From: Thermoprotei archaeon
Lineage (GTDB): Archaea > Thermoproteota > Thermoprotei > Thermoproteales > B15-G16
Assembly: GCA_003649205.1 (NCBI GenBank)
Contig: QMRC01000002.1
Location: forward strand, 32,001-96,000
Length of the DNA stretch: 64,000 nt
Direction: 5' to 3'
Below the pieces are notes generated by a model. The model was not told where the DNA came from, searched no databases, and worked only from the letters and a program-made list of their open reading frames with translations. How positions within the stretch are numbered: the first letter of the stretch is position 1; each line of letters begins with the position of its first letter. The translations under genes and the position numbers were made by a program. This document shows, piece after piece, positions 1 through 64,000 of this stretch.

Positions 1-571
1 CGATATGTGTGCTGCTCCAGGTGGTAAGACAACGCATATAGCTCAACTACTTAGAGGTAGAGGAGTGGTGTATGCCTTCGACGATTCTAGTACAAGGATT
101 AAGCGACTTGAGTACGAGGTTAAGAGAATGAAGTTGAGGAATGTAGTCGTCATCAAGCACGATTCACGGTATATTCACGTTGATTACCCTACGTTGAGAG
201 CACATAAGGTCCTCATAGACCCACCTTGCTCAGCACTAGGTGTTCGACCGAAGCTCTATGACGTTAAGAGCTATCGTGAGGTAATTGGGTGCTCGGAGTA
301 TCAAAAGCAGTTTCTGAGAGAGGCTGTGAAGATCCTAGTTAGGGGAGGGGTCATAGTCTACTCAACTTGTACCATAACACCTGAGGAGAATGAAGAGATT
401 GTGAGGTATGCGATTGAGAAATTGAGTCTAGAGCTTGAGGATACCGAGTATAGGAAATTGGGTTCACCAGCTCTACCACTACTTGGTAGGGAGAAGGGAG
501 TAATCAGGTTTTACCCGCATAGACACGATACACCAGGGTACTTCATTGCTAAGTTCCGTAAGAGAAATTAG
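1..571 (+). CDS. RsmB/NOP2/NSUN-family RNA m5C methyltransferase (5' end outside window)
   Basis: Motifs DMCAAPGGKTT, LIDPPCSALG, VYSTCTITPEENE and GYFIAK; the frame is open to the window edge. Confidence 0.93.
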   Translation, partial: DMCAAPGGKTTHIAQLLRGRGVVYAFDDSSTRIKRLEYEVKRMKLRNVVVIKHDSRYIHVDYPTLRAHKVLIDPPCSALGVRPKLYDVKSYREVIGCSEYQKQFLREAVKILVRGGVIVYSTCTITPEENEEIVRYAIEKLSLELEDTEYRKLGSPALPLLGREKGVIRFYPHRHDTPGYFIAKFRKRN

Positions 572-592
572 GTTACTTACGTTAAGTACCTT

Positions 593-650
593 AGCCGATG
601 ATTGAGCCCGATAGCTACTGAAAGGTGAAGAGTAAGAACCCCACTGAGGT
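593..650 (+). ncRNA. C/D box guide sRNA (candidate)
   Basis: C-like CCGATGA, D' CTGA, C' GTGAAGA, D CTGA (644-647) with 12-16 nt guides, in an intergenic gap. Confidence 0.65.
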
Positions 651-654
651 TGAC

Positions 655-1998
655 CTAGAACACGTAGCAATCCCTAACCTTGAGATGCGGTACTACCTCA
701 CTAACGTAGAGACCATGCTCAATAGAGGCCCTATAGCCTAATCTCCTACCGATACCCTCAATTAAGTGAAGTACTTTCGATGCCTGTATAGCTATGTGAT
801 CCACCTTAGCGGCAGACTTCACCTCACCTCTCTCAATAAACCAACCAACTTCAGGCCACAATACAATCAAGTCATCAGGTCTCAACTCAGCTCTAATGAG
901 ACCATCCACGTAGAATCCACGTTTAGTCTCCTCAATCATCTCACTAAATCTCCAATCACCAGGTTTAACAACTAAGTTACTCTGCATAGCTTTAGGTACC
1001 GTGAAGAGACCACGGGCATTACCTGTCGGGTGTGTACCAAGTACGTGAGCAGACCAGCGAGTATGGAGTAAGTTCGTCAGTACACCATTCTCGATAAGGA
1101 CTTTACTCCTAGCTTTAACACCTTCGTCATCGATGAAGTAGCTACCAGCACACCACTCTATGGTTGGGTCATCAATGACTGTCAATTCCTCACATCCAAC
1201 CTTCACACCAATACTAGGTATCCTCCTCTGGATTAGTGCTCTATCAGCTTCTAGATAGTGAGCAACCTCGTGAATTAACGCACCAGCAACTGTAGGGCTT
1301 AAGATAACTTCAAATTTACTTCCACGAACTAGAGGATTTAGGAGCTTTGCTGTAGACATTGCACGTAACCTCTCACAGATGGTATCGATCATAGGTTCAA
1401 GTCTTGACTTAATCTCACTGAAGGGTATTGATAGGGCGGTGTACTCAGCAGCTGATACGTTACCTATAACAGCAGAGATAAGCACCTCAATTATTGACCT
1501 ACCTTCGTGAACTAACGTAGTGTCACTATTCGCGTATACCTTATCGACTTCAGTAAATACCATCACAACTTCAGTAATCACATCCCTAGAACTCAACTTC
1601 TCACGAATTCTATCACTTACGTACTGAATTAAGGCTATAACGTCCTCTAGCTGAGGAAATTCATGTACTTTCCTGAAGTAACCTCTCGTCGGTTCAATAG
1701 GTGGTATCGATACCCTGAAACCACCAGCAATAGCACTCGATGCTCTAGCAACGTGATGAGCTTCATCAATTAACTCACTTCTCCAAGGTGTACACCTTGA
1801 AGCAACACCCCAAGCACCTCTATAGACGACTCTAGCTACAGAAACCACATCTTCATGTCTATTAACATCAATATTTGAGCCACGTAAAGCTACTTGAGTA
1901 GTCTTAATATAGAGCTGAGCAGCATCAGCATACTCAGCACCAAGTTCCTGAGCCTTCTCAATACCCTTCACCATTAAGTCAACTTGCTGAAAAACCAT
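655..1998 (-). CDS. TldD/PmbA family metalloprotease (TldD-like)
   Basis: HEVAH motif, DDPT..GSYFIDDEG, LIENGVL, TGNAR. Confidence 0.9.
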   Translation of the reverse strand: MVFQQVDLMVKGIEKAQELGAEYADAAQLYIKTTQVALRGSNIDVNRHEDVVSVARVVYRGAWGVASRCTPWRSELIDEAHHVARASSAIAGGFRVSIPPIEPTRGYFRKVHEFPQLEDVIALIQYVSDRIREKLSSRDVITEVVMVFTEVDKVYANSDTTLVHEGRSIIEVLISAVIGNVSAAEYTALSIPFSEIKSRLEPMIDTICERLRAMSTAKLLNPLVRGSKFEVILSPTVAGALIHEVAHYLEADRALIQRRIPSIGVKVGCEELTVIDDPTIEWCAGSYFIDDEGVKARSKVLIENGVLTNLLHTRWSAHVLGTHPTGNARGLFTVPKAMQSNLVVKPGDWRFSEMIEETKRGFYVDGLIRAELRPDDLIVLWPEVGWFIERGEVKSAAKVDHIAIQASKVLHLIEGIGRRLGYRASIEHGLYVSEVVPHLKVRDCYVF

Positions 1999-2018
1999 AG
2001 TGTATCATGATGCATGAG

Positions 2019-2942
2019 TTACCCGAGAGTATATATGTACTGCCTCAATTCATACGCATTGCTAAATACCCTGCTTAAAGGCATCACTAAGTAAGCTGCG
2101 TGAAGGTTAAAGTATGGAGGACCACGTCTAGTGAATATCGTCAACACTTTACCACCATGAGCTATGTGGTAACCAGCGAGAACAGGTTCATGACCACGAA
2201 CAAGGACTCTAGAGTTAACTAGCTCTAGAAATCTCGTAGTTACATCAGGACCAAAGAGCTTACCAGCACCTCTAGGAGATGGCACCGTACCAGTAATGTC
2301 ATCTCTAGGATCATTCCAGAGAAGCTCTTCTAAATGAGGTTCCTGAGGATGCTTTAGAGGTGCTTTGGAGATATCCTCAATAGATTTAGCAGCTGAATCC
2401 GCACCACCATGAACGAAGAATACGCCGTTCTTAGCTCTGCACGCTACGAATAGTTCATTAAATAACCCCTCAAGCCTATGAACAATCTCCACACCTTCAC
2501 TACCAAATAATCTTCGAAAGTAAAGAGGTGAATCATATGGATATACGAGGAGATCTGGCGGAAACTCATGATTACCACGAAGTAGAATTACCTTATCTGG
2601 AAATTGAGTGAAGACTCTCAATACCGCATACCACACCTCAGGTGTTCTTGAACCTCTATCACCGTAGTCACCTAGAAATAATAGGTAGAAGTCCTCTCTA
2701 CTCCTCAACTTATTGGTGACATCATTCACTCTAAAGACATTGAGTAACGTATCGTAATCACCATGGAAATCACTCATCACAACAATAGTACCCGTACTAG
2801 GTAGTTCAACAAGGTAATCACAGAAAACTAACTTACCTTTCTCACCACGTTCACGAAGCTCTCTAAGCAAATTAGTAGCATGTTCAATCAACTCTATGAA
2901 TTCACGAGCAGTAACATTACTCAGATCAAACATACTCACCAC
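2019..2942 (-). CDS. PPP-family Ser/Thr protein phosphatase (metallophosphoesterase)
   Basis: SDFHG, LGDYGDRG, LLRGNHE, VHGG, LLWNDP, RGHE motifs. Confidence 0.92.
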   Translation of the reverse strand: MVSMFDLSNVTAREFIELIEHATNLLRELRERGEKGKLVFCDYLVELPSTGTIVVMSDFHGDYDTLLNVFRVNDVTNKLRSREDFYLLFLGDYGDRGSRTPEVWYAVLRVFTQFPDKVILLRGNHEFPPDLLVYPYDSPLYFRRLFGSEGVEIVHRLEGLFNELFVACRAKNGVFFVHGGADSAAKSIEDISKAPLKHPQEPHLEELLWNDPRDDITGTVPSPRGAGKLFGPDVTTRFLELVNSRVLVRGHEPVLAGYHIAHGGKVLTIFTRRGPPYFNLHAAYLVMPLSRVFSNAYELRQYIYTLG

Positions 2943-3998
2943 CTACAACGAATAAGCCCTAAGAAGTTCACGAACTGCTTGAACCTTCTTCCTAGGGAGA
3001 TCCTCACTATAGGACCTACCAGGGTACGGTCTATGCGTTGTCGCTATAACCAGATCTCTCTTACCATGCATCTTCAAGAAGTACTCAACTAACTTAGTTA
3101 ACTCACTCACGACAATAGAGTCATTGAAGATCAAGTCTATCGGTAAACCTGTGAAGAATACAGTACGCTTACTCAAGTCACTAAGTAATTTCCTAACCTC
3201 AATTATCCTACCAACCCACCTATAAGCAGCATCAACTGTTGACTTAGGACATAGATCTAGTGGGTGTAGTGCATCGTAGATAGAAGCTAGTTCACGAACT
3301 AAGTTGTTCCTAGTTATGTCACCATCTGTATGCAGTATTGCGTACTTACCTCTTCGCTTGATCGCATTTGCGAAGAGTCTATGCCAGTACAGGTACTTAT
3401 CACGAACAAAGTCCCAGTTATAGAGAGTACCTCCGTACCAGCACACATCATCAGCTATCCTAACTGCATCAACGATATCTAGCTCAGCACAGGCCTTAAC
3501 TAGCTCAAGTATGTAAGATGCTATCCTATCATATATCTTAGTAGCTTCACTGTACCTAAGTTTTAAGTAGAGTGCAAAGTCAAACCTATGGTATATCTGA
3601 CCAAGTTCCCTAGCTCTACTAGATTGCGGTGGTGCGAAGAATGCTTCAGCTGTCTCAGTAGGACCGAGTATCTTACAGATAATGAACTTCTCTGAGGAGT
3701 ACCTACGTGCTTCAGCTAAGAATGTTGTAACAGCTTCATTCACAACATCATCAGTACTAGGCCAGGGATAGGAATCACAATAAACTCTACTACACCAATC
3801 AGTAAGTGACTCATTTTCGAACCTCCTAAATGGACCGCCAATAGAGTTGTACCTTCTCCACTCTCTTATCTTAGCCCCAATACCAACAACATCACCGAGA
3901 AAGTACTCTTCATCCTTACTGTCTGACTCAACGTGCATGGGAATCCAAGCACCTTCACCACGTTCAAAGACCTCGTAAACTACTCTCTTGGAGTTCAA
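2943..3998 (-). CDS. URO-D/MtaA-CmuA superfamily protein (uroporphyrinogen decarboxylase-like, possible methyltransferase)
   Basis: IADDVCWYGG and ILHTDGDI motifs; size typical of the family. Confidence 0.65.
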   Translation of the reverse strand: MNSKRVVYEVFERGEGAWIPMHVESDSKDEEYFLGDVVGIGAKIREWRRYNSIGGPFRRFENESLTDWCSRVYCDSYPWPSTDDVVNEAVTTFLAEARRYSSEKFIICKILGPTETAEAFFAPPQSSRARELGQIYHRFDFALYLKLRYSEATKIYDRIASYILELVKACAELDIVDAVRIADDVCWYGGTLYNWDFVRDKYLYWHRLFANAIKRRGKYAILHTDGDITRNNLVRELASIYDALHPLDLCPKSTVDAAYRWVGRIIEVRKLLSDLSKRTVFFTGLPIDLIFNDSIVVSELTKLVEYFLKMHGKRDLVIATTHRPYPGRSYSEDLPRKKVQAVRELLRAYSL

Positions 3999-4071
3999 GG
4001 CAGAAGACCTCCTACCAAGGAATTCAGGTACGTACTCAGAATATAGTTAATTCACTCTTTCGGTAAAATAC

Positions 4072-4632
4072 CTACCTCTTCAACTCATCGAGCATACGCT
4101 CGAGAATTCTCGAAAGTTTACCTATGTGAGGGAGCTGCTTACCTTCATCCCTACTCCTCTCGATAACTTTCTGAATGAATGACCTATATAACTCAAGTAC
4201 CTTAGGTAGCAGTTCCCTACACTTCTCCCTCTCATCCTCCCTTATGTACTCAAGTAGAAATGAGTGATCAGTTACATAGTAGTGAAATGCCTCTTCATAT
4301 GAATCAGGTCTATATCGTCTAAGGTATGAGCAGAGTAGCTTACCGTCTCTAGAAGTAGCCTCAACGAATACCTCCTCCTTGTTCTTCGAGAATATGTACG
4401 ATACCTTGACCTCAGTATCATTCCTAGTGTACTTCTTGATGAAGTGCACGTATACGTCGCTCGGTGTACGTTCAAAGATCTCATCAGGGTACACTGATAC
4501 CGTGAAGTTCTCTAGATTCATCTCTAGATCCCACACATACCACTTATCTGCTGAGACATCACCCTCAATGAAGATTTCAAACCTATCACCTACTACCTTA
4601 CCTCTAACCATTGTGAAGGACATCCTGATCAC
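4072..4632 (-). CDS. hypothetical protein
   Basis: 186-aa ORF with typical composition; no motif recognised. Confidence 0.7.
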   Translation of the reverse strand: MIRMSFTMVRGKVVGDRFEIFIEGDVSADKWYVWDLEMNLENFTVSVYPDEIFERTPSDVYVHFIKKYTRNDTEVKVSYIFSKNKEEVFVEATSRDGKLLCSYLRRYRPDSYEEAFHYYVTDHSFLLEYIREDEREKCRELLPKVLELYRSFIQKVIERSRDEGKQLPHIGKLSRILERMLDELKR

Positions 4633-4633
4633 C

Positions 4634-4696
4634 TAGTCAGCTTGGAAGAGTGTTCGTCATAGCGTAAGCTCATTGGGAGGTACCCTTCATCATCAA
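4634..4696 (-). ncRNA. C/D box guide sRNA
   Basis: Minus strand: ATGATGA-agggtacctccca-ATGA...ATGACGA-acactcttccaag-CTGA. Confidence 0.75.
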
Positions 4697-4732
4697 TAGT
4701 GAAAGTAGGGGTAAAGTATTTTAGCCTTCTCG

Positions 4733-4790
4733 AAAAGAAGACACATGCCCGCGACAACTGATTGGTGAAGACCGCAGGGTCGTCTGAGCC
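4733..4790 (+). ncRNA. C/D box guide sRNA (degenerate C box)
   Basis: AAGAAGA-cacatgcccgcgacaa-CTGA-ttg-GTGAAGA-ccgcagggtcgt-CTGA. Confidence 0.55.
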
Positions 4791-4805
4791 TATCGATGAA
4801 GAGCA

Positions 4806-5291
4806 CTACCTCTTAAGAAATTTCTTGATCTCCTCGAAAACTTCAATAGCATACACTTCTTTCGATGGAGCGGCTGAAGGTGGCTTGAAGATCACAGGTA
4901 TACCGAGAGTTTTAGCTCCTTCAGCTAACTTCCTATCACCAGTCACGAGAATAGCACCAAGTTCACGAGCATACTTCAAAACATCTAAGTCATCTTTAAC
5001 AGGAAGATACGTGACACCATCAGCACAGTACCTATCACTAATCCCAGAGCAAACCTCAAAAACCTCAAGCTTGAGACCATGGTCACGAGCAATCCTAACA
5101 AGCAACCCCCCTAACTTCCTCAAAGTCTCATCACACAAAACCCTAGCACACAAACCCCCAGAACTAGTACAGGAACAAGAGCTAACTAATCTCAACCTCC
5201 TAACAAAATCCTCAAGTTCACTCAAAGACTCAAAACACAGCAATAGATAAACCTTCAAAGCAAACCCCAGAAGAAACACAACAGACAACAC
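4806..5291 (-). CDS. PIN-like (Mut7-C/DUF5615-type) domain protein; true start probably later than the ORF start
   Basis: VLCDETL...DDLDVLKYARELGAILVTGDRKL motif. Confidence 0.6.
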   Translation of the reverse strand: MLSVVFLLGFALKVYLLLCFESLSELEDFVRRLRLVSSCSCTSSGGLCARVLCDETLRKLGGLLVRIARDHGLKLEVFEVCSGISDRYCADGVTYLPVKDDLDVLKYARELGAILVTGDRKLAEGAKTLGIPVIFKPPSAAPSKEVYAIEVFEEIKKFLKR

Positions 5292-5364
5292 ATATCAAAC
5301 AAACGGACAGTATAACGACAAATCACAGAAAGAGCGAAACAACACAAGTAATAGGAGAAGTAAA

Positions 5365-5474
5365 CCCCCGAGGAGTGAGGTAGGGTCCTAGATCTCCGTT
5401 CCCTCTATACCTAGGGTAACCCCCTAGGTATAGAGGTACTTGGAGACCTAGGGCTCTACCCCACTCCTCGGGGG
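5365..5474 (-). ncRNA. 110-nt rod-like hairpin (long inverted repeat) with a loop-E motif; unassigned ncRNA candidate
   Basis: Arms 5365-5416 and 5422-5474 are nearly fully complementary; minus-strand internal loop AAGUA/GAAC; BRE/TATA-like AAAAATCTTATAAG at about 5498-5511 on the minus strand. Confidence 0.6.
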
Positions 5475-5570
5475 CGTTTGAAATTATGTCTGTGTATCTT
5501 ATAAGATTTTTGGTGTTATGTTTTGAGGTATTATACTTGTGGAAATTACGCTACTTTACTTAGTTCACTT

Positions 5571-5625
5571 GATCAGTGCTTTGGCCCTTCTTCATCTTTC
5601 TGTGGCTACCATCTTCATCATCATA
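5571..5625 (-). ncRNA. C/D box guide sRNA
   Basis: ATGATGA-agatggtagcca-CAGA-aag-ATGAAGA-agggccaaagca-CTGA. Confidence 0.8.
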
Positions 5626-5733
5626 TGTCTTCTTGTTTGTCTGCATTATATGGGTATCTGTATTCATGTACTTTCGCTAGGGTGCATGCTTAAAAGTTAG
5701 GTGATTGTGTAAATAATTAGAAAGGGGGTTAAG

Positions 5734-6903
5734 GTGCCTCGTGTAGTTCTTGTATCGACTTATCCACCTACTCACTGCGGTGTGGCTGAGTACACTAGGT
5801 TTTTGGTCACTTCACTTAGGTCACTTCCCTACCGTAAGCTGGAGATTAAGGTTATTGGTGATGAAGGTTCTATGTCAGGTACAGATTCTGAAGCTGGTGT
5901 TGAGATTATTCCTACGTTTAGGGTTGGTTGTGCTGATTCTCTAAGTAGGGTTATTGATGTATTGACGGAGATTGATGGTACTGATATACTACATATACAG
6001 CATGAGTACGACATCTATACTCTGAGTCATGCCTTGGAGAGTGTACTTGAGGAGGTTAGAGATGAGAGGTTAGCTAAGGTTGTAGTCATTACGCTACATA
6101 CAGTGTACACCCCTGTTAGAGGTCTTGAGAGCAGGGTCGAGATTCAGAGAGGTCTTATTGAGCAGGTAGATGCTGTTATTGTGCATAGCATCCAGCAGGA
6201 ATTTGAACTCTATACTCAAGGTGTTCCTCCTAGAAAGGTGTACAGGATACCTCATGGCACCTTAATAAATCCATACCTACACTACTCCAGGAGATTTCTG
6301 TCAGAGAAGCTGGGTATTCCATTTGAGAGGTTGAGAGGTATTGTCCTTACGGTACCTGGATTCGTTAGAAAGGATAAGGGTCTCGATATCTTGATTCAAG
6401 CACTCTCAAAGCTTAAGGACTTGAAGCTAACTGTTGTCGTAGCTGGCGAAGTTAGAGATCGTGAGGTTAAGAAGCATATTGAGGAAGCTACTAGAGAGGG
6501 TAAGATGATAATGATTGAGAGATACCTGAGTAATGACGAATTGTTGATGCTGGTAGCACTGAGTGATGCTATTGTGCTACCATATAGAGATGCACCAGGT
6601 ATTCTAAGTGTTAGTGGTATATTACACATATCGATGGGTAGCCTAAAGCCCTTACTCGGTTCGAGAGTACCTAGATTGGTTGAGCTGTATCAGAATGCAC
6701 CGAGATTGACCTTTAGACCCGAAGAACCTGAGGAACTGGCTCAAAAGATTAGGTGGTTAGTTAAGAACTACGACTACACAATAGCGTACGCAAGTGCTCT
6801 ATACAGCTACGCAGTTAGAACACAGTGGTTGAGAATGGCTAGAAGACACCTCAGTCTATACCTCGAGCTAGTGAAGGATAAGGTAGAGGGAAAGCAAGCT
6901 TAG
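5734..6903 (+). CDS. GT4-family glycosyltransferase
   Basis: VSTYPPTHCGVAEY, HIQHEY, RIPHG, GFVRKDKG, LPY..SG motifs. Confidence 0.88.
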   Translation: MPRVVLVSTYPPTHCGVAEYTRFLVTSLRSLPYRKLEIKVIGDEGSMSGTDSEAGVEIIPTFRVGCADSLSRVIDVLTEIDGTDILHIQHEYDIYTLSHALESVLEEVRDERLAKVVVITLHTVYTPVRGLESRVEIQRGLIEQVDAVIVHSIQQEFELYTQGVPPRKVYRIPHGTLINPYLHYSRRFLSEKLGIPFERLRGIVLTVPGFVRKDKGLDILIQALSKLKDLKLTVVVAGEVRDREVKKHIEEATREGKMIMIERYLSNDELLMLVALSDAIVLPYRDAPGILSVSGILHISMGSLKPLLGSRVPRLVELYQNAPRLTFRPEEPEELAQKIRWLVKNYDYTIAYASALYSYAVRTQWLRMARRHLSLYLELVKDKVEGKQA

Positions 6904-7586
6904 GTACCATCCACCACAATATCTAATCCCTTGACCTCTCGCTCAAGCTCATTAACCAACCTCATCAGCCTCTCTAGCCTTGACCTAGCAATCATCTTGC
7001 TAACTTCAAAATTCATTGAATTAGGTAAGTGAATTAACTTCGTAAATACGTGATCTACACAGTACTTATCCTCCATGAGAGGTCTAGATTGGGGAATAAC
7101 CTCAGTAAGGTCATGAATAGCCCTTCCCAGGTACGCACCATACGCGATGACTCTAGCAAATCCAATAACACCAAGAGCATCTAACCTATCAGCATCCTGT
7201 AGAATAGCTGAGATGATATTAGATGGCTTCAAACCACTAGACCAACTATGCTCAGAAATAGCAGTTACAATAATTCTCACACACTCACTACAAAGACCAA
7301 GATCAGTAAGTAACTTCCTAGCAAACTCACCTGATCTAGAAGCATGATCCTCCTTACCAAATAGCGGTATAGCAATGTCATGTAGGTAGCAAGCAATCTC
7401 AAGTAACTTCAACTCCCTTAGATTTAGACCAAGTACTCTACCCAACTTGAGAGCCACATTACTAACCCTAATGACATGAGTTAAGTCGTGCGATATGGGT
7501 ACCCTACCTCTAGCACCCTCATACACCTTAACCACGAAGTCTCTAACCCTATCAGCGACATAATTTAGTAACTCAACATCACACAT
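6900..7586 (-). CDS. HD-domain phosphohydrolase
   Basis: SHDLTHVIRV, YLHDI, LQDADRLDALG. Confidence 0.9.
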   Translation of the reverse strand: MCDVELLNYVADRVRDFVVKVYEGARGRVPISHDLTHVIRVSNVALKLGRVLGLNLRELKLLEIACYLHDIAIPLFGKEDHASRSGEFARKLLTDLGLCSECVRIIVTAISEHSWSSGLKPSNIISAILQDADRLDALGVIGFARVIAYGAYLGRAIHDLTEVIPQSRPLMEDKYCVDHVFTKLIHLPNSMNFEVSKMIARSRLERLMRLVNELEREVKGLDIVVDGT

Positions 7587-7612
7587 ACATCCACCCAGTA
7601 AAAATGGGTAAA

Positions 7613-7630
7613 AATCAATAATTATTGATT
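7613..7630. promoter_or_regulatory. perfect 18-bp palindrome (candidate operator)
   Basis: AATCAATAA|TTATTGATT in a divergent intergenic region. Confidence 0.45.
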
Positions 7631-7750
7631 AAGTAACTTAAGTAACTACGTAACAAATATATGCCACCTACGTAGCAACACGTAAAACAAGACATGTAGT
7701 GTAGTATTTTGAGGAGTTTAATTACTTACTTCAACGTGGTGTTTAGGTAG

Positions 7751-8932
7751 ATGGTAGATTACACACCATTACTTGAGGTACTGTTGCTGATTGTACTAGC
7801 TAAGGTTCTTGGAGAGGTATTTAGTAGAATTTCCCTCCCTCGTGTCATAGGTGAATTACTTGCAGGTATCATATTAGGTCCATCAATTCTCGCTGTGGTC
7901 GCTCCGACTGAGGAGCTTGAGATCCTATCAACTATTGGTGTAGTATTCTTCATGTTGTCAGCTGGTTTAGAGATTGACCTAGAGAGATTAATGAAGCACT
8001 TTAGGGAAGGACTCTTGGTTGCTGTATTTGGCGTAGCGGTACCTTTCTTACTCGGATTTATACTAGGTTACCTCTACGGTTACGGACTTGTAACATCGTT
8101 TTGTCTAGGTACGTGTTTATCAATAACAGCTATTGGTCTTAGCATACGTACGCTAATGGACTTGAACATGCTGAATACGAGAGTTGGACTAACTATTGTA
8201 AATGCTGCTGTTGACGATGATGTCATTGGTCTCGTGCTGATGTCCATAGCTACTGCTCTAGCTATTGAGGAGGAAGCTGTGAGCTACCATAGGGTAGTTA
8301 CGTCAGCAATTACTGCTGTCGCTTTCATAATCGCTAGCTTCATGATCGTACACTACCTAGGTACTAGACTACGCTCAGTAGTTTCACGATACTTCAGGGC
8401 AACCAGCTCGAAGCTAGTACTAGCAATATCGCTAGCCCTACTCTTTGGTCTAGTAGCTAGAGCATCCTCACTTCACGAAATTATTGGGGTCTTCATTGCC
8501 GGTATGTTGCTTAGGAATGTACTTGGGAAGGAAGTTGAGAAAGAGATACTTGATTTTACCTTAGCTTTCTTCGCACTTCTCTTCTTCTCGTACATTGGTG
8601 TGAAGACAGACATTGGGTCTATCCTAGAGATCACTGAAGTAGCTATAGCCTTGATAGCGTTTGCATTCATAGGGAAGATCATAGGCGGTGTTATTGGTGG
8701 TACTCTCTCAGGTCTATCGCTTCCTGAAGCTTTAGTAGTTGGTATTGCTATGAACTCACGAGCTGCTGTTGAGCTAGCTATAGCTAATATGCTGTATACT
8801 GTCGGTGTACTGTCACTAGAGCTCTTCTCAGCAATAGTGTTAATGGCAGCAGTAACGTCAATAGCCACGCCTTTGATGCTAAAGTTCACTACCACACTGC
8901 TGTGGGATAAGTTAAGTAGAGTTCGGTGTTGA
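7751..8932 (+). CDS. CPA2-family cation:proton antiporter
   Basis: GELLAGIILGP, AGLEID, AAVDDDVIG, multiple TM helices. Confidence 0.9.
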   Translation: MVDYTPLLEVLLLIVLAKVLGEVFSRISLPRVIGELLAGIILGPSILAVVAPTEELEILSTIGVVFFMLSAGLEIDLERLMKHFREGLLVAVFGVAVPFLLGFILGYLYGYGLVTSFCLGTCLSITAIGLSIRTLMDLNMLNTRVGLTIVNAAVDDDVIGLVLMSIATALAIEEEAVSYHRVVTSAITAVAFIIASFMIVHYLGTRLRSVVSRYFRATSSKLVLAISLALLFGLVARASSLHEIIGVFIAGMLLRNVLGKEVEKEILDFTLAFFALLFFSYIGVKTDIGSILEITEVAIALIAFAFIGKIIGGVIGGTLSGLSLPEALVVGIAMNSRAAVELAIANMLYTVGVLSLELFSAIVLMAAVTSIATPLMLKFTTTLLWDKLSRVRC

Positions 8933-8951
8933 GGAGGTTCCAGGAGGGATT

Positions 8952-9030
8952 TGGTGCGGCCGCCGGGATTTGAACCCGGGCTCACTGGCTCGGAAGGCCA
9001 GCATCCTAGACCAGGCTAGACGACGGCCGC
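8952..9030 (-). tRNA. tRNA-Gly(TCC), CCA encoded, no intron
   Basis: GCGGCCG acceptor stem, anticodon arm CTGGC-CTTCCGA-GCCAG, T-arm GGTTCAAATCC, ACCA end; TATA-like element near 9061. Confidence 0.96.
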
Positions 9031-9089
9031 TTGTAGTCGTGTAGTTTTGTGTTGTGTGGTGTTTATAGATTTTTCACCGTCTTCCTCCC

Positions 9090-9857
9090 TTGCTACTTGG
9101 GGTTAATCTTTTCTGTGAGTTATTTTGCTGGTGTGTAGAGGTGTGTTATGTGGTTTGTGCTGTTGTATTTGATGTGTGGGGTACTCTCTTGAAAACTCGT
9201 GTATTTCTTGAGCGTATTGCTCGTGAGCTGTGCTCTCTTCTCGGTAATGATGACGTTGATTCGTTGTTGGGTAAGTTGTTGGAGGTTCATGAGTTGTGTA
9301 AGATTGCTAGGAGGAGAGGAGCTTTTCGTGAGGATTGGATTGTTGAAGATGCTATTAACTTTGTTGTGGAGAGACTTGGTATTAGTGCTGAGTTGCTTAG
9401 GAGGGCTATTGCTAGGGCTGTGTTGTCTGTCTCTTGTGAGGAGTTGATCATTGATGGTGTTCCTGAGGTTCTTGAGGAGGTTTCTAGTCTTGGTTTGAAA
9501 GTTGGTTTGCTCAGTAATGTTCTGTATTGGCCAGGGAGCTACACTAGGCTTGTTCTTGAGCGCTGTGGTTTAGGTAGGTACTTTGAGGTTCAGCTGTATG
9601 CTGATGAGATTAGGTGTCTGAAACCTAAGCGAGAAGCCTTTACCAAGGTTGCACAGGTTCTTGGAGTTGAGGTAGAAGACATGATCTACGTCGGTGATAG
9701 CGTTGTTGAGGATGCTGTTGGCGCTCTCCTGTCTGGTGCTAGAGCTATCTTACTCTCAAGAGATGTCAGGGATGTTGTGAACATAGGTAACCTAATGTAC
9801 ATAGCTCCTCACGTTAAGTTCGTACCCTCTATAGTTCGAACAATTGTAAGTAAGTAG
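9090..9857 (+). CDS. HAD-superfamily hydrolase (start likely near 9150)
   Basis: VFDVWGTL, LSN, KP, YVGDSVVED motifs. Confidence 0.88.
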   Translation: MLLGVNLFCELFCWCVEVCYVVCAVVFDVWGTLLKTRVFLERIARELCSLLGNDDVDSLLGKLLEVHELCKIARRRGAFREDWIVEDAINFVVERLGISAELLRRAIARAVLSVSCEELIIDGVPEVLEEVSSLGLKVGLLSNVLYWPGSYTRLVLERCGLGRYFEVQLYADEIRCLKPKREAFTKVAQVLGVEVEDMIYVGDSVVEDAVGALLSGARAILLSRDVRDVVNIGNLMYIAPHVKFVPSIVRTIVSK

Positions 9858-9874
9858 TTTCCTCTTAGTTTCCT

Positions 9875-10327
9875 CTAGGGTGTTAGCAGTGGTCTATATC
9901 TCCCATCTTTATCCTGGTACAGGTAGCCAGCTAGGGCTAGAACCCTGATGACATTTTGCTCCTTTTCAGGTAGTGACCTCAGCTCGTCTTCACTTAGTGG
10001 GTTTTGACTTAGCTTCTGCAGCACTCTATTCAGTAGCTCAGTACTCACGATGTAGGCTTGCTCACCTACACGAACTACCCTGATAATTCCCTGCCTCTCT
10101 CGCTCAATTATCTGCGAGTACGTGGTTAGTTGACGCTCAATAGCTTCTCTCACAGTAACTACACCAACCCTATCGAGTACCTCCATCAAGGGATCCGTAA
10201 CTTCAGTAGTCACTATTCTCTCTACGAGCTTAAGCCCAGACTCAGGAAGTTGTTTAGTTCTCTTCCTCCTCACCTCAATTAACTTCAGTACCAACTCAAC
10301 TAATCTAACTAGTTCCTTCTCACTCAA
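9875..10327 (-). CDS. hypothetical protein (possible wHTH)
   Basis: 150-aa ORF overlapping the stop of the upstream gene. Confidence 0.7.
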   Translation of the reverse strand: MSEKELVRLVELVLKLIEVRRKRTKQLPESGLKLVERIVTTEVTDPLMEVLDRVGVVTVREAIERQLTTYSQIIERERQGIIRVVRVGEQAYIVSTELLNRVLQKLSQNPLSEDELRSLPEKEQNVIRVLALAGYLYQDKDGRYRPLLTP

Positions 10328-11111
10328 AACTGATAACCCTCCACTCCTGTCCTCTTAAGTACATTATCACCTCTATGAAGTTTCCTATACCTGATGTCTT
10401 GATCTTACTACCCAACACCTTCTCTACCTGAAAGAGCCCAGCCTCATTATCCATATCGACAACTATAGCTATTGGCTTGTTACCACCTCTAACTATATCA
10501 ACTCTCTTAATAGCAATTGCTGAGACCGCATGAATATCGACCTTACCTGTCCTGTAGGGTACTCTAGCTCTACCTTCAGCCATGTCAGTACCATCAGCAA
10601 CCTTCACTACACCAGCCTCCAAGCTTAAGCACTGAACCTCTTCATCATGTGAGTATATCGTGTGTAGGATCTCTTGCTTTACCATGTACATCTTCTTCCT
10701 CTCACTACCGTAAACCTTCCTCAGCAATCTCCTAAGTACTCTATCAGCTAGGTAGTACCCATGTATTGCATGTCCATCCCTATGAACTGAGTTCCCTATG
10801 TCGTGCAGGTAAGCACCACAAAGCACAACTAATTTAGCATCTTCTAGATCACCTATACCATCCTTAACTACATTTGGTACAGCATAGTTTCCACTAACTA
10901 GTATGTTCAACATCTCAAGCGCACTACCAGCAACAATTCTAGAATGTGTAACACCGTGATCATTGTATCGAAGTCTACTCACCGCCATAACATTAGCCAT
11001 CTTCAAGTAGGCTTGTACTTCAGGATCCTTCTCAAGTAGGTAGTACATCTTCTCAAGCTTGGGACTGTGCTTGATATGATGCATCACTAGCTCTGGAGAT
11101 ACCCTCACCAT
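10320..11111 (-). CDS. HD-domain protein (COG3294-like)
   Basis: YNDHGVTHS, YLHDIGNSVHR, ADGTDMAEGRAR. Confidence 0.88.
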   Translation of the reverse strand: MVRVSPELVMHHIKHSPKLEKMYYLLEKDPEVQAYLKMANVMAVSRLRYNDHGVTHSRIVAGSALEMLNILVSGNYAVPNVVKDGIGDLEDAKLVVLCGAYLHDIGNSVHRDGHAIHGYYLADRVLRRLLRKVYGSERKKMYMVKQEILHTIYSHDEEVQCLSLEAGVVKVADGTDMAEGRARVPYRTGKVDIHAVSAIAIKRVDIVRGGNKPIAIVVDMDNEAGLFQVEKVLGSKIKTSGIGNFIEVIMYLRGQEWRVISFE

Positions 11112-11180
11112 GGCAAATCACCGTCAGCACATCAAGAAAATGTCGAGGAACCTTAAAAAGCCTCTACTCGTATCCTACTA

Positions 11181-11233
11181 GGTGATGAGCCGGGTTTCAG
11201 ATCAGATCTGTGAAGAGCACACCCTTAACTGAT
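11181..11233 (+). ncRNA. C/D box guide sRNA
   Basis: GTGATGA-gccgggtttcagat-CAGA-tct-GTGAAGA-gcacacccttaa-CTGA; TATA-like CCTTAAAAA at 11151. Confidence 0.8.
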
Positions 11234-11283
11234 CAGCAATCCTATAACTCTTCATCAATCAAGGCCGAGGGTTTCATCACCCA
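11232..11283 (-). ncRNA. C/D box guide sRNA
   Basis: GTGATGA-aaccctcggcc-TTGA-ttg-ATGAAGA-gttataggattg-CTGA; TATA-like CCTTAAATA at about 11304-11312. Confidence 0.8.
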
Positions 11284-11327
11284 GCTAAACCTCGTAGATA
11301 CGGTATTTAAGGATTGACGACTACTAA

Positions 11328-11382
11328 TTCAGCCTGGTGTCAGCTCTTCATCGGTAATCCGGTCTGGGGTACTCATCACCTA
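11328..11382 (-). ncRNA. C/D box guide sRNA; D guide complementary to the 16S 515 region
   Basis: GTGATGA-gtaccccagac-CGGA...ATGAAGA-gctgacaccagg-CTGA. Confidence 0.85.
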
Positions 11383-11491
11383 AATTAGTCGGTGTTCCAC
11401 AACCTATGAACTTTACTACCGTGATAACTAGACATACAAAAATCCACACATGGCGTTTAGTATATCTCGGAGTACCTCAAGACCCCCACTT

Positions 11492-11550
11492 AGGCGATGA
11501 CCGGCCGATGGCTGGCTGATAGATGAAGATTTGGGTAAGCTAGGGGAGCC
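11492..11550 (+). ncRNA. possible C/D box sRNA lacking a canonical D box
   Basis: GCGATGA-ccggccgatggctgg-CTGA-tag-ATGAAGA-tttgggtaagctag; no terminal CTGA. Confidence 0.4.
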
Positions 11551-13128
11551 TCATCTACGAATTAGCAACCACACTAGGTTGAGCAGTATTCTAGGTGATG
11601 GTACATTCACGTCAACTTTTGAAGCCTCCTCAATAAGCTTCTCTGGATTGCTCCTAATTAACTGAACTACATCCTTCATTGTTTTCAAGCCTAGATTTAT
11701 GAAGCGCTCAACTAGTTTACGTGCTACCCCACTACTTAATCTATCTAGGAGTCTAGGTAGTATCCAGTTTGTGAATGAGATATCGTGCTCGATGCACCTA
11801 GCAAGTAATTCCCAGTGGGTATCTGTGAAGAAGTTTAATGTGAAGAACTTCTCACGCTCCAATCTCGAAAGACCCATTGGGACCATGAGTAGTGGGAATA
11901 ACCAACATTTAGTGCCTTTCAGTTCATCAACTAGCTCCACTGTAGCAACTACATCACTTTCCTCTTCACCTGGAAGACCAAGGATCATTGTATAGCAGGG
12001 GTACCAGCAGTTATCATTCATTATCTTCGTAGCCTCTACACACATCCAGGGCCAATCATCAGGAGTCCAGGGCCTTGGCTTACCACCCATGTGAATACTA
12101 ATTAGTTTGGGGCTACCTGTCTCAATACCTACCTGAGGTATGTATGGTTTATCCTCACTATACTCCCAAACCTCAGTAATGTACTTGACTAGGTTCGGTG
12201 CCTGTAGAATGCTTGAGATAGATACGTGACAGAAACCTACATTCCTAGTTAACTTAGCAATAGAGTCAACTAACCTCTTAACAGCATCCACATTCACTCT
12301 TATGCCGTTAGCACCATAGAGGAAACCGTCTTCAGTAACTAAGCCTATACCTCTGATACCAGCCCGTACATTAACCTCGACTTCCCTCAGTATCTGAGGA
12401 AGTGGTATAGATCTAAAGTCGAACATTGTTGGGTTACAGAAAGCACACCTCCTCGGACATCCCCTAGTAATCTGCACAAGTCCATTCCTCGAAGGACCTC
12501 TTATTGTAGGGATCTTATCTACAGGTACTGTAGGAGCATAGAATTCACCAGAGATCTCCTCACCACTCAGCACCTTCTTGCAGATTTCAGGAAATAGGAG
12601 TTCACCTTCACCATGAATTAGAGCATCGATACCTATCTTCGTGTATACTTCTTTCAATTGCCATGTGCCTGGACCGCCGACAATGATCTTAAATCTGTAC
12701 CTATGCTTAAGCTTTCTCAGCTTATTCATGAGCTTCATGAAGAGGTACTGTGTGCAGGTTTCCCCACCACCTGCTAGTGAAGCTAAGGTGTATGATACTG
12801 GAGCCTTCCCTAGTGGATCAAGTACGTGAACACCTACTACCTCAGTATCGTCGGTAATTACCTTGTGAAGGTACTCAGGAGTTGTAATAATTACCTCGCT
12901 CTCCTTAAAACCAGCTGCTAAAAGGGCTGCCTCTATCTTGCGTAGAGGATATGGTGGAGTTAGTGCTCTATACTCTTCATCGACCTTTAGCTTAGGCGCG
13001 AGAACATTGTACATCACTGGTCTAGGTACTAATCTATGTGGTAAACAGAGAAGGAAACCAAGCCAATCAGCACCGCTGTAGTCTGTCATTGTTGCTCTAT
13101 CTGATGTTAGCACAATAGTGTAGCCCAT
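11551..13128 (-). CDS. B12-binding-like radical SAM protein, GDGT ring synthase (Grs)-like
   Basis: N-terminal IVLTSDRATMTDY..LGF, PYPLRKIEAAL, VGGPGTWQ, ITRGCPRRCAFC; resembles the Grs family as I recall it. Confidence 0.7.
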   Translation of the reverse strand: MGYTIVLTSDRATMTDYSGADWLGFLLCLPHRLVPRPVMYNVLAPKLKVDEEYRALTPPYPLRKIEAALLAAGFKESEVIITTPEYLHKVITDDTEVVGVHVLDPLGKAPVSYTLASLAGGGETCTQYLFMKLMNKLRKLKHRYRFKIIVGGPGTWQLKEVYTKIGIDALIHGEGELLFPEICKKVLSGEEISGEFYAPTVPVDKIPTIRGPSRNGLVQITRGCPRRCAFCNPTMFDFRSIPLPQILREVEVNVRAGIRGIGLVTEDGFLYGANGIRVNVDAVKRLVDSIAKLTRNVGFCHVSISSILQAPNLVKYITEVWEYSEDKPYIPQVGIETGSPKLISIHMGGKPRPWTPDDWPWMCVEATKIMNDNCWYPCYTMILGLPGEEESDVVATVELVDELKGTKCWLFPLLMVPMGLSRLEREKFFTLNFFTDTHWELLARCIEHDISFTNWILPRLLDRLSSGVARKLVERFINLGLKTMKDVVQLIRSNPEKLIEEASKVDVNVPSPRILLNLVWLLIRR

Positions 13129-13137
13129 ATTTACCCC

Positions 13138-13160
13138 CTATATTCAGTCTCTGAATATAG
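13138..13160. promoter_or_regulatory. perfect 10-bp inverted repeat upstream of the Grs-like gene
   Basis: CTATATTCAG-tct-CTGAATATAG, 10-32 nt before the start codon. Confidence 0.45.
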
Positions 13161-13198
13161 AGAAGCAGGAACAGACTATTTCAATTTTCTGTGAAAGA

Positions 13199-13250
13199 AT
13201 CAGCATCAGAGGCGTTCTTCACCTATCAGTCAAAAGCAAGTTCATCACTA
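13199..13250 (-). ncRNA. C/D box guide sRNA
   Basis: GTGATGA-acttgcttttga-CTGA-tag-GTGAAGA-acgcctctgatg-CTGA. Confidence 0.85.
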
Positions 13251-13336
13251 CTATAGAACTACAGACGTAGTATTCACCTAATACGTTTACTCTCGAGCTG
13301 TTCACTACTTTACTTAAGTGTGTTACTTATCACCTG

Positions 13337-13948
13337 ATGAGACCTACATGGGATGAGTACTTCATGTTAGTTGCACATCTCGTGAAACTCAGGTCAACGT
13401 GTATTAGACGTAGGGTAGGTGCTGTGTTGGTTAAAGGAACTAGAATTGTGGCGACAGGTTACAATGGCGTTCCAGTAAAGTTCAGACACTGTACCGATGT
13501 TGGTTGTCTTCGTGAGGTGTTGAAGATACCTAGTGGACTATGTCATGAACTATGTCGTGGATTACATGCTGAGATGAATGCTATAATTCAAGCTGCAGTC
13601 TTCGGTGTCTCTACGGTCGGGTGTAAGCTCTACGTAACCACGTACCCATGCACTATGTGTGCTAAGATGATTGCTAATGCAGGTATTAGTGAGGTAATAT
13701 ACGACAGTGATTACGAGGATGAGCTAGCGAAGAGTATTTTCGATGAGGCAGGTATCGTAGTTAGGAGGTTTGTATTGAGAGGTGAGTTGATGAGGATTGT
13801 TAAGGCATTAGAATCTCTCTACAGGGTACCGGAGGTAGCGCCTTCCCCTGAAGTTATTGAGCTAGCTAAGAAGCTCCTTCCAGAGTACAGAAAGCTCTGT
13901 TCACTACTTTCGAACACACCTCTACTAGACCTTAGATCTGAAAACTGA
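13337..13948 (+). CDS. dCMP deaminase (ComEB-like)
   Basis: RPTWDEYFM, RSTC.RR.VGA, TGYNG, HAEMNAI, PCTMC. Confidence 0.92.
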   Translation: MRPTWDEYFMLVAHLVKLRSTCIRRRVGAVLVKGTRIVATGYNGVPVKFRHCTDVGCLREVLKIPSGLCHELCRGLHAEMNAIIQAAVFGVSTVGCKLYVTTYPCTMCAKMIANAGISEVIYDSDYEDELAKSIFDEAGIVVRRFVLRGELMRIVKALESLYRVPEVAPSPEVIELAKKLLPEYRKLCSLLSNTPLLDLRSEN

Positions 13949-13987
13949 TTTTAGATACCTAGGTTATCTACAAGGAACGGTGTCTTT

Positions 13988-15691
13988 GTGGTTCATGAGG
14001 TAAAGTTCACTATTGCATCTAGAGAGATAGAGATTGGTGGTCCAGAACCTGAACTTAGACCAGGTGAGAAGCTAGTTAGGAGAACTGCATCTCTATGTCC
14101 TGAGTGCTATAGGATACTACCAGCAATAGTACTGGAGAGGGATGGTGCTATATGGATTAGAAGAGTGTGCCCCAAGCATGGTGAAATCGAGGAAATTTAC
14201 TGGTCTGATGCTGAACTGTACCATCGTGCTATGGAATGGGAGATCAAGGGATTGGGTATAGATAACCCACAGGTAGACCTTAAGTACCCATGTCCATTTA
14301 ACTGTGGTCTCTGTTCACTTCACACAACCTGTACAGCATTAGCAAACATAGTTGTGACAAATAGATGTGACCTAAGTTGCTGGTACTGCTTCTTCTACGC
14401 TGAGAAAGCAGGTTTCGTATATGAGCCAACGCTCGAGCAGATTGAGTACATGCTCAAGGTAGCTAGGGACTTGAGACCAATACCTGTTCCAGCCATACAG
14501 CTAACGGGTGGAGAACCAACACTGAGAGATGACCTAGTAGAGATCGTACGTATAGCTAAGAGACTAGGTGTAAGACATGTACAGCTCAATACAAACGGTA
14601 TTCGACTAGCTTTTGATCTAGATTATCTAAGGAAGTTGAGAAGTGAAGGAGTTAATACACTCTACCTGAGCTTCGATGGTGTTACACCAGAAACCAATCC
14701 AAAGAATCACTGGGAAATACCCTACCTCTTTGAGAACTGTAGAGCAGCAAGAATGACCAGTGTGGTTCTGGTACCTACAGTGATTAAGGGATACAACGAT
14801 CATGAACTTGGTGCAATACTGAAGTTTGCTGCAATGAACATTGATATAGTTAGAGGAGTGAACTATCAACCAGTTTCACTCACAGGTAGAATGCCTAGAC
14901 ATGAACGTGAGAAGTTCAGAATCACTATTCCCGATGTGATAAGGAAGATTGAAGAGCAAACAGAGGGACAAATAGCTAGAGAAGATTGGTACCCAACACC
15001 AAGTGTAGTACCACTTGCTAGATTCCTATCACTAATCTCAGGTAAGTGGTACATTGAGTTCACAAATCACCCAGCATGTGGTATGGCGACGTACGTCTAT
15101 GTAGAGAAGAGAGGTGAGAAACTAGAGGATACGAAGATGATACCGATTACGAGGTTCATTGATGCAGAGGGATTTCTAGAGTATCTAAGAGAGAAGATAC
15201 CTGAAGTGTACGAAGCTGGGAAGTTCACGAAGTATATTAAGGCTATAGATGCACTACTGAAACTACTCACCAAGTTCATTGATGTCAACAAAGTACCAAA
15301 AGATCTTAACCTAAGAAAAATCTTAACTAAGATATTTATAAAGAGAAACTACAAGGCACTAGGAGAATTCCACTACAAGTTACTATTCATAGGTATGATG
15401 CACTTCATGGACCTCTACAACTACGACATTGATAGAGTGAGAAGATGCTGTATACACTACCTAGTTCCAGACGGTAGAATAATACCATTCTGTACATTTA
15501 ACGTACTATCAGACATATACCGCGACTACATACAGGAGAAATACAAAGTACCACTCGATGAATGGGTAAAGATCAAGGGCTCACACACAGTAGGTCCAGC
15601 AATTAAGTACAGGAGAAATGTAGAGAAGCTAGTGAGAGGAGAAGCGTACAGGAAGCATTACGAGGAAATACTCAAACTGGTGAAAAGGTAG
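13988..15691 (+). CDS. tes: tetraether lipid synthase (MJ0619-family radical SAM)
   Basis: N-terminal SLCPEC...CPKHG, CPFNCGLCSLH, TNRCDLSCWYC, HPACG, RCCIHY..PDGRIIPFCTFN. Confidence 0.85.
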   Translation: MVHEVKFTIASREIEIGGPEPELRPGEKLVRRTASLCPECYRILPAIVLERDGAIWIRRVCPKHGEIEEIYWSDAELYHRAMEWEIKGLGIDNPQVDLKYPCPFNCGLCSLHTTCTALANIVVTNRCDLSCWYCFFYAEKAGFVYEPTLEQIEYMLKVARDLRPIPVPAIQLTGGEPTLRDDLVEIVRIAKRLGVRHVQLNTNGIRLAFDLDYLRKLRSEGVNTLYLSFDGVTPETNPKNHWEIPYLFENCRAARMTSVVLVPTVIKGYNDHELGAILKFAAMNIDIVRGVNYQPVSLTGRMPRHEREKFRITIPDVIRKIEEQTEGQIAREDWYPTPSVVPLARFLSLISGKWYIEFTNHPACGMATYVYVEKRGEKLEDTKMIPITRFIDAEGFLEYLREKIPEVYEAGKFTKYIKAIDALLKLLTKFIDVNKVPKDLNLRKILTKIFIKRNYKALGEFHYKLLFIGMMHFMDLYNYDIDRVRRCCIHYLVPDGRIIPFCTFNVLSDIYRDYIQEKYKVPLDEWVKIKGSHTVGPAIKYRRNVEKLVRGEAYRKHYEEILKLVKR

Positions 15692-15694
15692 TGA

Positions 15695-16321
15695 ATGAAG
15701 ATCAAAATCATAACTCACTGCAGCAAGAGGAAAAGGTACACGCTAAGCAATAGTGGAATCACACCAACACTAGATCTAGCAAAGGAAATTGAGTACAGGA
15801 CACTACTGAAACACCTCGTACTACCTGCTATCGAAATGTATACGGGACCACACGTGAAGGTACTTAGAGGACTTAAGAACAAGCTAGAGAACTTAGGTCA
15901 CGACTGTGAGATCTACTTCGTATCAGCGAGATACGGCTTAATCAACTCTACTCAACACATTATACCCTATGAAGCACATCTGAAACAAGTCAAGGACCTA
16001 CGTACATGGATTGAGGAGAGAAATGTAAGAAGTAAGTTGAGAGCAGTACTCCATCGATGTAACGTGCTAGTAATCGCTCTAACGAGTACATACCTCAAGG
16101 TACTACAGCAGTGTAGTGATGTACTTGCCAGCAATACACCTCCACACATTTGGCTCATCGCGCCTCAGAGCTGGATCAAGACATTTGAGAACCTAGTCCC
16201 CAAGTCCTCCCTAAAGAGGGTATACACCTTCAAAACATACGGTCAATTCCTAAAATGCCTGAAGCTCATGTGTGATGAGTTGATTAACGAACTAAGGAAA
16301 GCCCCTAACCGTACGCCTTAG
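15695..16321 (+). CDS. DUF6884/YaaA-like protein
   Basis: CSKRK, PAIEMYTG, SARYGLI...IIPYE motifs. Confidence 0.6.
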   Translation: MKIKIITHCSKRKRYTLSNSGITPTLDLAKEIEYRTLLKHLVLPAIEMYTGPHVKVLRGLKNKLENLGHDCEIYFVSARYGLINSTQHIIPYEAHLKQVKDLRTWIEERNVRSKLRAVLHRCNVLVIALTSTYLKVLQQCSDVLASNTPPHIWLIAPQSWIKTFENLVPKSSLKRVYTFKTYGQFLKCLKLMCDELINELRKAPNRTP

Positions 16322-16408
16322 AACGTGAGGGATTCTACGTAAGGTGCAACTCACATTCCGTGAACTTCATAGAGAAACGTATTTCTACTCGAAACTCATC
16401 ACTTCACA

Positions 16409-16487
16409 TGCCCCGCTTACCTCACGCGGTTCTGAGACCTAGGTTTAGGGATGAAGATGAGGACCGACGGTCAGGCGGGGTACACAT
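16409..16487 (+). ncRNA. H/ACA box pseudouridylation guide sRNA
   Basis: Lower stem TGCCCCGCTT/AGGCGGGGTA, pocket, upper stem CGGTTC/GGACCG, K-turn CTGA...GATGA, 3' ACA. Confidence 0.75.
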
Positions 16488-17474
16488 TCATCCTCTCTTC
16501 AACCTATGGCTAACGACTTCATCCCTGAATACACCAATGAGAGGCTCCTTGAGTTCAGGACTTAAGAATCCATGAAGCATACCTTCAGTATTAAATGCCA
16601 CACCAATCCTACCTCTCACATCAACTACTATGACACCAGCAGTATTATCACCAAATAGCTTGGTCAACTCCTCAATAACTACCGTTGCTGCATCCTGTGG
16701 ATGATAGCCTCTCCTCACCAGGTCACATACTCGATAGCATAGGCAGAACCTCATTATGTACTCCCCAACGCCTGTTGCGGATGCAGCTGCACAAGAGTTA
16801 TCAGCATAGAAACCCGCACCAGGTACCGCGCTATCACCAACGCGACCAGGTAACTTCAACCAGTAACCACCTGTAGACACAGCTGCTGCTACATTACCAC
16901 TCCTATCGAGAGCCACAGCACCAACAGTATCCTGTACAATACCGAGTAACTTAGCCAACTCAACATTCCTACGAAGCCAGGTAAAACCACGACCCTCAAC
17001 CCACTCCCTCAAATACCTCTCAAATCGCTGAAGTCGATCTCCATCAATAACATGCTCCTGATACTGACCAAATACCTTCGCTAACCACTCAGCACCTGCA
17101 CCAACAACAAGTACATGATCTGTACGCTCCATAACAGCTCGAGCAAGCTTAATTGGGTTTCTCACATTACGGACAGCAGCAACAGCACCTACACTCAAAT
17201 CGCGACCCCACATAACCCCAGCATCCATCTCTACCTCCCTCCTAAGATTGAGCGCAGAGCCACGACCAGCATTAAAGAGACCAGAATCCTCAAGACGAGC
17301 AACAGCCTCAACAACAGCATCTAATGCAGAACCACTCTTCAAAACCTCAAAACCCACCTCAATTGCTTCACGAAGAACCCTCCTACACTCAAGCAACCTC
17401 TCCTTAGGAACCCTCCTCCATCTACCAGCACCACCATGAACCAAGATACAGGGCACAGAACCCATAGCAATCAC
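16488..17474 (-). CDS. iaaA: isoaspartyl peptidase/L-asparaginase (Ntn hydrolase)
   Basis: VHGGAG, FNAGRGS, DTVGAVA, STGG, GRVGDS, TGVGE. Confidence 0.92.
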   Translation of the reverse strand: MIAMGSVPCILVHGGAGRWRRVPKERLLECRRVLREAIEVGFEVLKSGSALDAVVEAVARLEDSGLFNAGRGSALNLRREVEMDAGVMWGRDLSVGAVAAVRNVRNPIKLARAVMERTDHVLVVGAGAEWLAKVFGQYQEHVIDGDRLQRFERYLREWVEGRGFTWLRRNVELAKLLGIVQDTVGAVALDRSGNVAAAVSTGGYWLKLPGRVGDSAVPGAGFYADNSCAAASATGVGEYIMRFCLCYRVCDLVRRGYHPQDAATVVIEELTKLFGDNTAGVIVVDVRGRIGVAFNTEGMLHGFLSPELKEPLIGVFRDEVVSHRLKRG

Positions 17475-18044
17475 CTAGGTAATCTTAACCGTGAACGATA
17501 CGCCAGCAGGATCTAGCTGAAGAACTGTAGTCAAGTACCTCTGAAAGTCCATGACACACCTGAGGTACTCAGCAAATACGTAAAGTCTAGGCCAGAGAAC
17601 ATTATGAGCAAGTACCAAGCTACCTCGAAGCAACTTACCTTCAGCGCACTTCAAGTAATCTAGATACTCCTCCTTCTTAGCGTCGAGAAAGAGCAGAGCT
17701 ATGGGACGTATCAAGGCCTTCAGAATGTACTTAACATCACCACGAACAACATCAATAAATACGTCAAGACCAAGCTCACGAGCTTTAGCTCTCAAGAACT
17801 TCAACTTCTCCCTACACACCTCAATACCCAGAACCCTACCAAGACCACCAGTGGAGACACCTAATGCGAGAAACAACGTAGAAACACCGTAACCAGCACC
17901 AACATCAACAATCAATCCTCGACACCCACGTAGTATAGCAGCACAGCAAAGGAACACACCAGTACTCGGAGGTACAGGACTACCTCTGCGACTACAGACT
18001 TCAGCATAGTAATCAATCAACTTCTGAAGAACCTCACGAAACAT
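17475..18044 (-). CDS. class I SAM-dependent O-methyltransferase (YrrM-like)
   Basis: DVGAGYGVST, LFLDAKKEEY, LAHNV. Confidence 0.85.
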   Translation of the reverse strand: MFREVLQKLIDYYAEVCSRRGSPVPPSTGVFLCCAAILRGCRGLIVDVGAGYGVSTLFLALGVSTGGLGRVLGIEVCREKLKFLRAKARELGLDVFIDVVRGDVKYILKALIRPIALLFLDAKKEEYLDYLKCAEGKLLRGSLVLAHNVLWPRLYVFAEYLRCVMDFQRYLTTVLQLDPAGVSFTVKIT

Positions 18045-18385
18045 ACCTGGTTAGAGAAACGAGGAGGTACTAATGTCAATTACTCACATACAAAATTCAA
18101 GCGATTTTAACTTCCATGATCGTAGATAAACACCACAGTAAACCTTAGAGTAGGGAGAATCCATGAGGAAATGCCTGACGTAGTGTCTACAACTGTTAGA
18201 AAGCTTATGAGAAGAGCACTGTACTAAGCATCTTCTACATACTTCTCTGGATTGCTAGAGGGAACACACTACTTAAGGTAGTTCTGGTCTTAGCATTCCT
18301 CGTAGTTGTAGCTACGTTCTTCAATCACCTACTTAGACCTCTAATTCACATAGGAGAGGTACGGCACCTCTTACTCAGTAGACCA

Positions 18386-18706
18386 GTGCCAAAAGTACGC
18401 TACCTTAAGCTCACGAGCTTCATAGTGAGCGTCTTCGGTCTAAGCGCTATTACTGCGGTAATCCTACATTTAGAGTACTACGCTACTATCTTCGGTATAG
18501 TCGCAACAGCACTAGCAGTAGCTATACTCTTGACTCTCTACCTACGGTCACGTAACTTAGCTGATGTACCTGAGTTCATAGCTACAGCCGCATTAGTGAT
18601 AGCAGTCATCCTCTACCTGGTAACTCCAGGAATGGTCTTACCTGCAGTAACCCTACTATTTGCTACTGCGTCACTAATCTCGTGGTGGTATTTCTGGAGA
18701 ATGTGA
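18386..18706 (+). CDS. small membrane protein; the frame extends upstream to about 18200 without a start, so possibly frameshifted
   Basis: Hydrophobic helices; overlaps the next gene. Confidence 0.5.
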   Translation: MPKVRYLKLTSFIVSVFGLSAITAVILHLEYYATIFGIVATALAVAILLTLYLRSRNLADVPEFIATAALVIAVILYLVTPGMVLPAVTLLFATASLISWWYFWRM

Positions 18707-19008
18707 AGAAGTTACTTGAGTACAGGGAAGTAGTGAATCCATATAGATTAGCGATACTAGTAGCTGTGTACATCTCAGGAAAATTGACATTCACTGATCT
18801 GTCCAAGCTAGTTAACCTAAGTAAAGCAAATCTAGATTACCACCTCAAGGTATTGGAGAGAAGTAACCTCATTCAGCGGAGAAAGTACATCACAGTGCTA
18901 GGACCTAGAACCTTCATAGTGTTAACGGAGAAGGGTAGGAGAGTCGTGAAGGAGCTAATCAAGTTATTTAAGGACTTAAGTTCATCAATGCAGTACTGTG
19001 AAGGTTAG
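18682..19008 (+). CDS. ArsR/MarR-type wHTH transcriptional regulator
   Basis: RLAIL...LTFTDL...SKANLDYHLKVLE...LTEKG. Confidence 0.85.
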   Translation: MVVFLENVKKLLEYREVVNPYRLAILVAVYISGKLTFTDLSKLVNLSKANLDYHLKVLERSNLIQRRKYITVLGPRTFIVLTEKGRRVVKELIKLFKDLSSSMQYCEG

Positions 19009-19940
19009 GAGTATGTACAGTTACATCGTACATTAGACCAATTGCTATCTCTCGTACCAGGGTACAGACCCAACCTCCTCCACATATCTAGAGTCTCCTT
19101 ACACAATGCATACTCAACACCGTAACTCCTAACGATGTCAATAATCAGTGAGTAAATCCTAAACCTCTCTTCTGGATCCACAACAAGACCCCAACCTTCC
19201 CACTTTCTCAAGTACTTCATCCACGAAGAATCCTCGTAGAGACCTCTCCTAATAGCAGCTACGACACGAGGTGTAGCTCTCAGTGTACCTACAGTAACTC
19301 TCTTCAACTCATCAACATAGCTAAGGAACCAATGAAGGAAATCACCGTAATACCTCTCCCATCCAGGTACAGGAATAACAGGATCTAACCTCACTCTCAC
19401 CTCAAAACCTCTCTTAGCTAAGGACTTAAGAGCACATACCCTATCCTGAGGACTAGGAGCAGCTCTCTCATACAACCTAGCAACTTCGGGTGCATTCAAG
19501 CTATACGATACAACTACGACCTCTCTACACCTATCATTGAGCTTCAGGAGCTTCTCAATTACAGTGCTCTTAGTCACGAAGAGTAACCTATACTCAACAC
19601 CGTACTCCACATTCAGTTCATGAACTGTCTTCGCTAAGAAGTGTGAGAGAGGTGGATCTAGGCTCTCAGCAGCTAAGCTATCAGCTAGTTCACCAGCATT
19701 CAACATCACCTCCCGTAGACTAGAGCTACACTTCCTGTAGAACTTCTCTAGACACCTCCTAAGCTCAGGGTATGGAGCTAGCTTGAGGACACCAGGAACC
19801 CTACCGTAAGCTCTCATGTAGCAGTACAGACAGTTATGAGGGCACCCTACACCCCACTTAAGTACGTAGTGAGGAGGACAAACGACAGGAGAGAACCTAT
19901 ATTCCTCAACCCTAGGCCTATAGCTGAAGACCAATTTCAT
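19005..19940 (-). CDS. spore photoproduct lyase-like radical SAM protein
   Basis: GCPHNCLYCY, NAGELADSL, VTKS, RLDPVI, TVGTLR. Confidence 0.8.
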   Translation of the reverse strand: MKLVFSYRPRVEEYRFSPVVCPPHYVLKWGVGCPHNCLYCYMRAYGRVPGVLKLAPYPELRRCLEKFYRKCSSSLREVMLNAGELADSLAAESLDPPLSHFLAKTVHELNVEYGVEYRLLFVTKSTVIEKLLKLNDRCREVVVVSYSLNAPEVARLYERAAPSPQDRVCALKSLAKRGFEVRVRLDPVIPVPGWERYYGDFLHWFLSYVDELKRVTVGTLRATPRVVAAIRRGLYEDSSWMKYLRKWEGWGLVVDPEERFRIYSLIIDIVRSYGVEYALCKETLDMWRRLGLYPGTRDSNWSNVRCNCTYS

Positions 19941-19972
19941 ACCCGTAACAATCCTCTAAACAACTCAAGAAC

Positions 19973-20770
19973 TTAATCACCTATACTCAACGTATCCCCA
20001 CAAAGCAATTCAATCACCTTACTACCAAAGACCTTACGACATACCTCAATACCAACATCACCACTACAGTGCAGTGGACAAATAGCACCCGTAAACTCTC
20101 TTAACTTCAACACCTTCTGCTTAGCAATCTCAGGAGTACCGTACACGAGATGGAGACCACCAATGAGATAAGTAACCTCATCCCTACCAAGTACCTGCGA
20201 AACAACACCTCTCAAATCCTCTACATTATAGTGAAAACAACCTGTAATCAAGACCGTAGTACCTGAACTCAACTCAATTAATATAGGAATCTCGAGTAAG
20301 TTAGGTTCATCCGTTAGAAGAGGTCTCAGCACGAAGAAACCAGGCATTAACTCAGTACTTCCCTTAATCCTCGTTACCACCTCACGACTAGAGATGCCCT
20401 GTCTCCTAAGTACTTCACCAGCTCTAGACGTCAGTATAGGACCATACACCCTCGCACCTGGACATATAGACGTTACGAGCTTTGGTAAAGCACCATAGTG
20501 ATCGATGTGCCAGTGAGTAATGACAATGGTAGATACCTTACTGAGATCTACATCTAGAACACTAGCATTATGCGTTAAATTCCTCCAATCACGACTAGTG
20601 TCGACAAGTACGTACTCACTACAACTATCGTACTCAAGATCTAGAAATAGCGCTAAACCTACAGCTCCTGGATGTGTAGATCCTCTAAACTCAGTTCTCA
20701 ACCTACTGTGCCTCGCTCTATAATCGACTAGTACAGTTAATTTCACACTACGAGGTTTCTCACTCATCAC
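19973..20770 (-). CDS. MBL-fold metallo-hydrolase (COG1237-like)
   Basis: THWHIDH, TGCFH, IGGLHL, PLHCSG. Confidence 0.85.
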   Translation of the reverse strand: MMSEKPRSVKLTVLVDYRARHSRLRTEFRGSTHPGAVGLALFLDLEYDSCSEYVLVDTSRDWRNLTHNASVLDVDLSKVSTIVITHWHIDHYGALPKLVTSICPGARVYGPILTSRAGEVLRRQGISSREVVTRIKGSTELMPGFFVLRPLLTDEPNLLEIPILIELSSGTTVLITGCFHYNVEDLRGVVSQVLGRDEVTYLIGGLHLVYGTPEIAKQKVLKLREFTGAICPLHCSGDVGIEVCRKVFGSKVIELLCGDTLSIGD

Positions 20771-20811
20771 TAAATCAACGAGCCTCAGGTACTTAGCACT
20801 TCACTAAAGAC

Positions 20812-20844
20812 GTAAAGTTTTAACTACAGTCAAGGAAACTTTAC
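20812..20844. promoter_or_regulatory. candidate XRE-family operator (inverted repeat)
   Basis: GTAAAGTTT...AAACTTTAC directly upstream of the DUF2178-XRE operon. Confidence 0.5.
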
Positions 20845-20847
20845 ATC

Positions 20848-21255
20848 ATGGGTGCCTCAATGGAAGGTAGGAGAATGATGTACCTACTCACCATAGCTCT
20901 AGGAGCAGTGCTAGGAGTGTTGATCGCCTTGAAAATGTATGTACTGTTCCTAGTGACCTTTGCTCTGGGTCTCGTACTACGCCATGCATTGGAGAGGTAC
21001 TTCAGGAAGAGAGGTGAGGTACTGTACGATGAACGTGATTACTTCGTAATGTACAAAGCAGCATACGTAACGCTGATGTTCATCTTCGTAGGTCTAGGTC
21101 CAGGCATCGCTGTAGTAATTGTACTCAGAGGTTTAGGATTAGTAGCACTAACTGCAGAGCAAGAGCTAGTTCTGTGTACACTAGCTATCTTAGTATCGAT
21201 TCAGGTACTCATATACACGATATCGAACTTAATACTTCGTAGACTTCACGGGTAG
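20848..21255 (+). CDS. DUF2178-like membrane protein
   Basis: TM-TM-DER-TM-TM pattern; paired with an XRE regulator. Confidence 0.75.
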   Translation: MGASMEGRRMMYLLTIALGAVLGVLIALKMYVLFLVTFALGLVLRHALERYFRKRGEVLYDERDYFVMYKAAYVTLMFIFVGLGPGIAVVIVLRGLGLVALTAEQELVLCTLAILVSIQVLIYTISNLILRRLHG

Positions 21256-21267
21256 TGGGAGCTAAGT

Positions 21268-21492
21268 ATGAAAAGTCGTGGAAAGGAGAAGGTAGTAGTA
21301 CTCCTTAGAGACTACAGGTTACAGAGAGGAATAACACAGGAGGAACTAGCTAAAGCACTTGGAGTTACTAGGCAAACAATCATAGCGATTGAAAAGGGTA
21401 AGTACCTACCCTCACTACCACTAGCACTTAAGATAGCGAAATACTTTGGAGTCCACGTAGAGGATATTTTCAAACTGATCGAGGAAGAATGA
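21268..21492 (+). CDS. XRE-family HTH regulator
   Basis: [28 protein letters not shown]. Confidence 0.92.
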
Positions 21493-21773
21493 GGCATGAA
21501 GTTGAGAACCTCACTAAGTACTATACTCAACAACTCACTGAGCCTTAGGACTAGTTCTGAAATTATTAAGTACTTTGCATGATTGAGACCAGTAGCGTAA
21601 CTAGATGGAAAACCAACTCAAGATCAAAGTTTCACAACATTGCACTCTGGAAATAGACATGAAATGTCATGCTTAACTACTGAATGAGAGTAAGCGAAAG
21701 TGTACATATGAAAAGCATTATGAAGGATGTAAAATGCGAAAATGAAAAGTTTATAAATTATGCATAACATCAT

Positions 21774-21880
21774 GCACGAGGGCGAGGGGGTAAGGGTCAG
21801 CCTCCGAGCCTAGGCCATCTCCCTTGCGGGGTCTCCCTGCTAGGCCGTCATCATCCCCCGAGGAGCCCCGCCTCGTGCTC
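21774..21880. ncRNA. GC-rich structured RNA candidate with C and D boxes on the minus strand
   Basis: Terminal stem GCACGAGG/CCTCGTGC; minus-strand ATGATGA (21848-21854) and CTGA (21797-21800); internal GCAA tetraloop; TATA-like elements on both sides. Confidence 0.55.
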
Positions 21881-21990
21881 TACCCATACCCTCCAAGCTT
21901 GCTTAAGTCCTTTTTGCTGAATTAAAGTAACATTTCCTCTGGACTATAGGGCGGGTCTTGGTGTTCTCTGCCTGTGTTTCATGTCCGCTT

Positions 21991-22771
21991 TTAAGTCCTT
22001 GAGAATAGTTTCGACAGGTACTCTGGGTGTTCCTCTAGGTACTTGAGCAGTGCCTCTATTAGCTCTGCGTACTTCCGTACCTGTTCCTCTTTGCCTAATA
22101 CCGACGCAATATCTAGAGCTAGACCACAGTACGGACAAAATCTAGCCCCCTGTGTTACCTCCCTATTACACCTCGGGCACTTACGAGTCTGAATATCTGT
22201 CTCTGATGTAGTGACAACTATCTCGAATTCGTGCTTGTTCTCACGAACATCACTTACCTTACCTGTCTAAGCTCCCTCAACCTCAGACCTGTCTCATACA
22301 GCACAACGAAAAAGCACTTCCAGTAGGGGTCATGAATCATCTCAATGACCTTTCTCGCTACCTCAGGCTCAACGTGTCGCCTAACACTGACCTCAACCAA
22401 GTCGTACTTAGGTACCTTAACCTCACGGTACACCTGCTCAAAGTAATTAGCTAACTCAACTCTTCTCCTAGCCCTGTACTAAGCTATGAGGAACCTCAGG
22501 AACTTCTTCAATGCTGAAGCATAGCGATTAACAGCAGGTGCCCTACCTTCTCTCCTAGGCTCAGACAGGTACTACATGATACCCCACTCACACAAGCCCT
22601 CGACTCTCTGACCAACGAACCCGAGGTACATACTTGCTCAAGATAGCAGTGAATAATGCTCCACGACAAATTCTGAGAAATTAACCAACTCTCAAGTGCT
22701 TTAACCAACTCCGTCAGGAGATCTTCGTCATACATCTGGTAAGTAGGACTACTAGGCATGAATCCCTTCAC
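21991..22771 (-). pseudogene. decayed tyrosine recombinase/integrase with C-terminal zinc ribbon
   Basis: Manual translation: YASALKKFLRFL...FFVVLYETGLRLREL, then stops and frameshifts, then KCPRCNREVTQGARFCPYCGLAL; the HxxR/Tyr segment is missing. Confidence 0.75.
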
Positions 22772-22780
22772 GAGAACTTA

Positions 22781-22836
22781 ATCAGTCGGAGTCACCTTCT
22801 TCACCATTCCGTAATGCGCGAAACCCTCATCACCTA
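22781..22836 (-). ncRNA. C/D box guide sRNA
   Basis: GTGATGA-gggtttcgcgcatta-CGGA-atg-GTGAAGA-aggtgactccga-CTGA. Confidence 0.82.
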
Positions 22837-22914
22837 GCTAGATCACGAATTGTAGTGTAAAAACCTATCGTAGTCCCAACTCCTTCTAGTCACGATAGAT
22901 GGATAGATATTAGG

Positions 22915-23442
22915 GTGTGTGTAGTTAATTTAACTGGAGATGTCTTAATGAGTTTGTCCGAGAAGTTTCTCAATAAGTCATTAAGAGAGTTGTTGGAGGA
23001 ACATCCTGAGGTAGTTATTCCTACAGTTTACGTTCACGAAAGAACGAAGCTCAGTGATGTAGTGTCACTACTACTGTCATCGGAGGTAGAGCTAGTTGTC
23101 GTAACTGATAATCAGGGTAGACCTAGAGGTATCATAGCTGATCACGATATTCTCCGACTAGTTGAACCAGGGAGGAGAGCGCTATTCTCACTATCATCAA
23201 TGAGGAGAAGACACTTCAGATACCACCCAGATCTCTCAGCTGCAGATGTAATGGAGAGAAATCCACCAACCCTACACTACAGTGATCGAGTTAGGGATCT
23301 CCTAGATGTTATAACACATCACAGAGTAAATTACGTAATAGTTGTCGACGATGTTGGTAGACCAGTGGGTGTAGTGTCCTCTAGACACGTAACTAGAGGA
23401 GTCTTAAGTAGATTGAGGGAACCTGAAGAAGCGAGTTACTGA
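22915..23442 (+). CDS. CBS-domain pair protein
   Basis: Two CBS motifs (VVTDNQGRPRGII, VVDDVGRPVGVV). Confidence 0.88.
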   Translation: MCVVNLTGDVLMSLSEKFLNKSLRELLEEHPEVVIPTVYVHERTKLSDVVSLLLSSEVELVVVTDNQGRPRGIIADHDILRLVEPGRRALFSLSSMRRRHFRYHPDLSAADVMERNPPTLHYSDRVRDLLDVITHHRVNYVIVVDDVGRPVGVVSSRHVTRGVLSRLREPEEASY

Positions 23443-24824
23443 TCTCCCTTCCACTTCCTAGCTACCTCAATGAGTTTACGCACAACATCTCCTGCATCTT
23501 TGCCGAAGATGTATATGTGAGGTTCCTTACCCCAATCACCATAGTCAATTACCGCATCAGGTACGTACCCCACCTTCTTGATAGCTGTCTCGATACCCCA
23601 AGGTATTGAAGCACCCTCAGTAGCCTTAACATGCTCTGGTTCCTCTGCTCTATTGAATGACGATATTCTGTAGCCTAACTCCTTAAGCACCCTCACCAAC
23701 TCCTCACAGTACACTATATTCGCACAGGACCTAACTTCAGGATTGAACTTCATAGCTGTTAAAACAGCTCTAGCAACGTGCCTAGAAGCACCGAAGTCAG
23801 GAGCTGAAACAGCTTTAACTCTACCACCAACCCTAACAATCCTACCTGGAATACCGACAACATCCTGAATAGACTTAGCGTACGGATGAGGTAAAGCTTC
23901 AACTAAGTTCATTTGGACCTCTGGTACGAGACAAGAGACAACATCACCGTATCTCTCCAAAAGCTCAACAGCACACTTAACACTACACAAAACTCTGTAC
24001 CTCAGAGCATCCCTCTCAAGAGGAGCAAGAACATTAACAACACTATACTCGGTACCTAAGGCAATAGGGTATGAGTACTGTATCATCGTGTCGAGGAGAG
24101 AAGTACTAGCCTCAACAGCATCGACAACACCCATACCCTTAGCTAAGTGACTAGCTACTAGCGAAGACAAGACACAACCAATTCCATGAAACTTCACACC
24201 TACCCTAGTATGTTCGAAGAACTTAACAACACCACTACCCCTATCGTAGAGAACATCAATTACCTTCGACGAAGTAGGTAAATGACCACCCTTAATCAAA
24301 ACAGCTCTAGGCCCTAACTCCGTCAAGTACTTAGCAACCTCAACCACATCATCAATACCCTCAATAGATCTACCCGACAACAACTCCGCCTCCTCAATAT
24401 TTGGTGTCAGCACGGTAATGTAGCTACCCAACTCCCTCAGTAAGTATTGAAGAACTTCAAGAGGTGTCAAAGTAGTACCATCCCTAGCTCTGTGAATTGG
24501 ATCAACAACGAGAGGACACTTCAGCTCAGTTACCAGATCACGAACAAGATCAACACAGTGCCTAGACCTAATTACACCAACCTTAATACACTTAATTTCG
24601 AGGCACTTAGTCACTGAATTAACTATTTCTCTTTGGACCTTATGATCAACATCATAGACAGCATACACCCTATCGAGGTCCTGAACAACAATACACGTTG
24701 GAACCACAACTGCGTAAACACCAACAATCCTACACGTAAGTACATCAGCTACATAACCAGCACCACAACTAGGATCAAAACCAGCAACTACGAGAACAGT
24801 AGGTACATTCAAAGTAATCACCAC
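23436..24824 (-). CDS. thiDN: bifunctional HMP/HMP-P kinase-thiamine phosphate synthase (ThiD-ThiN)
   Basis: VAGFDPSCGAG, LTPNIEEA, IKGGH, HGIGC; C-terminal VPEVQMN, FGASRHVAR, GKEP. Confidence 0.9.
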   Translation of the reverse strand: MVITLNVPTVLVVAGFDPSCGAGYVADVLTCRIVGVYAVVVPTCIVVQDLDRVYAVYDVDHKVQREIVNSVTKCLEIKCIKVGVIRSRHCVDLVRDLVTELKCPLVVDPIHRARDGTTLTPLEVLQYLLRELGSYITVLTPNIEEAELLSGRSIEGIDDVVEVAKYLTELGPRAVLIKGGHLPTSSKVIDVLYDRGSGVVKFFEHTRVGVKFHGIGCVLSSLVASHLAKGMGVVDAVEASTSLLDTMIQYSYPIALGTEYSVVNVLAPLERDALRYRVLCSVKCAVELLERYGDVVSCLVPEVQMNLVEALPHPYAKSIQDVVGIPGRIVRVGGRVKAVSAPDFGASRHVARAVLTAMKFNPEVRSCANIVYCEELVRVLKELGYRISSFNRAEEPEHVKATEGASIPWGIETAIKKVGYVPDAVIDYGDWGKEPHIYIFGKDAGDVVRKLIEVARKWKGDQ

Positions 24825-24883
24825 ACTACAGCTCTAAAGTAGGTGAACTACGAGATTGGTGTGAGAACAGATATAAATAGGAG

Positions 24884-24950
24884 GTGTCAGCCGGGAGTGA
24901 CCCGCAACCCCTCACTCTGCCGCATTAAGCGGCTGTCAGGAGCGGCGTGT
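24884..24950 (-). ncRNA. GC-rich structured element upstream of thiDN (K-turn RNA candidate)
   Basis: GCCGC-ttaat-GCGGC hairpin, GAGTGA/TCACTC pairing, two CTGA boxes, ACA at the 3' end, promoter-like AAAGTATTTAAGG at 24968-24980. Confidence 0.45.
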
Positions 24951-25297
24951 ATACAGTGTATTGAGGACCTTAAATACTTTACGCGCTACTGAAATATTGA
25001 CCTAAAAATTTATTTAGTGTTTAGACAAGTAAGGAATCGACGTCTAGGTGATTACTCGATGGATCAACGTAGCGTATTCGGCACTGACTTGAACTTAGGT
25101 AAGGAACTCAAACTTCTGGATTACAGATACAACACCGCCAAGAGGAACTGTGATAGAGTCATAAGATGTGATGTTGAGGACTGCATAGTTGAGAAAACCT
25201 CCTAACAACGCTACCCCTGAAACGTAGCTAACTACCACACTGCAGCCATGGAAAAAGTGAGGTTTAAGTCTCGAGTAGAGTGTAGTCTTGAGCAGAT

Positions 25298-25768
25298 ATG
25301 TCTAGTATAGCGGACTTAGTTAGTAACTACGTACGGTACGTAGTGCTCGAAACGTACGCACACGCTACTGAGAGCTTAGATAAGGTTAAGCAAGCATTCA
25401 TCAACGTACTTCCTGAAGAACTAAGGTCTAGAGTACCCATCGTCTACGAGGTACAGGAAGGACACTACGGTAATATAGTGATCATAGTAAGAACCTTCAT
25501 AGATAGGAAGGACTACATAACGATGCTCATAGAGTACCTATCTAAGTCCATGAGCAGTACCGACAAGAACCAGCTAGGTAGTAGCCTCCGGATAAGAGTT
25601 GATGCTGCTGGTAACCTATACCTGAGATTTGATAAGCAATTAGCCTATCGTGGTATTGTGAAGTTATGTGATGGTGATGACGTTATCAAGATCAAGATCT
25701 CGTTCAATCTTAGAGCTAAGAAGTATGGTATTGATAAGCTCTGTAAGGAGTTGGGACTAATTGAGTAG
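25298..25768 (+). CDS. RNA-binding protein, predicted exosome-associated (COG1325-like)
   Basis: HATES..KV, EGHYGN, LYLRFDKQ; usual neighbour of rnp3. Confidence 0.88.
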   Translation: MSSIADLVSNYVRYVVLETYAHATESLDKVKQAFINVLPEELRSRVPIVYEVQEGHYGNIVIIVRTFIDRKDYITMLIEYLSKSMSSTDKNQLGSSLRIRVDAAGNLYLRFDKQLAYRGIVKLCDGDDVIKIKISFNLRAKKYGIDKLCKELGLIE

Positions 25769-26525
25769 GAGAAAATTCGTTGATATTGGTCTTAATCTAC
25801 GTAACTTCTCTGTTGACATACTTGAGAAACTACTGAGCTTCCTCAAAGGCCTAGGGTACAGTGGCTTCTCTACTAGGTTGATCGTTCAGTGTGGTGAGGA
25901 TTTGGGGAAGGTACTTGAGATTAGAGATGTACTGAGGAGCGTCAGTGAACGTGTTGGTCTTGAGTACATTTCGAGAGTAGATATTGTTTCGAATAGGAAG
26001 GGCTTCATTAAGCTGTGTTTGAGGAGTATTAGGAGATCATTTGAATTGGTTGCTATCGGTACCTCATCTCTTGAAGTTGCTAGATTCGCAGCTAGGGATA
26101 GGAGAGTAGATATCGTCTACTTCACTAGTGGTAGTAGGAGGCTTCTCGATGATGTTGAGTGTAGAATGCTTAGTGAAGGTGGTAAGCTACTTGAATTATC
26201 TCTCTCAAAGCTCTTGCTAGACATTAGTAAGTACTTCGCAACATATAGGTACGTCGTTGAGATGTGTAGTGAGTACGGTGTCAACATCGTATTTACTAGT
26301 GGAGCATCTTCAGTTCACGAGTTGAGAGCACCTAGGGAATTAGCTAGTGTATTAGTAGCTCTCGGTCTACCTGTGGAAAGAGCACTAGACGCTGTCTCAG
26401 ATATTGTGTGGAAAGTTGTTGAGGTTAATAGGAAGAAGTTGAGAGGTATTATCGTTGCTGAAGGGGTTGAGGTAGTTGGTAAGGAGAAGGAGGAGAAGGT
26501 ACGTAGTTCTGAAGGTACTGAGTAG
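25761..26525 (+). CDS. rnp3: RNase P protein Rpp30
   Basis: ARFAARDRRVDI, TSGASSVHELRAPREL; gene order. Confidence 0.88.
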   Translation: MSRRKFVDIGLNLRNFSVDILEKLLSFLKGLGYSGFSTRLIVQCGEDLGKVLEIRDVLRSVSERVGLEYISRVDIVSNRKGFIKLCLRSIRRSFELVAIGTSSLEVARFAARDRRVDIVYFTSGSRRLLDDVECRMLSEGGKLLELSLSKLLLDISKYFATYRYVVEMCSEYGVNIVFTSGASSVHELRAPRELASVLVALGLPVERALDAVSDIVWKVVEVNRKKLRGIIVAEGVEVVGKEKEEKVRSSEGTE

Positions 26526-26853
26526 TGAAGACATTCCACTTCAATTACTTGTTAATCACTTAGAGAGATTCCGTGAAAAGCTCTTTGGACTACTGTACTG
26601 TAGATGGGTAAACTTCAGAATAGTTTACGTAAATGAGAACGCTCGAACCCTAGTCATTCAAACCGATCACAGGTCTCTTCCCTTAGTTAGATTACTCACA
26701 TGCTTAGTGACTGAGGTTGAGAACTGCAAAGTACTGCTCTACTGTCTTAAGGTTACAGGTACTCTGCGTAAGGCGAAGGCACAGGCAGATAGTATGGGTA
26801 TTCAGGTGAAGTACATGGAGAATCTCTTTAGGGAACTACTACAAGCTATGTAG
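26476..26853 (+). CDS. rnp2: RNase P protein Pop5
   Basis: RRRRYVV...VTGTLRKA; gene order. Confidence 0.85.
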   Translation: MVRRRRRRYVVLKVLSSEDIPLQLLVNHLERFREKLFGLLYCRWVNFRIVYVNENARTLVIQTDHRSLPLVRLLTCLVTEVENCKVLLYCLKVTGTLRKAKAQADSMGIQVKYMENLFRELLQAM

Positions 26854-26924
26854 TACCTCTATCGTCCGTATCTTGTGTGTCAGTTATTTAACTCATTTGG
26901 TGCTCACATGAGATTGGTGTTGTA

Positions 26925-27743
26925 ATGAGCTTGAGGACTGAGCTTCTTACTAGGTCACTACCTAGAGTAACGTATGAGAAATTAGTGAGCTACCTCACGT
27001 TACTGTATAGGGTAGGTGGTAGAGCTAGGGTAATGGACTTAGTAGAGAGCGGTGTTGAGACCAAGGGTAGGGATGTAACGTTATTCTGTAAGAGAGTTGA
27101 ACTTATTGTTGGAGACGGGACAGGTTACGTCACATTAAGTCAATTCGGTAGGAAATTCATTGAGTTACTACAGGTAGATCAGAGAAAGGCGAAGTACTAC
27201 CTCCATAGGTACCTCTACGATAAGCTACCACACTATAGGCTATTTATTGATGTCGTTACAGAGCTAGGTGAAGCAACACGTGAAGAAATCCACAGAGTAC
27301 TCAACGATAAGGTTAAGGAGCTACTACCAGGCTCATGGATTAACAGGAACGCTATGACAGTGCTCATGGACCTAGCTAGGAAACTCGACGTTATTGAAGT
27401 TCAAGGAGGAAAGGTAAGACCTAGAGTACACGCACTAATTAACAAGCTCATTAACTCAATGAGCGAGAACGTAGTTGAGCACGAAGGCTACATCCTGGTG
27501 AGAACTGAAGACCTCTTAGCTAAGCTACAGGAGAACTTCAATCTCAGTGAAGAAAACCTAGCAAAAGTACTTCAGAAAACTATTGAGCGTAGTAGGGCTG
27601 ATGGGCTAGTGACGACAATACTAGCACCAACATCACATCCACTCATCTCACCAGAGATCTCAATTCTAAAGATACCACGTGATAAGCTACCTCAATTCAT
27701 GGACCTACTGATACAGGAGGTGATCACACTTGAGAAATCCTAA
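26925..27743 (+). CDS. uncharacterised multi-wHTH protein (first gene of the ATPase-NurA operon)
   Basis: Helix-wing patterns (VTLSQFGRKF, LMDLARKLDVIEVQGGKV); overlaps the next gene. Confidence 0.7.
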   Translation: MSLRTELLTRSLPRVTYEKLVSYLTLLYRVGGRARVMDLVESGVETKGRDVTLFCKRVELIVGDGTGYVTLSQFGRKFIELLQVDQRKAKYYLHRYLYDKLPHYRLFIDVVTELGEATREEIHRVLNDKVKELLPGSWINRNAMTVLMDLARKLDVIEVQGGKVRPRVHALINKLINSMSENVVEHEGYILVRTEDLLAKLQENFNLSEENLAKVLQKTIERSRADGLVTTILAPTSHPLISPEISILKIPRDKLPQFMDLLIQEVITLEKS

Positions 27744-30700
27744 CCTAGTAGATGCCTACACGATATTCGGCTTCCTCGATAGGCCATTTCACCCTGTTGG
27801 TTTGGTCCCCATTAGACGATTTCACAGAGCTGTTGGCTTAGGACCTGAACTCAGTAAGGTATTGAGTACCTTAGAGAGGTTTATAATCAGTAGAGAGAAC
27901 CTACTCTTCCTCGTAGTTGCTGAGTACGGTTGGGGTAAGAGTGAGCTACTTGACGAGATCGAGCACATAATCCACGAGATGTTTAGCGACAAGGTTGTGG
28001 TAGTTAGAGAGGTTCTCACACCCGAGCTAAAGCTACCTCTAGACAAGATCTGTAAGCTACGTGAGGAGACGAATAAGCACATCGTAGTGTTAGTAGATGA
28101 AGTTGATGAACTATCCAGATTAGCATCTGCTGTTCTACGCGAAGAGGAGATACCAGACTCAATTAGGAAGGCTTTTGTAGACTTCGGAACTAGTCTCAGA
28201 GCATTACTCGAACCGCGCGTATTCTCATCAGTACTCAGAGGTAAGGTCATAGACAAGGTACTACTCATTCTAGCCGTAACACCACAGCTAGCTACACTAC
28301 TCTCTAGGTGTGTACCAGATGTATTCACAGCTGTTAGAGGTAGGATATGTGGTGAAGTTAGGCTAGAGAAGTTCCTCTACTGGCAGCTAGAGGGCTTAGT
28401 CGTAACGAGGTTGATCTCGTACTCATCACCAGAAAGAAGGCAGTTAATCGAGAAGGGTAAGCTACATCCATACCACCCCTTCATTAGAGATGCACTACCA
28501 ACGCTGTACACACTAGCTAAGAGCATCGAAGTTAGAGAAACACCCTCACCGAGGCTCCTAGTTAAGCTACTCTCAGCACTAATGGATGAGGCAATACTCC
28601 ACTCAATACGAGAAGGTACTAAGGAATTGAGAACAATAGGTGTTGAAGACATAGTCGAAGTAATCTCTAAGTGCACTGAAGCAGGTGAGAAGATAGTAGA
28701 CAGAGAGTACTTGGAGGAGCTACTGAATGCAGTACAGAAACGTGAGGAGAAACTAGTACTCAAAATACTAGCACTCTCCGAAATACCACGAACACTAGAC
28801 TCAATAGAGTACGAGCTAAGAACTAGGTATGGAATCACCACAAATACCGAGCAAATAATCAACACATTAATTGCTAGAAACTTAGTGAGAAAACTGGCAG
28901 CAGTAAAAGTACCACTAAATCGGGAAGTACTAACAAAACTGAATAGACTAAGGCTAAAGTTTGGCCTACCACCAGTACCAACAACCATAGACAAACTCTC
29001 CATAGAGTATCCCAACTACGTAGCTAGATACGAAGGTACAGTCGAGAGAGAAACGAAGATCCTGATTGAGATCTACTTCCCACCACTTCCTGAAATACTC
29101 AGAGAACTACAGGAACAAAAGCTAGAGATCAACTACGTGTACACAGTTCCAGAGGAGATAAATGCCATAGTCTTCAGGAAGAAACTACCTAAACATCTAG
29201 AGGAGATCCGTAGGAAAATACATGAAGCAAGCGAAGAATTCACAGCACTACTAAAAGCACCAACAATAGACTCAGAACTCTACACAAGACTACACACAAT
29301 AGTTGTCAGCAAGATCGTGAACATAGCACCAAAAGGTACTCTGAGGTACGTAAAGACTAGCGACCTAGGGACAGTATCCGTAGACGATGTAAGAGAAGGA
29401 CTTAGAGTATGCTACGTAACAGTACTAATCAACGAGTACACACAAAAGTTCATAGACCTAGACAAACTACTTGAAGTACTGAGGAAGATCATTAGACAAG
29501 GCTTCATCAGCGGTTACGAAGGTAGGAAATACGTCAAATTACCTTTCGACGCTCTAGTACTAGTAGTAGTTAGCACCACAAGGACAACACAGGAAATACA
29601 GGAAGAAATCACTAAATTCCTTCAATCAACTAGGTGGAAGATCTTCGACCTAACATCAGATAACTTCGTACACATAGAGATCTACGGTAGAGACAAGCTA
29701 GATGAACTAAGGTACGCATACATAGGTGCTCACCTAGGTCTAGGAGATGTACCGGAGGAGTACAGGGTATTTACACAGGTAGCTCAAGAACTTAGATCGA
29801 GAGTAGCTGGCTCACTTCAGGAAGTACTTAGACGCTACATAGACCTAGGTCTCGTAGTAGGACTACGTCTAAAACCCGGTAGGAGTAAGGACATAGCACT
29901 TAGAGACATAGTTAGGAAGTGGATACTCAACGAGAAAATCACCGATCAACCACCAGTATTCTGTAGTGAAGATGGTACACCTAGAATATCACCAGTCGAG
30001 CTCACCCTCTACAGATACCTACAGTCTGCCCTTGGTGAAATGCCAATAAGCTGTGAAGTACTTACCGAGCTGATTAGATCAGCGTACCCAGTTAGATTGT
30101 GGAGGAACTTCAAGGAAGACGACCTAGTGAAAGCTATGAAGTTAAGAGGATTACTCATACCACAATCAATTGAGGAAAGAGCATACTACGTAATTGGCCC
30201 AAGTACAGTAAAGTACGCCATCAAGTACCTAAGGGCGAGAGTTAATGCAGCTAGAAACAAACTCAGACTAGAAACCACAGTCGTGATCACACATAGATTA
30301 CTAAGTAGAGAAATAGTGGTTAAAGTACCTGAAACAAGTACGAAGGTAAGAGAGCTAGAGATGAAGCTAAATGACATAGAGAACGAACTCAACATCTTAG
30401 AGGAAGTAGCAAACGCACTCAAGTCACCAGAGAGCATTTTAGAGGTATTCATAGTCAGATATGCAAAGCTAAACATGGAAATAGATGAGATATGCGAGAA
30501 ACTAGATGAAGTAGCTAAAGCACTAAGTGACGAGATCAGCAATGTCAAGATGGATGTCCTCAACTTCCTAACAACACTAGAAGCAAATCTATCAGATGTA
30601 TGGTCAGCAATAAACAAACTACCTGACACACTGAAGAACGAAGTCAACAAAGTAGTTACAGACTTTGTGAATGACATACTGAAGAGATTAACATCGTGCA

Positions 30701-31467
30701 AGATCTGGGACCTCGAATACCTAAAAGCAGTACTAACAACAATGAGAAAAGACATAGAGAACCTAAGGAACTACGTACAAGACTTCACCACGGCAGTGAT
30801 GAATCTCCTCGACTACACTAGAAACTACAGTGAAGCAATAGACGTACTAATCAAGATAACAGACAATACAGCACTCAAACAGGAGAGACTAAGCACAGAT
30901 GAGGTACTCACCGACATAGCTGAGGTAGTGAAGATACACGAGGTAAGCACCTGGAACAAGGTAATAGAGAAGATTAGAGAGTGGTGCACAGAACTACAGC
31001 AGAAAATAGCTGAAGTAGATAGAGAGGTTAGAGCTAGACTACTAAAGACAGAAGAAGAGTACCGAGTACTCACGAGAAAACTCGAGTGGATCAACCAACG
31101 AATACTCAAGACAAAGGTAAGTACAGAACTCAATACTCAACTACTGGAGAAAGTCAAGAAGATATGCAGGGAACTGAGCACAGAACCCAAATTACTACAC
31201 CTCTACACCTTCGATAGACCACTACTGTTCACAGAGCTAGAGAAGTTCAGAGAAGCCAGGGAAGTAGTGACGTCACTACTCCATGAACTAGCAAATACCT
31301 TGAAGACAAAAGTGGAGATCCTAGACTACATAGCGTCACTAGGATACAATAGAGGTATTGACGTACAGGAGTTGGTAAAGATCTCGAACTTAAGTGAAGG
31401 TGAGGTAGTTAAGGTACTTGAGAACCTAGCTAAACTAGGTATTGTCGAGAAGAAGTACGTGACCTAG
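27730..31467 (+). CDS. large AAA+-type P-loop ATPase with wHTH repeats and a long coiled coil
   Basis: Walker A AEYGWGKS, Walker B VVLVDEVDE, HPF and SPR motifs, heptad-rich region (about aa 830-1190), C-terminal wHTH. Confidence 0.8.
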   Translation: MRNPNLVDAYTIFGFLDRPFHPVGLVPIRRFHRAVGLGPELSKVLSTLERFIISRENLLFLVVAEYGWGKSELLDEIEHIIHEMFSDKVVVVREVLTPELKLPLDKICKLREETNKHIVVLVDEVDELSRLASAVLREEEIPDSIRKAFVDFGTSLRALLEPRVFSSVLRGKVIDKVLLILAVTPQLATLLSRCVPDVFTAVRGRICGEVRLEKFLYWQLEGLVVTRLISYSSPERRQLIEKGKLHPYHPFIRDALPTLYTLAKSIEVRETPSPRLLVKLLSALMDEAILHSIREGTKELRTIGVEDIVEVISKCTEAGEKIVDREYLEELLNAVQKREEKLVLKILALSEIPRTLDSIEYELRTRYGITTNTEQIINTLIARNLVRKLAAVKVPLNREVLTKLNRLRLKFGLPPVPTTIDKLSIEYPNYVARYEGTVERETKILIEIYFPPLPEILRELQEQKLEINYVYTVPEEINAIVFRKKLPKHLEEIRRKIHEASEEFTALLKAPTIDSELYTRLHTIVVSKIVNIAPKGTLRYVKTSDLGTVSVDDVREGLRVCYVTVLINEYTQKFIDLDKLLEVLRKIIRQGFISGYEGRKYVKLPFDALVLVVVSTTRTTQEIQEEITKFLQSTRWKIFDLTSDNFVHIEIYGRDKLDELRYAYIGAHLGLGDVPEEYRVFTQVAQELRSRVAGSLQEVLRRYIDLGLVVGLRLKPGRSKDIALRDIVRKWILNEKITDQPPVFCSEDGTPRISPVELTLYRYLQSALGEMPISCEVLTELIRSAYPVRLWRNFKEDDLVKAMKLRGLLIPQSIEERAYYVIGPSTVKYAIKYLRARVNAARNKLRLETTVVITHRLLSREIVVKVPETSTKVRELEMKLNDIENELNILEEVANALKSPESILEVFIVRYAKLNMEIDEICEKLDEVAKALSDEISNVKMDVLNFLTTLEANLSDVWSAINKLPDTLKNEVNKVVTDFVNDILKRLTSCKIWDLEYLKAVLTTMRKDIENLRNYVQDFTTAVMNLLDYTRNYSEAIDVLIKITDNTALKQERLSTDEVLTDIAEVVKIHEVSTWNKVIEKIREWCTELQQKIAEVDREVRARLLKTEEEYRVLTRKLEWINQRILKTKVSTELNTQLLEKVKKICRELSTEPKLLHLYTFDRPLLFTELEKFREAREVVTSLLHELANTLKTKVEILDYIASLGYNRGIDVQELVKISNLSEGEVVKVLENLAKLGIVEKKYVT

Positions 31468-31469
31468 GA

Positions 31470-32243
31470 GTGATGACCATGTACATACTCCTAGCACCTA
31501 AATCCACAGCAACTACTAGAGCACGAGTACTCGCAGAAAAACTACAGAAGAAACTAGGAGTAAATGTAAAGATTAGCGAGAAACCAGTAGAGAACACAAA
31601 GCTCAATATAGTGCTACAAACATTTTGGAACTCAGAACTACTTGACCTAGTTAAGAAAGTGAGGTGTAGGTACCTCATAGTTGCTGATAGTGAAGATCTA
31701 CTGAAGGAATTTGGTATCCACAACTACGCCAGCAAACCAGCTATAGTAATGGTTAGAGGCTCTAGGAACTACACACTTAAAGCACACATCGGGACAAAAG
31801 CATTCAAGAACGGTATAGACCTGGTAGCGTCACCAGATGGTACACCGTATTCAATTCAGATAGGTACAGGATACCTAATAGCGATCAAGCCCTTTAAAGT
31901 AGATGAGAAGTTAGTAACTGAGAACTTCGTCGAAGATATTAAGCAGATAGTACAGGCACTAACTCACAATCATGAGAAGCAGAGAGACATCACTAAGATA
32001 GTTGCAGTACTGAAAGAGAAGATAAGAGAAGAGAGGAGGAGAGAGTACTTCTCAAAAACTGCGAGAGCGCTTGAGTACATAGCTAGTGGGGACGTAACCA
32101 ACATAGATGCTACAACACTAGAGCTACTAGTTGACCTTGGTCTCGTCAAAGTACTTGAGACAGAATCTCAGTACAAGTTCATACCTAACACAGATCTCGC
32201 AAGACAGGTAATTAGAACACTAGAACGTGAAGGTTACCTATGA
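31470..32243 (+). CDS. uncharacterised protein with C-terminal coiled coil and wHTH
   Basis: 257 aa; LELLVDLGLVKV wing motif; tightly coupled to its neighbours. Confidence 0.7.
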   Translation: MMTMYILLAPKSTATTRARVLAEKLQKKLGVNVKISEKPVENTKLNIVLQTFWNSELLDLVKKVRCRYLIVADSEDLLKEFGIHNYASKPAIVMVRGSRNYTLKAHIGTKAFKNGIDLVASPDGTPYSIQIGTGYLIAIKPFKVDEKLVTENFVEDIKQIVQALTHNHEKQRDITKIVAVLKEKIREERRREYFSKTARALEYIASGDVTNIDATTLELLVDLGLVKVLETESQYKFIPNTDLARQVIRTLEREGYL

Positions 32244-33334
32244 CAACACCACTAGAGAACATCATAAGGGAAGTATACAGAGCAGCTGAGAGAGTATTCC
32301 CAAAGGTAAGATCAAAGCTCCTCGAACTAAGTCGTGAAGTGAATAAGCTAAGTACTGAATTCGCTAATCCAATTGAGAGAAGCAAATTGAGATACATCGT
32401 AGTAACGGTTGATAGTGGCTTCATAAAGCTAAAGTACGCAAACTTCGCTATAGCTATAGTCGTAGCACATGCAATATCATCAGTAGGTAAGGGACAGGTA
32501 GTTAACGTAGCAGCTGAACCAGTCATGATAAAGACCTTGAAGAGAAGTGAGTACGCACTCCACTACGTATCCAAAATCATCGAGTACAGATGCCTACACA
32601 ACGTACTTGAGAAGGTACTCAGAGAGAAGACCAGCGAAGATGTAGTGGTCCTACTCGATGGAGCACTAACGTACCCCGAAGAGAGAACCGATGATATCGA
32701 ACTCACAAAACTCTACCAAGAGTACCGTAGAGAGTACGAGAAGGTACTTGCAATACTAGAGAGTTACAGAGATAGAACCTACGTAGTAGCTATAGCAAAG
32801 GACCTACCAGTAGACAAGTACCTAGATGCTCTCGAAGAACTAACTGAGTACAGAGGAGTAGAGAAATTCCGTAGTCTACATACATGGCTCTGTAGAGCTA
32901 CAGAACTACTCCACGAGAGAACTGCAGTAGACATACTACTCAGAGCTAGAGGAGTACCATCGTACCTACACCCAGTTAGAGTAGATAACTTGAGAAAGTA
33001 CAGAGCACCTACAGTACCACAGATATCTAGGTACGGCGTCTACGGCACATACGTGAAGCTAACACACTTGAGAAGACCACTCTACGTAGAGTTCATTGGG
33101 TGGAATCTACCCAAGGTAAGCACACTGATGACGGTACTGTACGAAACATCTATCTACAGCCCTAGGCCAGGTTACCCGGCACCACTCTTCATAGTTGACA
33201 GATTGACTAAGGTCGATAAAGCCATAGCGAGAGCCATAGCAACAGCAATAGAGTACGCAGCAAAACACGCACTAGGTGAGCTATATGTACAGGTCTTTAC
33301 ACCCACATTAAGGGAAGAGTACGAGCACTACTGA
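32240..33334 (+). CDS. NurA-family (RNase H-fold) nuclease, stand-alone paralogue
   Basis: VVTVDSG, VLLDGAL, AIAKD, GYPAPLFIVD motifs. Confidence 0.8.
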   Translation: MTTPLENIIREVYRAAERVFPKVRSKLLELSREVNKLSTEFANPIERSKLRYIVVTVDSGFIKLKYANFAIAIVVAHAISSVGKGQVVNVAAEPVMIKTLKRSEYALHYVSKIIEYRCLHNVLEKVLREKTSEDVVVLLDGALTYPEERTDDIELTKLYQEYRREYEKVLAILESYRDRTYVVAIAKDLPVDKYLDALEELTEYRGVEKFRSLHTWLCRATELLHERTAVDILLRARGVPSYLHPVRVDNLRKYRAPTVPQISRYGVYGTYVKLTHLRRPLYVEFIGWNLPKVSTLMTVLYETSIYSPRPGYPAPLFIVDRLTKVDKAIARAIATAIEYAAKHALGELYVQVFTPTLREEYEHY

Positions 33335-34014
33335 TGCGAAGTACGTACCGACTTGAGTTCTCTGATCAAAGCTCTACACTTCTCAACAGCATCAATAGCA
33401 TCCCTACCCCAAGCATCAGCACCAATACTCTTAGCAAACTCCTCAGTTGTAGGTAAACCACCAATAATCACCTTAACCCTATCCCTAAGACCTCTCTCAC
33501 GAAGTAACTCGACAACCCTCCTCATCTCATCCAGCACCGTAGTTAGGAGCGCTGACATAGCAACAATACCAGCACCATACCTCTCAACAGCCTCCACAAA
33601 CTTTTCAGGCGGTACGTCAACACCAAGATCAATAACCCTGAAACCAGCTGCTCTCAACATCGTAGCTACTAAGTTCTTACCAATGTCATGAATATCACCA
33701 CGAACAGTACCAATAACAACCGTACCAACCTCACCACTAGCCTCAATACACTCAACCAACTTAGGCTCCAAAACCCTAAGACACTCCCTAAAGATCTCAG
33801 AAGCTAAAAGCAACTCAGCTAAGTAGTACTCACCACGCTCAAACCTCTCACCAATAATCCTCATACCATCACTAAGAGCACGAAACACAATATCCCTAGC
33901 CGATACACCATGCTTTATAGCTTCCTCAACAAGCCTAAGTACCTCATCCAACTTAAGCTCCACAAATGAATCACGAATCCTAGCTAAAACATCACCACTA
34001 CACTGCATACACAC
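33328..34014 (-). CDS. methyltransferase cognate corrinoid (B12-binding) protein
   Basis: GTVRGDIHDIGKNLV, DLGVDV, MSALLTT, IIGG. Confidence 0.92.
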   Translation of the reverse strand: MCMQCSGDVLARIRDSFVELKLDEVLRLVEEAIKHGVSARDIVFRALSDGMRIIGERFERGEYYLAELLLASEIFRECLRVLEPKLVECIEASGEVGTVVIGTVRGDIHDIGKNLVATMLRAAGFRVIDLGVDVPPEKFVEAVERYGAGIVAMSALLTTVLDEMRRVVELLRERGLRDRVKVIIGGLPTTEEFAKSIGADAWGRDAIDAVEKCRALIRELKSVRTSHQ

Positions 34015-34071
34015 CGAGGAGTGAAGTACAGATGTATAAGTTTATAATGACTACTCTCAGGGAGAAGCGAG

Positions 34072-34650
34072 GTGATCCCTGTGAGAACAAAGCTATCACC
34101 CATCACATTGACAATTCTGCTAATTACAGTACTAGTAATTGGGTGCGTACTATACACGTACCTCACAAGAGAGGAAACTTCAGGTGCAGTTATAGAAGTA
34201 CTTCCTGACACCAAGTACTACACCGAGGTACTTAAAGCAATTAGGAGCAGTAAGAAGTACATACTCGTAGCAATGTACTTAGCTAAGTACGATCCAGATG
34301 ACCTAGAGGATAGAGCAAATGACCTACTTAGAGAACTCATCAAGGCTAGACAACGTGGAGTTAAAGTCTATGTGTACCTAGAGTACAGGACATATAGCGG
34401 TACCATTAAGGAAAATCTCCTAACAGCAACCTTCCTGAAGAGATTTGGAGTAGAGGTGAGGCTGGATAACCAGACAGATACAGATCACATGAAGTTAGTG
34501 ATCGTAGATGGTGAAGTAGCGTTCGTAGGAAGTCATAACTGGAGTGAAGCTGCTCTAACGTACAATCACGAGCTATCAGTCAAGATCAAGAGTAGAGAGG
34601 TAGTGAAGGTACTGGAGAGGTACTTCTGGTTACTCTGGCACAGAGGTTAG
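34072..34650 (+). CDS. membrane-anchored phospholipase D-like (single HKD) protein
   Basis: N-terminal TM helix; HMKLVIVD...GSHNWS...NHE. Confidence 0.85.
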   Translation: MIPVRTKLSPITLTILLITVLVIGCVLYTYLTREETSGAVIEVLPDTKYYTEVLKAIRSSKKYILVAMYLAKYDPDDLEDRANDLLRELIKARQRGVKVYVYLEYRTYSGTIKENLLTATFLKRFGVEVRLDNQTDTDHMKLVIVDGEVAFVGSHNWSEAALTYNHELSVKIKSREVVKVLERYFWLLWHRG

Positions 34651-34697
34651 CTATGGGAATTAAACTTAAGAATGGGTAGTGAAGATCCTGTATCCTG

Positions 34698-35390
34698 ATG
34701 CACGAGCATAAGGTAGGAGGTAGGTCGCTAACTGTACTACTCGTACTATCATTACTGTACTGTGGAGCATACGTATCGTGTAACATAGCTGCACAGAAGC
34801 TAACACAAATAGGCTTCTTCACTGTACCAGCAGTGATCTTCGTATTTTGGTTCGTCGTACAGCTACTAGACATAATAAATGAGTTCTATGGATGGGAAGT
34901 AGCGTTCCAGGTAGCTACCATCTCCATGATAGTTAACATAATTGTTTCACTACTATTACTCGTAGCCGTGTACCTACCACCCTCACCAGTACAGTCACCA
35001 GAACTACATGAATGGTACTTCAGATTCTTCACGTGGAGTCCAAGAATTACATTAGCTAGCGTAGTAGCCTACCTCATATCCACCTACGTAGACACCAAGA
35101 TCTTTGACTACCTGAAGAAGATAACCAAGAGAAAACACTTTTGGCTAAGAGAAAACATCTCAACAGCCGTAAGTCAATTAATCGACTCAACACTCTTCAT
35201 ACACATAGCGTTCCTAGGTACAATACCGTACGGTGCCGTACTGTACACAGCAGTATGTCAGTACAGCTTCAAGATGTTGATAAATGTACTAGATACTCCA
35301 CTGATGTACCTGTACAGATACCTCGTATCGAGAGCACTACAACAAGTAATCACAGTACCGAAACCACAACTAATACATACTGTACAGTAG
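34698..35390 (+). CDS. queuosine/preQ0 precursor transporter (YhhQ/VUT family)
   Basis: DIINEFYG, PRITLAS..AYLIS, WLRENISTAVSQLIDS, LDTP. Confidence 0.88.
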   Translation: MHEHKVGGRSLTVLLVLSLLYCGAYVSCNIAAQKLTQIGFFTVPAVIFVFWFVVQLLDIINEFYGWEVAFQVATISMIVNIIVSLLLLVAVYLPPSPVQSPELHEWYFRFFTWSPRITLASVVAYLISTYVDTKIFDYLKKITKRKHFWLRENISTAVSQLIDSTLFIHIAFLGTIPYGAVLYTAVCQYSFKMLINVLDTPLMYLYRYLVSRALQQVITVPKPQLIHTVQ

Positions 35391-35402
35391 CTAAGGTAGT
35401 AG

Positions 35403-36221
35403 GTGAGCACAATGAAGAACATTGATGCAGCACTACAACTAGTACCACCGAAGAGCGTCTTCATGATCTTAGTAGCTGTAATGATCGTGAACACAGCAGT
35501 AAACGTAGTACCTGGAGTAATGCCAGAGCTATTGAGGAACACAATTGGTATAGCTCTGTCCTGCTTCTCCCAGCTAGTGATAGCGTACCTACTGTACAGT
35601 GGCTTAAAGGTTGAGAGCTTTCACGTAAATGATCTACTATCTACGCTACAGGACCTATGTAAGATCATTAGTGAGAAGTATCCCGAACAAAAGCAGGTAC
35701 TGTATGAACTGGAGAGAGTAAGAACCTCAGCACAAAAGGTACCGAGGAGAAGAGTAACGTTACTGGTTACAATCTACGTAGTGTTTGGACTAACTTCGCT
35801 CCTACTAGTCCTATACAGTGTCTGGAAGCTAAGAGGATTACTCGAGCAATTAATTACAGGTATCAGCATTGAGGAAATATACCTGTACCTAGGTATCGCA
35901 AGTTTAGGTGGATTACTCGCAATAGTTAGTGTAGTAGCTCTATTCTACGCACTACACGTACTTAACAAAGATCTACTCGAGGTGGAGAAGATCGAGGATA
36001 GTGTAGCTCTCATACTCAGGACATCAGGTATAGCCTCTACACCTGAGAGAACATACACAGTACCGAAGAGAAGTACAGCTCTCTACATCGTACTCTCACT
36101 GATAACCCTCGGCATATTCATACTATACTGGATCTACGTCGTAATACTGAGAGACCTCAGAAATCATCTCCTAGAGGATAGAGCAATAGCACAGCAAATA
36201 ACGCACCTAGTACTAACCTAA
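35403..36221 (+). CDS. membrane protein with DUF4234-like C-terminus
   Basis: RS..LYIVLSLITLGIFILYWIY. Confidence 0.7.
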   Translation: MSTMKNIDAALQLVPPKSVFMILVAVMIVNTAVNVVPGVMPELLRNTIGIALSCFSQLVIAYLLYSGLKVESFHVNDLLSTLQDLCKIISEKYPEQKQVLYELERVRTSAQKVPRRRVTLLVTIYVVFGLTSLLLVLYSVWKLRGLLEQLITGISIEEIYLYLGIASLGGLLAIVSVVALFYALHVLNKDLLEVEKIEDSVALILRTSGIASTPERTYTVPKRSTALYIVLSLITLGIFILYWIYVVILRDLRNHLLEDRAIAQQITHLVLT

Positions 36222-36773
36222 CTTCAAGCACCTAAACCATTACCCACACGTAAACTAGGTAACTACCCTCTATTTTTAGGTACAATCACGTTGTCACAAG
36301 TACTAGAACACTGAGAATACAGCTTCACAAGCTATTAGCACACGAGCTAGAATTGATATACATTGTACCCTAGTGCTTATGAGAGTACTCGTAACCAGTA
36401 CCTTCATAGTAGTGACATCACTTATTGGAAAACCACCACAGCAATGGCACCAACCATACCCTCAACAACCCCCTCAGCAGTAACACTACCACTCGTAGTC
36501 ACGCTGTGAGCATTCGTAGTCACCCCCACAGGTGAGACAAGGTAAATTAGCAAAGAAATTTGCTACCTCAGAGATAGTCAACGTCCTTGAGAAATAGAAG
36601 TTGGTAAGTACCTGATAACCGTGGTAGTACTAGCTGTAATAGCGTACATCATAGCACTAATCACACAGCTAGCAAATGAAGTAGGCATATTGATAACCAT
36701 CACAATCACACCACCATACATACTCCTCAGAGGAAAGGTACTGAGCCTGTACTCAAAGTAACAGGTAGACCCC

Positions 36774-37646
36774 TCAACCCCCCCTACATCTTTGAACTAG
36801 AATCAAGAGTACTCTACGTACATAATGTCGAAGAGGTGATTTACTGAGTAGACCAATTCTAGTCGAAAGTATTAGTACATGAATTAGGTACTTAATCACT
36901 ACCCTGAGACTAAACTTCGAGAAACCACTCAACCTAAGACCAAACGAGAACGGCACCTCACATACCTTACCAGTAGGTGTCAGCGAGAGTACATCCAGTA
37001 AGATCTTCCAACTATACCCATAGTACCGACGTAACTTCTCAAGCAAATCCCTACGAGCTAGGAAGAAACCACTCTGTAAATCACGTACAGCCCTAAACCT
37101 AGGAACTAGCAACCACGCAGTGAAAGTAGCGAACCTAGAGATTAAGCGACGAATAGGACCCATACCCCTAGCAGAACCACCAGGAACAAACCTACTAGCA
37201 ATAACCAACCAGTACCCACACCTAGTAGCTAGCAAGAACATCTTAGGCACTAAAGCAGGAGGATGCTGACCATCACTATCCATCACAACAACGTACTCAC
37301 CACTAGCCCACTTAAGACCATCGATAATAGCTGAGTAGAGACCAAATCTACCAGGCCTCACAACAACTCTCACAGGATAGTACTTAGAGAACAACTTAGC
37401 TACATCAGCAGTCCTGTCAGGACTAGAATCATCAACAATAACCTCGTAATCAATACCACACCTAGACAATACAGTACACAGATCACGAAGTACACGCTTC
37501 AAACCACGAAACTCACAGTACGTTGGAATAATAACAGAGACAGAAGTCACCAACCTAAACCACACCCAAGCAGAACTAAGGATTAACCTAAACAACACAG
37601 AGAAGGCATCATCATTAACATCAAGACCACGGTAGCACTGCAACAA
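36774..37646 (-). CDS. GT2 polyprenol-phosphate mannosyltransferase-like (possibly decaying)
   Basis: SVIIPTY.E, VDDSSPD.T, MDSDGQHPP, ASRF, R..G.SK. Confidence 0.8.
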   Translation of the reverse strand: MLQCYRGLDVNDDAFSVLFRLILSSAWVWFRLVTSVSVIIPTYCEFRGLKRVLRDLCTVLSRCGIDYEVIVDDSSPDRTADVAKLFSKYYPVRVVVRPGRFGLYSAIIDGLKWASGEYVVVMDSDGQHPPALVPKMFLLATRCGYWLVIASRFVPGGSARGMGPIRRLISRFATFTAWLLVPRFRAVRDLQSGFFLARRDLLEKLRRYYGYSWKILLDVLSLTPTGKVCEVPFSFGLRLSGFSKFSLRVVIKYLIHVLILSTRIGLLSKSPLRHYVRRVLLILVQRCRGG

Positions 37647-37945
37647 CGTAAAACACTCAAAACAAAAGCAACACTACTGGTCAGTACACTACAGAGAATA
37701 CATACCTCCTATCACAATACCAAACTCGCTAATCTAGTTGCGTCAGGTACACTAACTACATAACTCTATAACTCTCTTAGTAAACCCATGTAGAATCTAC
37801 TGATGTACTTCTACACCCCGACATCTGAATGCTGCTAGGATTAGTGCTGTTGCTAATGCTGAGGGATACAGCTACTTCAACGTAAACTTTCTTACCTATG
37901 AGATGCCGATCCCTCACTTCCTCTAGCCTTGATTTTCAACTACTT

Positions 37946-38869
37946 TTAAGCTGTCTGTTCCCGTGTATTACCTCTTCTCTTCCTCTCCCTCCTCTCCTGG
38001 TAAATTAACTCAATTAATCTCCCAATGACTCCAATTACGAGGCAGTAGTAAGCGTATGTTGCTAGTTCATTAGCTCTAGCCTCCTCCCCTATCGCTAGGT
38101 ACACTGCTGCACTTATGAGAAGTACCATGAATGCTACTATGAATAGCCCTGGTATACCTATGCTCTGTAGGTACCTACTAACCTGTTTCAAGTGCGACCT
38201 TACTCCACCTCTAGACTTTCTAAGGACTGCTATTACTGCTCTCGGTGCTGTAGCTGCTGATGAAATTGCTAGTAGTACTATTGTCATTGGCGTAACCAGT
38301 GTTGGCACTGTGTAATCTGTAGTTACACTCTGTGAAGCAACTCCCGTTACCAATGTCCCTACACTCGGTACTGAGTACCCATAGTACCTCACCCAGAAAT
38401 CAACAGGTATCACGAGTACCGGTGCTTGCGTTACTCTCTTTCCCACTTCTAGATGTATCCTCGATATTGGTAGTAACTCAATACCCTCCACCATGAATGG
38501 TATTGCTAAGTACATCACCACTACTAGCACCGTGACTGTTAATGCTACTGGTACTACCCCCATTACCTCTACATTACAGATCCTAGCTCCCACCAACCTA
38601 AATTGCTTCTTTACAACCTCAGTTACTGAGACTACTGCTAGTGGTATCAGTGATGCATACGTTAGTTGTGCCGAGAAGCCCCATCTCATTGCTGTCCTAA
38701 GACCAACCACTACCAATCTCGAGTACGCTAGAGCAGCTAACACCATGGTTGCTACCACAAGTACTACTAGGTTCCTCAACCACTTATCTCCATCCACACA
38801 ATAGCAATACGGCACTGGTAGCGTTACTACAATTGCTAGCAGTGGAGTCAGTATCATTACCGAATTCAC
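37946..38869 (-). CDS. hypothetical membrane protein
   Basis: Multiple TM helices; C-terminal ANELATYAYYCLVIGV. Confidence 0.6.
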   Translation of the reverse strand: MNSVMILTPLLAIVVTLPVPYCYCVDGDKWLRNLVVLVVATMVLAALAYSRLVVVGLRTAMRWGFSAQLTYASLIPLAVVSVTEVVKKQFRLVGARICNVEVMGVVPVALTVTVLVVVMYLAIPFMVEGIELLPISRIHLEVGKRVTQAPVLVIPVDFWVRYYGYSVPSVGTLVTGVASQSVTTDYTVPTLVTPMTIVLLAISSAATAPRAVIAVLRKSRGGVRSHLKQVSRYLQSIGIPGLFIVAFMVLLISAAVYLAIGEEARANELATYAYYCLVIGVIGRLIELIYQERRERKRRGNTREQTA

Positions 38870-39226
38870 AGCTTTCTCGGTAAACTCGCTGTAACTTATA
38901 GGTTAAGTTATCGTAGTCTCAATACCATGACAGAGCACACAACTATACTCCACATATCGTCCTCAAGGGAGAAACACCAAGGTACATCAGGTGATTACGT
39001 TACTGTCTCGACGCTAGGAGGATAGAGGGGGTAGGTAAGTTGAGTAAGTTCCTATCCAATCTAACACATCCTCACAGTTGAGGATGTGTACGAGCTTTGT
39101 ACTAGCGAAGAAGCTTAACTCGACACTAATTACCGAGAGTAGAGAGCTAGGGGAAAACCTATGAGGACTTAGTGTGGAGGTTAAGTTATTTAGCTCTGTA
39201 GTGGGTGCTGTTTTCTCGGTGATGAC

Positions 39227-40171
39227 ATGTACTCTATTGCTGATGCTGAGTACGAGCTCAGGAGAGTAACTGAGTACTGGAACCACTTCTCCAACCTACC
39301 CCCAGTAGCAATTGGTGAGGTAAGTGGCCTCACTCTCGTATCTGACCTCAAGATCGCAGTTATCACCGGTAGCGAATTCGGTTCTAGATTCATCAGCAAC
39401 CTCTGTAACTACAGCGGTTTCTGCACTAGGTGCCTATCCTGTATCGGTGATAGGTGTAGATACGGTAAATTCGATTTCTCCAAAAATGTAGTGTACGTCC
39501 ACGAAGTTCCACCCAGAACCGAACTACCGAGTGTAATCGATGAACCTGAGAAGTACTTACCAGAGAGATTACCGAGTGTAGACATCGTAGTAGCTACAGG
39601 CCTCCACAGCGATCTATACTTAGCACTACCTGACCTCCTCAGGAAATCAGACGTAAAAGCACTCATAGTATTTAGAGAGGACCCACAAGACGCACCCTAC
39701 GGCGTCATCAAGGACCTAGAGGATACCTGCCGTAGCTACGGTATCGAGTTCGCAACAGCTAAACCAGCTTGCTCACTAATACCCGACCCCAAGATGAGCA
39801 TCATTACGAGATTCGTAAGGGAATTCAGAGTCGGCAGACCACTAATCAAGATAGAGTGCATCGATGGAGTATTCAAGAGAGTTGAAGTCATAGTATCTAC
39901 ACCATGTGGCTGCACCTGGTTCGTCGCTAGAAACCTCCTAGATTACAGATTTCAACCCAACGAGAGAGGTATCTTGGACCTACGTAAGAGAGCATTCATG
40001 CTACACCACACATACCCCTGCAAAGCATCCATGGAATGGGATAGAGAACTCGGTGACTCACTAATGCACATAGCATCCTTCATCTGCGCTGAATCAGTAT
40101 TCCAAGGTCTAGGCATGCACGATGTCGTCAGGAACCTAGTCATTGAGAGACTTAAGAGGAAAATAGTTTAA
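39227..40171 (+). CDS. DUF166-family protein
   Basis: IDEPEKYLP, GLHSDL, KPACSL, STPCGCTWFVA, HHTYPCKAS. Confidence 0.75.
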   Translation: MYSIADAEYELRRVTEYWNHFSNLPPVAIGEVSGLTLVSDLKIAVITGSEFGSRFISNLCNYSGFCTRCLSCIGDRCRYGKFDFSKNVVYVHEVPPRTELPSVIDEPEKYLPERLPSVDIVVATGLHSDLYLALPDLLRKSDVKALIVFREDPQDAPYGVIKDLEDTCRSYGIEFATAKPACSLIPDPKMSIITRFVREFRVGRPLIKIECIDGVFKRVEVIVSTPCGCTWFVARNLLDYRFQPNERGILDLRKRAFMLHHTYPCKASMEWDRELGDSLMHIASFICAESVFQGLGMHDVVRNLVIERLKRKIV

Positions 40172-40212
40172 CCAAGTTACGAACCCAATAACACAGCTAT
40201 CGAGGTACCTAA

Positions 40213-40869
40213 ATGCAGTTTAGTGAATTAAAGCAGAAGATACTTGAACTACTGAGAACAGACATAGAGTTCAGATACGCTGTAGCAGGTCTACTTGGTC
40301 TCGAAGAGATCCTGAGAAAGCTAGATGAACACAGCAGAATACTGAAAGAACATAGTGAAATACTGAGGAAACACAGTGAAATACTTGAGAGACACAGCAA
40401 GATTCTCGAGGAGCACAGTAAAATTCTCAAAGAGCACACTAGATTACTTCATAGATTAGTCAGGGATGTAGCAGACATCAAGAGAACCATTGAGAGAATT
40501 ACGATATCCCTTGAAGAAGAAGCTAGAGAAGTCATAGCACATAGACTCAGAGAGAAACTAGGTATTGAAGTACCACTATCGAGACTAGAACTACCTGAAC
40601 TTGAGATTAACATCTACGGAATTGCTAATGACTACGTAGTGATTGGTGAATGCACAACAAGACTAGGGATCAGAAAAGTAAGGGAATTACTTGAGAAGTA
40701 CAGAGTATTGAGGGAGAGGTACAGAAATTACCTAAGACCAAAGATAGTGCTCACAATATACGCAATGACATGCACTAGAGAAGCAATTAAAGAAGCAGAA
40801 GGTACAGGGATCTGGCTAAATACAGCAACGAAGGAAGAGACTACATTAAGGGTATTGAGTCTAGATTAG
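40213..40869 (+). CDS. heptad-repeat coiled-coil protein with PD-(D/E)XK-like C-terminus (DUF3782-like)
   Basis: LLRTDIEFRYAVAGLLG, EHS heptads, EINIYG...IGECTTR. Confidence 0.7.
   Translation: MQFSELKQKILELLRTDIEFRYAVAGLLGLEEILRKLDEHSRILKEHSEILRKHSEILERHSKILEEHSKILKEHTRLLHRLVRDVADIKRTIERITISLEEEAREVIAHRLREKLGIEVPLSRLELPELEINIYGIANDYVVIGECTTRLGIRKVRELLEKYRVLRERYRNYLRPKIVLTIYAMTCTREAIKEAEGTGIWLNTATKEETTLRVLSLD
40321..40446 (+). repeat. six degenerate 21-bp tandem repeats (heptads)
   Basis: Units such as ctgaaagaacatagtgaaata encoding LxEHSxI. Confidence 0.8.
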
Positions 40870-40873
40870 AGAG

Positions 40874-41104
40874 CTAAAATAGCTTCAGCTCTCTTAGTTG
40901 CTTCGTGGTAGCTCTTTCACCAAGACACTTAACACCAACCTCACATTCAGTAACCTTACCCTCAATAGTCCTGAATATCCTCCTACTAATAGGTCTAATA
41001 CCGAGATTCTCAGGCTTACAATGTTGAATCCATGTGTAGGTACCCTCAGTATCAACAAGTAGCTCTAGCTCGAGAAATCTCGAGAAGTTACAGGGATTGT
41101 ACAC
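40874..41104 (-). pseudogene. truncated retropepsin-like aspartyl protease
   Basis: LLVDTEGTYTWI (normally DTGA), FRTIEG; ends early. Confidence 0.6.
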
Positions 41105-41307
41105 CCTAGTACTGGGAGGATCTCTAGCTTAGATATTAGGGAGACTCATCTTCGACTTCAAAGCCCTCACGGTAGATGCACTAATCTCCGTGGCGAATAT
41201 GCTAGCAAGGTTCGAAGACTTATTTAATTAGGTTAGTTGTTAGTATAAGACCTAACATTACATTGATAGTGTTAATAGCTGTCCAGCGTTGGGTTGGTAC
41301 GTGTAGT

Positions 41308-41979
41308 TTATCTTCTGTTTGCTCTGTCTGTCGTGGTTTGCCTGGTGTATCTCTTTATGAGTGTAACTCCTAGGTACACAAATGGTGTGTCTAGCGCTGC
41401 TATCAGGACTTTGAATAACCACATGCTGACAATAATATTGAGTAGCACCTCAGGTGGTACGGCTCCGTAGAATGCTAGTGTTGTGAATACTGCTGTGTCT
41501 ATTAGTTGACTAACCATGGTTGATGCATTGTTTCTGAGCCATAGCCACCTACCTCGTGTGATCTCTCTCCACTTCCAGAATGCCCATACGTCATGGTGTT
41601 GACTAGCTAGGTACGCTACTATGCTCGCTAGTACGATTCTTAGCTGAGGTGAGAATACTCTTTCGAAGAGTTGTTGCTGTGTGAGTTCTGTGGCTGGTAT
41701 GAAGTAGTCAAGCCCTATGAGTAGTAACGTAGCGATCTCCGCTGCTAGACCTGCCCACACGATGTAGATTGCTCGTTTCTTACCGTAGATCTCGTCTACG
41801 ATGTCTGTTATGGGAAATGTTATTGAGTAGGAGATGGTTCCTGCCGGAACCACGAGTCCTAGGAACTCCACTAGCTTTATCCCTGCTGCGATATTTGCAT
41901 ACACTATCGATGCTCCGAAGATACCTGAGGACAGTACTAGTACGATGAGGTCTCGTTCGCTCAGTGGTACCTCTCTCAA
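41308..41979 (-). CDS. second queuosine/preQ0 precursor transporter (YhhQ/VUT family)
   Basis: TDIVDEIYG, RIVLASIVAYLASQ, WLRNNASTMVSQLIDT, LDTPF. Confidence 0.9.
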   Translation of the reverse strand: MREVPLSERDLIVLVLSSGIFGASIVYANIAAGIKLVEFLGLVVPAGTISYSITFPITDIVDEIYGKKRAIYIVWAGLAAEIATLLLIGLDYFIPATELTQQQLFERVFSPQLRIVLASIVAYLASQHHDVWAFWKWREITRGRWLWLRNNASTMVSQLIDTAVFTTLAFYGAVPPEVLLNIIVSMWLFKVLIAALDTPFVYLGVTLIKRYTRQTTTDRANRR

Positions 41980-42420
41980 GGCTGATCACCATGTTGTTCC
42001 AGATCTTGAAAGTACAGGCTTATAAAGTGTTGTACTGTGTGCGCTATGTGGAGTATGACCTTAGTGTCTCCCGTGGCTACGTGGTACGACTATTCTGAGG
42101 ATCTTTGAACGTTTTGCCTCGAGAACTGTTGGAGGATGTACTCAAGCTCTAGAGTGTATAAAAGCGTGTAAACGCGATTTGTTTAGGGACCTCAAATCTA
42201 GGTTTAAGGAGAATTTCGGAATATACTCAGGAAATTGTATAGCTGACTAATAACGTTATAGAACTTAGCAGTTCTACTACACCTTGATTCTAAGCCACCT
42301 TTACTTCATTTGAAAAGTAACAAGTAAGACTTCAAACAATGAAGATTAAACACGTCTATACAATACATGTCCATAATTAGTCAAATAACTCCCAATCTCA
42401 ATAGAATACTTCTCCCTGAC

Positions 42421-43719
42421 CTACCACGTATCTATCTGAGATATGTACACTATCCTGCGTGGAAATAGTGTGTGAAGTACTCGTAAAGCAGCTTTATCAC
42501 AGGACAGAAACTCTACCTCGCTTCTAAGCAAGACATCACTAAAACTATAAACACCGTAGATAAGTCTGGTAATACCGTCCCGAGAGAGGTGCACCTTATT
42601 GCTTGCTGGTACTGTACTGGGTAGAATCTCCACATATCCCTTATCGATATCTATCCTAGCGCATCCATAGGGGGAGCACAGATCTATAGATGTCGACACA
42701 GCTAGACCTACTTCCTCAACCCTCCTCCTGAGCTCCGGCTCTAACTGCTTACATAGCTTGTACTGATCAATGACGTAGTCCATGTACACGCTACCACTAA
42801 ATCTCTCAAACATATCGAGCACATCACTGAGTTCCGGAACATAAGGTACGAAGAGCCTAACAACACGAACATCCTCAGCGATCAACCTCCTCAACACCTC
42901 CCTAAGCACAGACCTCAGATACCTACCATCAATAGCTGCAACCTCAAGAACAACCCCCTCCTCTCTAGGCCAAACTCCTCTCCTCATTCTCGAAGCAACG
43001 AGACCCAGAGCATACCCAACAACCCTACCACCATCCAAAGCCACAACTCTAACACCACTATCCCTCTCATCGTAGAGGAAACTATGGTAGAACGTCTTCT
43101 CCAAAACCCTAGCTCTCCAGTACTCAAGTGGTCTCCAAACCATACCAGAGAACCTACTACTCCAAATATCATACACCCTAGCAACCTCCTCAATCCTCTC
43201 CTCATCCAACTCCTCAAACTCAAGATCAGGACCACCAGACAAAACATCCAAAGCCCTCTCAACCCTGTCTCGAGCACCAACAAACTCATAGAAAGTAAAC
43301 GTATCAGCATAACCAAGGGACCTATACACCCTATAACCAGCACTACCGTACTCCGTCAATAGCGAGGATAGAGCAAGACCAAACTTACGGCACACCTCCA
43401 AAGCCAACTTCATCAATGATGTAGCAATACCCCTCCTACGGTACTCAGGATGAGTAGAGACATTAGCAATCCCCCCAGTATCCACATAAGCAACACCCAC
43501 ACGTAACCTCCTAACAACAAGCTGTACATGACCCACGATCTTACCTCCTTCCTCAGCTACGAGAGCTAAGTCCCTCCTAAAACCATAGTCACTAGACTCA
43601 TACGAAACCCAATCATCAACAGTCAAACCCCACACACCATAGGACCTAAAGCAAGTTCTCAAGAGCCCAACAATACCAACCTCATCCCCAGGTCTATACC
43701 TACGAAACACAACCACCAC
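42421..43719 (-). CDS. Eis-like GNAT acetyltransferase
   Basis: GGIANVSTHPEYRRRGIA, YRSLGY; tandem GNAT plus C-terminal SCP2-like region. Confidence 0.85.
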   Translation of the reverse strand: MVVVFRRYRPGDEVGIVGLLRTCFRSYGVWGLTVDDWVSYESSDYGFRRDLALVAEEGGKIVGHVQLVVRRLRVGVAYVDTGGIANVSTHPEYRRRGIATSLMKLALEVCRKFGLALSSLLTEYGSAGYRVYRSLGYADTFTFYEFVGARDRVERALDVLSGGPDLEFEELDEERIEEVARVYDIWSSRFSGMVWRPLEYWRARVLEKTFYHSFLYDERDSGVRVVALDGGRVVGYALGLVASRMRRGVWPREEGVVLEVAAIDGRYLRSVLREVLRRLIAEDVRVVRLFVPYVPELSDVLDMFERFSGSVYMDYVIDQYKLCKQLEPELRRRVEEVGLAVSTSIDLCSPYGCARIDIDKGYVEILPSTVPASNKVHLSRDGITRLIYGVYSFSDVLLRSEVEFLSCDKAALRVLHTLFPRRIVYISQIDTW

Positions 43720-45027
43720 ACACCACCCTTACAACCCAACGAAAAACAACAGTAATAACTAATAGAGATCAGAGCCTCAAGCACTCACCATTAACCACAA
43801 CCTCGAAACAACACCTTTTCACAGTATCGATTTAATTCACCTAGTCGCAAGAGCTAGTTTCGACCACCTGCTAATGAATTTAGTAAAAGTAAAAGTCCAT
43901 AGTCTTGCTACAGAAGACTAGAACCCGTACTTAGGAGATGAATTCTCAGCTCACGCCACAGTTTGAGGAGAGCATGACCGCAGTTAAGAGATCAGGTTGA
44001 AAGTTTATTACTGAAGTTAATAGAGTTCTAGCGAAGGTCTTTAGATACATTTCCCGGTCTATAGAATTGCTGTTATGATCATCGCTACGGCTATTGATAC
44101 AGGGAGCAGCAGTAGGTCTCGATACAGAATTGGTAAAGTATGTGAGAGACAATACAGAGGTCTTCCAGTTGATGTACACTGCACTGACAGGTGAAGTCAA
44201 GACCCTCAAGACACTAAGTGATAACCCCCAAGCCCAGGAACAACATCCAAAAACACCATGATAGTTATCGGTATCGCCATACCACTCTCAGCTGTAATTC
44301 ATAGCACTACCCCACTTAAAGAGACTTAAAGGGAAGAACCAATTTAGGTCTCTTCAATGATATGGTATTAGGTAAGAACCTATACACTCTCAACATCTCC
44401 AGGGAGATAATACGGTCTAAACTTTTGAATCACCACAAGACACTCATAACCGTGCTCTCTATCACAATAAACGTGGAGAACTCGCTATTAGAACTTCCCA
44501 TAGATTTGCAGGAGTTTACATAGTTGCATACATAACCACTAAACTACTTAGCGTAGCCTCCATGGACGTCACCGTATATCAAATTAACTAACCTCATCAC
44601 GAACTCGCTACACACATCACTCATCCTCATAGGTAATGCATTAACAACACTAAACCCAACTAACATATAATTCACATCGATGAGACATATATCCTAAGCA
44701 CACTCGTAAAGTCACTAATGCCACCTGCTGTGATGAACCTCATCCTTGCGCATACATTCAATCTTAACTACGTACTTGCTTCCACAATCCTAGCACCACC
44801 AACACCGACACCCATAGCCATAGTAGTAACCATGACCATAGCCCTATAAACGGTGGTGTTAGTATCCCTGTAACCACAATGTAGATTCCTATCTCCCATA
44901 GTTGAACTATGGAGTTGATTAATCAAGACCTGGAAAGGTTCTAAAGTAATGTCAAGGTTTAACCAAGTGTCGTAATGCGAACATGTATATTTCAAGGACC
45001 TGTTCCTCAGTATACTGGGGATGAGCA

Positions 45028-45936
45028 GTGATTAGAATCCCAAGAAGTAAAGTCGTGTACAGTTTTAGCCCCAAACATAGTCCAGCCGCTTATGCTAAAC
45101 CAGGTGAAGTAGTTGTCTTTGAAACCATCGATGCACTTGGGGGACAGATCAAAAGTGAAAACACTAGCTTAGAATCTCTAGATTGGACAAAGGTTAATCC
45201 AGCTACAGGCCCTCTATATGTTGAAGGTGCTGAGGCAGGGGATACTCTCGTAGTGGATATCCTCGACATATCTACCGAGGAACAAGCAGTAATACTCGTA
45301 GTACCTGGGTACGGTGCATTACATGACAAGAAGTTTAATCCCAAAGTCAAGCTACTGCAAAGACGTAGAGATTACCTACTGTTCAACAACATAGAGATAC
45401 CGGTAAAACCCATGATAGGTGTAATCGGTGTCGCACCACCTGAAGGAGAGGTACCTACAGGATCCCTTGGTGCTCACGGAGGTAACATGGATGTAGCCCT
45501 CATAACACGAGGAACAAAACTCTACCTACCAGTATTCGTAAAGGGAGCACTCCTAGCAATTGGAGATCTTCATTTAGTACAAGGAGATGGAGAGCTATGT
45601 GTATCAGCAGCTGAAGTGTCCGGAGAAGTAATGGTTAGAGTAGACGTAGTAAAGGGGAAGAGACCGAGATACCCGGTACTGGAGCTAGAAGATAGGTACG
45701 CAATACTTGCCTTCGGAAAAACACTTGACGAAGCAGCCTACCGAGCAACCGAAGAAGCAGTTGAAGCACTTAAAAGAGCACACAACCTAAACTTCGAAGA
45801 AGCGTACATGCTAGCAAGCCTCATAGTGAACCTAAGGATAAATCAAGTCGTAGACCCACTTAAAGGTGTAAGAGCAGAAATACCAAAGAAATACATCGAC
45901 ATAGATAACATACTAGTAGAGACCAAACAAAGCTAG
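45028..45936 (+). CDS. acetamidase/formamidase family protein
   Basis: NPATGPLYVEGAEAGD, HGGNMD, GDLH..QGDGE. Confidence 0.92.
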   Translation: MIRIPRSKVVYSFSPKHSPAAYAKPGEVVVFETIDALGGQIKSENTSLESLDWTKVNPATGPLYVEGAEAGDTLVVDILDISTEEQAVILVVPGYGALHDKKFNPKVKLLQRRRDYLLFNNIEIPVKPMIGVIGVAPPEGEVPTGSLGAHGGNMDVALITRGTKLYLPVFVKGALLAIGDLHLVQGDGELCVSAAEVSGEVMVRVDVVKGKRPRYPVLELEDRYAILAFGKTLDEAAYRATEEAVEALKRAHNLNFEEAYMLASLIVNLRINQVVDPLKGVRAEIPKKYIDIDNILVETKQS

Positions 45937-45994
45937 AACAACACAACAAGAATACAGACGCCTAAGGAAGGAACCATATGGAAATTTCAAGAGT

Positions 45995-46843
45995 TTACTT
46001 TCTCGACCTACTTGACCTACCTCCTCTAAACGTCAAAACTACCCCAAGAACGGTCAAGGCAATCCCTACAATAGCTCCCAAACTAGGTTTCTCATTCAGT
46101 ATGAGCCATCCTAGAGTAGTAGCACCATAAGGCTCAAAGGCCATAGCAGTTGTCACTAACGTCGCAGGGTAACGCCTCATAGCGTAGTTCAGCGCAGTAT
46201 GGCCAATAGCCATAGGTACTAAACCCATGAGTACAAGGTAGACAATACTCTCCGCTCTAGTAGCTAGAGGATTTACACCCAGTACACAGCAGATAACACT
46301 AGTTACGAGGAACGCCACCAAGTAAACACTAACAACATACCCCATCGTATCCCTACTAGATTTACCCACTACACGACCTATCTGGAAATAAATTGACCCA
46401 GCAACCGTAGCCGCAAAGGCAAGGATTACACCCATAGATGTTGCACCACTCCAAGGCTGAGAAAGCACGTAAATACCCAGTAACGTCACCACAACACCAA
46501 GCATCTGCAATCTCGAGAACTTCTCCCTCAAAACAACGTACTCAAAGGGAAGAGTGACCACAGGATACGAGATAACTATTCCACTCGCAGGAGCAATCGC
46601 CATGTAGTTCAAACTCTCAAGCCATAGAGAAAAGTGAATAGCAAGAGCAACTCCAGCAATCACCGTGTACCAATCCAACCTCAGAGACCTCTTAAACACA
46701 GTCACATAGCACAGAAGCACAATCGAACCTACCAACAACCTCCACCAAGCAGCAACATAACCTGAAACAAGCGCCAACCTAGCCAAAACAGCTGCCCATG
46801 ATATCGCAAAGATACCCAACACCAAAGACAACGCATATCTCAA
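45995..46843 (-). CDS. DMT/EamA family transporter
   Basis: About ten TM helices; GHTALNYA, EP, LNE motifs. Confidence 0.88.
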   Translation of the reverse strand: MRYALSLVLGIFAISWAAVLARLALVSGYVAAWWRLLVGSIVLLCYVTVFKRSLRLDWYTVIAGVALAIHFSLWLESLNYMAIAPASGIVISYPVVTLPFEYVVLREKFSRLQMLGVVVTLLGIYVLSQPWSGATSMGVILAFAATVAGSIYFQIGRVVGKSSRDTMGYVVSVYLVAFLVTSVICCVLGVNPLATRAESIVYLVLMGLVPMAIGHTALNYAMRRYPATLVTTAMAFEPYGATTLGWLILNEKPSLGAIVGIALTVLGVVLTFRGGRSSRSRK

Positions 46844-46932
46844 TCAGCTAGCACCTCAAGTACACCAAATAGACCTAGTGGGTTACAAAAGGGTATCACA
46901 ACTACTTACAGCAGAACTGAACCCAGCACCTT

Positions 46933-49152
46933 CTACTCCGAAGCCTTTACAAGGGCCTTTAGTAACCTCCTCACATCATACGGTGAAGGCACGTTGTACT
47001 TCGCCCTAGAAGGAACTATACCAACCCTAATAGTGTACGCATACTCAGGCAACGTAGCAAACATCTCCTCATCAGTCCTATCATCACCAATAGCCAGTAT
47101 GAAGTCCCACTTCCTCTTCTTAAGCCAATTAAGTACAGCTCTACCCTTACTAATGCCCGCACTCCTAATCTCTATAACCCTATTACCCTCAATAACCTCC
47201 AGGTTATACGTAGCTACTAAATTCGTGAGAAACTCCTTAAGTTCCTTAGCCCTAGTCTCACCGAGCTCTACACCAGCTCTCCTGTAGTGCCAAGCAATGG
47301 AAAACTCCTTCTCCTCAATAAACGAACCTGGAGTCCTATCAACATAAAGCTCCAAAATCCTCCTAATCTCCCTCTTCCAATCACTCTTCAAAGGCACAGC
47401 AACTCTCCATGACCCTCCTCTCTCCTTAATCCACGCACCATGCTCAGCTACAAGACTTATGCCTAAATCACCAAACCACTCATCGAGAGTCCTACGATCC
47501 CTACCACTAACTATCACAACCTCATTCCCAGGAGTCTCAGCAAGTCTCCTCAAAATCTCCACAACCTCACCATCGGGTCTCGCGAGATCAGGTCTCTCAA
47601 CAAGAGGAGTAAGAGTACCATCGTAATCCAGCAGAATTAACCTACTCCTACTCCTAACATAGTCACTAACCAACCTCTCCTCCACATCTACAGTCAATAC
47701 CTTAGCCTTTAACCTACTCTGCTCCTCCTTCACCTCATTAAGACTCTCAAGGAAATCATCAGCCCACCTAAAGACGTCGTACCTCTTCACCCTAAGCTGC
47801 ATAAACCACATTCTCTTAGCTCTCTCATCCCTAGGCATCTCCAACGCCATCTTAATAGCTCTAGCCACCTCCTCCCTATTATTAGGATTGACTACAAGAG
47901 CCTCAACAAGTTCCAGAGACGCACCAGCCCCCTCGCTCAATATCAAAACTCCATCACCATCAACCTTAGACGCAACAAACTCCTTAGAAACCAAGTTCAT
48001 ACCATCCCTAAGAGGAGTTATGAGAGCAACCTCTGCAACCCTGTAAAGCGCTAAGAGTTCCTCCACAGGAATGTACCTGTACATGTAGAGTACAGGACTC
48101 CAACCAGGTGTAGCATACTTACCATTGATCTTACCAACAAGCTCATCAATCTGCTTCTTAAGCTCAACATACTCTTCCACACCCATTCTAGAAGGAGAGA
48201 CCACCAGCACAAAGACAACCTTACCCCTATACTCAGGATACTGCTCCAAAAACAACTCATAAGCCTTAAGCCTCTGCACAATACCCTTCGTGTAGTCAAG
48301 TCTATCAATTGAGAAGATGACCCTCAATCCCTTAAAGGTCTCCCTGAGAGCTCTATACCTCTCCTCAACCTCTGGCGTATTGAGAAGCTTGATAAGCTCC
48401 TCGTAGTTTATACCCATCGGAAAAGCATCCACCTTAACCACACGCCCACTCACATAGATCCTACCCAAGACATGGTCAAAACCCAGAAGCCTCCTCACAC
48501 TACTCAAGAAGTGCCTTACATAGTCATAGGTGTGGAACCCCACTAGGTCAGCTCCGAGAATTCCCTGTAGTATCTCCCTTCTCCAGGGTAGTAAGCGGAA
48601 GACCTCCGACGATGGAAACGGTATGTGTAGGAAGTACCCTATAGGGACGTCATCCCCCAACTCCCTACGAAGCAACTCAGGCAACAGCATGAGGTGGTAA
48701 TCGTGAATCCAAATCACATCACCAGGCTTATAGATCTGCAGTACCGCCTCCGCAAAAGCTTTGTTAACACGAACATAAGCATCCCAGTACCCAGGCTCAT
48801 ACCGTACCTTCTCAGAAAAATAGTGGAAGAGAGGCCAAATAATCTTATTACAGAAGCCATAGTAGTAATCCTCTATGTCTTGCCTCGTGAGGAACACCGG
48901 GTACAAATTCTTAGAGGCTAAGACCTCCTCAATCCTCCTCCTATCACTCCAACTAATCTCCTCCAGAGGTATCCCCGGCCAACCAATCCATATACTGGAA
49001 CCCCTACGGTGAACAGCCACAAGACCCGTCGCTAAACCACCTGTACTAGGCTCAACTACAGGTCGTCCATTCTTCCTAACAACCTTCACAGGTAACCTAT
49101 TAGATACAAGTATCAACCTATTCCCAGGCCGCATCCACAAACCCCACCACAC
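46933..49152 (-). CDS. tpsp: bifunctional trehalose-6-phosphate synthase/phosphatase
   Basis: VSNRLP, GGLA, WIHDYHL, DRLDYTKG, DGMNLV; C-terminal LDYDGTL, GDDRTDE. Confidence 0.95.
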   Translation of the reverse strand: MWWGLWMRPGNRLILVSNRLPVKVVRKNGRPVVEPSTGGLATGLVAVHRRGSSIWIGWPGIPLEEISWSDRRRIEEVLASKNLYPVFLTRQDIEDYYYGFCNKIIWPLFHYFSEKVRYEPGYWDAYVRVNKAFAEAVLQIYKPGDVIWIHDYHLMLLPELLRRELGDDVPIGYFLHIPFPSSEVFRLLPWRREILQGILGADLVGFHTYDYVRHFLSSVRRLLGFDHVLGRIYVSGRVVKVDAFPMGINYEELIKLLNTPEVEERYRALRETFKGLRVIFSIDRLDYTKGIVQRLKAYELFLEQYPEYRGKVVFVLVVSPSRMGVEEYVELKKQIDELVGKINGKYATPGWSPVLYMYRYIPVEELLALYRVAEVALITPLRDGMNLVSKEFVASKVDGDGVLILSEGAGASLELVEALVVNPNNREEVARAIKMALEMPRDERAKRMWFMQLRVKRYDVFRWADDFLESLNEVKEEQSRLKAKVLTVDVEERLVSDYVRSRSRLILLDYDGTLTPLVERPDLARPDGEVVEILRRLAETPGNEVVIVSGRDRRTLDEWFGDLGISLVAEHGAWIKERGGSWRVAVPLKSDWKREIRRILELYVDRTPGSFIEEKEFSIAWHYRRAGVELGETRAKELKEFLTNLVATYNLEVIEGNRVIEIRSAGISKGRAVLNWLKKRKWDFILAIGDDRTDEEMFATLPEYAYTIRVGIVPSRAKYNVPSPYDVRRLLKALVKASE

Positions 49153-49418
49153 AGGTAAACACAGTCAGTACCTTACTCTAGCCTCACGAGAAGGCACATA
49201 CCTAAACGAAGTGAAATCCCTAAGCACCTTAACCAAGTACCTGAAGACCCTACAAACACATTCCCCTATTTTAAACTACTCACATATGTAACTAAACACA
49301 TCCACGAACGTAACACCCCACATCAAAACAACAACACACAACACCATACCATAACACCCAGCAATTCACAACATAAAATTAATCACTCAGCACTATCCAA
49401 ACAACTAGTTGTTTCCCC

Positions 49419-50201
49419 TCACGAGAAGAGTACTGTCCTCACAGCAGTTAAGATAGACATCGAGTAGTACAGTAGAGCAGCTATAGCCCTAAGCTTCCTC
49501 TCCTCAAGTCTAATCACGAATCTAGCGGCGGTACTAGCGCCTAAGTACGTACCCGCTGCAAGAGGTAGTGCGAGAAGTACATCATACACTCCATGAGCTA
49601 CGTACGATGTGAGCCCGAACGCAGCAGTAATACCGACCATCATCTTACTAGTAGCGAGAGCCTCCTTAACACTGAGACCGAGAACAGCAATCAGTATGGG
49701 GACCTTGATGACACCACCACCAATACCTGTCGTAGCAGAGAGAAAACCAGCAAACATGGAGATAAGGAGAGCAAGCTTCAAACTCCTGGGAGGTCTCAAC
49801 CGAGGTTGAAGGACAATTACAGTACCAGCAAGAGCAAGGGCGCAGGAAATAGCGAGAGCAACGTAGGAACCAGGTAATCTCACAGCAACAAAACCACCGA
49901 GAACAGCACCAACAATAGTGACAGACTCAAGAACAAGACCAACCCTAACCCTCACCAAACCCCTCCTAAGGAACCTCACCAAACCACCAAGACCAGTACC
50001 GAGAACAGCAGTTAAGCTAGCAGAGACAGCGAGATGAGGCTCAACACCCAGCAAAACAAGGGTAGGAGACACAACACTACCACCACCAATACCAAGAAAT
50101 GTACCAATGAAACCAGCAATGAAACCAATCAAAACCAGTACAGGTAAGTAAGGCACCAAACCTAAACACCACACAAAAAGCTTGAAGGTCAAGTAAATCA
50201 A
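49419..50201 (-). CDS. TSUP (TauE/SafE) family transporter
   Basis: Two GIGGG motifs, TM helices. Confidence 0.88.
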   Translation of the reverse strand: MIYLTFKLFVWCLGLVPYLPVLVLIGFIAGFIGTFLGIGGGSVVSPTLVLLGVEPHLAVSASLTAVLGTGLGGLVRFLRRGLVRVRVGLVLESVTIVGAVLGGFVAVRLPGSYVALAISCALALAGTVIVLQPRLRPPRSLKLALLISMFAGFLSATTGIGGGVIKVPILIAVLGLSVKEALATSKMMVGITAAFGLTSYVAHGVYDVLLALPLAAGTYLGASTAARFVIRLEERKLRAIAALLYYSMSILTAVRTVLFS

Positions 50202-50294
50202 TTACTGAAAGAGTAAGAAGATGAACCAAAGCGAGTAGAGAACTTTATGCACGTACCACACGTAGATAACTAGTGAGTACGAGGTCTCAACCTC

Positions 50295-50846
50295 ATGTCA
50301 GAGCTAATTCAGGAAACAATACGTACACCCAAGGTGATTTAGGAGAAGATCAAGCAGCTAAATATCGACCTAGATACCCTAGTAATAGAGCTACTAATCA
50401 AAGAGCTGAACATCAGCTCTAGAGAGGAGATACAGATACATCTACAACTTGCTCAAAAACACTTTGAGGAAGCAAAGAAGTACCTAACTGAAAATAATCT
50501 AGTTCAAGCTAGTGAGAAGCTGTATAAGTGTGCCGAGGAGTGTATTAAGGCACTAGCTATGAAGTACAGAGTACCTGAGGTTGAGGAATATCGTAGAGAA
50601 GGTAGGTAGTGGACGAAGCTCCTCTCAAGAGCAGCTAAGAGATTGGCAGCTACACTAAGTAGTGAAATCATATGTATTGCATGGTCTATAGCATACGTCC
50701 TACATGTATGGGGATTTCACGAAGCATCACTAGAGGTATGTCATGTGAGTAGCTGTGTTAAGTACATTGAGCAACTACTCAAGGGAAACAATGAGGAGAG
50801 TAGAGGTACACAATACACAGTGATTTCACTTAGTAACAAGGTATAG
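50295..50846 (+). pseudogene. PaREP1-family gene with two in-frame TAG stops
   Basis: One frame reads QASEKLYKCAEECIKAL...LHVWGFHE, with TAG at 50340 and 50607. Confidence 0.8.
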
Positions 50847-50940
50847 GTGACTAGAGGTGAGTTAGTGGTAAGGTAAGTGAAGATTTTAAGCTGAAGAACC
50901 ACTGTATATGTAGGTCTAGGGAGTTATGAAGCTTGGAAGA

Positions 50941-51000
50941 ATTAGAGGTAGAATAGGACACATATACCCAATTAGAAGGAGAGTAGGACACATATACCCG
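50941..51000 (+). repeat. 30-bp tandem duplication
   Basis: attagaggtagaataggacacatataccca / attagaaggagagtaggacacatatacccg. Confidence 0.8.
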
Positions 51001-51022
51001 CTATCTAAGGTGAGGAAACTCC

Positions 51023-51448
51023 ATGGCAGTGAGGGTAAGGCTCAGGATTAGATGTCTTAAGTCGGGTAGAGAGGTAGTGACATCAGCTCTCGTCAACTCA
51101 GGTTTTGAAGCGGAAACACCACAACTACTCATACCGCGTAGATTAGCAACAGAGCTCAACCTCTGGCCACCACCAGAAGAAGCAGTACTAATCGAAGTAG
51201 GTACAGCAGGAGGACCAGTACGAAACTACCTCATACCAAATGTAGCAGAGGTCTACGTAGAGACCCAAGATAGAACCGTAGGACCAGTGAAGTGTGACAT
51301 CATGATCTCTAGCTATGAGTACGAAGTACTCATAAGCGATAAGCTAGGAGGTGAGTTAGGGATCGTAATCCTAGATCTTAGAGGGAAGTGGAGGTTCAGT
51401 GATGAGGATAAGGTAAGAGAGACAGAACCACCACAGTACTGGTTCTAG
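51023..51448 (+). CDS. retropepsin-like protein with catalytic Asp replaced by Asn
   Basis: ALVNSGFE, GTAGG, EVLISD. Confidence 0.65.
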   Translation: MAVRVRLRIRCLKSGREVVTSALVNSGFEAETPQLLIPRRLATELNLWPPPEEAVLIEVGTAGGPVRNYLIPNVAEVYVETQDRTVGPVKCDIMISSYEYEVLISDKLGGELGIVILDLRGKWRFSDEDKVRETEPPQYWF

Positions 51449-51568
51449 TAGCATAACAGCATGAAGAACACCCTCTCTAGACCTCTACAGTAAGTGAGAT
51501 GAACCATCACTTAAAAGGAGCACCGTACACTACTAAATCGAGACGAGAACACTAGCGGTGTTGACGCT

Positions 51569-52315
51569 ATGGGTAAGCTACGAGAGTACATGGAGCAGTG
51601 GTTCAAGGAGGCAAAACACGATCTAGAACTCGCTAAGAGATTTCGAAATGAACAACTACACCACGTAGCATGCTTCTTCGCACAGCAAGCAGCTGAGAAA
51701 GCACTAAAGGCACTGTACTACATCTGTCGTAGACCACACCCTCGAACACATGACCTAGAGAAGCTGTACCTAGAGCTACCACAGGAAGTACAGTCCATAC
51801 AGCACGACTTCACCATAAAAGACCTAAGAACACTAACAGACTACTACGAGAAATCAAGGTACCCAGACGCCATCAGAGGACTACCCTCCGAGAAGATAGA
51901 TAGAGAGGATGCAGACCTAACCATAGAAATAGCTGAGAAAGTAATTTCCTGGGTCGAGAAAATCATAGCAACACACCCCATTGAAGATCCTGATCCACAA
52001 GCCATAGACATAGCTAGAGAAGTAGTTCGAAAACTCAAGACAAAAATCACAGTAACAGAAGCATACGTCTTCGGAAGTAGAGTACGAGGAGACTGGAACA
52101 CCTACAGCGACCTAGACATAGTCATAGTATCACCAAACTTCAAAAACCTCAAACCACTAGAAAGACTAAAACTCACACTAAACATCCTAGAAAACCTCAA
52201 CACACCATACAGAGTAAACCTCTTCCTCTACACACCAGAAGAATTCAAAGAAGCACTCAATGGCGCATCACCAGCAATAGTAGATGCCTCAAAGTACTGG
52301 ATAAGAATAGACTAG
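51569..52315 (+). CDS. HEPN-MNT fusion protein
   Basis: N-terminal QQAAEKALKA, THDL, SRYPD; C-terminal FGSRVRGD...SDLD. Confidence 0.9.
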   Translation: MGKLREYMEQWFKEAKHDLELAKRFRNEQLHHVACFFAQQAAEKALKALYYICRRPHPRTHDLEKLYLELPQEVQSIQHDFTIKDLRTLTDYYEKSRYPDAIRGLPSEKIDREDADLTIEIAEKVISWVEKIIATHPIEDPDPQAIDIAREVVRKLKTKITVTEAYVFGSRVRGDWNTYSDLDIVIVSPNFKNLKPLERLKLTLNILENLNTPYRVNLFLYTPEEFKEALNGASPAIVDASKYWIRID

Positions 52316-52390
52316 AGCACAAACCTAAAGTAATTATAGGATAGTGGTAGACTCAACACCGACACGAATTCCTGCAGACACAACTCAGCA

Positions 52391-52789
52391 CTAAGAACTA
52401 TGATTAAACATCTGCTTGACTAAGTGAACTACCTTCTCCGCAATAGATAGGAACCTCCTTGCAGTACCCTCAGCAATCTCTCTCCAAGGCTTCCTCAATC
52501 CAGCATTAGGATACCTAGCAATCACGTAGTAAGGAGATAGCTCTGTCAACAACTCAACATCACTAACCTCTAGCTCTAAACCAGCTACATGAAGTAGCTC
52601 CAAGAGGTCATGACTTCTAGGAGGTCTAACTCTTTTAAATCCAATAATGTAAGCTTTCAAAGCCTTTTCTACAGCTTGATGTGAGAGGAATACAGCAAGA
52701 TGGTAGCTACCACGCTTAAAAGCTTCTTTAGCCTCATTGAGATCAACTAGAGCACCCTCTAACCAATCTAGAGCCTCCTCTCTAATCAT
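52391..52789 (-). CDS. HEPN domain protein
   Basis: HQAVEKALKA, SHDL, ARYPN. Confidence 0.9.
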   Translation of the reverse strand: MIREEALDWLEGALVDLNEAKEAFKRGSYHLAVFLSHQAVEKALKAYIIGFKRVRPPRSHDLLELLHVAGLELEVSDVELLTELSPYYVIARYPNAGLRKPWREIAEGTARRFLSIAEKVVHLVKQMFNHSS

Positions 52790-52803
52790 AACTACAACCC
52801 AAA

Positions 52804-53130
52804 TTAAGCAATTCTGATCCAGTACTCCATAGCATCCCTAACGACAATACTCCTCCTCTTAACCTCCTCAAACTCCTCAGGAGTATAGGCCAAGATATCA
52901 AATCCCCTATTAGGTGGCAAAAACTTCCTCAAGATAGCATACCTCTTACCAAAATCCAATCCCCTAAACCTAGGAGAAACAACAATTAAATCAACATCAC
53001 TATCAACTAACCAATCACCACGAGCAAAACTACCAAAGAGATAAACCTCAACATCACCGAGAACTTCCTTAACCTTCCTCACAAAATCCCTCAACATCTT
53101 CAGAACATCTTCAGGAACATTACCGTACAA
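52804..53130 (-). CDS. minimal nucleotidyltransferase (MNT)
   Basis: LFGSFARGD...SDVD...YTPEE. Confidence 0.9.
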   Translation of the reverse strand: MYGNVPEDVLKMLRDFVRKVKEVLGDVEVYLFGSFARGDWLVDSDVDLIVVSPRFRGLDFGKRYAILRKFLPPNRGFDILAYTPEEFEEVKRRSIVVRDAMEYWIRIA

Positions 53131-53197
53131 GAACTCAACACCTCAATACCACAACCGAGCTAGAAACTAAAATCACTAACTCCACAGATACACCATA

Positions 53198-53659
53198 GTG
53201 GAAAAGTTTTTGTCTCTACATCAGTACAGCAATCATGTGAAATCCATGGAACGAATTGAAGAAGCTAGAAGGTGGTTCCTCCAAACTTCAAGAGATATCA
53301 AAGCAGCTAGTGACAGCCTCCACGCTGCAAACTTCGAGTGGTCATGCTTTCAGGCACAACAAGCTGCAGAGAAAGCTGTTAAAGCACTACTGTACGCTCA
53401 CGGTAGACATGCCTGGGGACACAGCATAGTTGAGCTACTCAACATCTTGAAGGAATTAGAGGAGGTACCTGAAGAACTCTACGTAGCTGCACGCGAACTA
53501 GATAGACACTACATACCCTCACAATACCCAAATGCATTTGAATCTGGATACCCAGGTATGTACTACGATAAACCGACAGCAGATAGAGCACTTGAAGCTG
53601 CTAGGAAGATCATGGAGTGGGTGAAGGAATGCTTGAGAAAACTTGGTGTAAACGTGTAG
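53198..53659 (+). CDS. HEPN domain protein
   Basis: QQAAEKAVKA, WGHS, YIPSQYP. Confidence 0.9.
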   Translation: MEKFLSLHQYSNHVKSMERIEEARRWFLQTSRDIKAASDSLHAANFEWSCFQAQQAAEKAVKALLYAHGRHAWGHSIVELLNILKELEEVPEELYVAARELDRHYIPSQYPNAFESGYPGMYYDKPTADRALEAARKIMEWVKECLRKLGVNV

Positions 53660-54033
53660 AGGAGCTCATTAGTAAGCTCAGCAAGGTATTTGGCATCGAA
53701 GCAGTCATAGTATTTGGATCATGGGCACGTAGTGGAGGAGGTGAGTGGAGCGATCTCGATGTACTCGTAGTAACGGATGATGTCAAGAACATAGACATAC
53801 TCGAACGATTTAGAATAGCTACCGAATACAAGCCACCACGAGTAGACGTGTTCCTGTACACATATGGAGAACTCGAGAACATGATGAAGAGAGGAAATCC
53901 ACTAGCACTATCAGCACTCGTAGAGGGGATACCACTAAAAGCAAGTAGCAGAGTCCTAAAGCTCATGGAAGTAGCCAAGCAAAGGTACATAAGGAGAGGA
54001 CGAGTTTGGATCGAGACAACAAAACTACAGTAA
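53617..54033 (+). CDS. MNT
   Basis: VFGSWARSG...SDLD. Confidence 0.88.
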   Translation: MGEGMLEKTWCKRVEELISKLSKVFGIEAVIVFGSWARSGGGEWSDLDVLVVTDDVKNIDILERFRIATEYKPPRVDVFLYTYGELENMMKRGNPLALSALVEGIPLKASSRVLKLMEVAKQRYIRRGRVWIETTKLQ

Positions 54034-54263
54034 CCTCACGCATTAGATTGCAGAAGATAGCGAAGGTCCTAGAGAGCAAACAGCACTAGAAAAAGCCACA
54101 CAGAAATCAACCCAAGATACAGTAATCACAGAGTCAAACACAAAACACCTTAGAACTTACTTGTCAAGTCCTCACATAAGTCTCTTAAACCTCTCATCAA
54201 CCTAACTAACCTAGAATAGAACCCTTATAACTCATTCATGAAGGGAGGAATACAGGTGAGGTA

Positions 54264-54872
54264 ATGTACAAGGTAATTGTAGCCACACTAGCATCACAAG
54301 CACCACTCACAGCAATAGCAGTAGTAACACTCTACTACCTACTAAGTCGAAGAATAGATAAGCTGGAACTGAGACTAACCAAGTTAGAAGTAAGAATAGA
54401 TAATCTTGAAGTAAGAATGTCAAACCTAGAACAGGAAATGAAGAGAGGATTCGGTAACCTAGCTAGCTTCAACGATACACTAATTACACTACTACAGACG
54501 AAGACAGTAATAACTGAAGGAGAAGCACTAGTACTGAAGAACTACCTAAGAACAATAACACCAGGAACAAGCACAAAGTACTACACAGAAGAAGTAAGGA
54601 AGAGACTACTGGAGCTACTAGATAAGAAATTAAGTGAGTACACCTGGGAAGACGTATTCGAACTAGAGGAAATAGCTGAACTAATCAATGAAGAAGCTAG
54701 AGTAACAGGAAGAATGGACCTAGCAGACTACTACGGAAGACTAAGAGCATACATAGCAATAATTAGAGGAGATCTCATAAGAAGACACGTAATGCCACCA
54801 GAGAAACCACCAGAGAAGAAATGGTTAAAGAAAATACAGCAACAACCTACACACCAAACACACAACCCCTAG
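54264..54872 (+). CDS. membrane-anchored coiled-coil hypothetical protein
   Basis: N-terminal hydrophobic helix followed by LExR heptads. Confidence 0.7.
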   Translation: MYKVIVATLASQAPLTAIAVVTLYYLLSRRIDKLELRLTKLEVRIDNLEVRMSNLEQEMKRGFGNLASFNDTLITLLQTKTVITEGEALVLKNYLRTITPGTSTKYYTEEVRKRLLELLDKKLSEYTWEDVFELEEIAELINEEARVTGRMDLADYYGRLRAYIAIIRGDLIRRHVMPPEKPPEKKWLKKIQQQPTHQTHNP

Positions 54873-54892
54873 ACCTCACAACCAATACAGCA

Positions 54893-55267
54893 CTATAACT
54901 CCCTCAACTCCTTCAAAAGCTTCAGAAGATCAATACCACACCTCTCAATCTCAACCACAATAGGATTCCTCTTAACCCTCATCCTCTCAAATTCACTCAA
55001 CGTAACAACAATAGGCTCAACACGAGGACACATCAGTAAACAACCCTCAATAAGCTCAAGACGCTTAACAGGACTCCTAGGTAAATCACCATCAACAACA
55101 ATTAACACATCAACATCACTCCACTCATTAAAATCACCACGAGCAAAACTACCGAAAAGCCAAGCACCAACAACACTAAACCGCTTAGAGACACACCTAA
55201 CAAACCTCAAAGCCTCCCTTAAAGCCTCTTCACGTCTCCTCAACCTCTCCTCAAGAACCTTCCCCAT
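54893..55267 (-). CDS. MNT
   Basis: LFGSFARGDFNEWSDVD. Confidence 0.9.
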   Translation of the reverse strand: MGKVLEERLRRREEALREALRFVRCVSKRFSVVGAWLFGSFARGDFNEWSDVDVLIVVDGDLPRSPVKRLELIEGCLLMCPRVEPIVVTLSEFERMRVKRNPIVVEIERCGIDLLKLLKELREL

Positions 55268-55677
55268 ACACCCTCAACCCAAGATAGAATACACTCCGCA
55301 AGCTTAATAGCTTCCTCAGCATCCTCCCTCACATAGTAATCCTCAGGAACACCTTCACACCACACATCAGGGTACCTAGTAGGAGTATAGAACCTATCCA
55401 ACCTCCTACACGCACGCAAAACCTCTTCAGGAACCTCCACACCCAGCTCACTAATGTACTCAAGCAACCTACTCAATGCACGACCAAAACGAGGACGACC
55501 AACACCCCACAACAAAGCCTTCAAAGCCTTCTCAGCAGCTTGATGAGCCTTAAAACAAGCCCAATTAAAATCACCACACAAAGCATCACGCCTAGCGGAA
55601 TCGAGCGTAAGCCTAGCACTCCTAAACCACCTCTCAAACTCAACAGAATCAAGCATAGAGACACCAGCAAGCAGCAC
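55240..55677 (-). CDS. HEPN domain protein (conserved His replaced by Arg)
   Basis: HQAAEKALKA, FGRAL, TRYPD. Confidence 0.88.
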   Translation of the reverse strand: MLLAGVSMLDSVEFERWFRSARLTLDSARRDALCGDFNWACFKAHQAAEKALKALLWGVGRPRFGRALSRLLEYISELGVEVPEEVLRACRRLDRFYTPTRYPDVWCEGVPEDYYVREDAEEAIKLAECILSWVEGVWGRFLRRG

Positions 55678-55695
55678 TAGCTGAGGAGAGTAAAG

Positions 55696-56430
55696 CTACA
55701 CCTCCAGAACCTCTCCACGACACTCAATACCTAACTTATCAGCAAGCTCCTTAGCCCTCTTCCTAATTCCAGGAGACACAATCAACATCTTCGGCTTAAC
55801 CCCAGTAACCCTCTCATAGAGCACACCTACCCTATACAGCTCAGCTACATCAGCTCTATCAACACTAGCCTTATACTCAACAAGAACGTGCTCACCATCT
55901 CTAATCAACAAATCAACCTCAATCCAAGACGGATAACCAAACACAACACCCTCACTATCGTAGTAAACCCACCTCTCAACCCTATACACCTTAAGCAAAT
56001 CCTCAACGAGGTACTTAATAGACTCCCTAAAAGCACCCTCTGTAGAGAGACCATACTTAAGACCAAGAGCTTGAATACTCGCTACCAACCTCTCAAGAAC
56101 TCTCATATGCTCCTCAAGCACTCTACTATGCTTAAGAGCTTGCTCCTGTAAGCTCCTAACCTGCTCCTGCAGTACCTTCATCTGCTCCTGTAAATTCCTA
56201 ACTTGCTCCTGTAAACTCCTAATGACCTCACTGTGTTTAGCTACTTGTTTTTGTAGGTCTCTAACCTGCTTCTGTAGGTCTCTAACTTGTTCCTGTAGAG
56301 ACTTAATAGCTTCAGTATTCTTGTCAATTCTCTTAAGCACCTCTTCAATACCTAGTAAACCCACTACAGCATACCTAAACTCAACATCCTCACGAAGCAA
56401 CCTAAGAAACTCCTCCCTCAACCCCGACAT
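55696..56430 (-). CDS. DUF3782-like heptad-repeat/PD-(D/E)XK protein
   Basis: LLREDVEFRYAVVGLLG, LQEQV heptads, EVDLLIRDG..LVEYK. Confidence 0.8.
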   Translation of the reverse strand: MSGLREEFLRLLREDVEFRYAVVGLLGIEEVLKRIDKNTEAIKSLQEQVRDLQKQVRDLQKQVAKHSEVIRSLQEQVRNLQEQMKVLQEQVRSLQEQALKHSRVLEEHMRVLERLVASIQALGLKYGLSTEGAFRESIKYLVEDLLKVYRVERWVYYDSEGVVFGYPSWIEVDLLIRDGEHVLVEYKASVDRADVAELYRVGVLYERVTGVKPKMLIVSPGIRKRAKELADKLGIECRGEVLEV

Positions 56431-56663
56431 AGCACATACACCCTAGTGAACCCACAACAGAGAAACCACCTACACTCCCTCAAGCAAACTCCATCACTTA
56501 AAGTCAATCCAAAAAGCTACACTCCAGTAAATAAGCTTTCATTTACTCATCAAGAACCAGGTAGAGAAGCTAAGCAAAACAGCATTAACGTACACACAAA
56601 AAACAAACACCCACCACTACCCTTAATACACCCCAAATACCCACAACCACTGAGGTCGATTGA

Positions 56664-57062
56664 GTGCCCATTAGAGATGAAGTCCTAAATTGGCTCACCG
56701 AATCCAAAGCAGATCTCCAACATGCAGAATCCAGCCTACAAATTGGCGACTACAACTGGGCCTGCTTCGCTGCACAGCAAGCAGCTGAGAAAGCACTAAA
56801 AGCACTGATAATGCACACCCTGGGTGAGTACCCTCGTGGACACGACCTCATTAAACTCTACAGAAAGGTAAAGAACTACACAGACCTCAAACTCAACGAA
56901 AGTGCACTAGCTAGATTATCAGCATACTACACACTAGCAAGATACCCAAATGCAGGTCTCGAAAAACCATCAGAAGAAATCACCAGAGAACAAGCAGAAG
57001 AAGCCATAGCAATCGCCAGAGGTGTAGTCGATGAGATCACAAAAACTATCAGAGATCCGTAG
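56664..57062 (+). CDS. HEPN domain protein
   Basis: QQAAEKALKA, GHDL, ARYPN. Confidence 0.9.
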   Translation: MPIRDEVLNWLTESKADLQHAESSLQIGDYNWACFAAQQAAEKALKALIMHTLGEYPRGHDLIKLYRKVKNYTDLKLNESALARLSAYYTLARYPNAGLEKPSEEITREQAEEAIAIARGVVDEITKTIRDP

Positions 57063-57369
57063 AGAAGTAATCAACACACTAAGAAAACTCGCACAGGAAC
57101 TAAACGCAACAATCTACCTCTTCGGAAGCTACGCACGTGGAGATCACATGCTAGATAGCGACGTAGACATAGTAATTGTATCAAAAACCTTCGAAGGCAT
57201 GAACTACGTAAGTAGAGTCGAACTAGTTAGAACAAAACTACCACCACACATAAGCTTCGACATAATCCCACTAACACCACAGGAATTCAAAGAGAGAAGA
57301 GAGAAACCATTCTTCAAAGAAATATCTAGGTACTGGATCGAAATAAAACCACAACACCCTCAAGCCTAA
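57031..57369 (+). CDS. MNT
   Basis: LFGSYARGD..DSDVD. Confidence 0.9.
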   Translation: MRSQKLSEIRREVINTLRKLAQELNATIYLFGSYARGDHMLDSDVDIVIVSKTFEGMNYVSRVELVRTKLPPHISFDIIPLTPQEFKERREKPFFKEISRYWIEIKPQHPQA

Positions 57370-57425
57370 GGAAAGAAGGAAGTATAACTAATTCCACTAC
57401 CTCAACAGAGGAGAAACGTAGTAAA

Positions 57426-58266
57426 ATGGTGTTGAGTATGGATAGAGAGATTGTCGTCAAGAAGTTAACCGAACTATTTAGAAACCTCAACGACATCGAA
57501 GTAGCAATACTCTTCGGCTCAATCGCTAGAGGCTATAGACATCCACACGACATAGATATAGCCGTGAAATTCACCACCAAAAAATCACCACTCGACCTAG
57601 CAAACCTAGTCACACATAGCCAGACACCTAGGTACTACCGAAGATCACATAGACATAATCGACCTAGACTACGCTAAACCCATCCTACTACTCAGAATCC
57701 TAAAGGAGGGAATAATCCTGAAGGGAAATCCAGAGACCCTAAAGGAACTATACGAGAAGGCTTCAAGAGGAATTGAGCAACTCATCGAAATCAAGCTATG
57801 GAGTAACCTAGATCCAGAACCCAGAGTAAACAAAATAGTCATAACCTCAAGAGTTGAGGAAGTTAGGAGAAACACAGAATTCCTCAAGAGAGAAATCCTG
57901 ACAAAGAACGTACATGAGCTAGAGTACAGAGACATACTAGCACTCGAGAGAGCACTACACAGAATTGCTGAAGCTATACTAGACATATGTAGACACCTCG
58001 TAGCAGTCTACTCACTAGGCATAGTCGAGAGCTACGGAGAATACCCCAGAAAACTAGCACAAGCAGGTAAGATGCCTAGAGACCTAGCTGAAGACATAAC
58101 CAAACTAGCAGGACTAGGAAATATCCTAGTCCACAGATACCTAGAGATAGACCTCGAAAAACTCCACAAAACAGCACAAGAAATAGCTAAAGAAGTAGTA
58201 CCCAAATTCCTACACTGGATCAAGAACATAGATCCACAAGAAACACCACCCCTCCCAAGTAAATAG
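57426..58266 (+). pseudogene. frameshifted MNT-HepT(DUF86) fusion
   Basis: LFGS...HDIDIA, frameshift near 57615, then ERALHRIAEAILDICRH...GLGNILVH (Rx4H Arg replaced by Gly). Confidence 0.8.
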
Positions 58267-58482
58267 GAAGCTCGTACAGCATACATCAACACAAGAGAAG
58301 CTGAGCAACCATAACCTACCAAGACAAAAACCATACATACTACAGAAAATAGACGTAGAGTACACACGTGAAACCTAGTAAATGTAGACGAGGTAGCGAA
58401 CATGTTCTTCAGAATGAGAACAAGCAACACACTAAGTAGATCAAGCAAACACCACAAGAAGATCAATTAAAAGGTAGAGAAG

Positions 58483-59964
58483 ATGACTAAACACCCCAGT
58501 AAGCACCTCCTACAGAAAACACTCAAGAAAGTAAAAGAAAGCGAAACCACATACCTAGTACTCTCAGTAGCAATACCAACAATTCTAAGAACAGTACCAG
58601 AACTCATATACCCCTTCCCAACAGGATTCGACCCACTCTCATACTACTTCCCAGCAATACTACACCTAAAACAAAACCTAAACCATGTATGGAAATTGAT
58701 TGAATACGGACCAATACCCTACATACTACTAACACCACTACCAACAAAAGACACCATACTCCTAGGCCTAAAGATACTCAATATCACCGCAATAACACTA
58801 CTAGCACTAACAACATACCTAACAGCTAGAGACATACTAAAACAAACACCACAATGGAGCTTCATAACAACGCTACTAACAACAAACTACATAACAATGG
58901 CATTTTCATGGCTATACCCAAGAAATACACTAGCATACGCCCTATCACTACTAACGACATACCTACTACTAAGAGATAAGATACTACACGCATCACTACT
59001 AACAGCAACCACAGCACTAACACACCCCGTACCCACAATCTTCATAGTCACATCATCCATAACGACAACACTACTCAGAAGAAAAACCAAGTACCTAATA
59101 CCTGCAATACCGACACTCACACCACCACTACTCCTAGCAATAGGCTACAAACTAAACCTCACAACAAGATCCCTACTCGAGAAGTACTTACAGACACTAG
59201 TAAACGCAGCAACAGCACCACTACACCAACACCTAAACCCCCTAAACCAATCCCTACTACTCTACCTATACCTACCAGAAATACCACTCATAGTAATCAC
59301 ACTAATAATCTACAAACGCTACAACACCAGAACAATACATAGCAACCTAATCATCTACCTAACACTACTAATCACCACCATAATCTACACAAAATCACAC
59401 CTCGGAGATAGATTCGTATACATGATACAGCCACTACTAATACTCACAACAACAACCATAGTACACACAAGTAAACCAACCACAATACACCACATGAAAC
59501 AATACACGAGAGAAATAACGTACACACTCACACCCATAGTACTAGTAATGACATTACTAACAACAGCATACATAGCATCAACAGGAACACCACCAGTACT
59601 ATACTTCAAAAAACCCTACGTATTCAACGACGAAATCTACAGAAAATTCCCATCAGGAATGGCGCAAGGACCAATACCACTAAGAGACGTAGAGCCAACA
59701 ATGAAACTACTTAAAACACTAACACAAGAAGTAGAACCCCAAAAAGTAACACTCTACATAGCATTCAGAGGATTCCTATACTACATCAACGAAGAATACG
59801 CAGAAAAAGTAGAGTATACACCAACAGAAAAACTACCTCCAAACAGATACACAATAACTTGGATCAAAGAACCATGGTTCAAACTCCACATACCGAAAAA
59901 CACAGAAATAATCGTAGTAAAACAGGAAGGAAACCTAGCAATAATCTACATAGAGAGCAAGTAA
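58483..59964 (+). CDS. polytopic membrane protein (GT-C-like)
   Basis: N-terminal TM helix followed by PTGFDPLSYY loop, many TM helices. Confidence 0.6.
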   Translation: MTKHPSKHLLQKTLKKVKESETTYLVLSVAIPTILRTVPELIYPFPTGFDPLSYYFPAILHLKQNLNHVWKLIEYGPIPYILLTPLPTKDTILLGLKILNITAITLLALTTYLTARDILKQTPQWSFITTLLTTNYITMAFSWLYPRNTLAYALSLLTTYLLLRDKILHASLLTATTALTHPVPTIFIVTSSITTTLLRRKTKYLIPAIPTLTPPLLLAIGYKLNLTTRSLLEKYLQTLVNAATAPLHQHLNPLNQSLLLYLYLPEIPLIVITLIIYKRYNTRTIHSNLIIYLTLLITTIIYTKSHLGDRFVYMIQPLLILTTTTIVHTSKPTTIHHMKQYTREITYTLTPIVLVMTLLTTAYIASTGTPPVLYFKKPYVFNDEIYRKFPSGMAQGPIPLRDVEPTMKLLKTLTQEVEPQKVTLYIAFRGFLYYINEEYAEKVEYTPTEKLPPNRYTITWIKEPWFKLHIPKNTEIIVVKQEGNLAIIYIESK

Positions 59965-60142
59965 GTCAATCGCTAGAGATATCGACCTCAGCCCCCTCAC
60001 CTAAACACAGTAACCAAAGGACAATTCCACACCTGAGCAGCGACAGAACTGTCAAAGAACTCGCGAAGAGGAACTACGTGATCTGCATCCACTGCACTGA
60101 ACTTAAACAGTACACAAGTCAGTACTTTCACTACTCGAAGAC

Positions 60143-60475
60143 TCATACATCAACAGCTGTGATTTCCTTGGTTTCTGAATCTCTATACAGGTGAATTAGT
60201 GGGTGTATTGGTTCTCCTAACTCGTATTTTGTTGGTTCTCTGAACCTGATGTGCAGAATTGAGTACTCAGGTACCAACGATATCTCGGCTACCTTCTCAG
60301 GTAGTGTGATATCGCAAATTCTCTCTATGTACCTGAGTAGCGACTTGATATCTACCTTAAGTAGGGGATCTACCGCCATTTCTTCTTTCTCAATCTCCTG
60401 TAGGTTTCCAACCCTATTACGTGTGCTGTCTTGACGGTACTTTGCTAAGTAACTACACTCAACCTTGCCGTGCAT
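60143..60475 (-). CDS. small hypothetical protein (true start probably near 60379)
   Basis: ORF track; LHIRF...EITAV resembles DUF2283-like antitoxins. Confidence 0.4.
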   Translation of the reverse strand: MHGKVECSYLAKYRQDSTRNRVGNLQEIEKEEMAVDPLLKVDIKSLLRYIERICDITLPEKVAEISLVPEYSILHIRFREPTKYELGEPIHPLIHLYRDSETKEITAVDV

Positions 60476-60602
60476 AGTACTTTCCTATTCCTAGTTCTAT
60501 GTTTTCCTGCTAGTGTTTTATAGTATGGAGTTTCCCCTGTATTAGTGGTTGCTCTAGTTTATTCTCCTGGTTGTGGTGTCTTTGTTTATTTGCTTATTGG
60601 TC

Positions 60603-60980
60603 ACTTACCTAAGGTTCTTGGGTTGCTTGTGAGTTGCTTTAGGAGGATAGCTTATTGGCTTTAGGGTTATGTAATGGGTATTAGCTTCTTAGCTTCTTCA
60701 CTTGATACTATGTGGATCTCTAGGGGTATCCCCATGGAAGTCCATACTTGTCAACGGCGTTCCATAGGATGTCGGCTTTTAACTTTGTTTTCTCTTGATC
60801 TGTTAGCTCTCTATTCACGATTATGAGTATGTCTATGTCGCTTAGTACTGTTAATCTATCTTCTGCTGCCCCTCCAAATTGTATGCTTTTGCCTCTGGTA
60901 GTATTTCCTTTATTGATTTTGCTAGGAGTTGTATGTAGCATCTCCACTCCTTTAAGCACTCTATCTTCCACTTAACCCAT
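60603..60980 (-). pseudogene. frameshifted MNT, paralogue of 61505-61852
   Basis: GGAAEDRLTVLSDIDIL and DKYGLP shared with the intact copy; frameshifts at both ends. Confidence 0.7.
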
Positions 60981-61098
60981 CCAAACTTCTACAGGAGAAG
61001 ACCAAGTACTGACTCAACTAAGATAGCTTGAGAAGACAATAAACAATTAAAGATAGTGAGCAATCACTACACTAGAGAACTAAGGTGGTACCACTACA

Positions 61099-61518
61099 TT
61101 GAGCGGAGAAAGAGTCAACATAATCAAGGATAGAGCCTACGCATTCCTAAACCTAGCTAAAGAATTAATCGATAAAAGACCTGACATAGCATCCTTCAAC
61201 ATCCACCAAGCATGCCAACTCAGAATCAAAGCAACACTACTTAGATTCACAGGTGAAATACCTAGAATCCACAGCATTAGAGAACTCCTAGGAATACTCG
61301 CAAAGAAGCTAGAAGACCTCAACTACAGAGAAGACGCCCTAAAAATCATCAACTTCATAAGAAAACAGAGAGAAGCACTCATTGACATAGAAGCAGCATA
61401 CACCGAGTCAAGATACGGAATAGGAATCACCACTAGAAGCATGATAGAGGAAATGCTGAAAACAGCCGAAGAACTATTTAAGCTCCTAGACGAAGTCGAA
61501 AAACATGTACTGGGCTAA
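61099..61518 (+). CDS. HEPN domain protein
   Basis: HQACQLRIKA, PRIHS, YTESRY. Confidence 0.88.
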   Translation: MSGERVNIIKDRAYAFLNLAKELIDKRPDIASFNIHQACQLRIKATLLRFTGEIPRIHSIRELLGILAKKLEDLNYREDALKIINFIRKQREALIDIEAAYTESRYGIGITTRSMIEEMLKTAEELFKLLDEVEKHVLG

Positions 61519-61852
61519 ATACCACCTACAACACCTCAAAAAATGGAGAGAAGCAGCTGAAGCTATAGCAAAAGCAGTAAAAGACCTACACATCAAAGCA
61601 GAAGTATACGTCATTGGAGGGGCAGCAGAAGATAGATTAACAGTACTAAGCGACATAGACATACTCCTATGCCTAGAAGAGAAACCAAAAATCGAAGACG
61701 TATGGATATTGAGGAGGAAAGTACTAGAGATAGCTATGGACAAGTACGGACTACCCATAGACTACCCCATAGAACTCCACATACAGGACAAGAAAACCTG
61801 TAACCAAACACTACAACACAGAAAAGCCATAAAGATCAACACATCAACCTAA
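61505..61852 (+). CDS. MNT
   Basis: YVIGGAAEDRLTVLSDIDIL, PIELH. Confidence 0.85.
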   Translation: MYWAKYHLQHLKKWREAAEAIAKAVKDLHIKAEVYVIGGAAEDRLTVLSDIDILLCLEEKPKIEDVWILRRKVLEIAMDKYGLPIDYPIELHIQDKKTCNQTLQHRKAIKINTST

Positions 61853-62408
61853 CACACATACAAAAACACCAAGAGAACACAAAGTAACTAGGTGAAACCA
61901 ACATGAATGAAGAGAGCAACAACTCCAACACAATAACCGTAAAACTCCCCAGCATCCTCGCGAAGAAACTCAGAGATGTAAAAGAAGCAAAAGCAACGAA
62001 AAAGTACATAGAAGAAAGAATTCACGACATAGAAAAGCTAGTGGAACTAGCGACAAATTAAGACTCAGTAAAAAGGCTATAGTTTTTGAAACGATTGAGC
62101 AAGACTAGGTACTGGAGAAGGACAATCACACCCTAACTACCCAAAGAATAGATACCTATGGACGAGAGAAGTGATTAGATAAAGGTACACAAATAACCCT
62201 ATACCCGGAATATCAGGTGAGTCCCGTGAGTGGAGAGAAGGTGCCTAAGTTCAACATATGAAGTCTACTTTATCGAGAAGGAAGAAGCATAACCTATGAA
62301 GCACAACAATAGAACTAACAGGTCTCATACCAGAATACGAGTACAGGTAAACTTAGCACACCTCCCAAACCCACAAAGATTAAGAACTAGAACTTCAAGG
62401 ATATCGTC

Positions 62409-62918
62409 ATGAACGTTGAAATTACTATAAAATTACCTGAAGTAATTGCTAAACACATCAAGAATCTAGGTATCGACATAGAATCTAAGATCATCGACAT
62501 GATCATTCAAGAACTTAACCTGGATCCTGAAGAAGAAGTTAAAGCTCACGTAGAGCTTGCAGTAAAGTTCCTAGAAGATGGAAGAAAGCTCATCAATAGG
62601 GATCCAGCTCAAGCTAGTGAAAAGCTGTATAAAGCTGCTGAAGAGTGTGTAAAAGCATTAACAATACAATTCAAGCTAGAGAACATCATGAGGAAAATCA
62701 GAGAAAGAGGTAGGTGGACCGTTACAGAACTTGAGAAAGCTGCTGAGATCATAAGCGACAGGATTGGTTCATGGTTCTACGATGCTTGGGATCACGCATG
62801 GACCCTACACGTATGGGGATTCCACGAAGCAAAACTAGATAGCGAAGCCGTGAAGAGAAGACTACCATACATAGAAAAGATAGTGGAAGAAACAAAGAAG
62901 ATAATTAGAGGTCTTTAG
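62409..62918 (+). CDS. PaREP1-family protein
   Basis: QASEKLYKAAEECVKAL, AWTLHVWGFHE. Confidence 0.9.
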   Translation: MNVEITIKLPEVIAKHIKNLGIDIESKIIDMIIQELNLDPEEEVKAHVELAVKFLEDGRKLINRDPAQASEKLYKAAEECVKALTIQFKLENIMRKIRERGRWTVTELEKAAEIISDRIGSWFYDAWDHAWTLHVWGFHEAKLDSEAVKRRLPYIEKIVEETKKIIRGL

Positions 62919-63345
62919 GAGAGATCACGAAGCTTACTAAAGGCACAAAGCTGCAATGCCACTCATGAAAGAAATCCCCAACAAAGCAAGACACATCTAC
63001 ACAATACACCTCTTCGAAAGTTTTCCTAAAGGTATGGCATACCTGAAAGTGATGTAGATACCCCAGTAGTATACTCAATCGAGAACGAGAACCTACATAG
63101 CAACCCAGCAGATACCTCTAGTAAGGTATATAGAGAGCCAGGTGAAGCCATTGAGTACACAACAATGAGCATTAACCTGTGAATTAATACCCACAGGCAC
63201 ATCTACCGAATAAAGATAGAGCGCCATCAGCTACTATATGAACTCAATCCACAGGGAAAACACCAATAACCAATACAAACTACACTAACCACAAAGAAAG
63301 TTCTTAACGTCACAGCCCCCTACTAGAAGTAGGTAGTAGACCTGT

Positions 63346-64000
63346 ATGAGAATCTTAACTAGAGATCACGTAGTTCAGAAACTCCGTGAAGTACTCTCTA
63401 AGAGGAAAGAAGTTAAGCTAGCTTACCTCATAGGCTCCATCGCAGAGAGAGGATTTAGCTACCACGACGTAGATGTAGCAATCCTACTCGACTGCAACCC
63501 CAACGACAAACTCAAACTCCTAGGAGAAATACACAACGACATATGTAAAGCACTCTCCATAAGCGACGACCGTGTAGACATAATACCCATAGACGAAGTA
63601 GACTGGCACTTCAAATACAGAATCGTCAAAGGAATCAAACTAGTAGACAGAGATGACGCTAGCCTACAACTCATTAAAGAACTCAACAACATCTACCCAG
63701 AACTACGACTACTACTTAACCTCAACCTCAGAGAGTGGATGAGGATGAACGACCCAAGAAGCATAGACTGGACCATAGTTAAGAAACGCATGGACTACGC
63801 CTTCAAAGCCACAGAAATCCTCAACGAAATCCTAACCAAACCCCTCGAAGAAATAACATCATCAACAATACTCAAACTAGCATTCGAACGCCTAGTACAC
63901 ACAATAGTTGAATCAATTCTAGACACTGCACGACACATAGTATCAGTAAAAGGATGGGGGCCAGCTGAAACGTATCGAGACTACATCGAAATACTTCACA
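63346..64000 (+). CDS. MNT-HepT(DUF86) fusion, runs off the window
   Basis: Manual translation: AYLIGSIAERGFSYHDVDVAI...AFERLVHTIVESILDTARHIV..ETYRD; absent from the ORF track because there is no stop. Confidence 0.85.
   Translation, partial: MRILTRDHVVQKLREVLSKRKEVKLAYLIGSIAERGFSYHDVDVAILLDCNPNDKLKLLGEIHNDICKALSISDDRVDIIPIDEVDWHFKYRIVKGIKLVDRDDASLQLIKELNNIYPELRLLLNLNLREWMRMNDPRSIDWTIVKKRMDYAFKATEILNEILTKPLEEITSSTILKLAFERLVHTIVESILDTARHIVSVKGWGPAETYRDYIEILH

Follow-up and report, generated by a model that had tools for sequence, protein, structure and literature searches.

A candidate stand-alone hairpin RNA behind a conserved promoter element in one genus of uncultured Thermoproteales

Within the 64,000-nt stretch of archaeal DNA analyzed here in its entirety (the window), the minus strand at 5365..5474 folds into a 110-nt near-perfect hairpin of 46 bp, which lies directly behind a conserved BRE/TATA-like promoter element and is the top real hairpin of its 2.07-Mb genome. 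Our preferred interpretation, held tentatively and at somewhat less than an even chance, is that this locus encodes a stand-alone, promoter-driven, very stable hairpin sRNA in which the long duplex is the selected feature. Such a stand-alone RNA, or else a leader of the PIN-like gene that follows, is more likely than a decoy that mimics the ribosome, as an earlier note on this DNA had proposed. If transcribed, the hairpin would add one more lineage-specific structured small RNA to a barely studied uncultured family of Thermoproteales, and would be an unusually clean case, with the promoter, the helix and the trailer all readable from sequence.

The hairpin and its standing in the genome

RNA folding of the minus strand, read from 5474 to 5365, produced a single 46-pair rod with perfect stems of 13 bp at the base and 15 bp at the apex, the latter capped by the 5-nt loop GGUUA. 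The remainder of the rod contains G-U at pairs 14 and 28, two single mismatches (A.C and C.A, at positions 20 and 22) and the sole asymmetric internal loop, of size 5x4, in which 5'-AAGUA-3' (minus strand, 5437..5441) stands opposite 5'-GAAC-3' (5398..5401). All these elements of the rod, including its only asymmetric loop, had been described in the earlier note, and all are present in the MFE structure. The MFE of the minus-strand hairpin is -91.8 kcal/mol, compared with a mean of -46.4 +/- 4.1 kcal/mol for 200 dinucleotide-preserving shuffles (z -11.1), and 0/200 shuffles were as stable. The plus strand of the same segment is equally stable (-91.3 kcal/mol, z -10.9), and two G-U and two A-C occur on either strand, so that the fold does not tell the strands apart. 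In the MFE fold of 321 nt around the hairpin, the flanks contribute only weak, ensemble-unstable pairs, and a palindrome reaching into the flanks was rejected on these grounds.

The assembly that holds the window (G000) comprises 2,066,741 bp in 31 contigs, with 43.3% GC. The GC content of the hairpin is 59.1%, a value reached by only 0.27% of 110-nt segments of this genome, and that of its flanks is 35-38%. In a gapped palindrome scan of the whole assembly, the hairpin scored 32 and the next real hairpin 17. The only palindrome with a higher score is contig C3 (1-291428, outside the window), whose full 291,428 bp form one perfect palindrome with its center at 145714, within a tRNA-His gene; the contig is a fold-back artefact of assembly, in which ~146 kb of the genome are represented twice. 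The second-best hairpin, at ~42063 of contig C15 (locus L121), is an interrupted GC-rich stem-loop preceded by a TGATGA box; it has no Rfam match at E <= 0.001 and is another structured RNA candidate.

BLAST found one copy of the hairpin in G000. Neither direct repeats of the element nor a target-site duplication around it (flanks ...CAAACG and TTTACT...) were found, so that many copies with target-site duplications, the MITE-like picture that would have spoken against an RNA gene, were not seen. A replication-origin site was considered and rejected: the cumulative GC skew of the contig (C2) has its minimum at ~117 kb, the hairpin is at 37.4 kb, and no origin-type gene or GC-skew extreme was detected near it.

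Searches of the whole window with Rfam 15 at gathering thresholds returned tRNA-Gly only and nothing on the hairpin, which is accordingly unannotated, as had been surmised. Under permissive settings, the hairpin matched animal and plant miRNA-precursor models only, on either strand and far below threshold (at best mir-1684, with 28.2 bits versus a threshold of 60); such matches are what any long hairpin would attract. The scores of PyrR205 (15 bits) and HgcG (13 bits) were also sub-threshold, and an H/ACA guide sRNA was rejected, as the hairpin has no pocket, no K-turn or K-loop, no tandem G.A and no ACA after the helix, only the 5x4 loop and two 1x1 mismatches. Likewise rejected was a C/D-box sRNA, given that there are no C (RUGAUGA) or D (CUGA) boxes inside 5365-5474 and that the C/D-like matches are located at 5571-5625. 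No bulge-helix-bulge was found in the hairpin. The absence of C/D, ACA and tRNA features, which had been pointed out before, holds both in Rfam and in the sequence and fold.

Among 61 genomes of the order, a long BLAST match to the hairpin was present only in G000 and in G001, the only other species of the genus; none was present in the 59 genomes from other genera. In 45 other genomes, BLAST reported 15-29-nt matches with E values of at least 0.002, and the six loci inspected among the 19-29-nt matches of relatives were unrelated sequence and lacked a surrounding hairpin. When 62 genomes of the order were searched with a covariance model built from the hairpin, matches came from G000 and G001 and from none of the 60 others. 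With a 19-mer pattern, genome contigs yielded G001 and one chance match, and metagenome contigs five chance matches. Patterns of 15-16 nt led to 17 viral-contig loci, none with the hairpin according to the covariance model, and blastn of phage records gave no hairpin match. The homologue search, by BLAST, covariance model and pattern scans, thus left G001 as the sole homologue, and the element appears restricted, as far as visible in these sequences, to a single genus within an uncultured family of Thermoproteales. The accessible parts of the literature on Thermoproteales hairpin sRNAs, and of the Pyrobaculum sRNA paper, make no mention of such a hairpin. The hairpin belongs to no described family, yet it is of a familiar kind, a lineage-specific GC-rich structured RNA candidate of a thermophilic archaeon.

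Promoter, trailer and conservation

On the minus strand, the BRE/TATA-like element AAAAATCTTATAAG occupies 5511-5498 and is followed, after 22 nt, by G5475, which directly precedes the helix and forms a C|G step; the earlier note had placed this element about 23 nt before the first G, in agreement with our count. Transcription is predicted to start at ~G5475, that is, at the first base of the helix. The element at 5498..5511 is marked out by this spacing, by the identity of 52 consecutive positions around it in G001 and by its likeness to the tRNA-Gly promoter elsewhere in the window (GAAAAATCTATAAAC), a nearly identical string. The tRNA genes of G000 have an A-rich BRE/TATA that ends ~30-33 nt before the mature 5' end. 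On the plus strand, our own reading of the sequence revealed no TATA-like element at a matching distance.

The hairpin is followed by a trailer (minus strand, 5340..5364; UUUACUUCUCCUAUUAC...), a possible weak termination zone. As had been observed previously, it is pyrimidine-rich: 76% of its 25 nt are pyrimidines, compared with an average of 50% in random genome 25-mers, 2.7% of which reach 76%, and with 64 +/- 8% in the tRNA trailers of G000. The tRNA-trailer 4-mer log-odds score of the trailer is 3.5, that of tRNA trailers 17 on average and that of the plus-strand trailer -23.9. Termination is uncertain because the score of the trailer places it only in the top 10% (9.7%) of the background, well below tRNA trailers. 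T4+ runs are rare in tRNA trailers themselves (within 30 nt after 4/37 tRNA genes in G000); after the hairpin there is TTT only, with the first T4 129 nt downstream. An intrinsic terminator, consisting of a short GC hairpin and a T run, was rejected, the hairpin being 110 nt long and followed by TTT only.

According to the accessible part of PMC3150283, GC islands mark structural RNAs in AT-rich thermophiles. In G000, there are 114 islands with at least 58% GC, 37 of them with ARAGORN tRNAs; 20 of the 45 further islands outside long ORFs were scanned and contained five tRNAs and a 23S rRNA fragment (six in all), along with one C/D candidate. GC islands are good markers of RNA genes in this genome. 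The five tRNAs (loci L104, L108, L109, L116 and L117, on contigs C1, C2, C12 and C14) were found by Rfam and missed by ARAGORN, and four of these five islands span 93-118 nt, which suggests introns. Introns in tRNAs are common in Thermoproteales.

GC-rich structural RNA genes of AT-rich hyperthermophiles were reportedly described in 2002 by Klein, Misulovin and Eddy, whom PMC3150283 cites. As far as the accessible sources describe such genes, the hairpin resembles them in being a GC island (59% versus 43%) in an AT-rich intergenic region, with a BRE/TATA and tRNA-like flanks; it differs in that it falls into no described family and is a single unbranched hairpin. Together, the promoter, the trailer and the GC island appear to favor a minus-strand RNA, each of them indirectly.

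Comparison with G001 showed that the upstream synteny is kept, with the glycosyltransferase gene, a C/D sRNA candidate and the promoter in place. At third codon positions of the glycosyltransferase gene, the window and G001 are 76.4% identical. In the intergenic segment 5475-5733, the identity is 93.5% (244/261), and in the hairpin, the base is identical at 19/20 and the apex at 35/37 positions. The spacer behaves differently: in a G001-type contig of run X2, it no longer aligns at 80% likeness beyond 5283, a divergence of >20%. Because the promoter and the palindrome are strongly conserved while the downstream spacer has diverged, both are under constraint, and their conservation between the two species is above the level of synonymous sites. 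The poorly conserved part of the spacer between the hairpin and the start of the PIN-like gene, at 5259..5339, is U/G-rich and A-poor; over its full 106 nt (5259-5364, minus strand), the spacer contains 8% A and 55% U, and it diverges between species much faster than the promoter side.

From this evidence, we infer the transcription of the hairpin RNA, its 3' end and any role along the following lines. Directed by the conserved BRE/TATA at 5511-5498, RNA polymerase would initiate minus-strand transcription at ~G5475, and the transcript would begin directly with the 110-nt GC-rich hairpin. Most transcripts would probably end in the pyrimidine-rich trailer and yield a small double-stranded RNA that is stable and stands alone, while some would continue towards the PIN-like gene. 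Selection would act to maintain the long duplex with its sequence, and not the loop-E-like loop, a peculiarity of the species of the window. The role of the RNA, if any, would most likely be that of a protein-binding or nuclease-resistant dsRNA scaffold. Several observations weigh against a stand-alone RNA. Nothing shows selection for pairing on one strand, because both strands fold equally with the same G-U and A-C counts. In addition, strict selection at the RNA level would not predict the two A.C mismatches that the proposed RNA strand contains, and the element is present in two species only, with one of the copies cut at the apex.

The downstream gene and the sister allele

As stated in the earlier note, the hairpin lies directly upstream of a PIN-like gene on the same strand (4806..5258, minus strand, 150 aa, probable TTG start at 5258). 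The start is placed by the alignment of the N-terminus, in which the ORF matches its orthologues from genus g8 from the first residue (48, 49 and 46% identity). The product matched Pfam PIN_5 with E 5.8e-4 and 19.8 bits (cut-off 27) and the PIN chains of HARP (RNA-free RNase P) with E 8e-3. Its top two Foldseek matches are PIN domains (E 1.3e-3, TM 0.39-0.45), VIA-align gave generic Rossmann-like matches only (Z ~9), and these two structural searches did not separate a PIN from a generic Rossmann-like fold. Residues D43, E44, D89, D90 and D92 are invariant in 4/4 sequences; the CDE and KDDLD motifs are conserved, and the LVTGD motif is present in the three full-length sequences, the fourth being cut before it. 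We take these three motifs to fit PIN signatures. PIN membership is plausible, if sub-threshold. The family is rare: a word-indexed protein search recovered the query itself only, and among 1.84 billion proteins there were 28 representatives at E <= 1e-3 and five at E <= 1e-25.

In G038 and G046, the orthologous gene directly follows a PCNA gene, and in G034, it follows a wHTH-like gene. The PCNA upstream of the PIN-like orthologues (L056:1384-1854 and L058:1408-1728, in two of the three genomes of this other genus that have a close orthologue) has an acidic N-terminal extension. No hairpin was found upstream of the orthologues in these three g8 genomes; thus, the PIN-like protein is not generally tied to a hairpin RNA.

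The hairpin might instead be the 5'-terminal leader of the PIN-like mRNA, an unlikely alternative, albeit one to be taken seriously. In that case, the same promoter would drive a leader of ~217 nt, made up of the hairpin and the U-rich spacer, followed by the 150-aa ORF, and the 5' hairpin would either shield the mRNA from decay that depends on its 5' end or, as a partial roadblock or attenuator, hold expression of the nuclease down. The arrangement is suited to such a leader in that the hairpin and the gene share a strand, with 106 nt between the hairpin and the probable TTG start, the helix begins within ~1 nt of the predicted transcription start and the first 129 nt after the hairpin contain no T4+ run. 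Our own reading of the sequence, moreover, revealed a GGGG Shine-Dalgarno-like run 8-11 nt before the TTG but no convincing BRE/TATA in the interval from the hairpin to the ORF. However, the g8 orthologues without a hairpin show that the gene can do without one, conservation of the spacer is poor, and a 46-bp helix is far beyond what end protection would need. Long leaders are also unusual in Crenarchaeota.

The G001 contig breaks off within the hairpin, 17 nt beyond the apex, and the second arm is absent from the G001 bin and from the listed X2 pieces. Both types of allele are present in run X2, where the contigs are likewise interrupted within the palindrome. Parts of the locus lack cover in runs X2 and X3, and we draw no conclusion from these gaps. 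The G001 arm is identical at 50/52 positions to the reverse complement of the 3' arm of the window but only at 45/53 to the 5' arm. Over arm positions 20-38, it matches the same arm of the window at 11/18 positions, and this contiguous tract is the complement of the other arm. On the promoter side, the AAGUA of the window is accordingly replaced in G001 by GUUC, which exactly complements GAAC, and the G001 apex, GGGGG-UUA-CCCCC, is a more perfect palindrome than that of the window. Two histories fit this pattern: a near-perfect ancestral palindrome, with the loop and the mismatches gained in the lineage of the window, or the exchange or conversion of a tract between the arms.

The locus could be a DNA-level palindrome with no RNA role, either a protein-binding or recombination site or the tolerated relic of an inverted duplication whose arms are kept alike by exchange; we consider this rather improbable. 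Quasi-palindromes subject to template-switch or arm-to-arm conversion are known from bacterial genetics, and the hairpin is like them in its tract 20-38 and in the more perfect apex of G001, the better fit of the G001 arm to the opposite arm being a signature of arm conversion, template switching or inversion. The strand symmetry of fold energy and of the G-U and A-C counts, and the break of two G001-type assemblies, possibly from the same reads, at the same base inside the palindrome, point the same way. What sets the hairpin apart from such quasi-palindromes is its coupling to a conserved promoter, positioned for a transcription start exactly where the helix begins, and a conservation so far above the synonymous level that arm-to-arm conversion alone is insufficient to explain it. 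The GC enrichment is typical of structural RNA, known dimeric binding sites are all far shorter than the palindrome, and no GC-skew extreme or origin-type gene is nearby.

The loop-E-like motif and other RNA candidates

The loop AAGUA/GAAC is a literal fit to the bulged-G (loop E/sarcin-ricin) consensus, reading 5'-A-AGUA-C / 5'-G-GAA-C in the MFE structure: as in loop E, AGUA is opposite GAA in an asymmetric loop with Watson-Crick flanks, closed by a C-G pair and with an A.C adjacent. The resemblance to the motif of 5S and 23S rRNA, to which the earlier note had drawn attention, extends to the organism's own sarcin-ricin loop (SRL; AGUACGAGAGGAACGGGG), with which the hairpin shares the 12 letters AGUAC...GGAACGG, and to loop E of its 5S rRNA (G-AGUA-C...G-GAA-A), with which it has AGUAC...GGAA in common. 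In contrast to the rRNA motif, that of the hairpin is embedded in a long rod, with a 15-bp stem where the SRL has a GAGA tetraloop, and the sister species lacks it on the promoter strand; the likeness is one of letters only, and the S-turn is putative. The organism's SRL lies at the very start of a 23S rRNA 3' fragment (G000:C5:1-292, locus L112), as the contig begins exactly at this loop; a whole-genome search of G000 with the LSU model gave no match, and therefore the rRNA is nearly unassembled in this MAG.

The hairpin has consequently been read as an SRL/loop-E mimic that titrates an SRL-binding factor and, in the sharpest form of this idea, as an RNA antitoxin-like inhibitor of the PIN-like nuclease. 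We regard this as very unlikely. The accessible part of PMC5175351 reports that the PIN-domain proteins VapC20 and VapC26 cleave the SRL, and we count this as a precedent in kind. If the G001-like arm is ancestral, the change from GUUC to AAGUA would amount to about three clustered changes within 5 nt, a hint beyond drift. The order of promoter, structured RNA, weak terminator and nuclease gene on one strand resembles the layout of type III (ToxIN) toxin-antitoxin systems. However, the hairpin is single, with no tandem RNA repeats, and the neighbor is PIN-like, with a sub-threshold membership, rather than ToxN, AbiQ or CptN, and has orthologues without the RNA in housekeeping-like contexts. 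The GAGA tetraloop, the site cut by VapC20 and ribotoxins, is absent. Finally, because the promoter-strand arm of G001 reads GUUC, no AGUA/GAA motif is possible on that strand, although the opposite strand of the G001 hairpin, whose second arm is unassembled, may carry it. The AGUA/GAA loop is hence not kept on the promoter strand, which counts against a loop-E decoy by a criterion that the earlier note itself had set, an unconserved loop. The proposed decoy for SRL/loop-E binders is left unsupported by this difference and by the orthologues that occur with no hairpin. We found nothing pertinent in the literature on SRL mimics or decoys, or on type III or PIN RNA antitoxins, in archaea.

We would be surprised if the most elaborate variant proved right, namely, an SRL mimic that restrains the downstream PIN-like nuclease in an archaeal type III-like pair built on a PIN fold, with arm exchange switching the motif on and off the transcribed strand. 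If true, an SRL mimic controlling a PIN nuclease would be a new class of RNA antitoxin or decoy, and this is the only reading that would matter broadly. The comparison of the two alleles is also a caution: DNA-level arm exchange in a palindrome can make or erase a textbook RNA motif, and for this reason, a motif match in a single genome is weak functional evidence.

It is highly improbable that the hairpin is a solo foldback, MITE- or PATE-like mobile element or the remnant of a virus or plasmid. Its size, its whole-length inverted symmetry, typical of some MITEs, and its confinement to one genus would suit such an element, but it differs from MITEs and other palindrome-associated elements in being a single copy at the same syntenic site in both species, with no target-site duplication and with no relatives in 60 other genomes of the order, phage records or the 17 viral-contig loci. 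An assembly artefact in the form of a small fold-back chimera, which the perfect-palindrome contig C3 in the same assembly brings to mind, can be dismissed almost entirely, as the arms of the hairpin differ at four transitions and the asymmetric loop, unlike a fold-back copy, the flanks on either side are unique and syntenic, and the arm, the apex and the beginning of the second arm recur in both the sister MAG G001 and the second run X2.

Two further RNA candidates were noticed in the window. A GC-rich island at 21774-21880 (plus strand), with up to 70% GC, lies behind a TTTATAAA box and has a terminal stem; it has no Rfam match, and its fold is no better than that of shuffles (z -0.17). Its paralogue at G000:C6:48742-48837 (minus strand) is 80% identical and the sole one in the genome, with none in 60 relatives, and the two possibly represent an sRNA family outside Rfam. 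The 11-mer CCCCCGAGGAG, common to the hairpin and this island, was discarded as a link between them, being within chance for an 11-mer by our own estimate. The second candidate, separate from the hairpin, is a C/D-box sRNA at 5571..5625 (minus strand), sub-threshold in Rfam (sR14, E 0.003), which has its own TATA ~25 nt upstream, C, D', C' and D boxes and ~12-nt guides, and is identical to G001 at 53/55 positions.

Follow-up and report, generated by a model that had tools for sequence, protein, structure and literature searches.

A NurA-containing four-gene operon with a BrxC-like ATPase, conserved across the Thermoproteales: a candidate DNA-processing machine

Organization of the locus

The window analysed here is a 64,000 nt stretch of contig QMRC01000002.1 from a Thermoprotei archaeon (GCA_003649205.1, positions 32001-96000; C2:32001-96000). 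An operon of four ORFs lies within it, all on the + strand, and the ORF listing returned exactly the coordinates and overlapping or abutting junctions that had been reported by a first-pass annotation of the sequence. Reading of the sequence shows that A and B overlap by 14 nt, B and C are separated by a gap of 2 nt, and C and D overlap at ATGA. The TATA-like box previously placed near 26884 was also found, ending 34 nt 5' of the gene A ATG, and is a putative archaeal promoter for the four genes. A Shine-Dalgarno-like motif precedes the TTG of gene B, and the true start of gene C may be an ATG at 31479, which is preceded by GGAGTGAT. The features, including the domains of B, are as follows.

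26884-26891, + strand: TATA-like box TTATTTAA
26925-27743, + strand: gene A, 272 aa, ATG start; tandem winged-helix protein with conserved motifs QRSIPFP, GKGRGDITRF and N..SP..W.N.VA
27716-27725: Shine-Dalgarno-like GGAGGTGATC, 10 nt
27730-31467, + strand: gene B, 1245 aa, TTG start; BrxC-like ORC/Cdc6-clade AAA+ ATPase (from alignment A3, model, fold, Pfam and distribution)
27730-28689, + strand: B residues 1-320, AAA+ core and helical lid (from invariant columns and structure alignment)
28690-29004, + strand: B residues 321-425, first winged helix, wHTH1 (from DSSP of the model)
29005-29739, + strand: B residues 426-670, α+β domain (from DSSP, two long helices, 488-509 and 516-530, between strands)
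29740-30219, + strand: B residues 671-830, long helices and second winged helix, wHTH2 (from alignment and model)
30220-31284, + strand: B residues 831-1185, coiled-coil region (from weak coiled-coil matches; length varies between families)
31285-31464, + strand: B residues 1186-1245, C-terminal winged helix ending in a conserved E/R-K-K/R-Y-V motif
31470-32243, + strand: gene C, 257 aa, GTG start; adaptor candidate with a variable N-terminal α/β part, a conserved C-terminal helix (ERRR..S.TL motif) and a winged helix
32240-33334, + strand: gene D, 364 aa, ATG start; NurA-family nuclease, Pfam NurA at residues 54-325

Comparison with the sister genome gave dN/dS values of 0.075 for A, 0.081 for B, 0.19 for C and 0.13 for D (0.16 for a neighbouring gene), and purifying selection acts on all four genes. 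These low ratios, together with orthologues of all four across an archaeal order, mark them as genuine genes and not chance ORFs.

The four proteins

Motifs, model and Pfam uphold the initial description of B: a large ATPase with an N-terminal AAA+ domain, winged helices both inside the chain and at its end, and an extended coiled coil. Its first 130 residues hold the Walker A motif (YGWGKSE, K70) and the Walker B motif (VVLVDEVDE, D123/E124), both invariant in 21 orthologues; G67, G69, R130, R157, T184, R205 and R275 are further invariant positions of the AAA+ part, which has 36% mean identity to orthologues. The modelled wHTH1 consists of H338-348, H356-367, H373-382 and E387-395, the wHTH2 region carries the invariant motif P787/L790/W791/R792/E796/D798/G807, and the C-terminal winged helix (35% identity; invariant G1205, L1230, Y1243 and V1244) matches TrmB (0.0064) and MarR_2 (0.025) at residues 1197-1242. 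The α+β domain (22%), the coiled coil (15%) and wHTH1 evolve fast, at 15-22% identity, as has also been reported for BrxC. The coiled-coil region weakly matches SMC/ASRP coiled coils, ZorA tails and PDB coiled coils, and the part after residue 830 spans 415 residues here against 265-268 in the 12 shortest orthologues (f3).

The N-terminal model of B (pLDDT 85.9) is closest to Orc1/Cdc6 initiators (Foldseek 1.6e-8), the best structural matches covering residues ~8-320 with the winged helix next (VIA Z 13.9-15.6). For the AAA+ part these include Cdc6 in 7jgr_G (Z 15.6, 245 aligned, rmsd 3.4), 2qby_B (Z 14.3) and 1w5s_A (Z 14.1), although ClpA and other generic AAA+ proteins come just 1-2 Z units below. 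B differs in being three times longer than Orc1/Cdc6, with added α+β, second wHTH, coiled-coil and terminal wHTH domains, and neither it nor its family members match the Pfam Cdc6/ORC families. The longest structural alignment was to the solved N-terminal half of BrxC (9zdx_A; Z 12.4, 345 residues, model 9-475), and both this and the Orc1/Cdc6 alignments reach into wHTH1. PMC12839542 gives the BrxC domain order as AAA+, wHTH, α+β, wHTH and coiled coil, which is the order in B; by position and by that description, the α+β domain of B is probably the counterpart of that of BrxC. Pfam AAA_16 was found in 21/21 members of the B family and BrxC_BrxD in 20/21, mostly below threshold, and the BrxC sequence model DUF6079 matched 0/301 genomes, 0/31 Thermoproteales among them. 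The analogy between B and BrxC thus rests on fold and architecture, and the BREX-like scaffold that had been proposed for the locus holds for structure and domain order but not for sequence models.

Gene D is, as proposed, a NurA with VDSG (D58) and LDGA (D140) motifs, matching Pfam NurA at 2e-16 (60.7 bits, cut-off 21); 19/19 of its cassette orthologues match NurA too. Its invariant residues are D58, E115, D140, K187, Y282, E284 and Y312. PMC3326311 gives the catalytic residues of Sulfolobus solfataricus NurA as D58/E116/D133 plus a K202/Y298 pair, to which D58, E115, D140, K187 and Y312 of gene D correspond in order. On these residues D is predicted to be a catalytically intact NurA-type nuclease. 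In Pyrobaculum-type genomes it is shortened to about 250 aa.

Whether the genome also has a separate canonical herA-mre11-rad50-nurA locus had been left open. Such a nurA-herA-mre11-rad50 operon exists, together with a second herA-nurA pair, both outside operon A-D. No second NurA was found in the window, which also lacks HerA (PF01935), as first stated: all 12 genome-wide matches fall outside C2:32001-96000, the sole one on this contig being at 186936. In the tree, canonical NurAs form a starred clade without any D and lie on the same side of a 95* branch as gene D, which has its own orthologue group; the tree does not, however, resolve monophyly of D.

The view of A and C as two winged-helix accessory proteins stands for A, whereas in C the winged helix is confident just in the C-terminal third, the model being confident at residues 170-257 only. 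Family and fold searches with C gave no match, but a profile made from 19 orthologues, with the window sequence left out, matched it at 2.4e-12; E188, R189, S195 and Y256 are invariant. For A, the suggested likeness to BrxA or DUF4007 was not borne out, as no match to either was found. What it does match, weakly, is AAA_assoc_C, a double winged-helix family; its model (Atlas, pTM 0.71) neighbours AAA_assoc_C double-wHTH domains, and PF09821 is matched weakly by 4/13 family members.

Distribution and genome context

Gene B is present in 40/41 relatives, and its profile (A4) matched 31/31 Thermoproteales and 0/270 other Thermoproteota; just 34 matches were obtained in 1.84 billion representative proteins. 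The phyletic pattern of gene A is the same, order-restricted and single-copy: a homologue occurs once in each of 41/41 relatives, and its profile (A5) was strong in 31/31 Thermoproteales, with 10 weak partial matches in the 270 others. Between families, B proteins share 26-31% identity overall and 36% in the AAA+ part, similar to Rad50 (31-35%) and slightly below HerA (41-45%). Orthologue groupings of the cassette follow taxonomy.

The co-occurrence of all four genes that had been anticipated was confirmed in part. B, C and D are adjacent, in that order, in 18/20 fetched and 26/33 named loci (sets that overlap in genomes) across three families, but A adjoins B only in the window lineage and a sister genome; elsewhere it is unlinked, yet conserved order-wide, and adjoins tRNA synthetase genes. 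Exceptions to B-C-D adjacency include the following: genome G022 (94% complete) has an intact B followed by ABC-transporter genes, with C and D not detectable anywhere in the genome; locus L033 has no adjacent D; and in L061 C-D is inverted, 3.8 kb upstream. Immediately upstream of the operon in the window are genes for RNase P subunits, a neighbourhood not seen in other annotated loci, and the Pyrobaculum locus is flanked by genes for a Clp1 kinase, a GNAT, an aminotransferase and a NUDIX protein. In agreement with the first-pass annotation, PglX, PglZ, SspD, JetD and other named defence components are absent from the window and no PADLOC model fits. We found no published description of the four-gene operon in the literature.

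Relationship to known systems and possible roles

B resembles BrxC (PglY) of BREX and the BrxC/DUF6079/DUF499 ATPases of BREX-related, Ssp and Dnd systems in its size (about 1200 aa), its N-terminal ORC/Cdc6-clade AAA+ domain with intact Walker A/B and arginines, and the subsequent wHTH, α+β, wHTH, long coiled-coil and small terminal domains, the last of which differs in being a winged helix. The neighbours are also alike: a small DNA-binding wHTH protein, a small gene in the adaptor position and a metal-dependent nuclease. PglZ, the PglX methyltransferase, BrxL and a helicase are, however, missing here, the effector is a NurA (0 mentions in the body of the survey of BREX diversity), and distribution is order-wide and vertical, not patchy. 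With the archaeal HerA-NurA machinery, which acts with Mre11-Rad50 in DNA-end resection, the operon shares a NurA-family protein with the catalytic D-E-D triad and Lys/Tyr pair and, if B oligomerises as its analogues do, the pairing of nuclease and oligomerising P-loop ATPase in one operon. B is nevertheless an ORC/Cdc6-clade AAA+ protein and not a HerA/FtsK hexameric translocase, and the operon has no HAS barrel, Mre11 or Rad50. Other Thermoproteales NurA paralogues are CRISPR-linked (PMC3396285) and, as here, represent further paralogues with a non-canonical partner in the same order; those clusters include HerA and Csm6 and adjoin CRISPR arrays, whereas the cassette has neither. It is seemingly absent from that paper's table of Pyrobaculum NurAs, which lists Pogu_0853, 1165 and 1338 for P. 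oguniense while B is Pogu_0218, judging by locus-tag numbers. Wadjet (JetABCD) and other SMC-type DNA-sensing nucleases likewise combine a coiled-coil ATPase, winged-helix accessories and a dedicated nuclease in one operon, but in B Walker A and B sit next to each other in a single N-terminal AAA+ domain instead of being divided over an SMC head, a Toprim JetD is missing, and JetC is matched weakly by just 2/21 B members, through the coiled coil.

Operon A-D looks like an undescribed core DNA-processing machine of almost every member of the Thermoproteales examined and not like a sporadic defence island. We read it as built on a BREX-type plan without the modification module, a domesticated relative of defence machinery. 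Our leading interpretation, held tentatively and as a little short of an even chance, is that of a vertically inherited, Thermoproteales-specific scaffold of BrxC type that brings NurA onto DNA to maintain the cell's own genome. BrxC, according to PMC13326643, binds dsDNA in an ATP-dependent manner, multimerises and holds BrxB:PglZ via its AAA+ domain. By analogy, ATP-bound B would form multimers and bind double-stranded DNA; C, whose gene always lies between the other two and is translationally coupled to that of D, would be the adaptor in BrxB's place; D would be brought to DNA by B instead of the usual HerA motor, in PglZ's place; and A would be a tandem winged-helix DNA binder in BrxA's place, the proposed C-BrxB and A-BrxA equivalences being positional. 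Because each gene occurs in one copy, is inherited vertically, evolves under purifying selection and has housekeeping neighbours, the module would most likely serve the DNA of the cell itself. Possible examples are end processing or repair, and clearance linked to replication or segregation.

The main rival, less probable but serious, is a fixed innate defence, a BREX-like restriction core without methyltransferase in which NurA destroys viral or plasmid DNA and which is kept because of constant virus pressure. BrxC-family ATPases are described in the cited literature only in defence systems (BREX, Ssp/Dnd, BR), so homology alone points this way, as do the architecture and fold of B, the fast evolution of its presumed DNA-recognition parts, the CRISPR association of NurA paralogues, and effectors that are interchangeable in BREX-related systems (PD-(D/E)xK, HKD or PglZ, in PMC12839542). 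The lineage that keeps B without C and D fits as well, and the exceptional loci, which make the cassette less than strictly universal, count against the own-genome reading, as does the failure of B to match BrxC sequence models. The defence part of the original proposal of an undescribed DNA-processing or defence system is, however, weakened by a cassette that occurs once per genome, in conserved synteny and nearly throughout one order, with housekeeping neighbours and no island context, by retention of an unlinked A in 41/41 genomes, by low dN/dS in all four genes and by the lack of any modification or other self/non-self module.

Alternatively, B may act mainly on its own as a DNA-organising or loading ATPase in chromosome organisation, in segregation or in a replication-linked role, with C-D a separable accessory nuclease module on a shared transcript. 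The intact B of G022, its ORC/Cdc6 fold, several winged helices and coiled coil, and a constraint exceeded only by that of A suit this idea, which we consider improbable since B-C-D adjacency with overlapping or abutting frames recurs across three families and such tight coupling usually marks one complex. Somewhat more improbable is a chromatin or transcription regulatory complex that would bind specific sites through its many winged helices, with a NurA domain in a non-nucleolytic or RNA-directed role. The presence of five or more winged-helix modules in A, B and C taken together and the upstream RNase P genes are in keeping with it, but the RNase P neighbourhood is particular to this locus among those annotated, the NurA catalytic residues are invariant in 19/19 proteins, and so are the ATPase motifs of B. 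Finally, the four genes could be unrelated neighbours whose operon appearance is coincidental, as the restricted linkage of A to B might suggest; this is very improbable given the conservation of B-C-D order at such low protein identity between families, the shared phyletic profiles of A and B, and the stop/start overlaps with internal Shine-Dalgarno-like motifs.

Gene organization and domain content

The four co-oriented genes of the cassette, A to D, were listed as ORFs at exactly the coordinates of the first-pass annotation, and reading of the sequence confirmed the junctions claimed there (a 14-nt overlap of A and B, a 2-nt gap between B and C and an ATGA overlap of C and D).

Features of the cassette in the window
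26884-26891, + strand: TATA-like box TTATTTAA, read directly in the sequence
26925-27743, + strand: gene A (tandem winged-helix), ORF of 272 aa
27730-31467, + strand: gene B (giant ATPase), ORF of 1245 aa with a TTG start
31470-32243, + strand: gene C (adaptor candidate), ORF of 257 aa, alternative ATG start at 31479
32240-33334, + strand: gene D (NurA), ORF of 364 aa

The 10-nt GGAGGTGATC ends 4 nt 5' of the TTG of B and, in line with archaeal internal operon genes in general, we take it as support for this unusual start; for C, the ATG at 31479 is a possible start. Comparison with the sister genome (L038), in which B is 96% identical, gave dN/dS values of 0.075 for A, 0.081 for B, 0.19 for C and 0.13 for D, which marks all four as genuine genes kept by purifying selection. 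The value for the neighbouring B12-binding-domain gene was 0.16.

Structural comparison placed B closest to initiator-type AAA+ proteins. With an AlphaFold model of residues 1-832 (pLDDT 85.9, pTM 0.74), the top Foldseek ranks were archaeal and eukaryotic Orc1/Cdc6 (2qby_A, 1.6e-8), and VIA-align returned 7jgr_G (Z 15.6, 245 aligned residues, rmsd 3.4), 2qby_B (14.3) and 1w5s_A (14.1), with generic AAA+ proteins 1-2 Z units below. The longest alignment was with the N-terminal half of BrxC (9zdx_A; 345 residues, model positions 9-475, Z 12.4, rmsd 7.2). Walker A and Walker B lie together within residues 66-127 of a single AAA+ domain, and K70, D123/E124, R130, R157, R205 and R275 are invariant in B orthologues, with a candidate arginine finger among the arginines.

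Domains of B
Residues to ~320: AAA+ and lid (model secondary structure)
Residues ~338-395: first winged helix, wHTH1 (model secondary structure)
Residues ~430-670: α+β domain with two long inserted helices (model secondary structure)
Residues ~755-821: long helices and second winged helix (model secondary structure)
Beyond the modelled 1-832: coiled coil (weak coiled-coil sequence matches only)
C-terminus: conserved terminal winged helix (sequence matches and conserved residues)

Sequence profiles were less specific. At E<=1, members of the B family matched the Pfam families AAA_16 (21/21), BrxC_BrxD (PF10923; 20/21), nSTAND_NTPase5 (18/21) and DUF6079 (3/21), with no Cdc6/ORC family listed for B or its members. 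The window's own B had no BrxC_BrxD match at this threshold. The nSTAND_NTPase5 matches were sub-threshold in all 18 members; Avs5 chains gave Z 11.2-11.4 against the B model, and no repeat sensor domain of the STAND type was seen in B. For the window's B, PADLOC matches were to the coiled-coil parts of ZorA-type models only, NCBIfam added only SMC/ASRP coiled-coil matches, and solved-structure sequences gave only coiled-coil and generic P-loop matches to the B profile. Public records list B orthologues as 'hypothetical protein', an example being Pyrobaculum oguniense Pogu_0218, for which no Pfam domain is precomputed.

The Atlas model of A (pTM 0.71) has AAA_assoc_C double winged-helix domains as structural neighbours, and AAA_assoc_C was also its best Pfam family, weakly and in 4 of 13 members. 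The first-pass annotation had likened A to BrxA or DUF4007, a likeness that found no counterpart here: neither was among the 16 Pfam families matched at E<=1 by the 13 members, and A hit 0 PADLOC families at E<=1. A positional analogy to these proteins is possible.

Only residues 170-257 of C are modelled with confidence; they form a long helix, which carries an invariant ERRR..S.TL motif, and a winged helix after it. Elsewhere the model is poor (pLDDT 65.6), as is the Atlas model (pLDDT 0.54). The N-terminal part is variable and largely absent from Pyrobaculum and Thermoproteus orthologues. The Foldseek matches of C were weak ones only, flavodoxin-like or amidotransferase-like (best 6.2e-4, TM ~0.3), and the N-terminal part was given no fold. 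The C profile found nothing meaningful among solved-structure sequences, and neither C nor D matched a PADLOC model at E<=1. The predicted complex of D and C scored 0.00 against a mark of 0.32, which is evidence neither for nor against their interaction.

Gene D among the NurA proteins of the genome

D is the sole cassette protein with a curated-family match, to Pfam NurA (PF09376; 60.7 bits where the cut-off is 21, E 2e-16, profile positions 3-254 covered in full), and the same model is matched by 19/19 of its cassette orthologues. In the NurA of S. solfataricus the catalytic residues are D58/E116/D133, together with a K202/Y298 pair (PMC3326311); by motif order rather than structural superposition these correspond to D58/E115/D140 and K187/Y312 of D, all invariant across the 19 sequences. 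The original reading of D as a NurA nuclease retaining both acidic motifs is thus borne out. The D profile gave 0 matches at E<=1 among solved-structure sequences.

The whole assembly holds three NurA matches, and a check for a separate canonical repair locus was positive.

Other NurA loci of the genome
C7, 44434-51633 (a contig other than that of the window): canonical operon in the order nurA-herA-mre11-rad50
C2, 186504-189162 (outside the window): second herA-nurA pair; the next gene, on the opposite strand, encodes a CBS-HTH regulator

All 17 relatives surveyed carry 3-5 NurA matches per genome. A quick maximum-likelihood tree (36 NurA proteins) gave one starred clade each for the canonical, HerA2-linked and third NurA groups, that of the canonical proteins (100*) containing no D sequence. 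The 19 cassette D proteins fell outside all three and share one side of a 95* branch with the canonical clade; their monophyly is neither supported nor ruled out by this tree. D is therefore neither the only NurA of its genome nor a member of the canonical group, the combination that the first-pass annotation had named as counting against its proposal. No match to the HerA domain PF01935 was found in the window, and A, B and C had no Pfam match to HerA, Mre11 or Rad50. The cassette was accordingly rejected as a canonical HerA-NurA-Mre11-Rad50 operon, there being no HerA, Mre11 or Rad50 beside D and D lying outside the canonical clade.

Distribution, linkage and genomic context

B is a near-universal gene of one order. 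It was matched in 40 of 41 genomes of Thermoproteales (sampled from Vulcanisaeta, Caldivirga, Thermocladium, Pyrobaculum, Thermoproteus and MAGs), the sole miss being an 88% complete genome (G028). The profile of its N-terminal 832 residues detected B in 31/31 Thermoproteales, the window's genome included, and in 0/270 other Thermoproteota. B proteins from different families share 26-31% identity over their length and 36% within the AAA+ part, whereas Rad50 and HerA of the canonical operon reach 31-35% and 41-45%, respectively. The fastest-evolving parts of B (α+β, wHTH1 and coiled coil) show 15-22% identity between orthologues.

The first-pass annotation left co-occurrence of the four genes to be established; as neighbours, B, C and D co-occur elsewhere, but A adjoins B only in the lineage of the window. 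At 18 of 20 fetched loci, B is followed by a gene of 167-229 aa and then one of 247-308 aa, overlapping or abutting. Homology of the middle gene to C follows from a profile made without the window, which matches C at 2.4e-12, and the last gene is a NurA in 19/19. B→C→D order was found in 26 of 33 named loci, which overlap the 20 fetched loci in that some come from the same genomes. Among the remainder, the contig ends in or at B in four cases, C-D lies inverted 3.8 kb upstream in one and C-D is missing in two. The exceptions centre on one genus (g8), and a locus of another genus, g7 (L033), has no adjoining D. A 94% complete genome (G022) contains B, with C and D undetectable anywhere in the genome and transporter genes 3' of B. 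An effector swap was considered for this genome and rejected: the ORFs after B encode LivG/LivF-type ABC ATPases and one protein without a PDB relative.

A was adjacent to B in 0/20 fetched loci and, among the named loci, in the sister genome only. Its homologue is single-copy in 41/41 relatives, and its profile is strong in 31/31 Thermoproteales and found among the 270 other Thermoproteota as weak partial matches in ten only (E 8e-6 to 7e-4). This phyletic profile, shared with B, and the joint operon in the window's lineage argue for a functional link of A and B. The genes beside unlinked A encode tRNA synthetases, D-aminoacyl-tRNA deacylase and thiolase and, in Pyrobaculum, an XPB-like helicase. 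At four Pyrobaculum-type loci (L092-L094, L098) an ORF of 650-656 aa precedes A by ~700 bp and the interval contains a small TrmB-like wHTH gene on the other strand, an arrangement not seen in family f2; a scan of one copy, that of L092, identified an XPB/ERCC3-type SF2 helicase.

The context of the cassette is housekeeping. In Pyrobaculum-type loci the upstream genes encode a Clp1-like kinase, metallophosphatase and GNAT protein, and those downstream encode aminotransferase and NUDIX proteins. Other neighbours were noted as follows.

25298-26853, + strand, directly 5' of the operon: PF01877 RNA-binding protein, RNase P Rpp30 and RNase P Pop5/Rpp14
33328-34014, - strand: B12-binding-domain protein, its gene overlapping the end of D, which is on the + strand
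34072-34650, + strand, after the B12-binding-domain gene: 192-aa PLD-family protein (PLDc_2, HKD nuclease-like)
G004 (a Vulcanisaeta-type genome), C1, 1132731-1135082, - strand, ~8.5 kb downstream of B: 833-aa Rad50/SMC-like paralogue, 27% identical to canonical Rad50

The gap between the Pop5 stop and gene A is only 71 nt, and the RNase P neighbourhood was not seen in annotated Pyrobaculum- or Vulcanisaeta-type loci. A paralogue similar to that of G004 is present in a further genome (G013), far from B. B was split into 2-4 ORFs in four Vulcanisaeta JCM drafts (L050, L052, L062, L064) and D was split in L057 and L062, which looks like draft frameshift error rather than decay.

Across 1.84 billion representative proteins the B profile retrieved only 34 at E<=0.001. 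For three of the proteins from this search, P0043, P0044 (~1220 aa) and P0045, the match is limited to about the first 140 positions of the profile, and P0043 shares 25% identity with B across 333 aligned positions. A further protein search added only P0046. In P0043, P0044 and P0046 (~1220 aa) the likeness to B is confined to the N-terminal AAA+; they also have a long helical C-terminal part as well as HTH-like matches. These three may represent a sister family of B outside the sampled Thermoproteota. As a query against 301 Thermoproteota genomes, P0043 found B orthologues only, in 16, and two metagenome scans and one viral scan found nothing.

Relationship to known systems and possible role

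The first-pass annotation saw a resemblance to BREX and Ssp scaffolds, of which the part concerning B stands in fold match and probably in domain order, and the part concerning A found no support. BrxC is described as an ORC/Cdc6 AAA+ domain, wHTH, an α+β region of ~200 residues, wHTH, and a coiled coil of 250-500 residues with a small distal domain (PMC12839542; PMC13326643). The secondary structure of the B model appears to follow this order; the alignment to BrxC reaches model residue 475, and the coiled-coil matches are weak. B likewise has an ORC/Cdc6-clade AAA+ domain with Walker A/B and invariant arginines, and its α+β, wHTH1 and coiled coil are the fastest-evolving parts, as in BrxC. 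In contrast, B falls below the BrxC sequence models, with DUF6079 (PF19557) found in 0/301 Thermoproteota genomes at E<=0.001 and a best BrxC_BrxD match of 7.9e-5 among members. Pfam identified no PglZ, PglX or other modification module in the four proteins and nine flanking ORFs, and PADLOC assigned no BREX component to the cassette, with B members judged on the best 25 of 38 families; the absence of PglX and PglZ stated at first pass is confirmed. Without PglZ or PglX, and below the BrxC models, the cassette was rejected as a member of BREX.

Other named systems fitted less well. B shares the fold of Orc1/Cdc6 but has 1245 aa and four further domains, compared with an AAA+ domain and a single WH in ~400 aa. 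The cassette does not belong with Wadjet, to which the first pass drew an analogy: that type has an ABC head split by an antiparallel coiled coil, with kleisin/KITE and Toprim, whereas B has one AAA+ domain containing both Walker motifs, and its SMC and JetC matches are confined to the coiled coil, which also removes Mks as an SMC-type candidate. Arcadin-4 of the arcade cluster was suspected for B because both are restricted to Thermoproteales, and was rejected since crenactin lies on C7 and the 425-aa upstream gene of Pyrobaculum-type loci encodes the Clp1-like kinase. No PADLOC model fitted among the families listed, and the cassette is distinct from BREX, HerA-NurA, Wadjet and the arcade cluster.

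The cassette appears to work most like a BrxC-nuclease core with NurA as its effector. Reported properties of BrxC are ATP-dependent dsDNA binding, multimerisation up to heptameric rings and binding, via the AAA+ domain, of the BrxB:PglZ nuclease sub-complex (PMC13326643). By analogy, B would load on DNA and multimerise with ATP, C could bridge B to a NurA dimer and A might assist DNA recognition.

Whether such a machine serves immunity or the cell depends on which evidence is followed. Homology points to defence, and the cassette could on that ground be a fixed BREX-like restriction core without modification, which we consider unlikely; distribution, synteny, context and selection point instead to a cellular function, and we tentatively favour a domesticated genome-maintenance machine, the remaining weight falling to smaller rivals. 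A fuller version of the favoured account, in which a BREX-type scaffold and a nuclease were domesticated at the root of Thermoproteales for vertically inherited, possibly essential chromosome maintenance, is possible but more doubtful. The same lines of evidence weaken the defence half of the first-pass label of an undescribed DNA-processing or defence system, while its novelty stands: no description of a BrxC-like ATPase combined with NurA was found in the open-access literature, supplements aside, and neither 'NurA' nor 'Thermoprote' occurs in the PMC12839542 main text.

The cassette wires a BrxC-like ATPase to NurA and is fixed across one archaeal order. NurA is known to need HerA, and Thermoproteales are not known to have the usual archaeal division machinery. 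If domestication were true, B would be the first housekeeping ATPase of the BrxC family and the first NurA motor partner other than HerA, and the cassette a signature system of Thermoproteales; PMC12839542 and PMC13326643 present BrxC-type ATPases solely as the scaffolds of defence systems with a patchy distribution. The cassette is a candidate case either of a defence-type machine turned to core cell biology or of immunity made universal in a lineage and, having no methyltransferase or PglZ, offers a simple system in which to ask what a BrxC-type scaffold does to DNA. Four 'hypothetical proteins' of nearly every examined Thermoproteales genome can now be named and tested.

The sole actin-family match of the genome, crenactin-like and in a 432-aa frame (C7, 7438-7965, - strand), is consistent with affiliation to Thermoproteales. 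DNA near-identical to the window occurred only in sediment and hydrothermal-vent metagenome runs (X1-X6), none of them listed as RNA; one run contained all sampled words of the window and may be its source, with shares of <=0.26 in the others.
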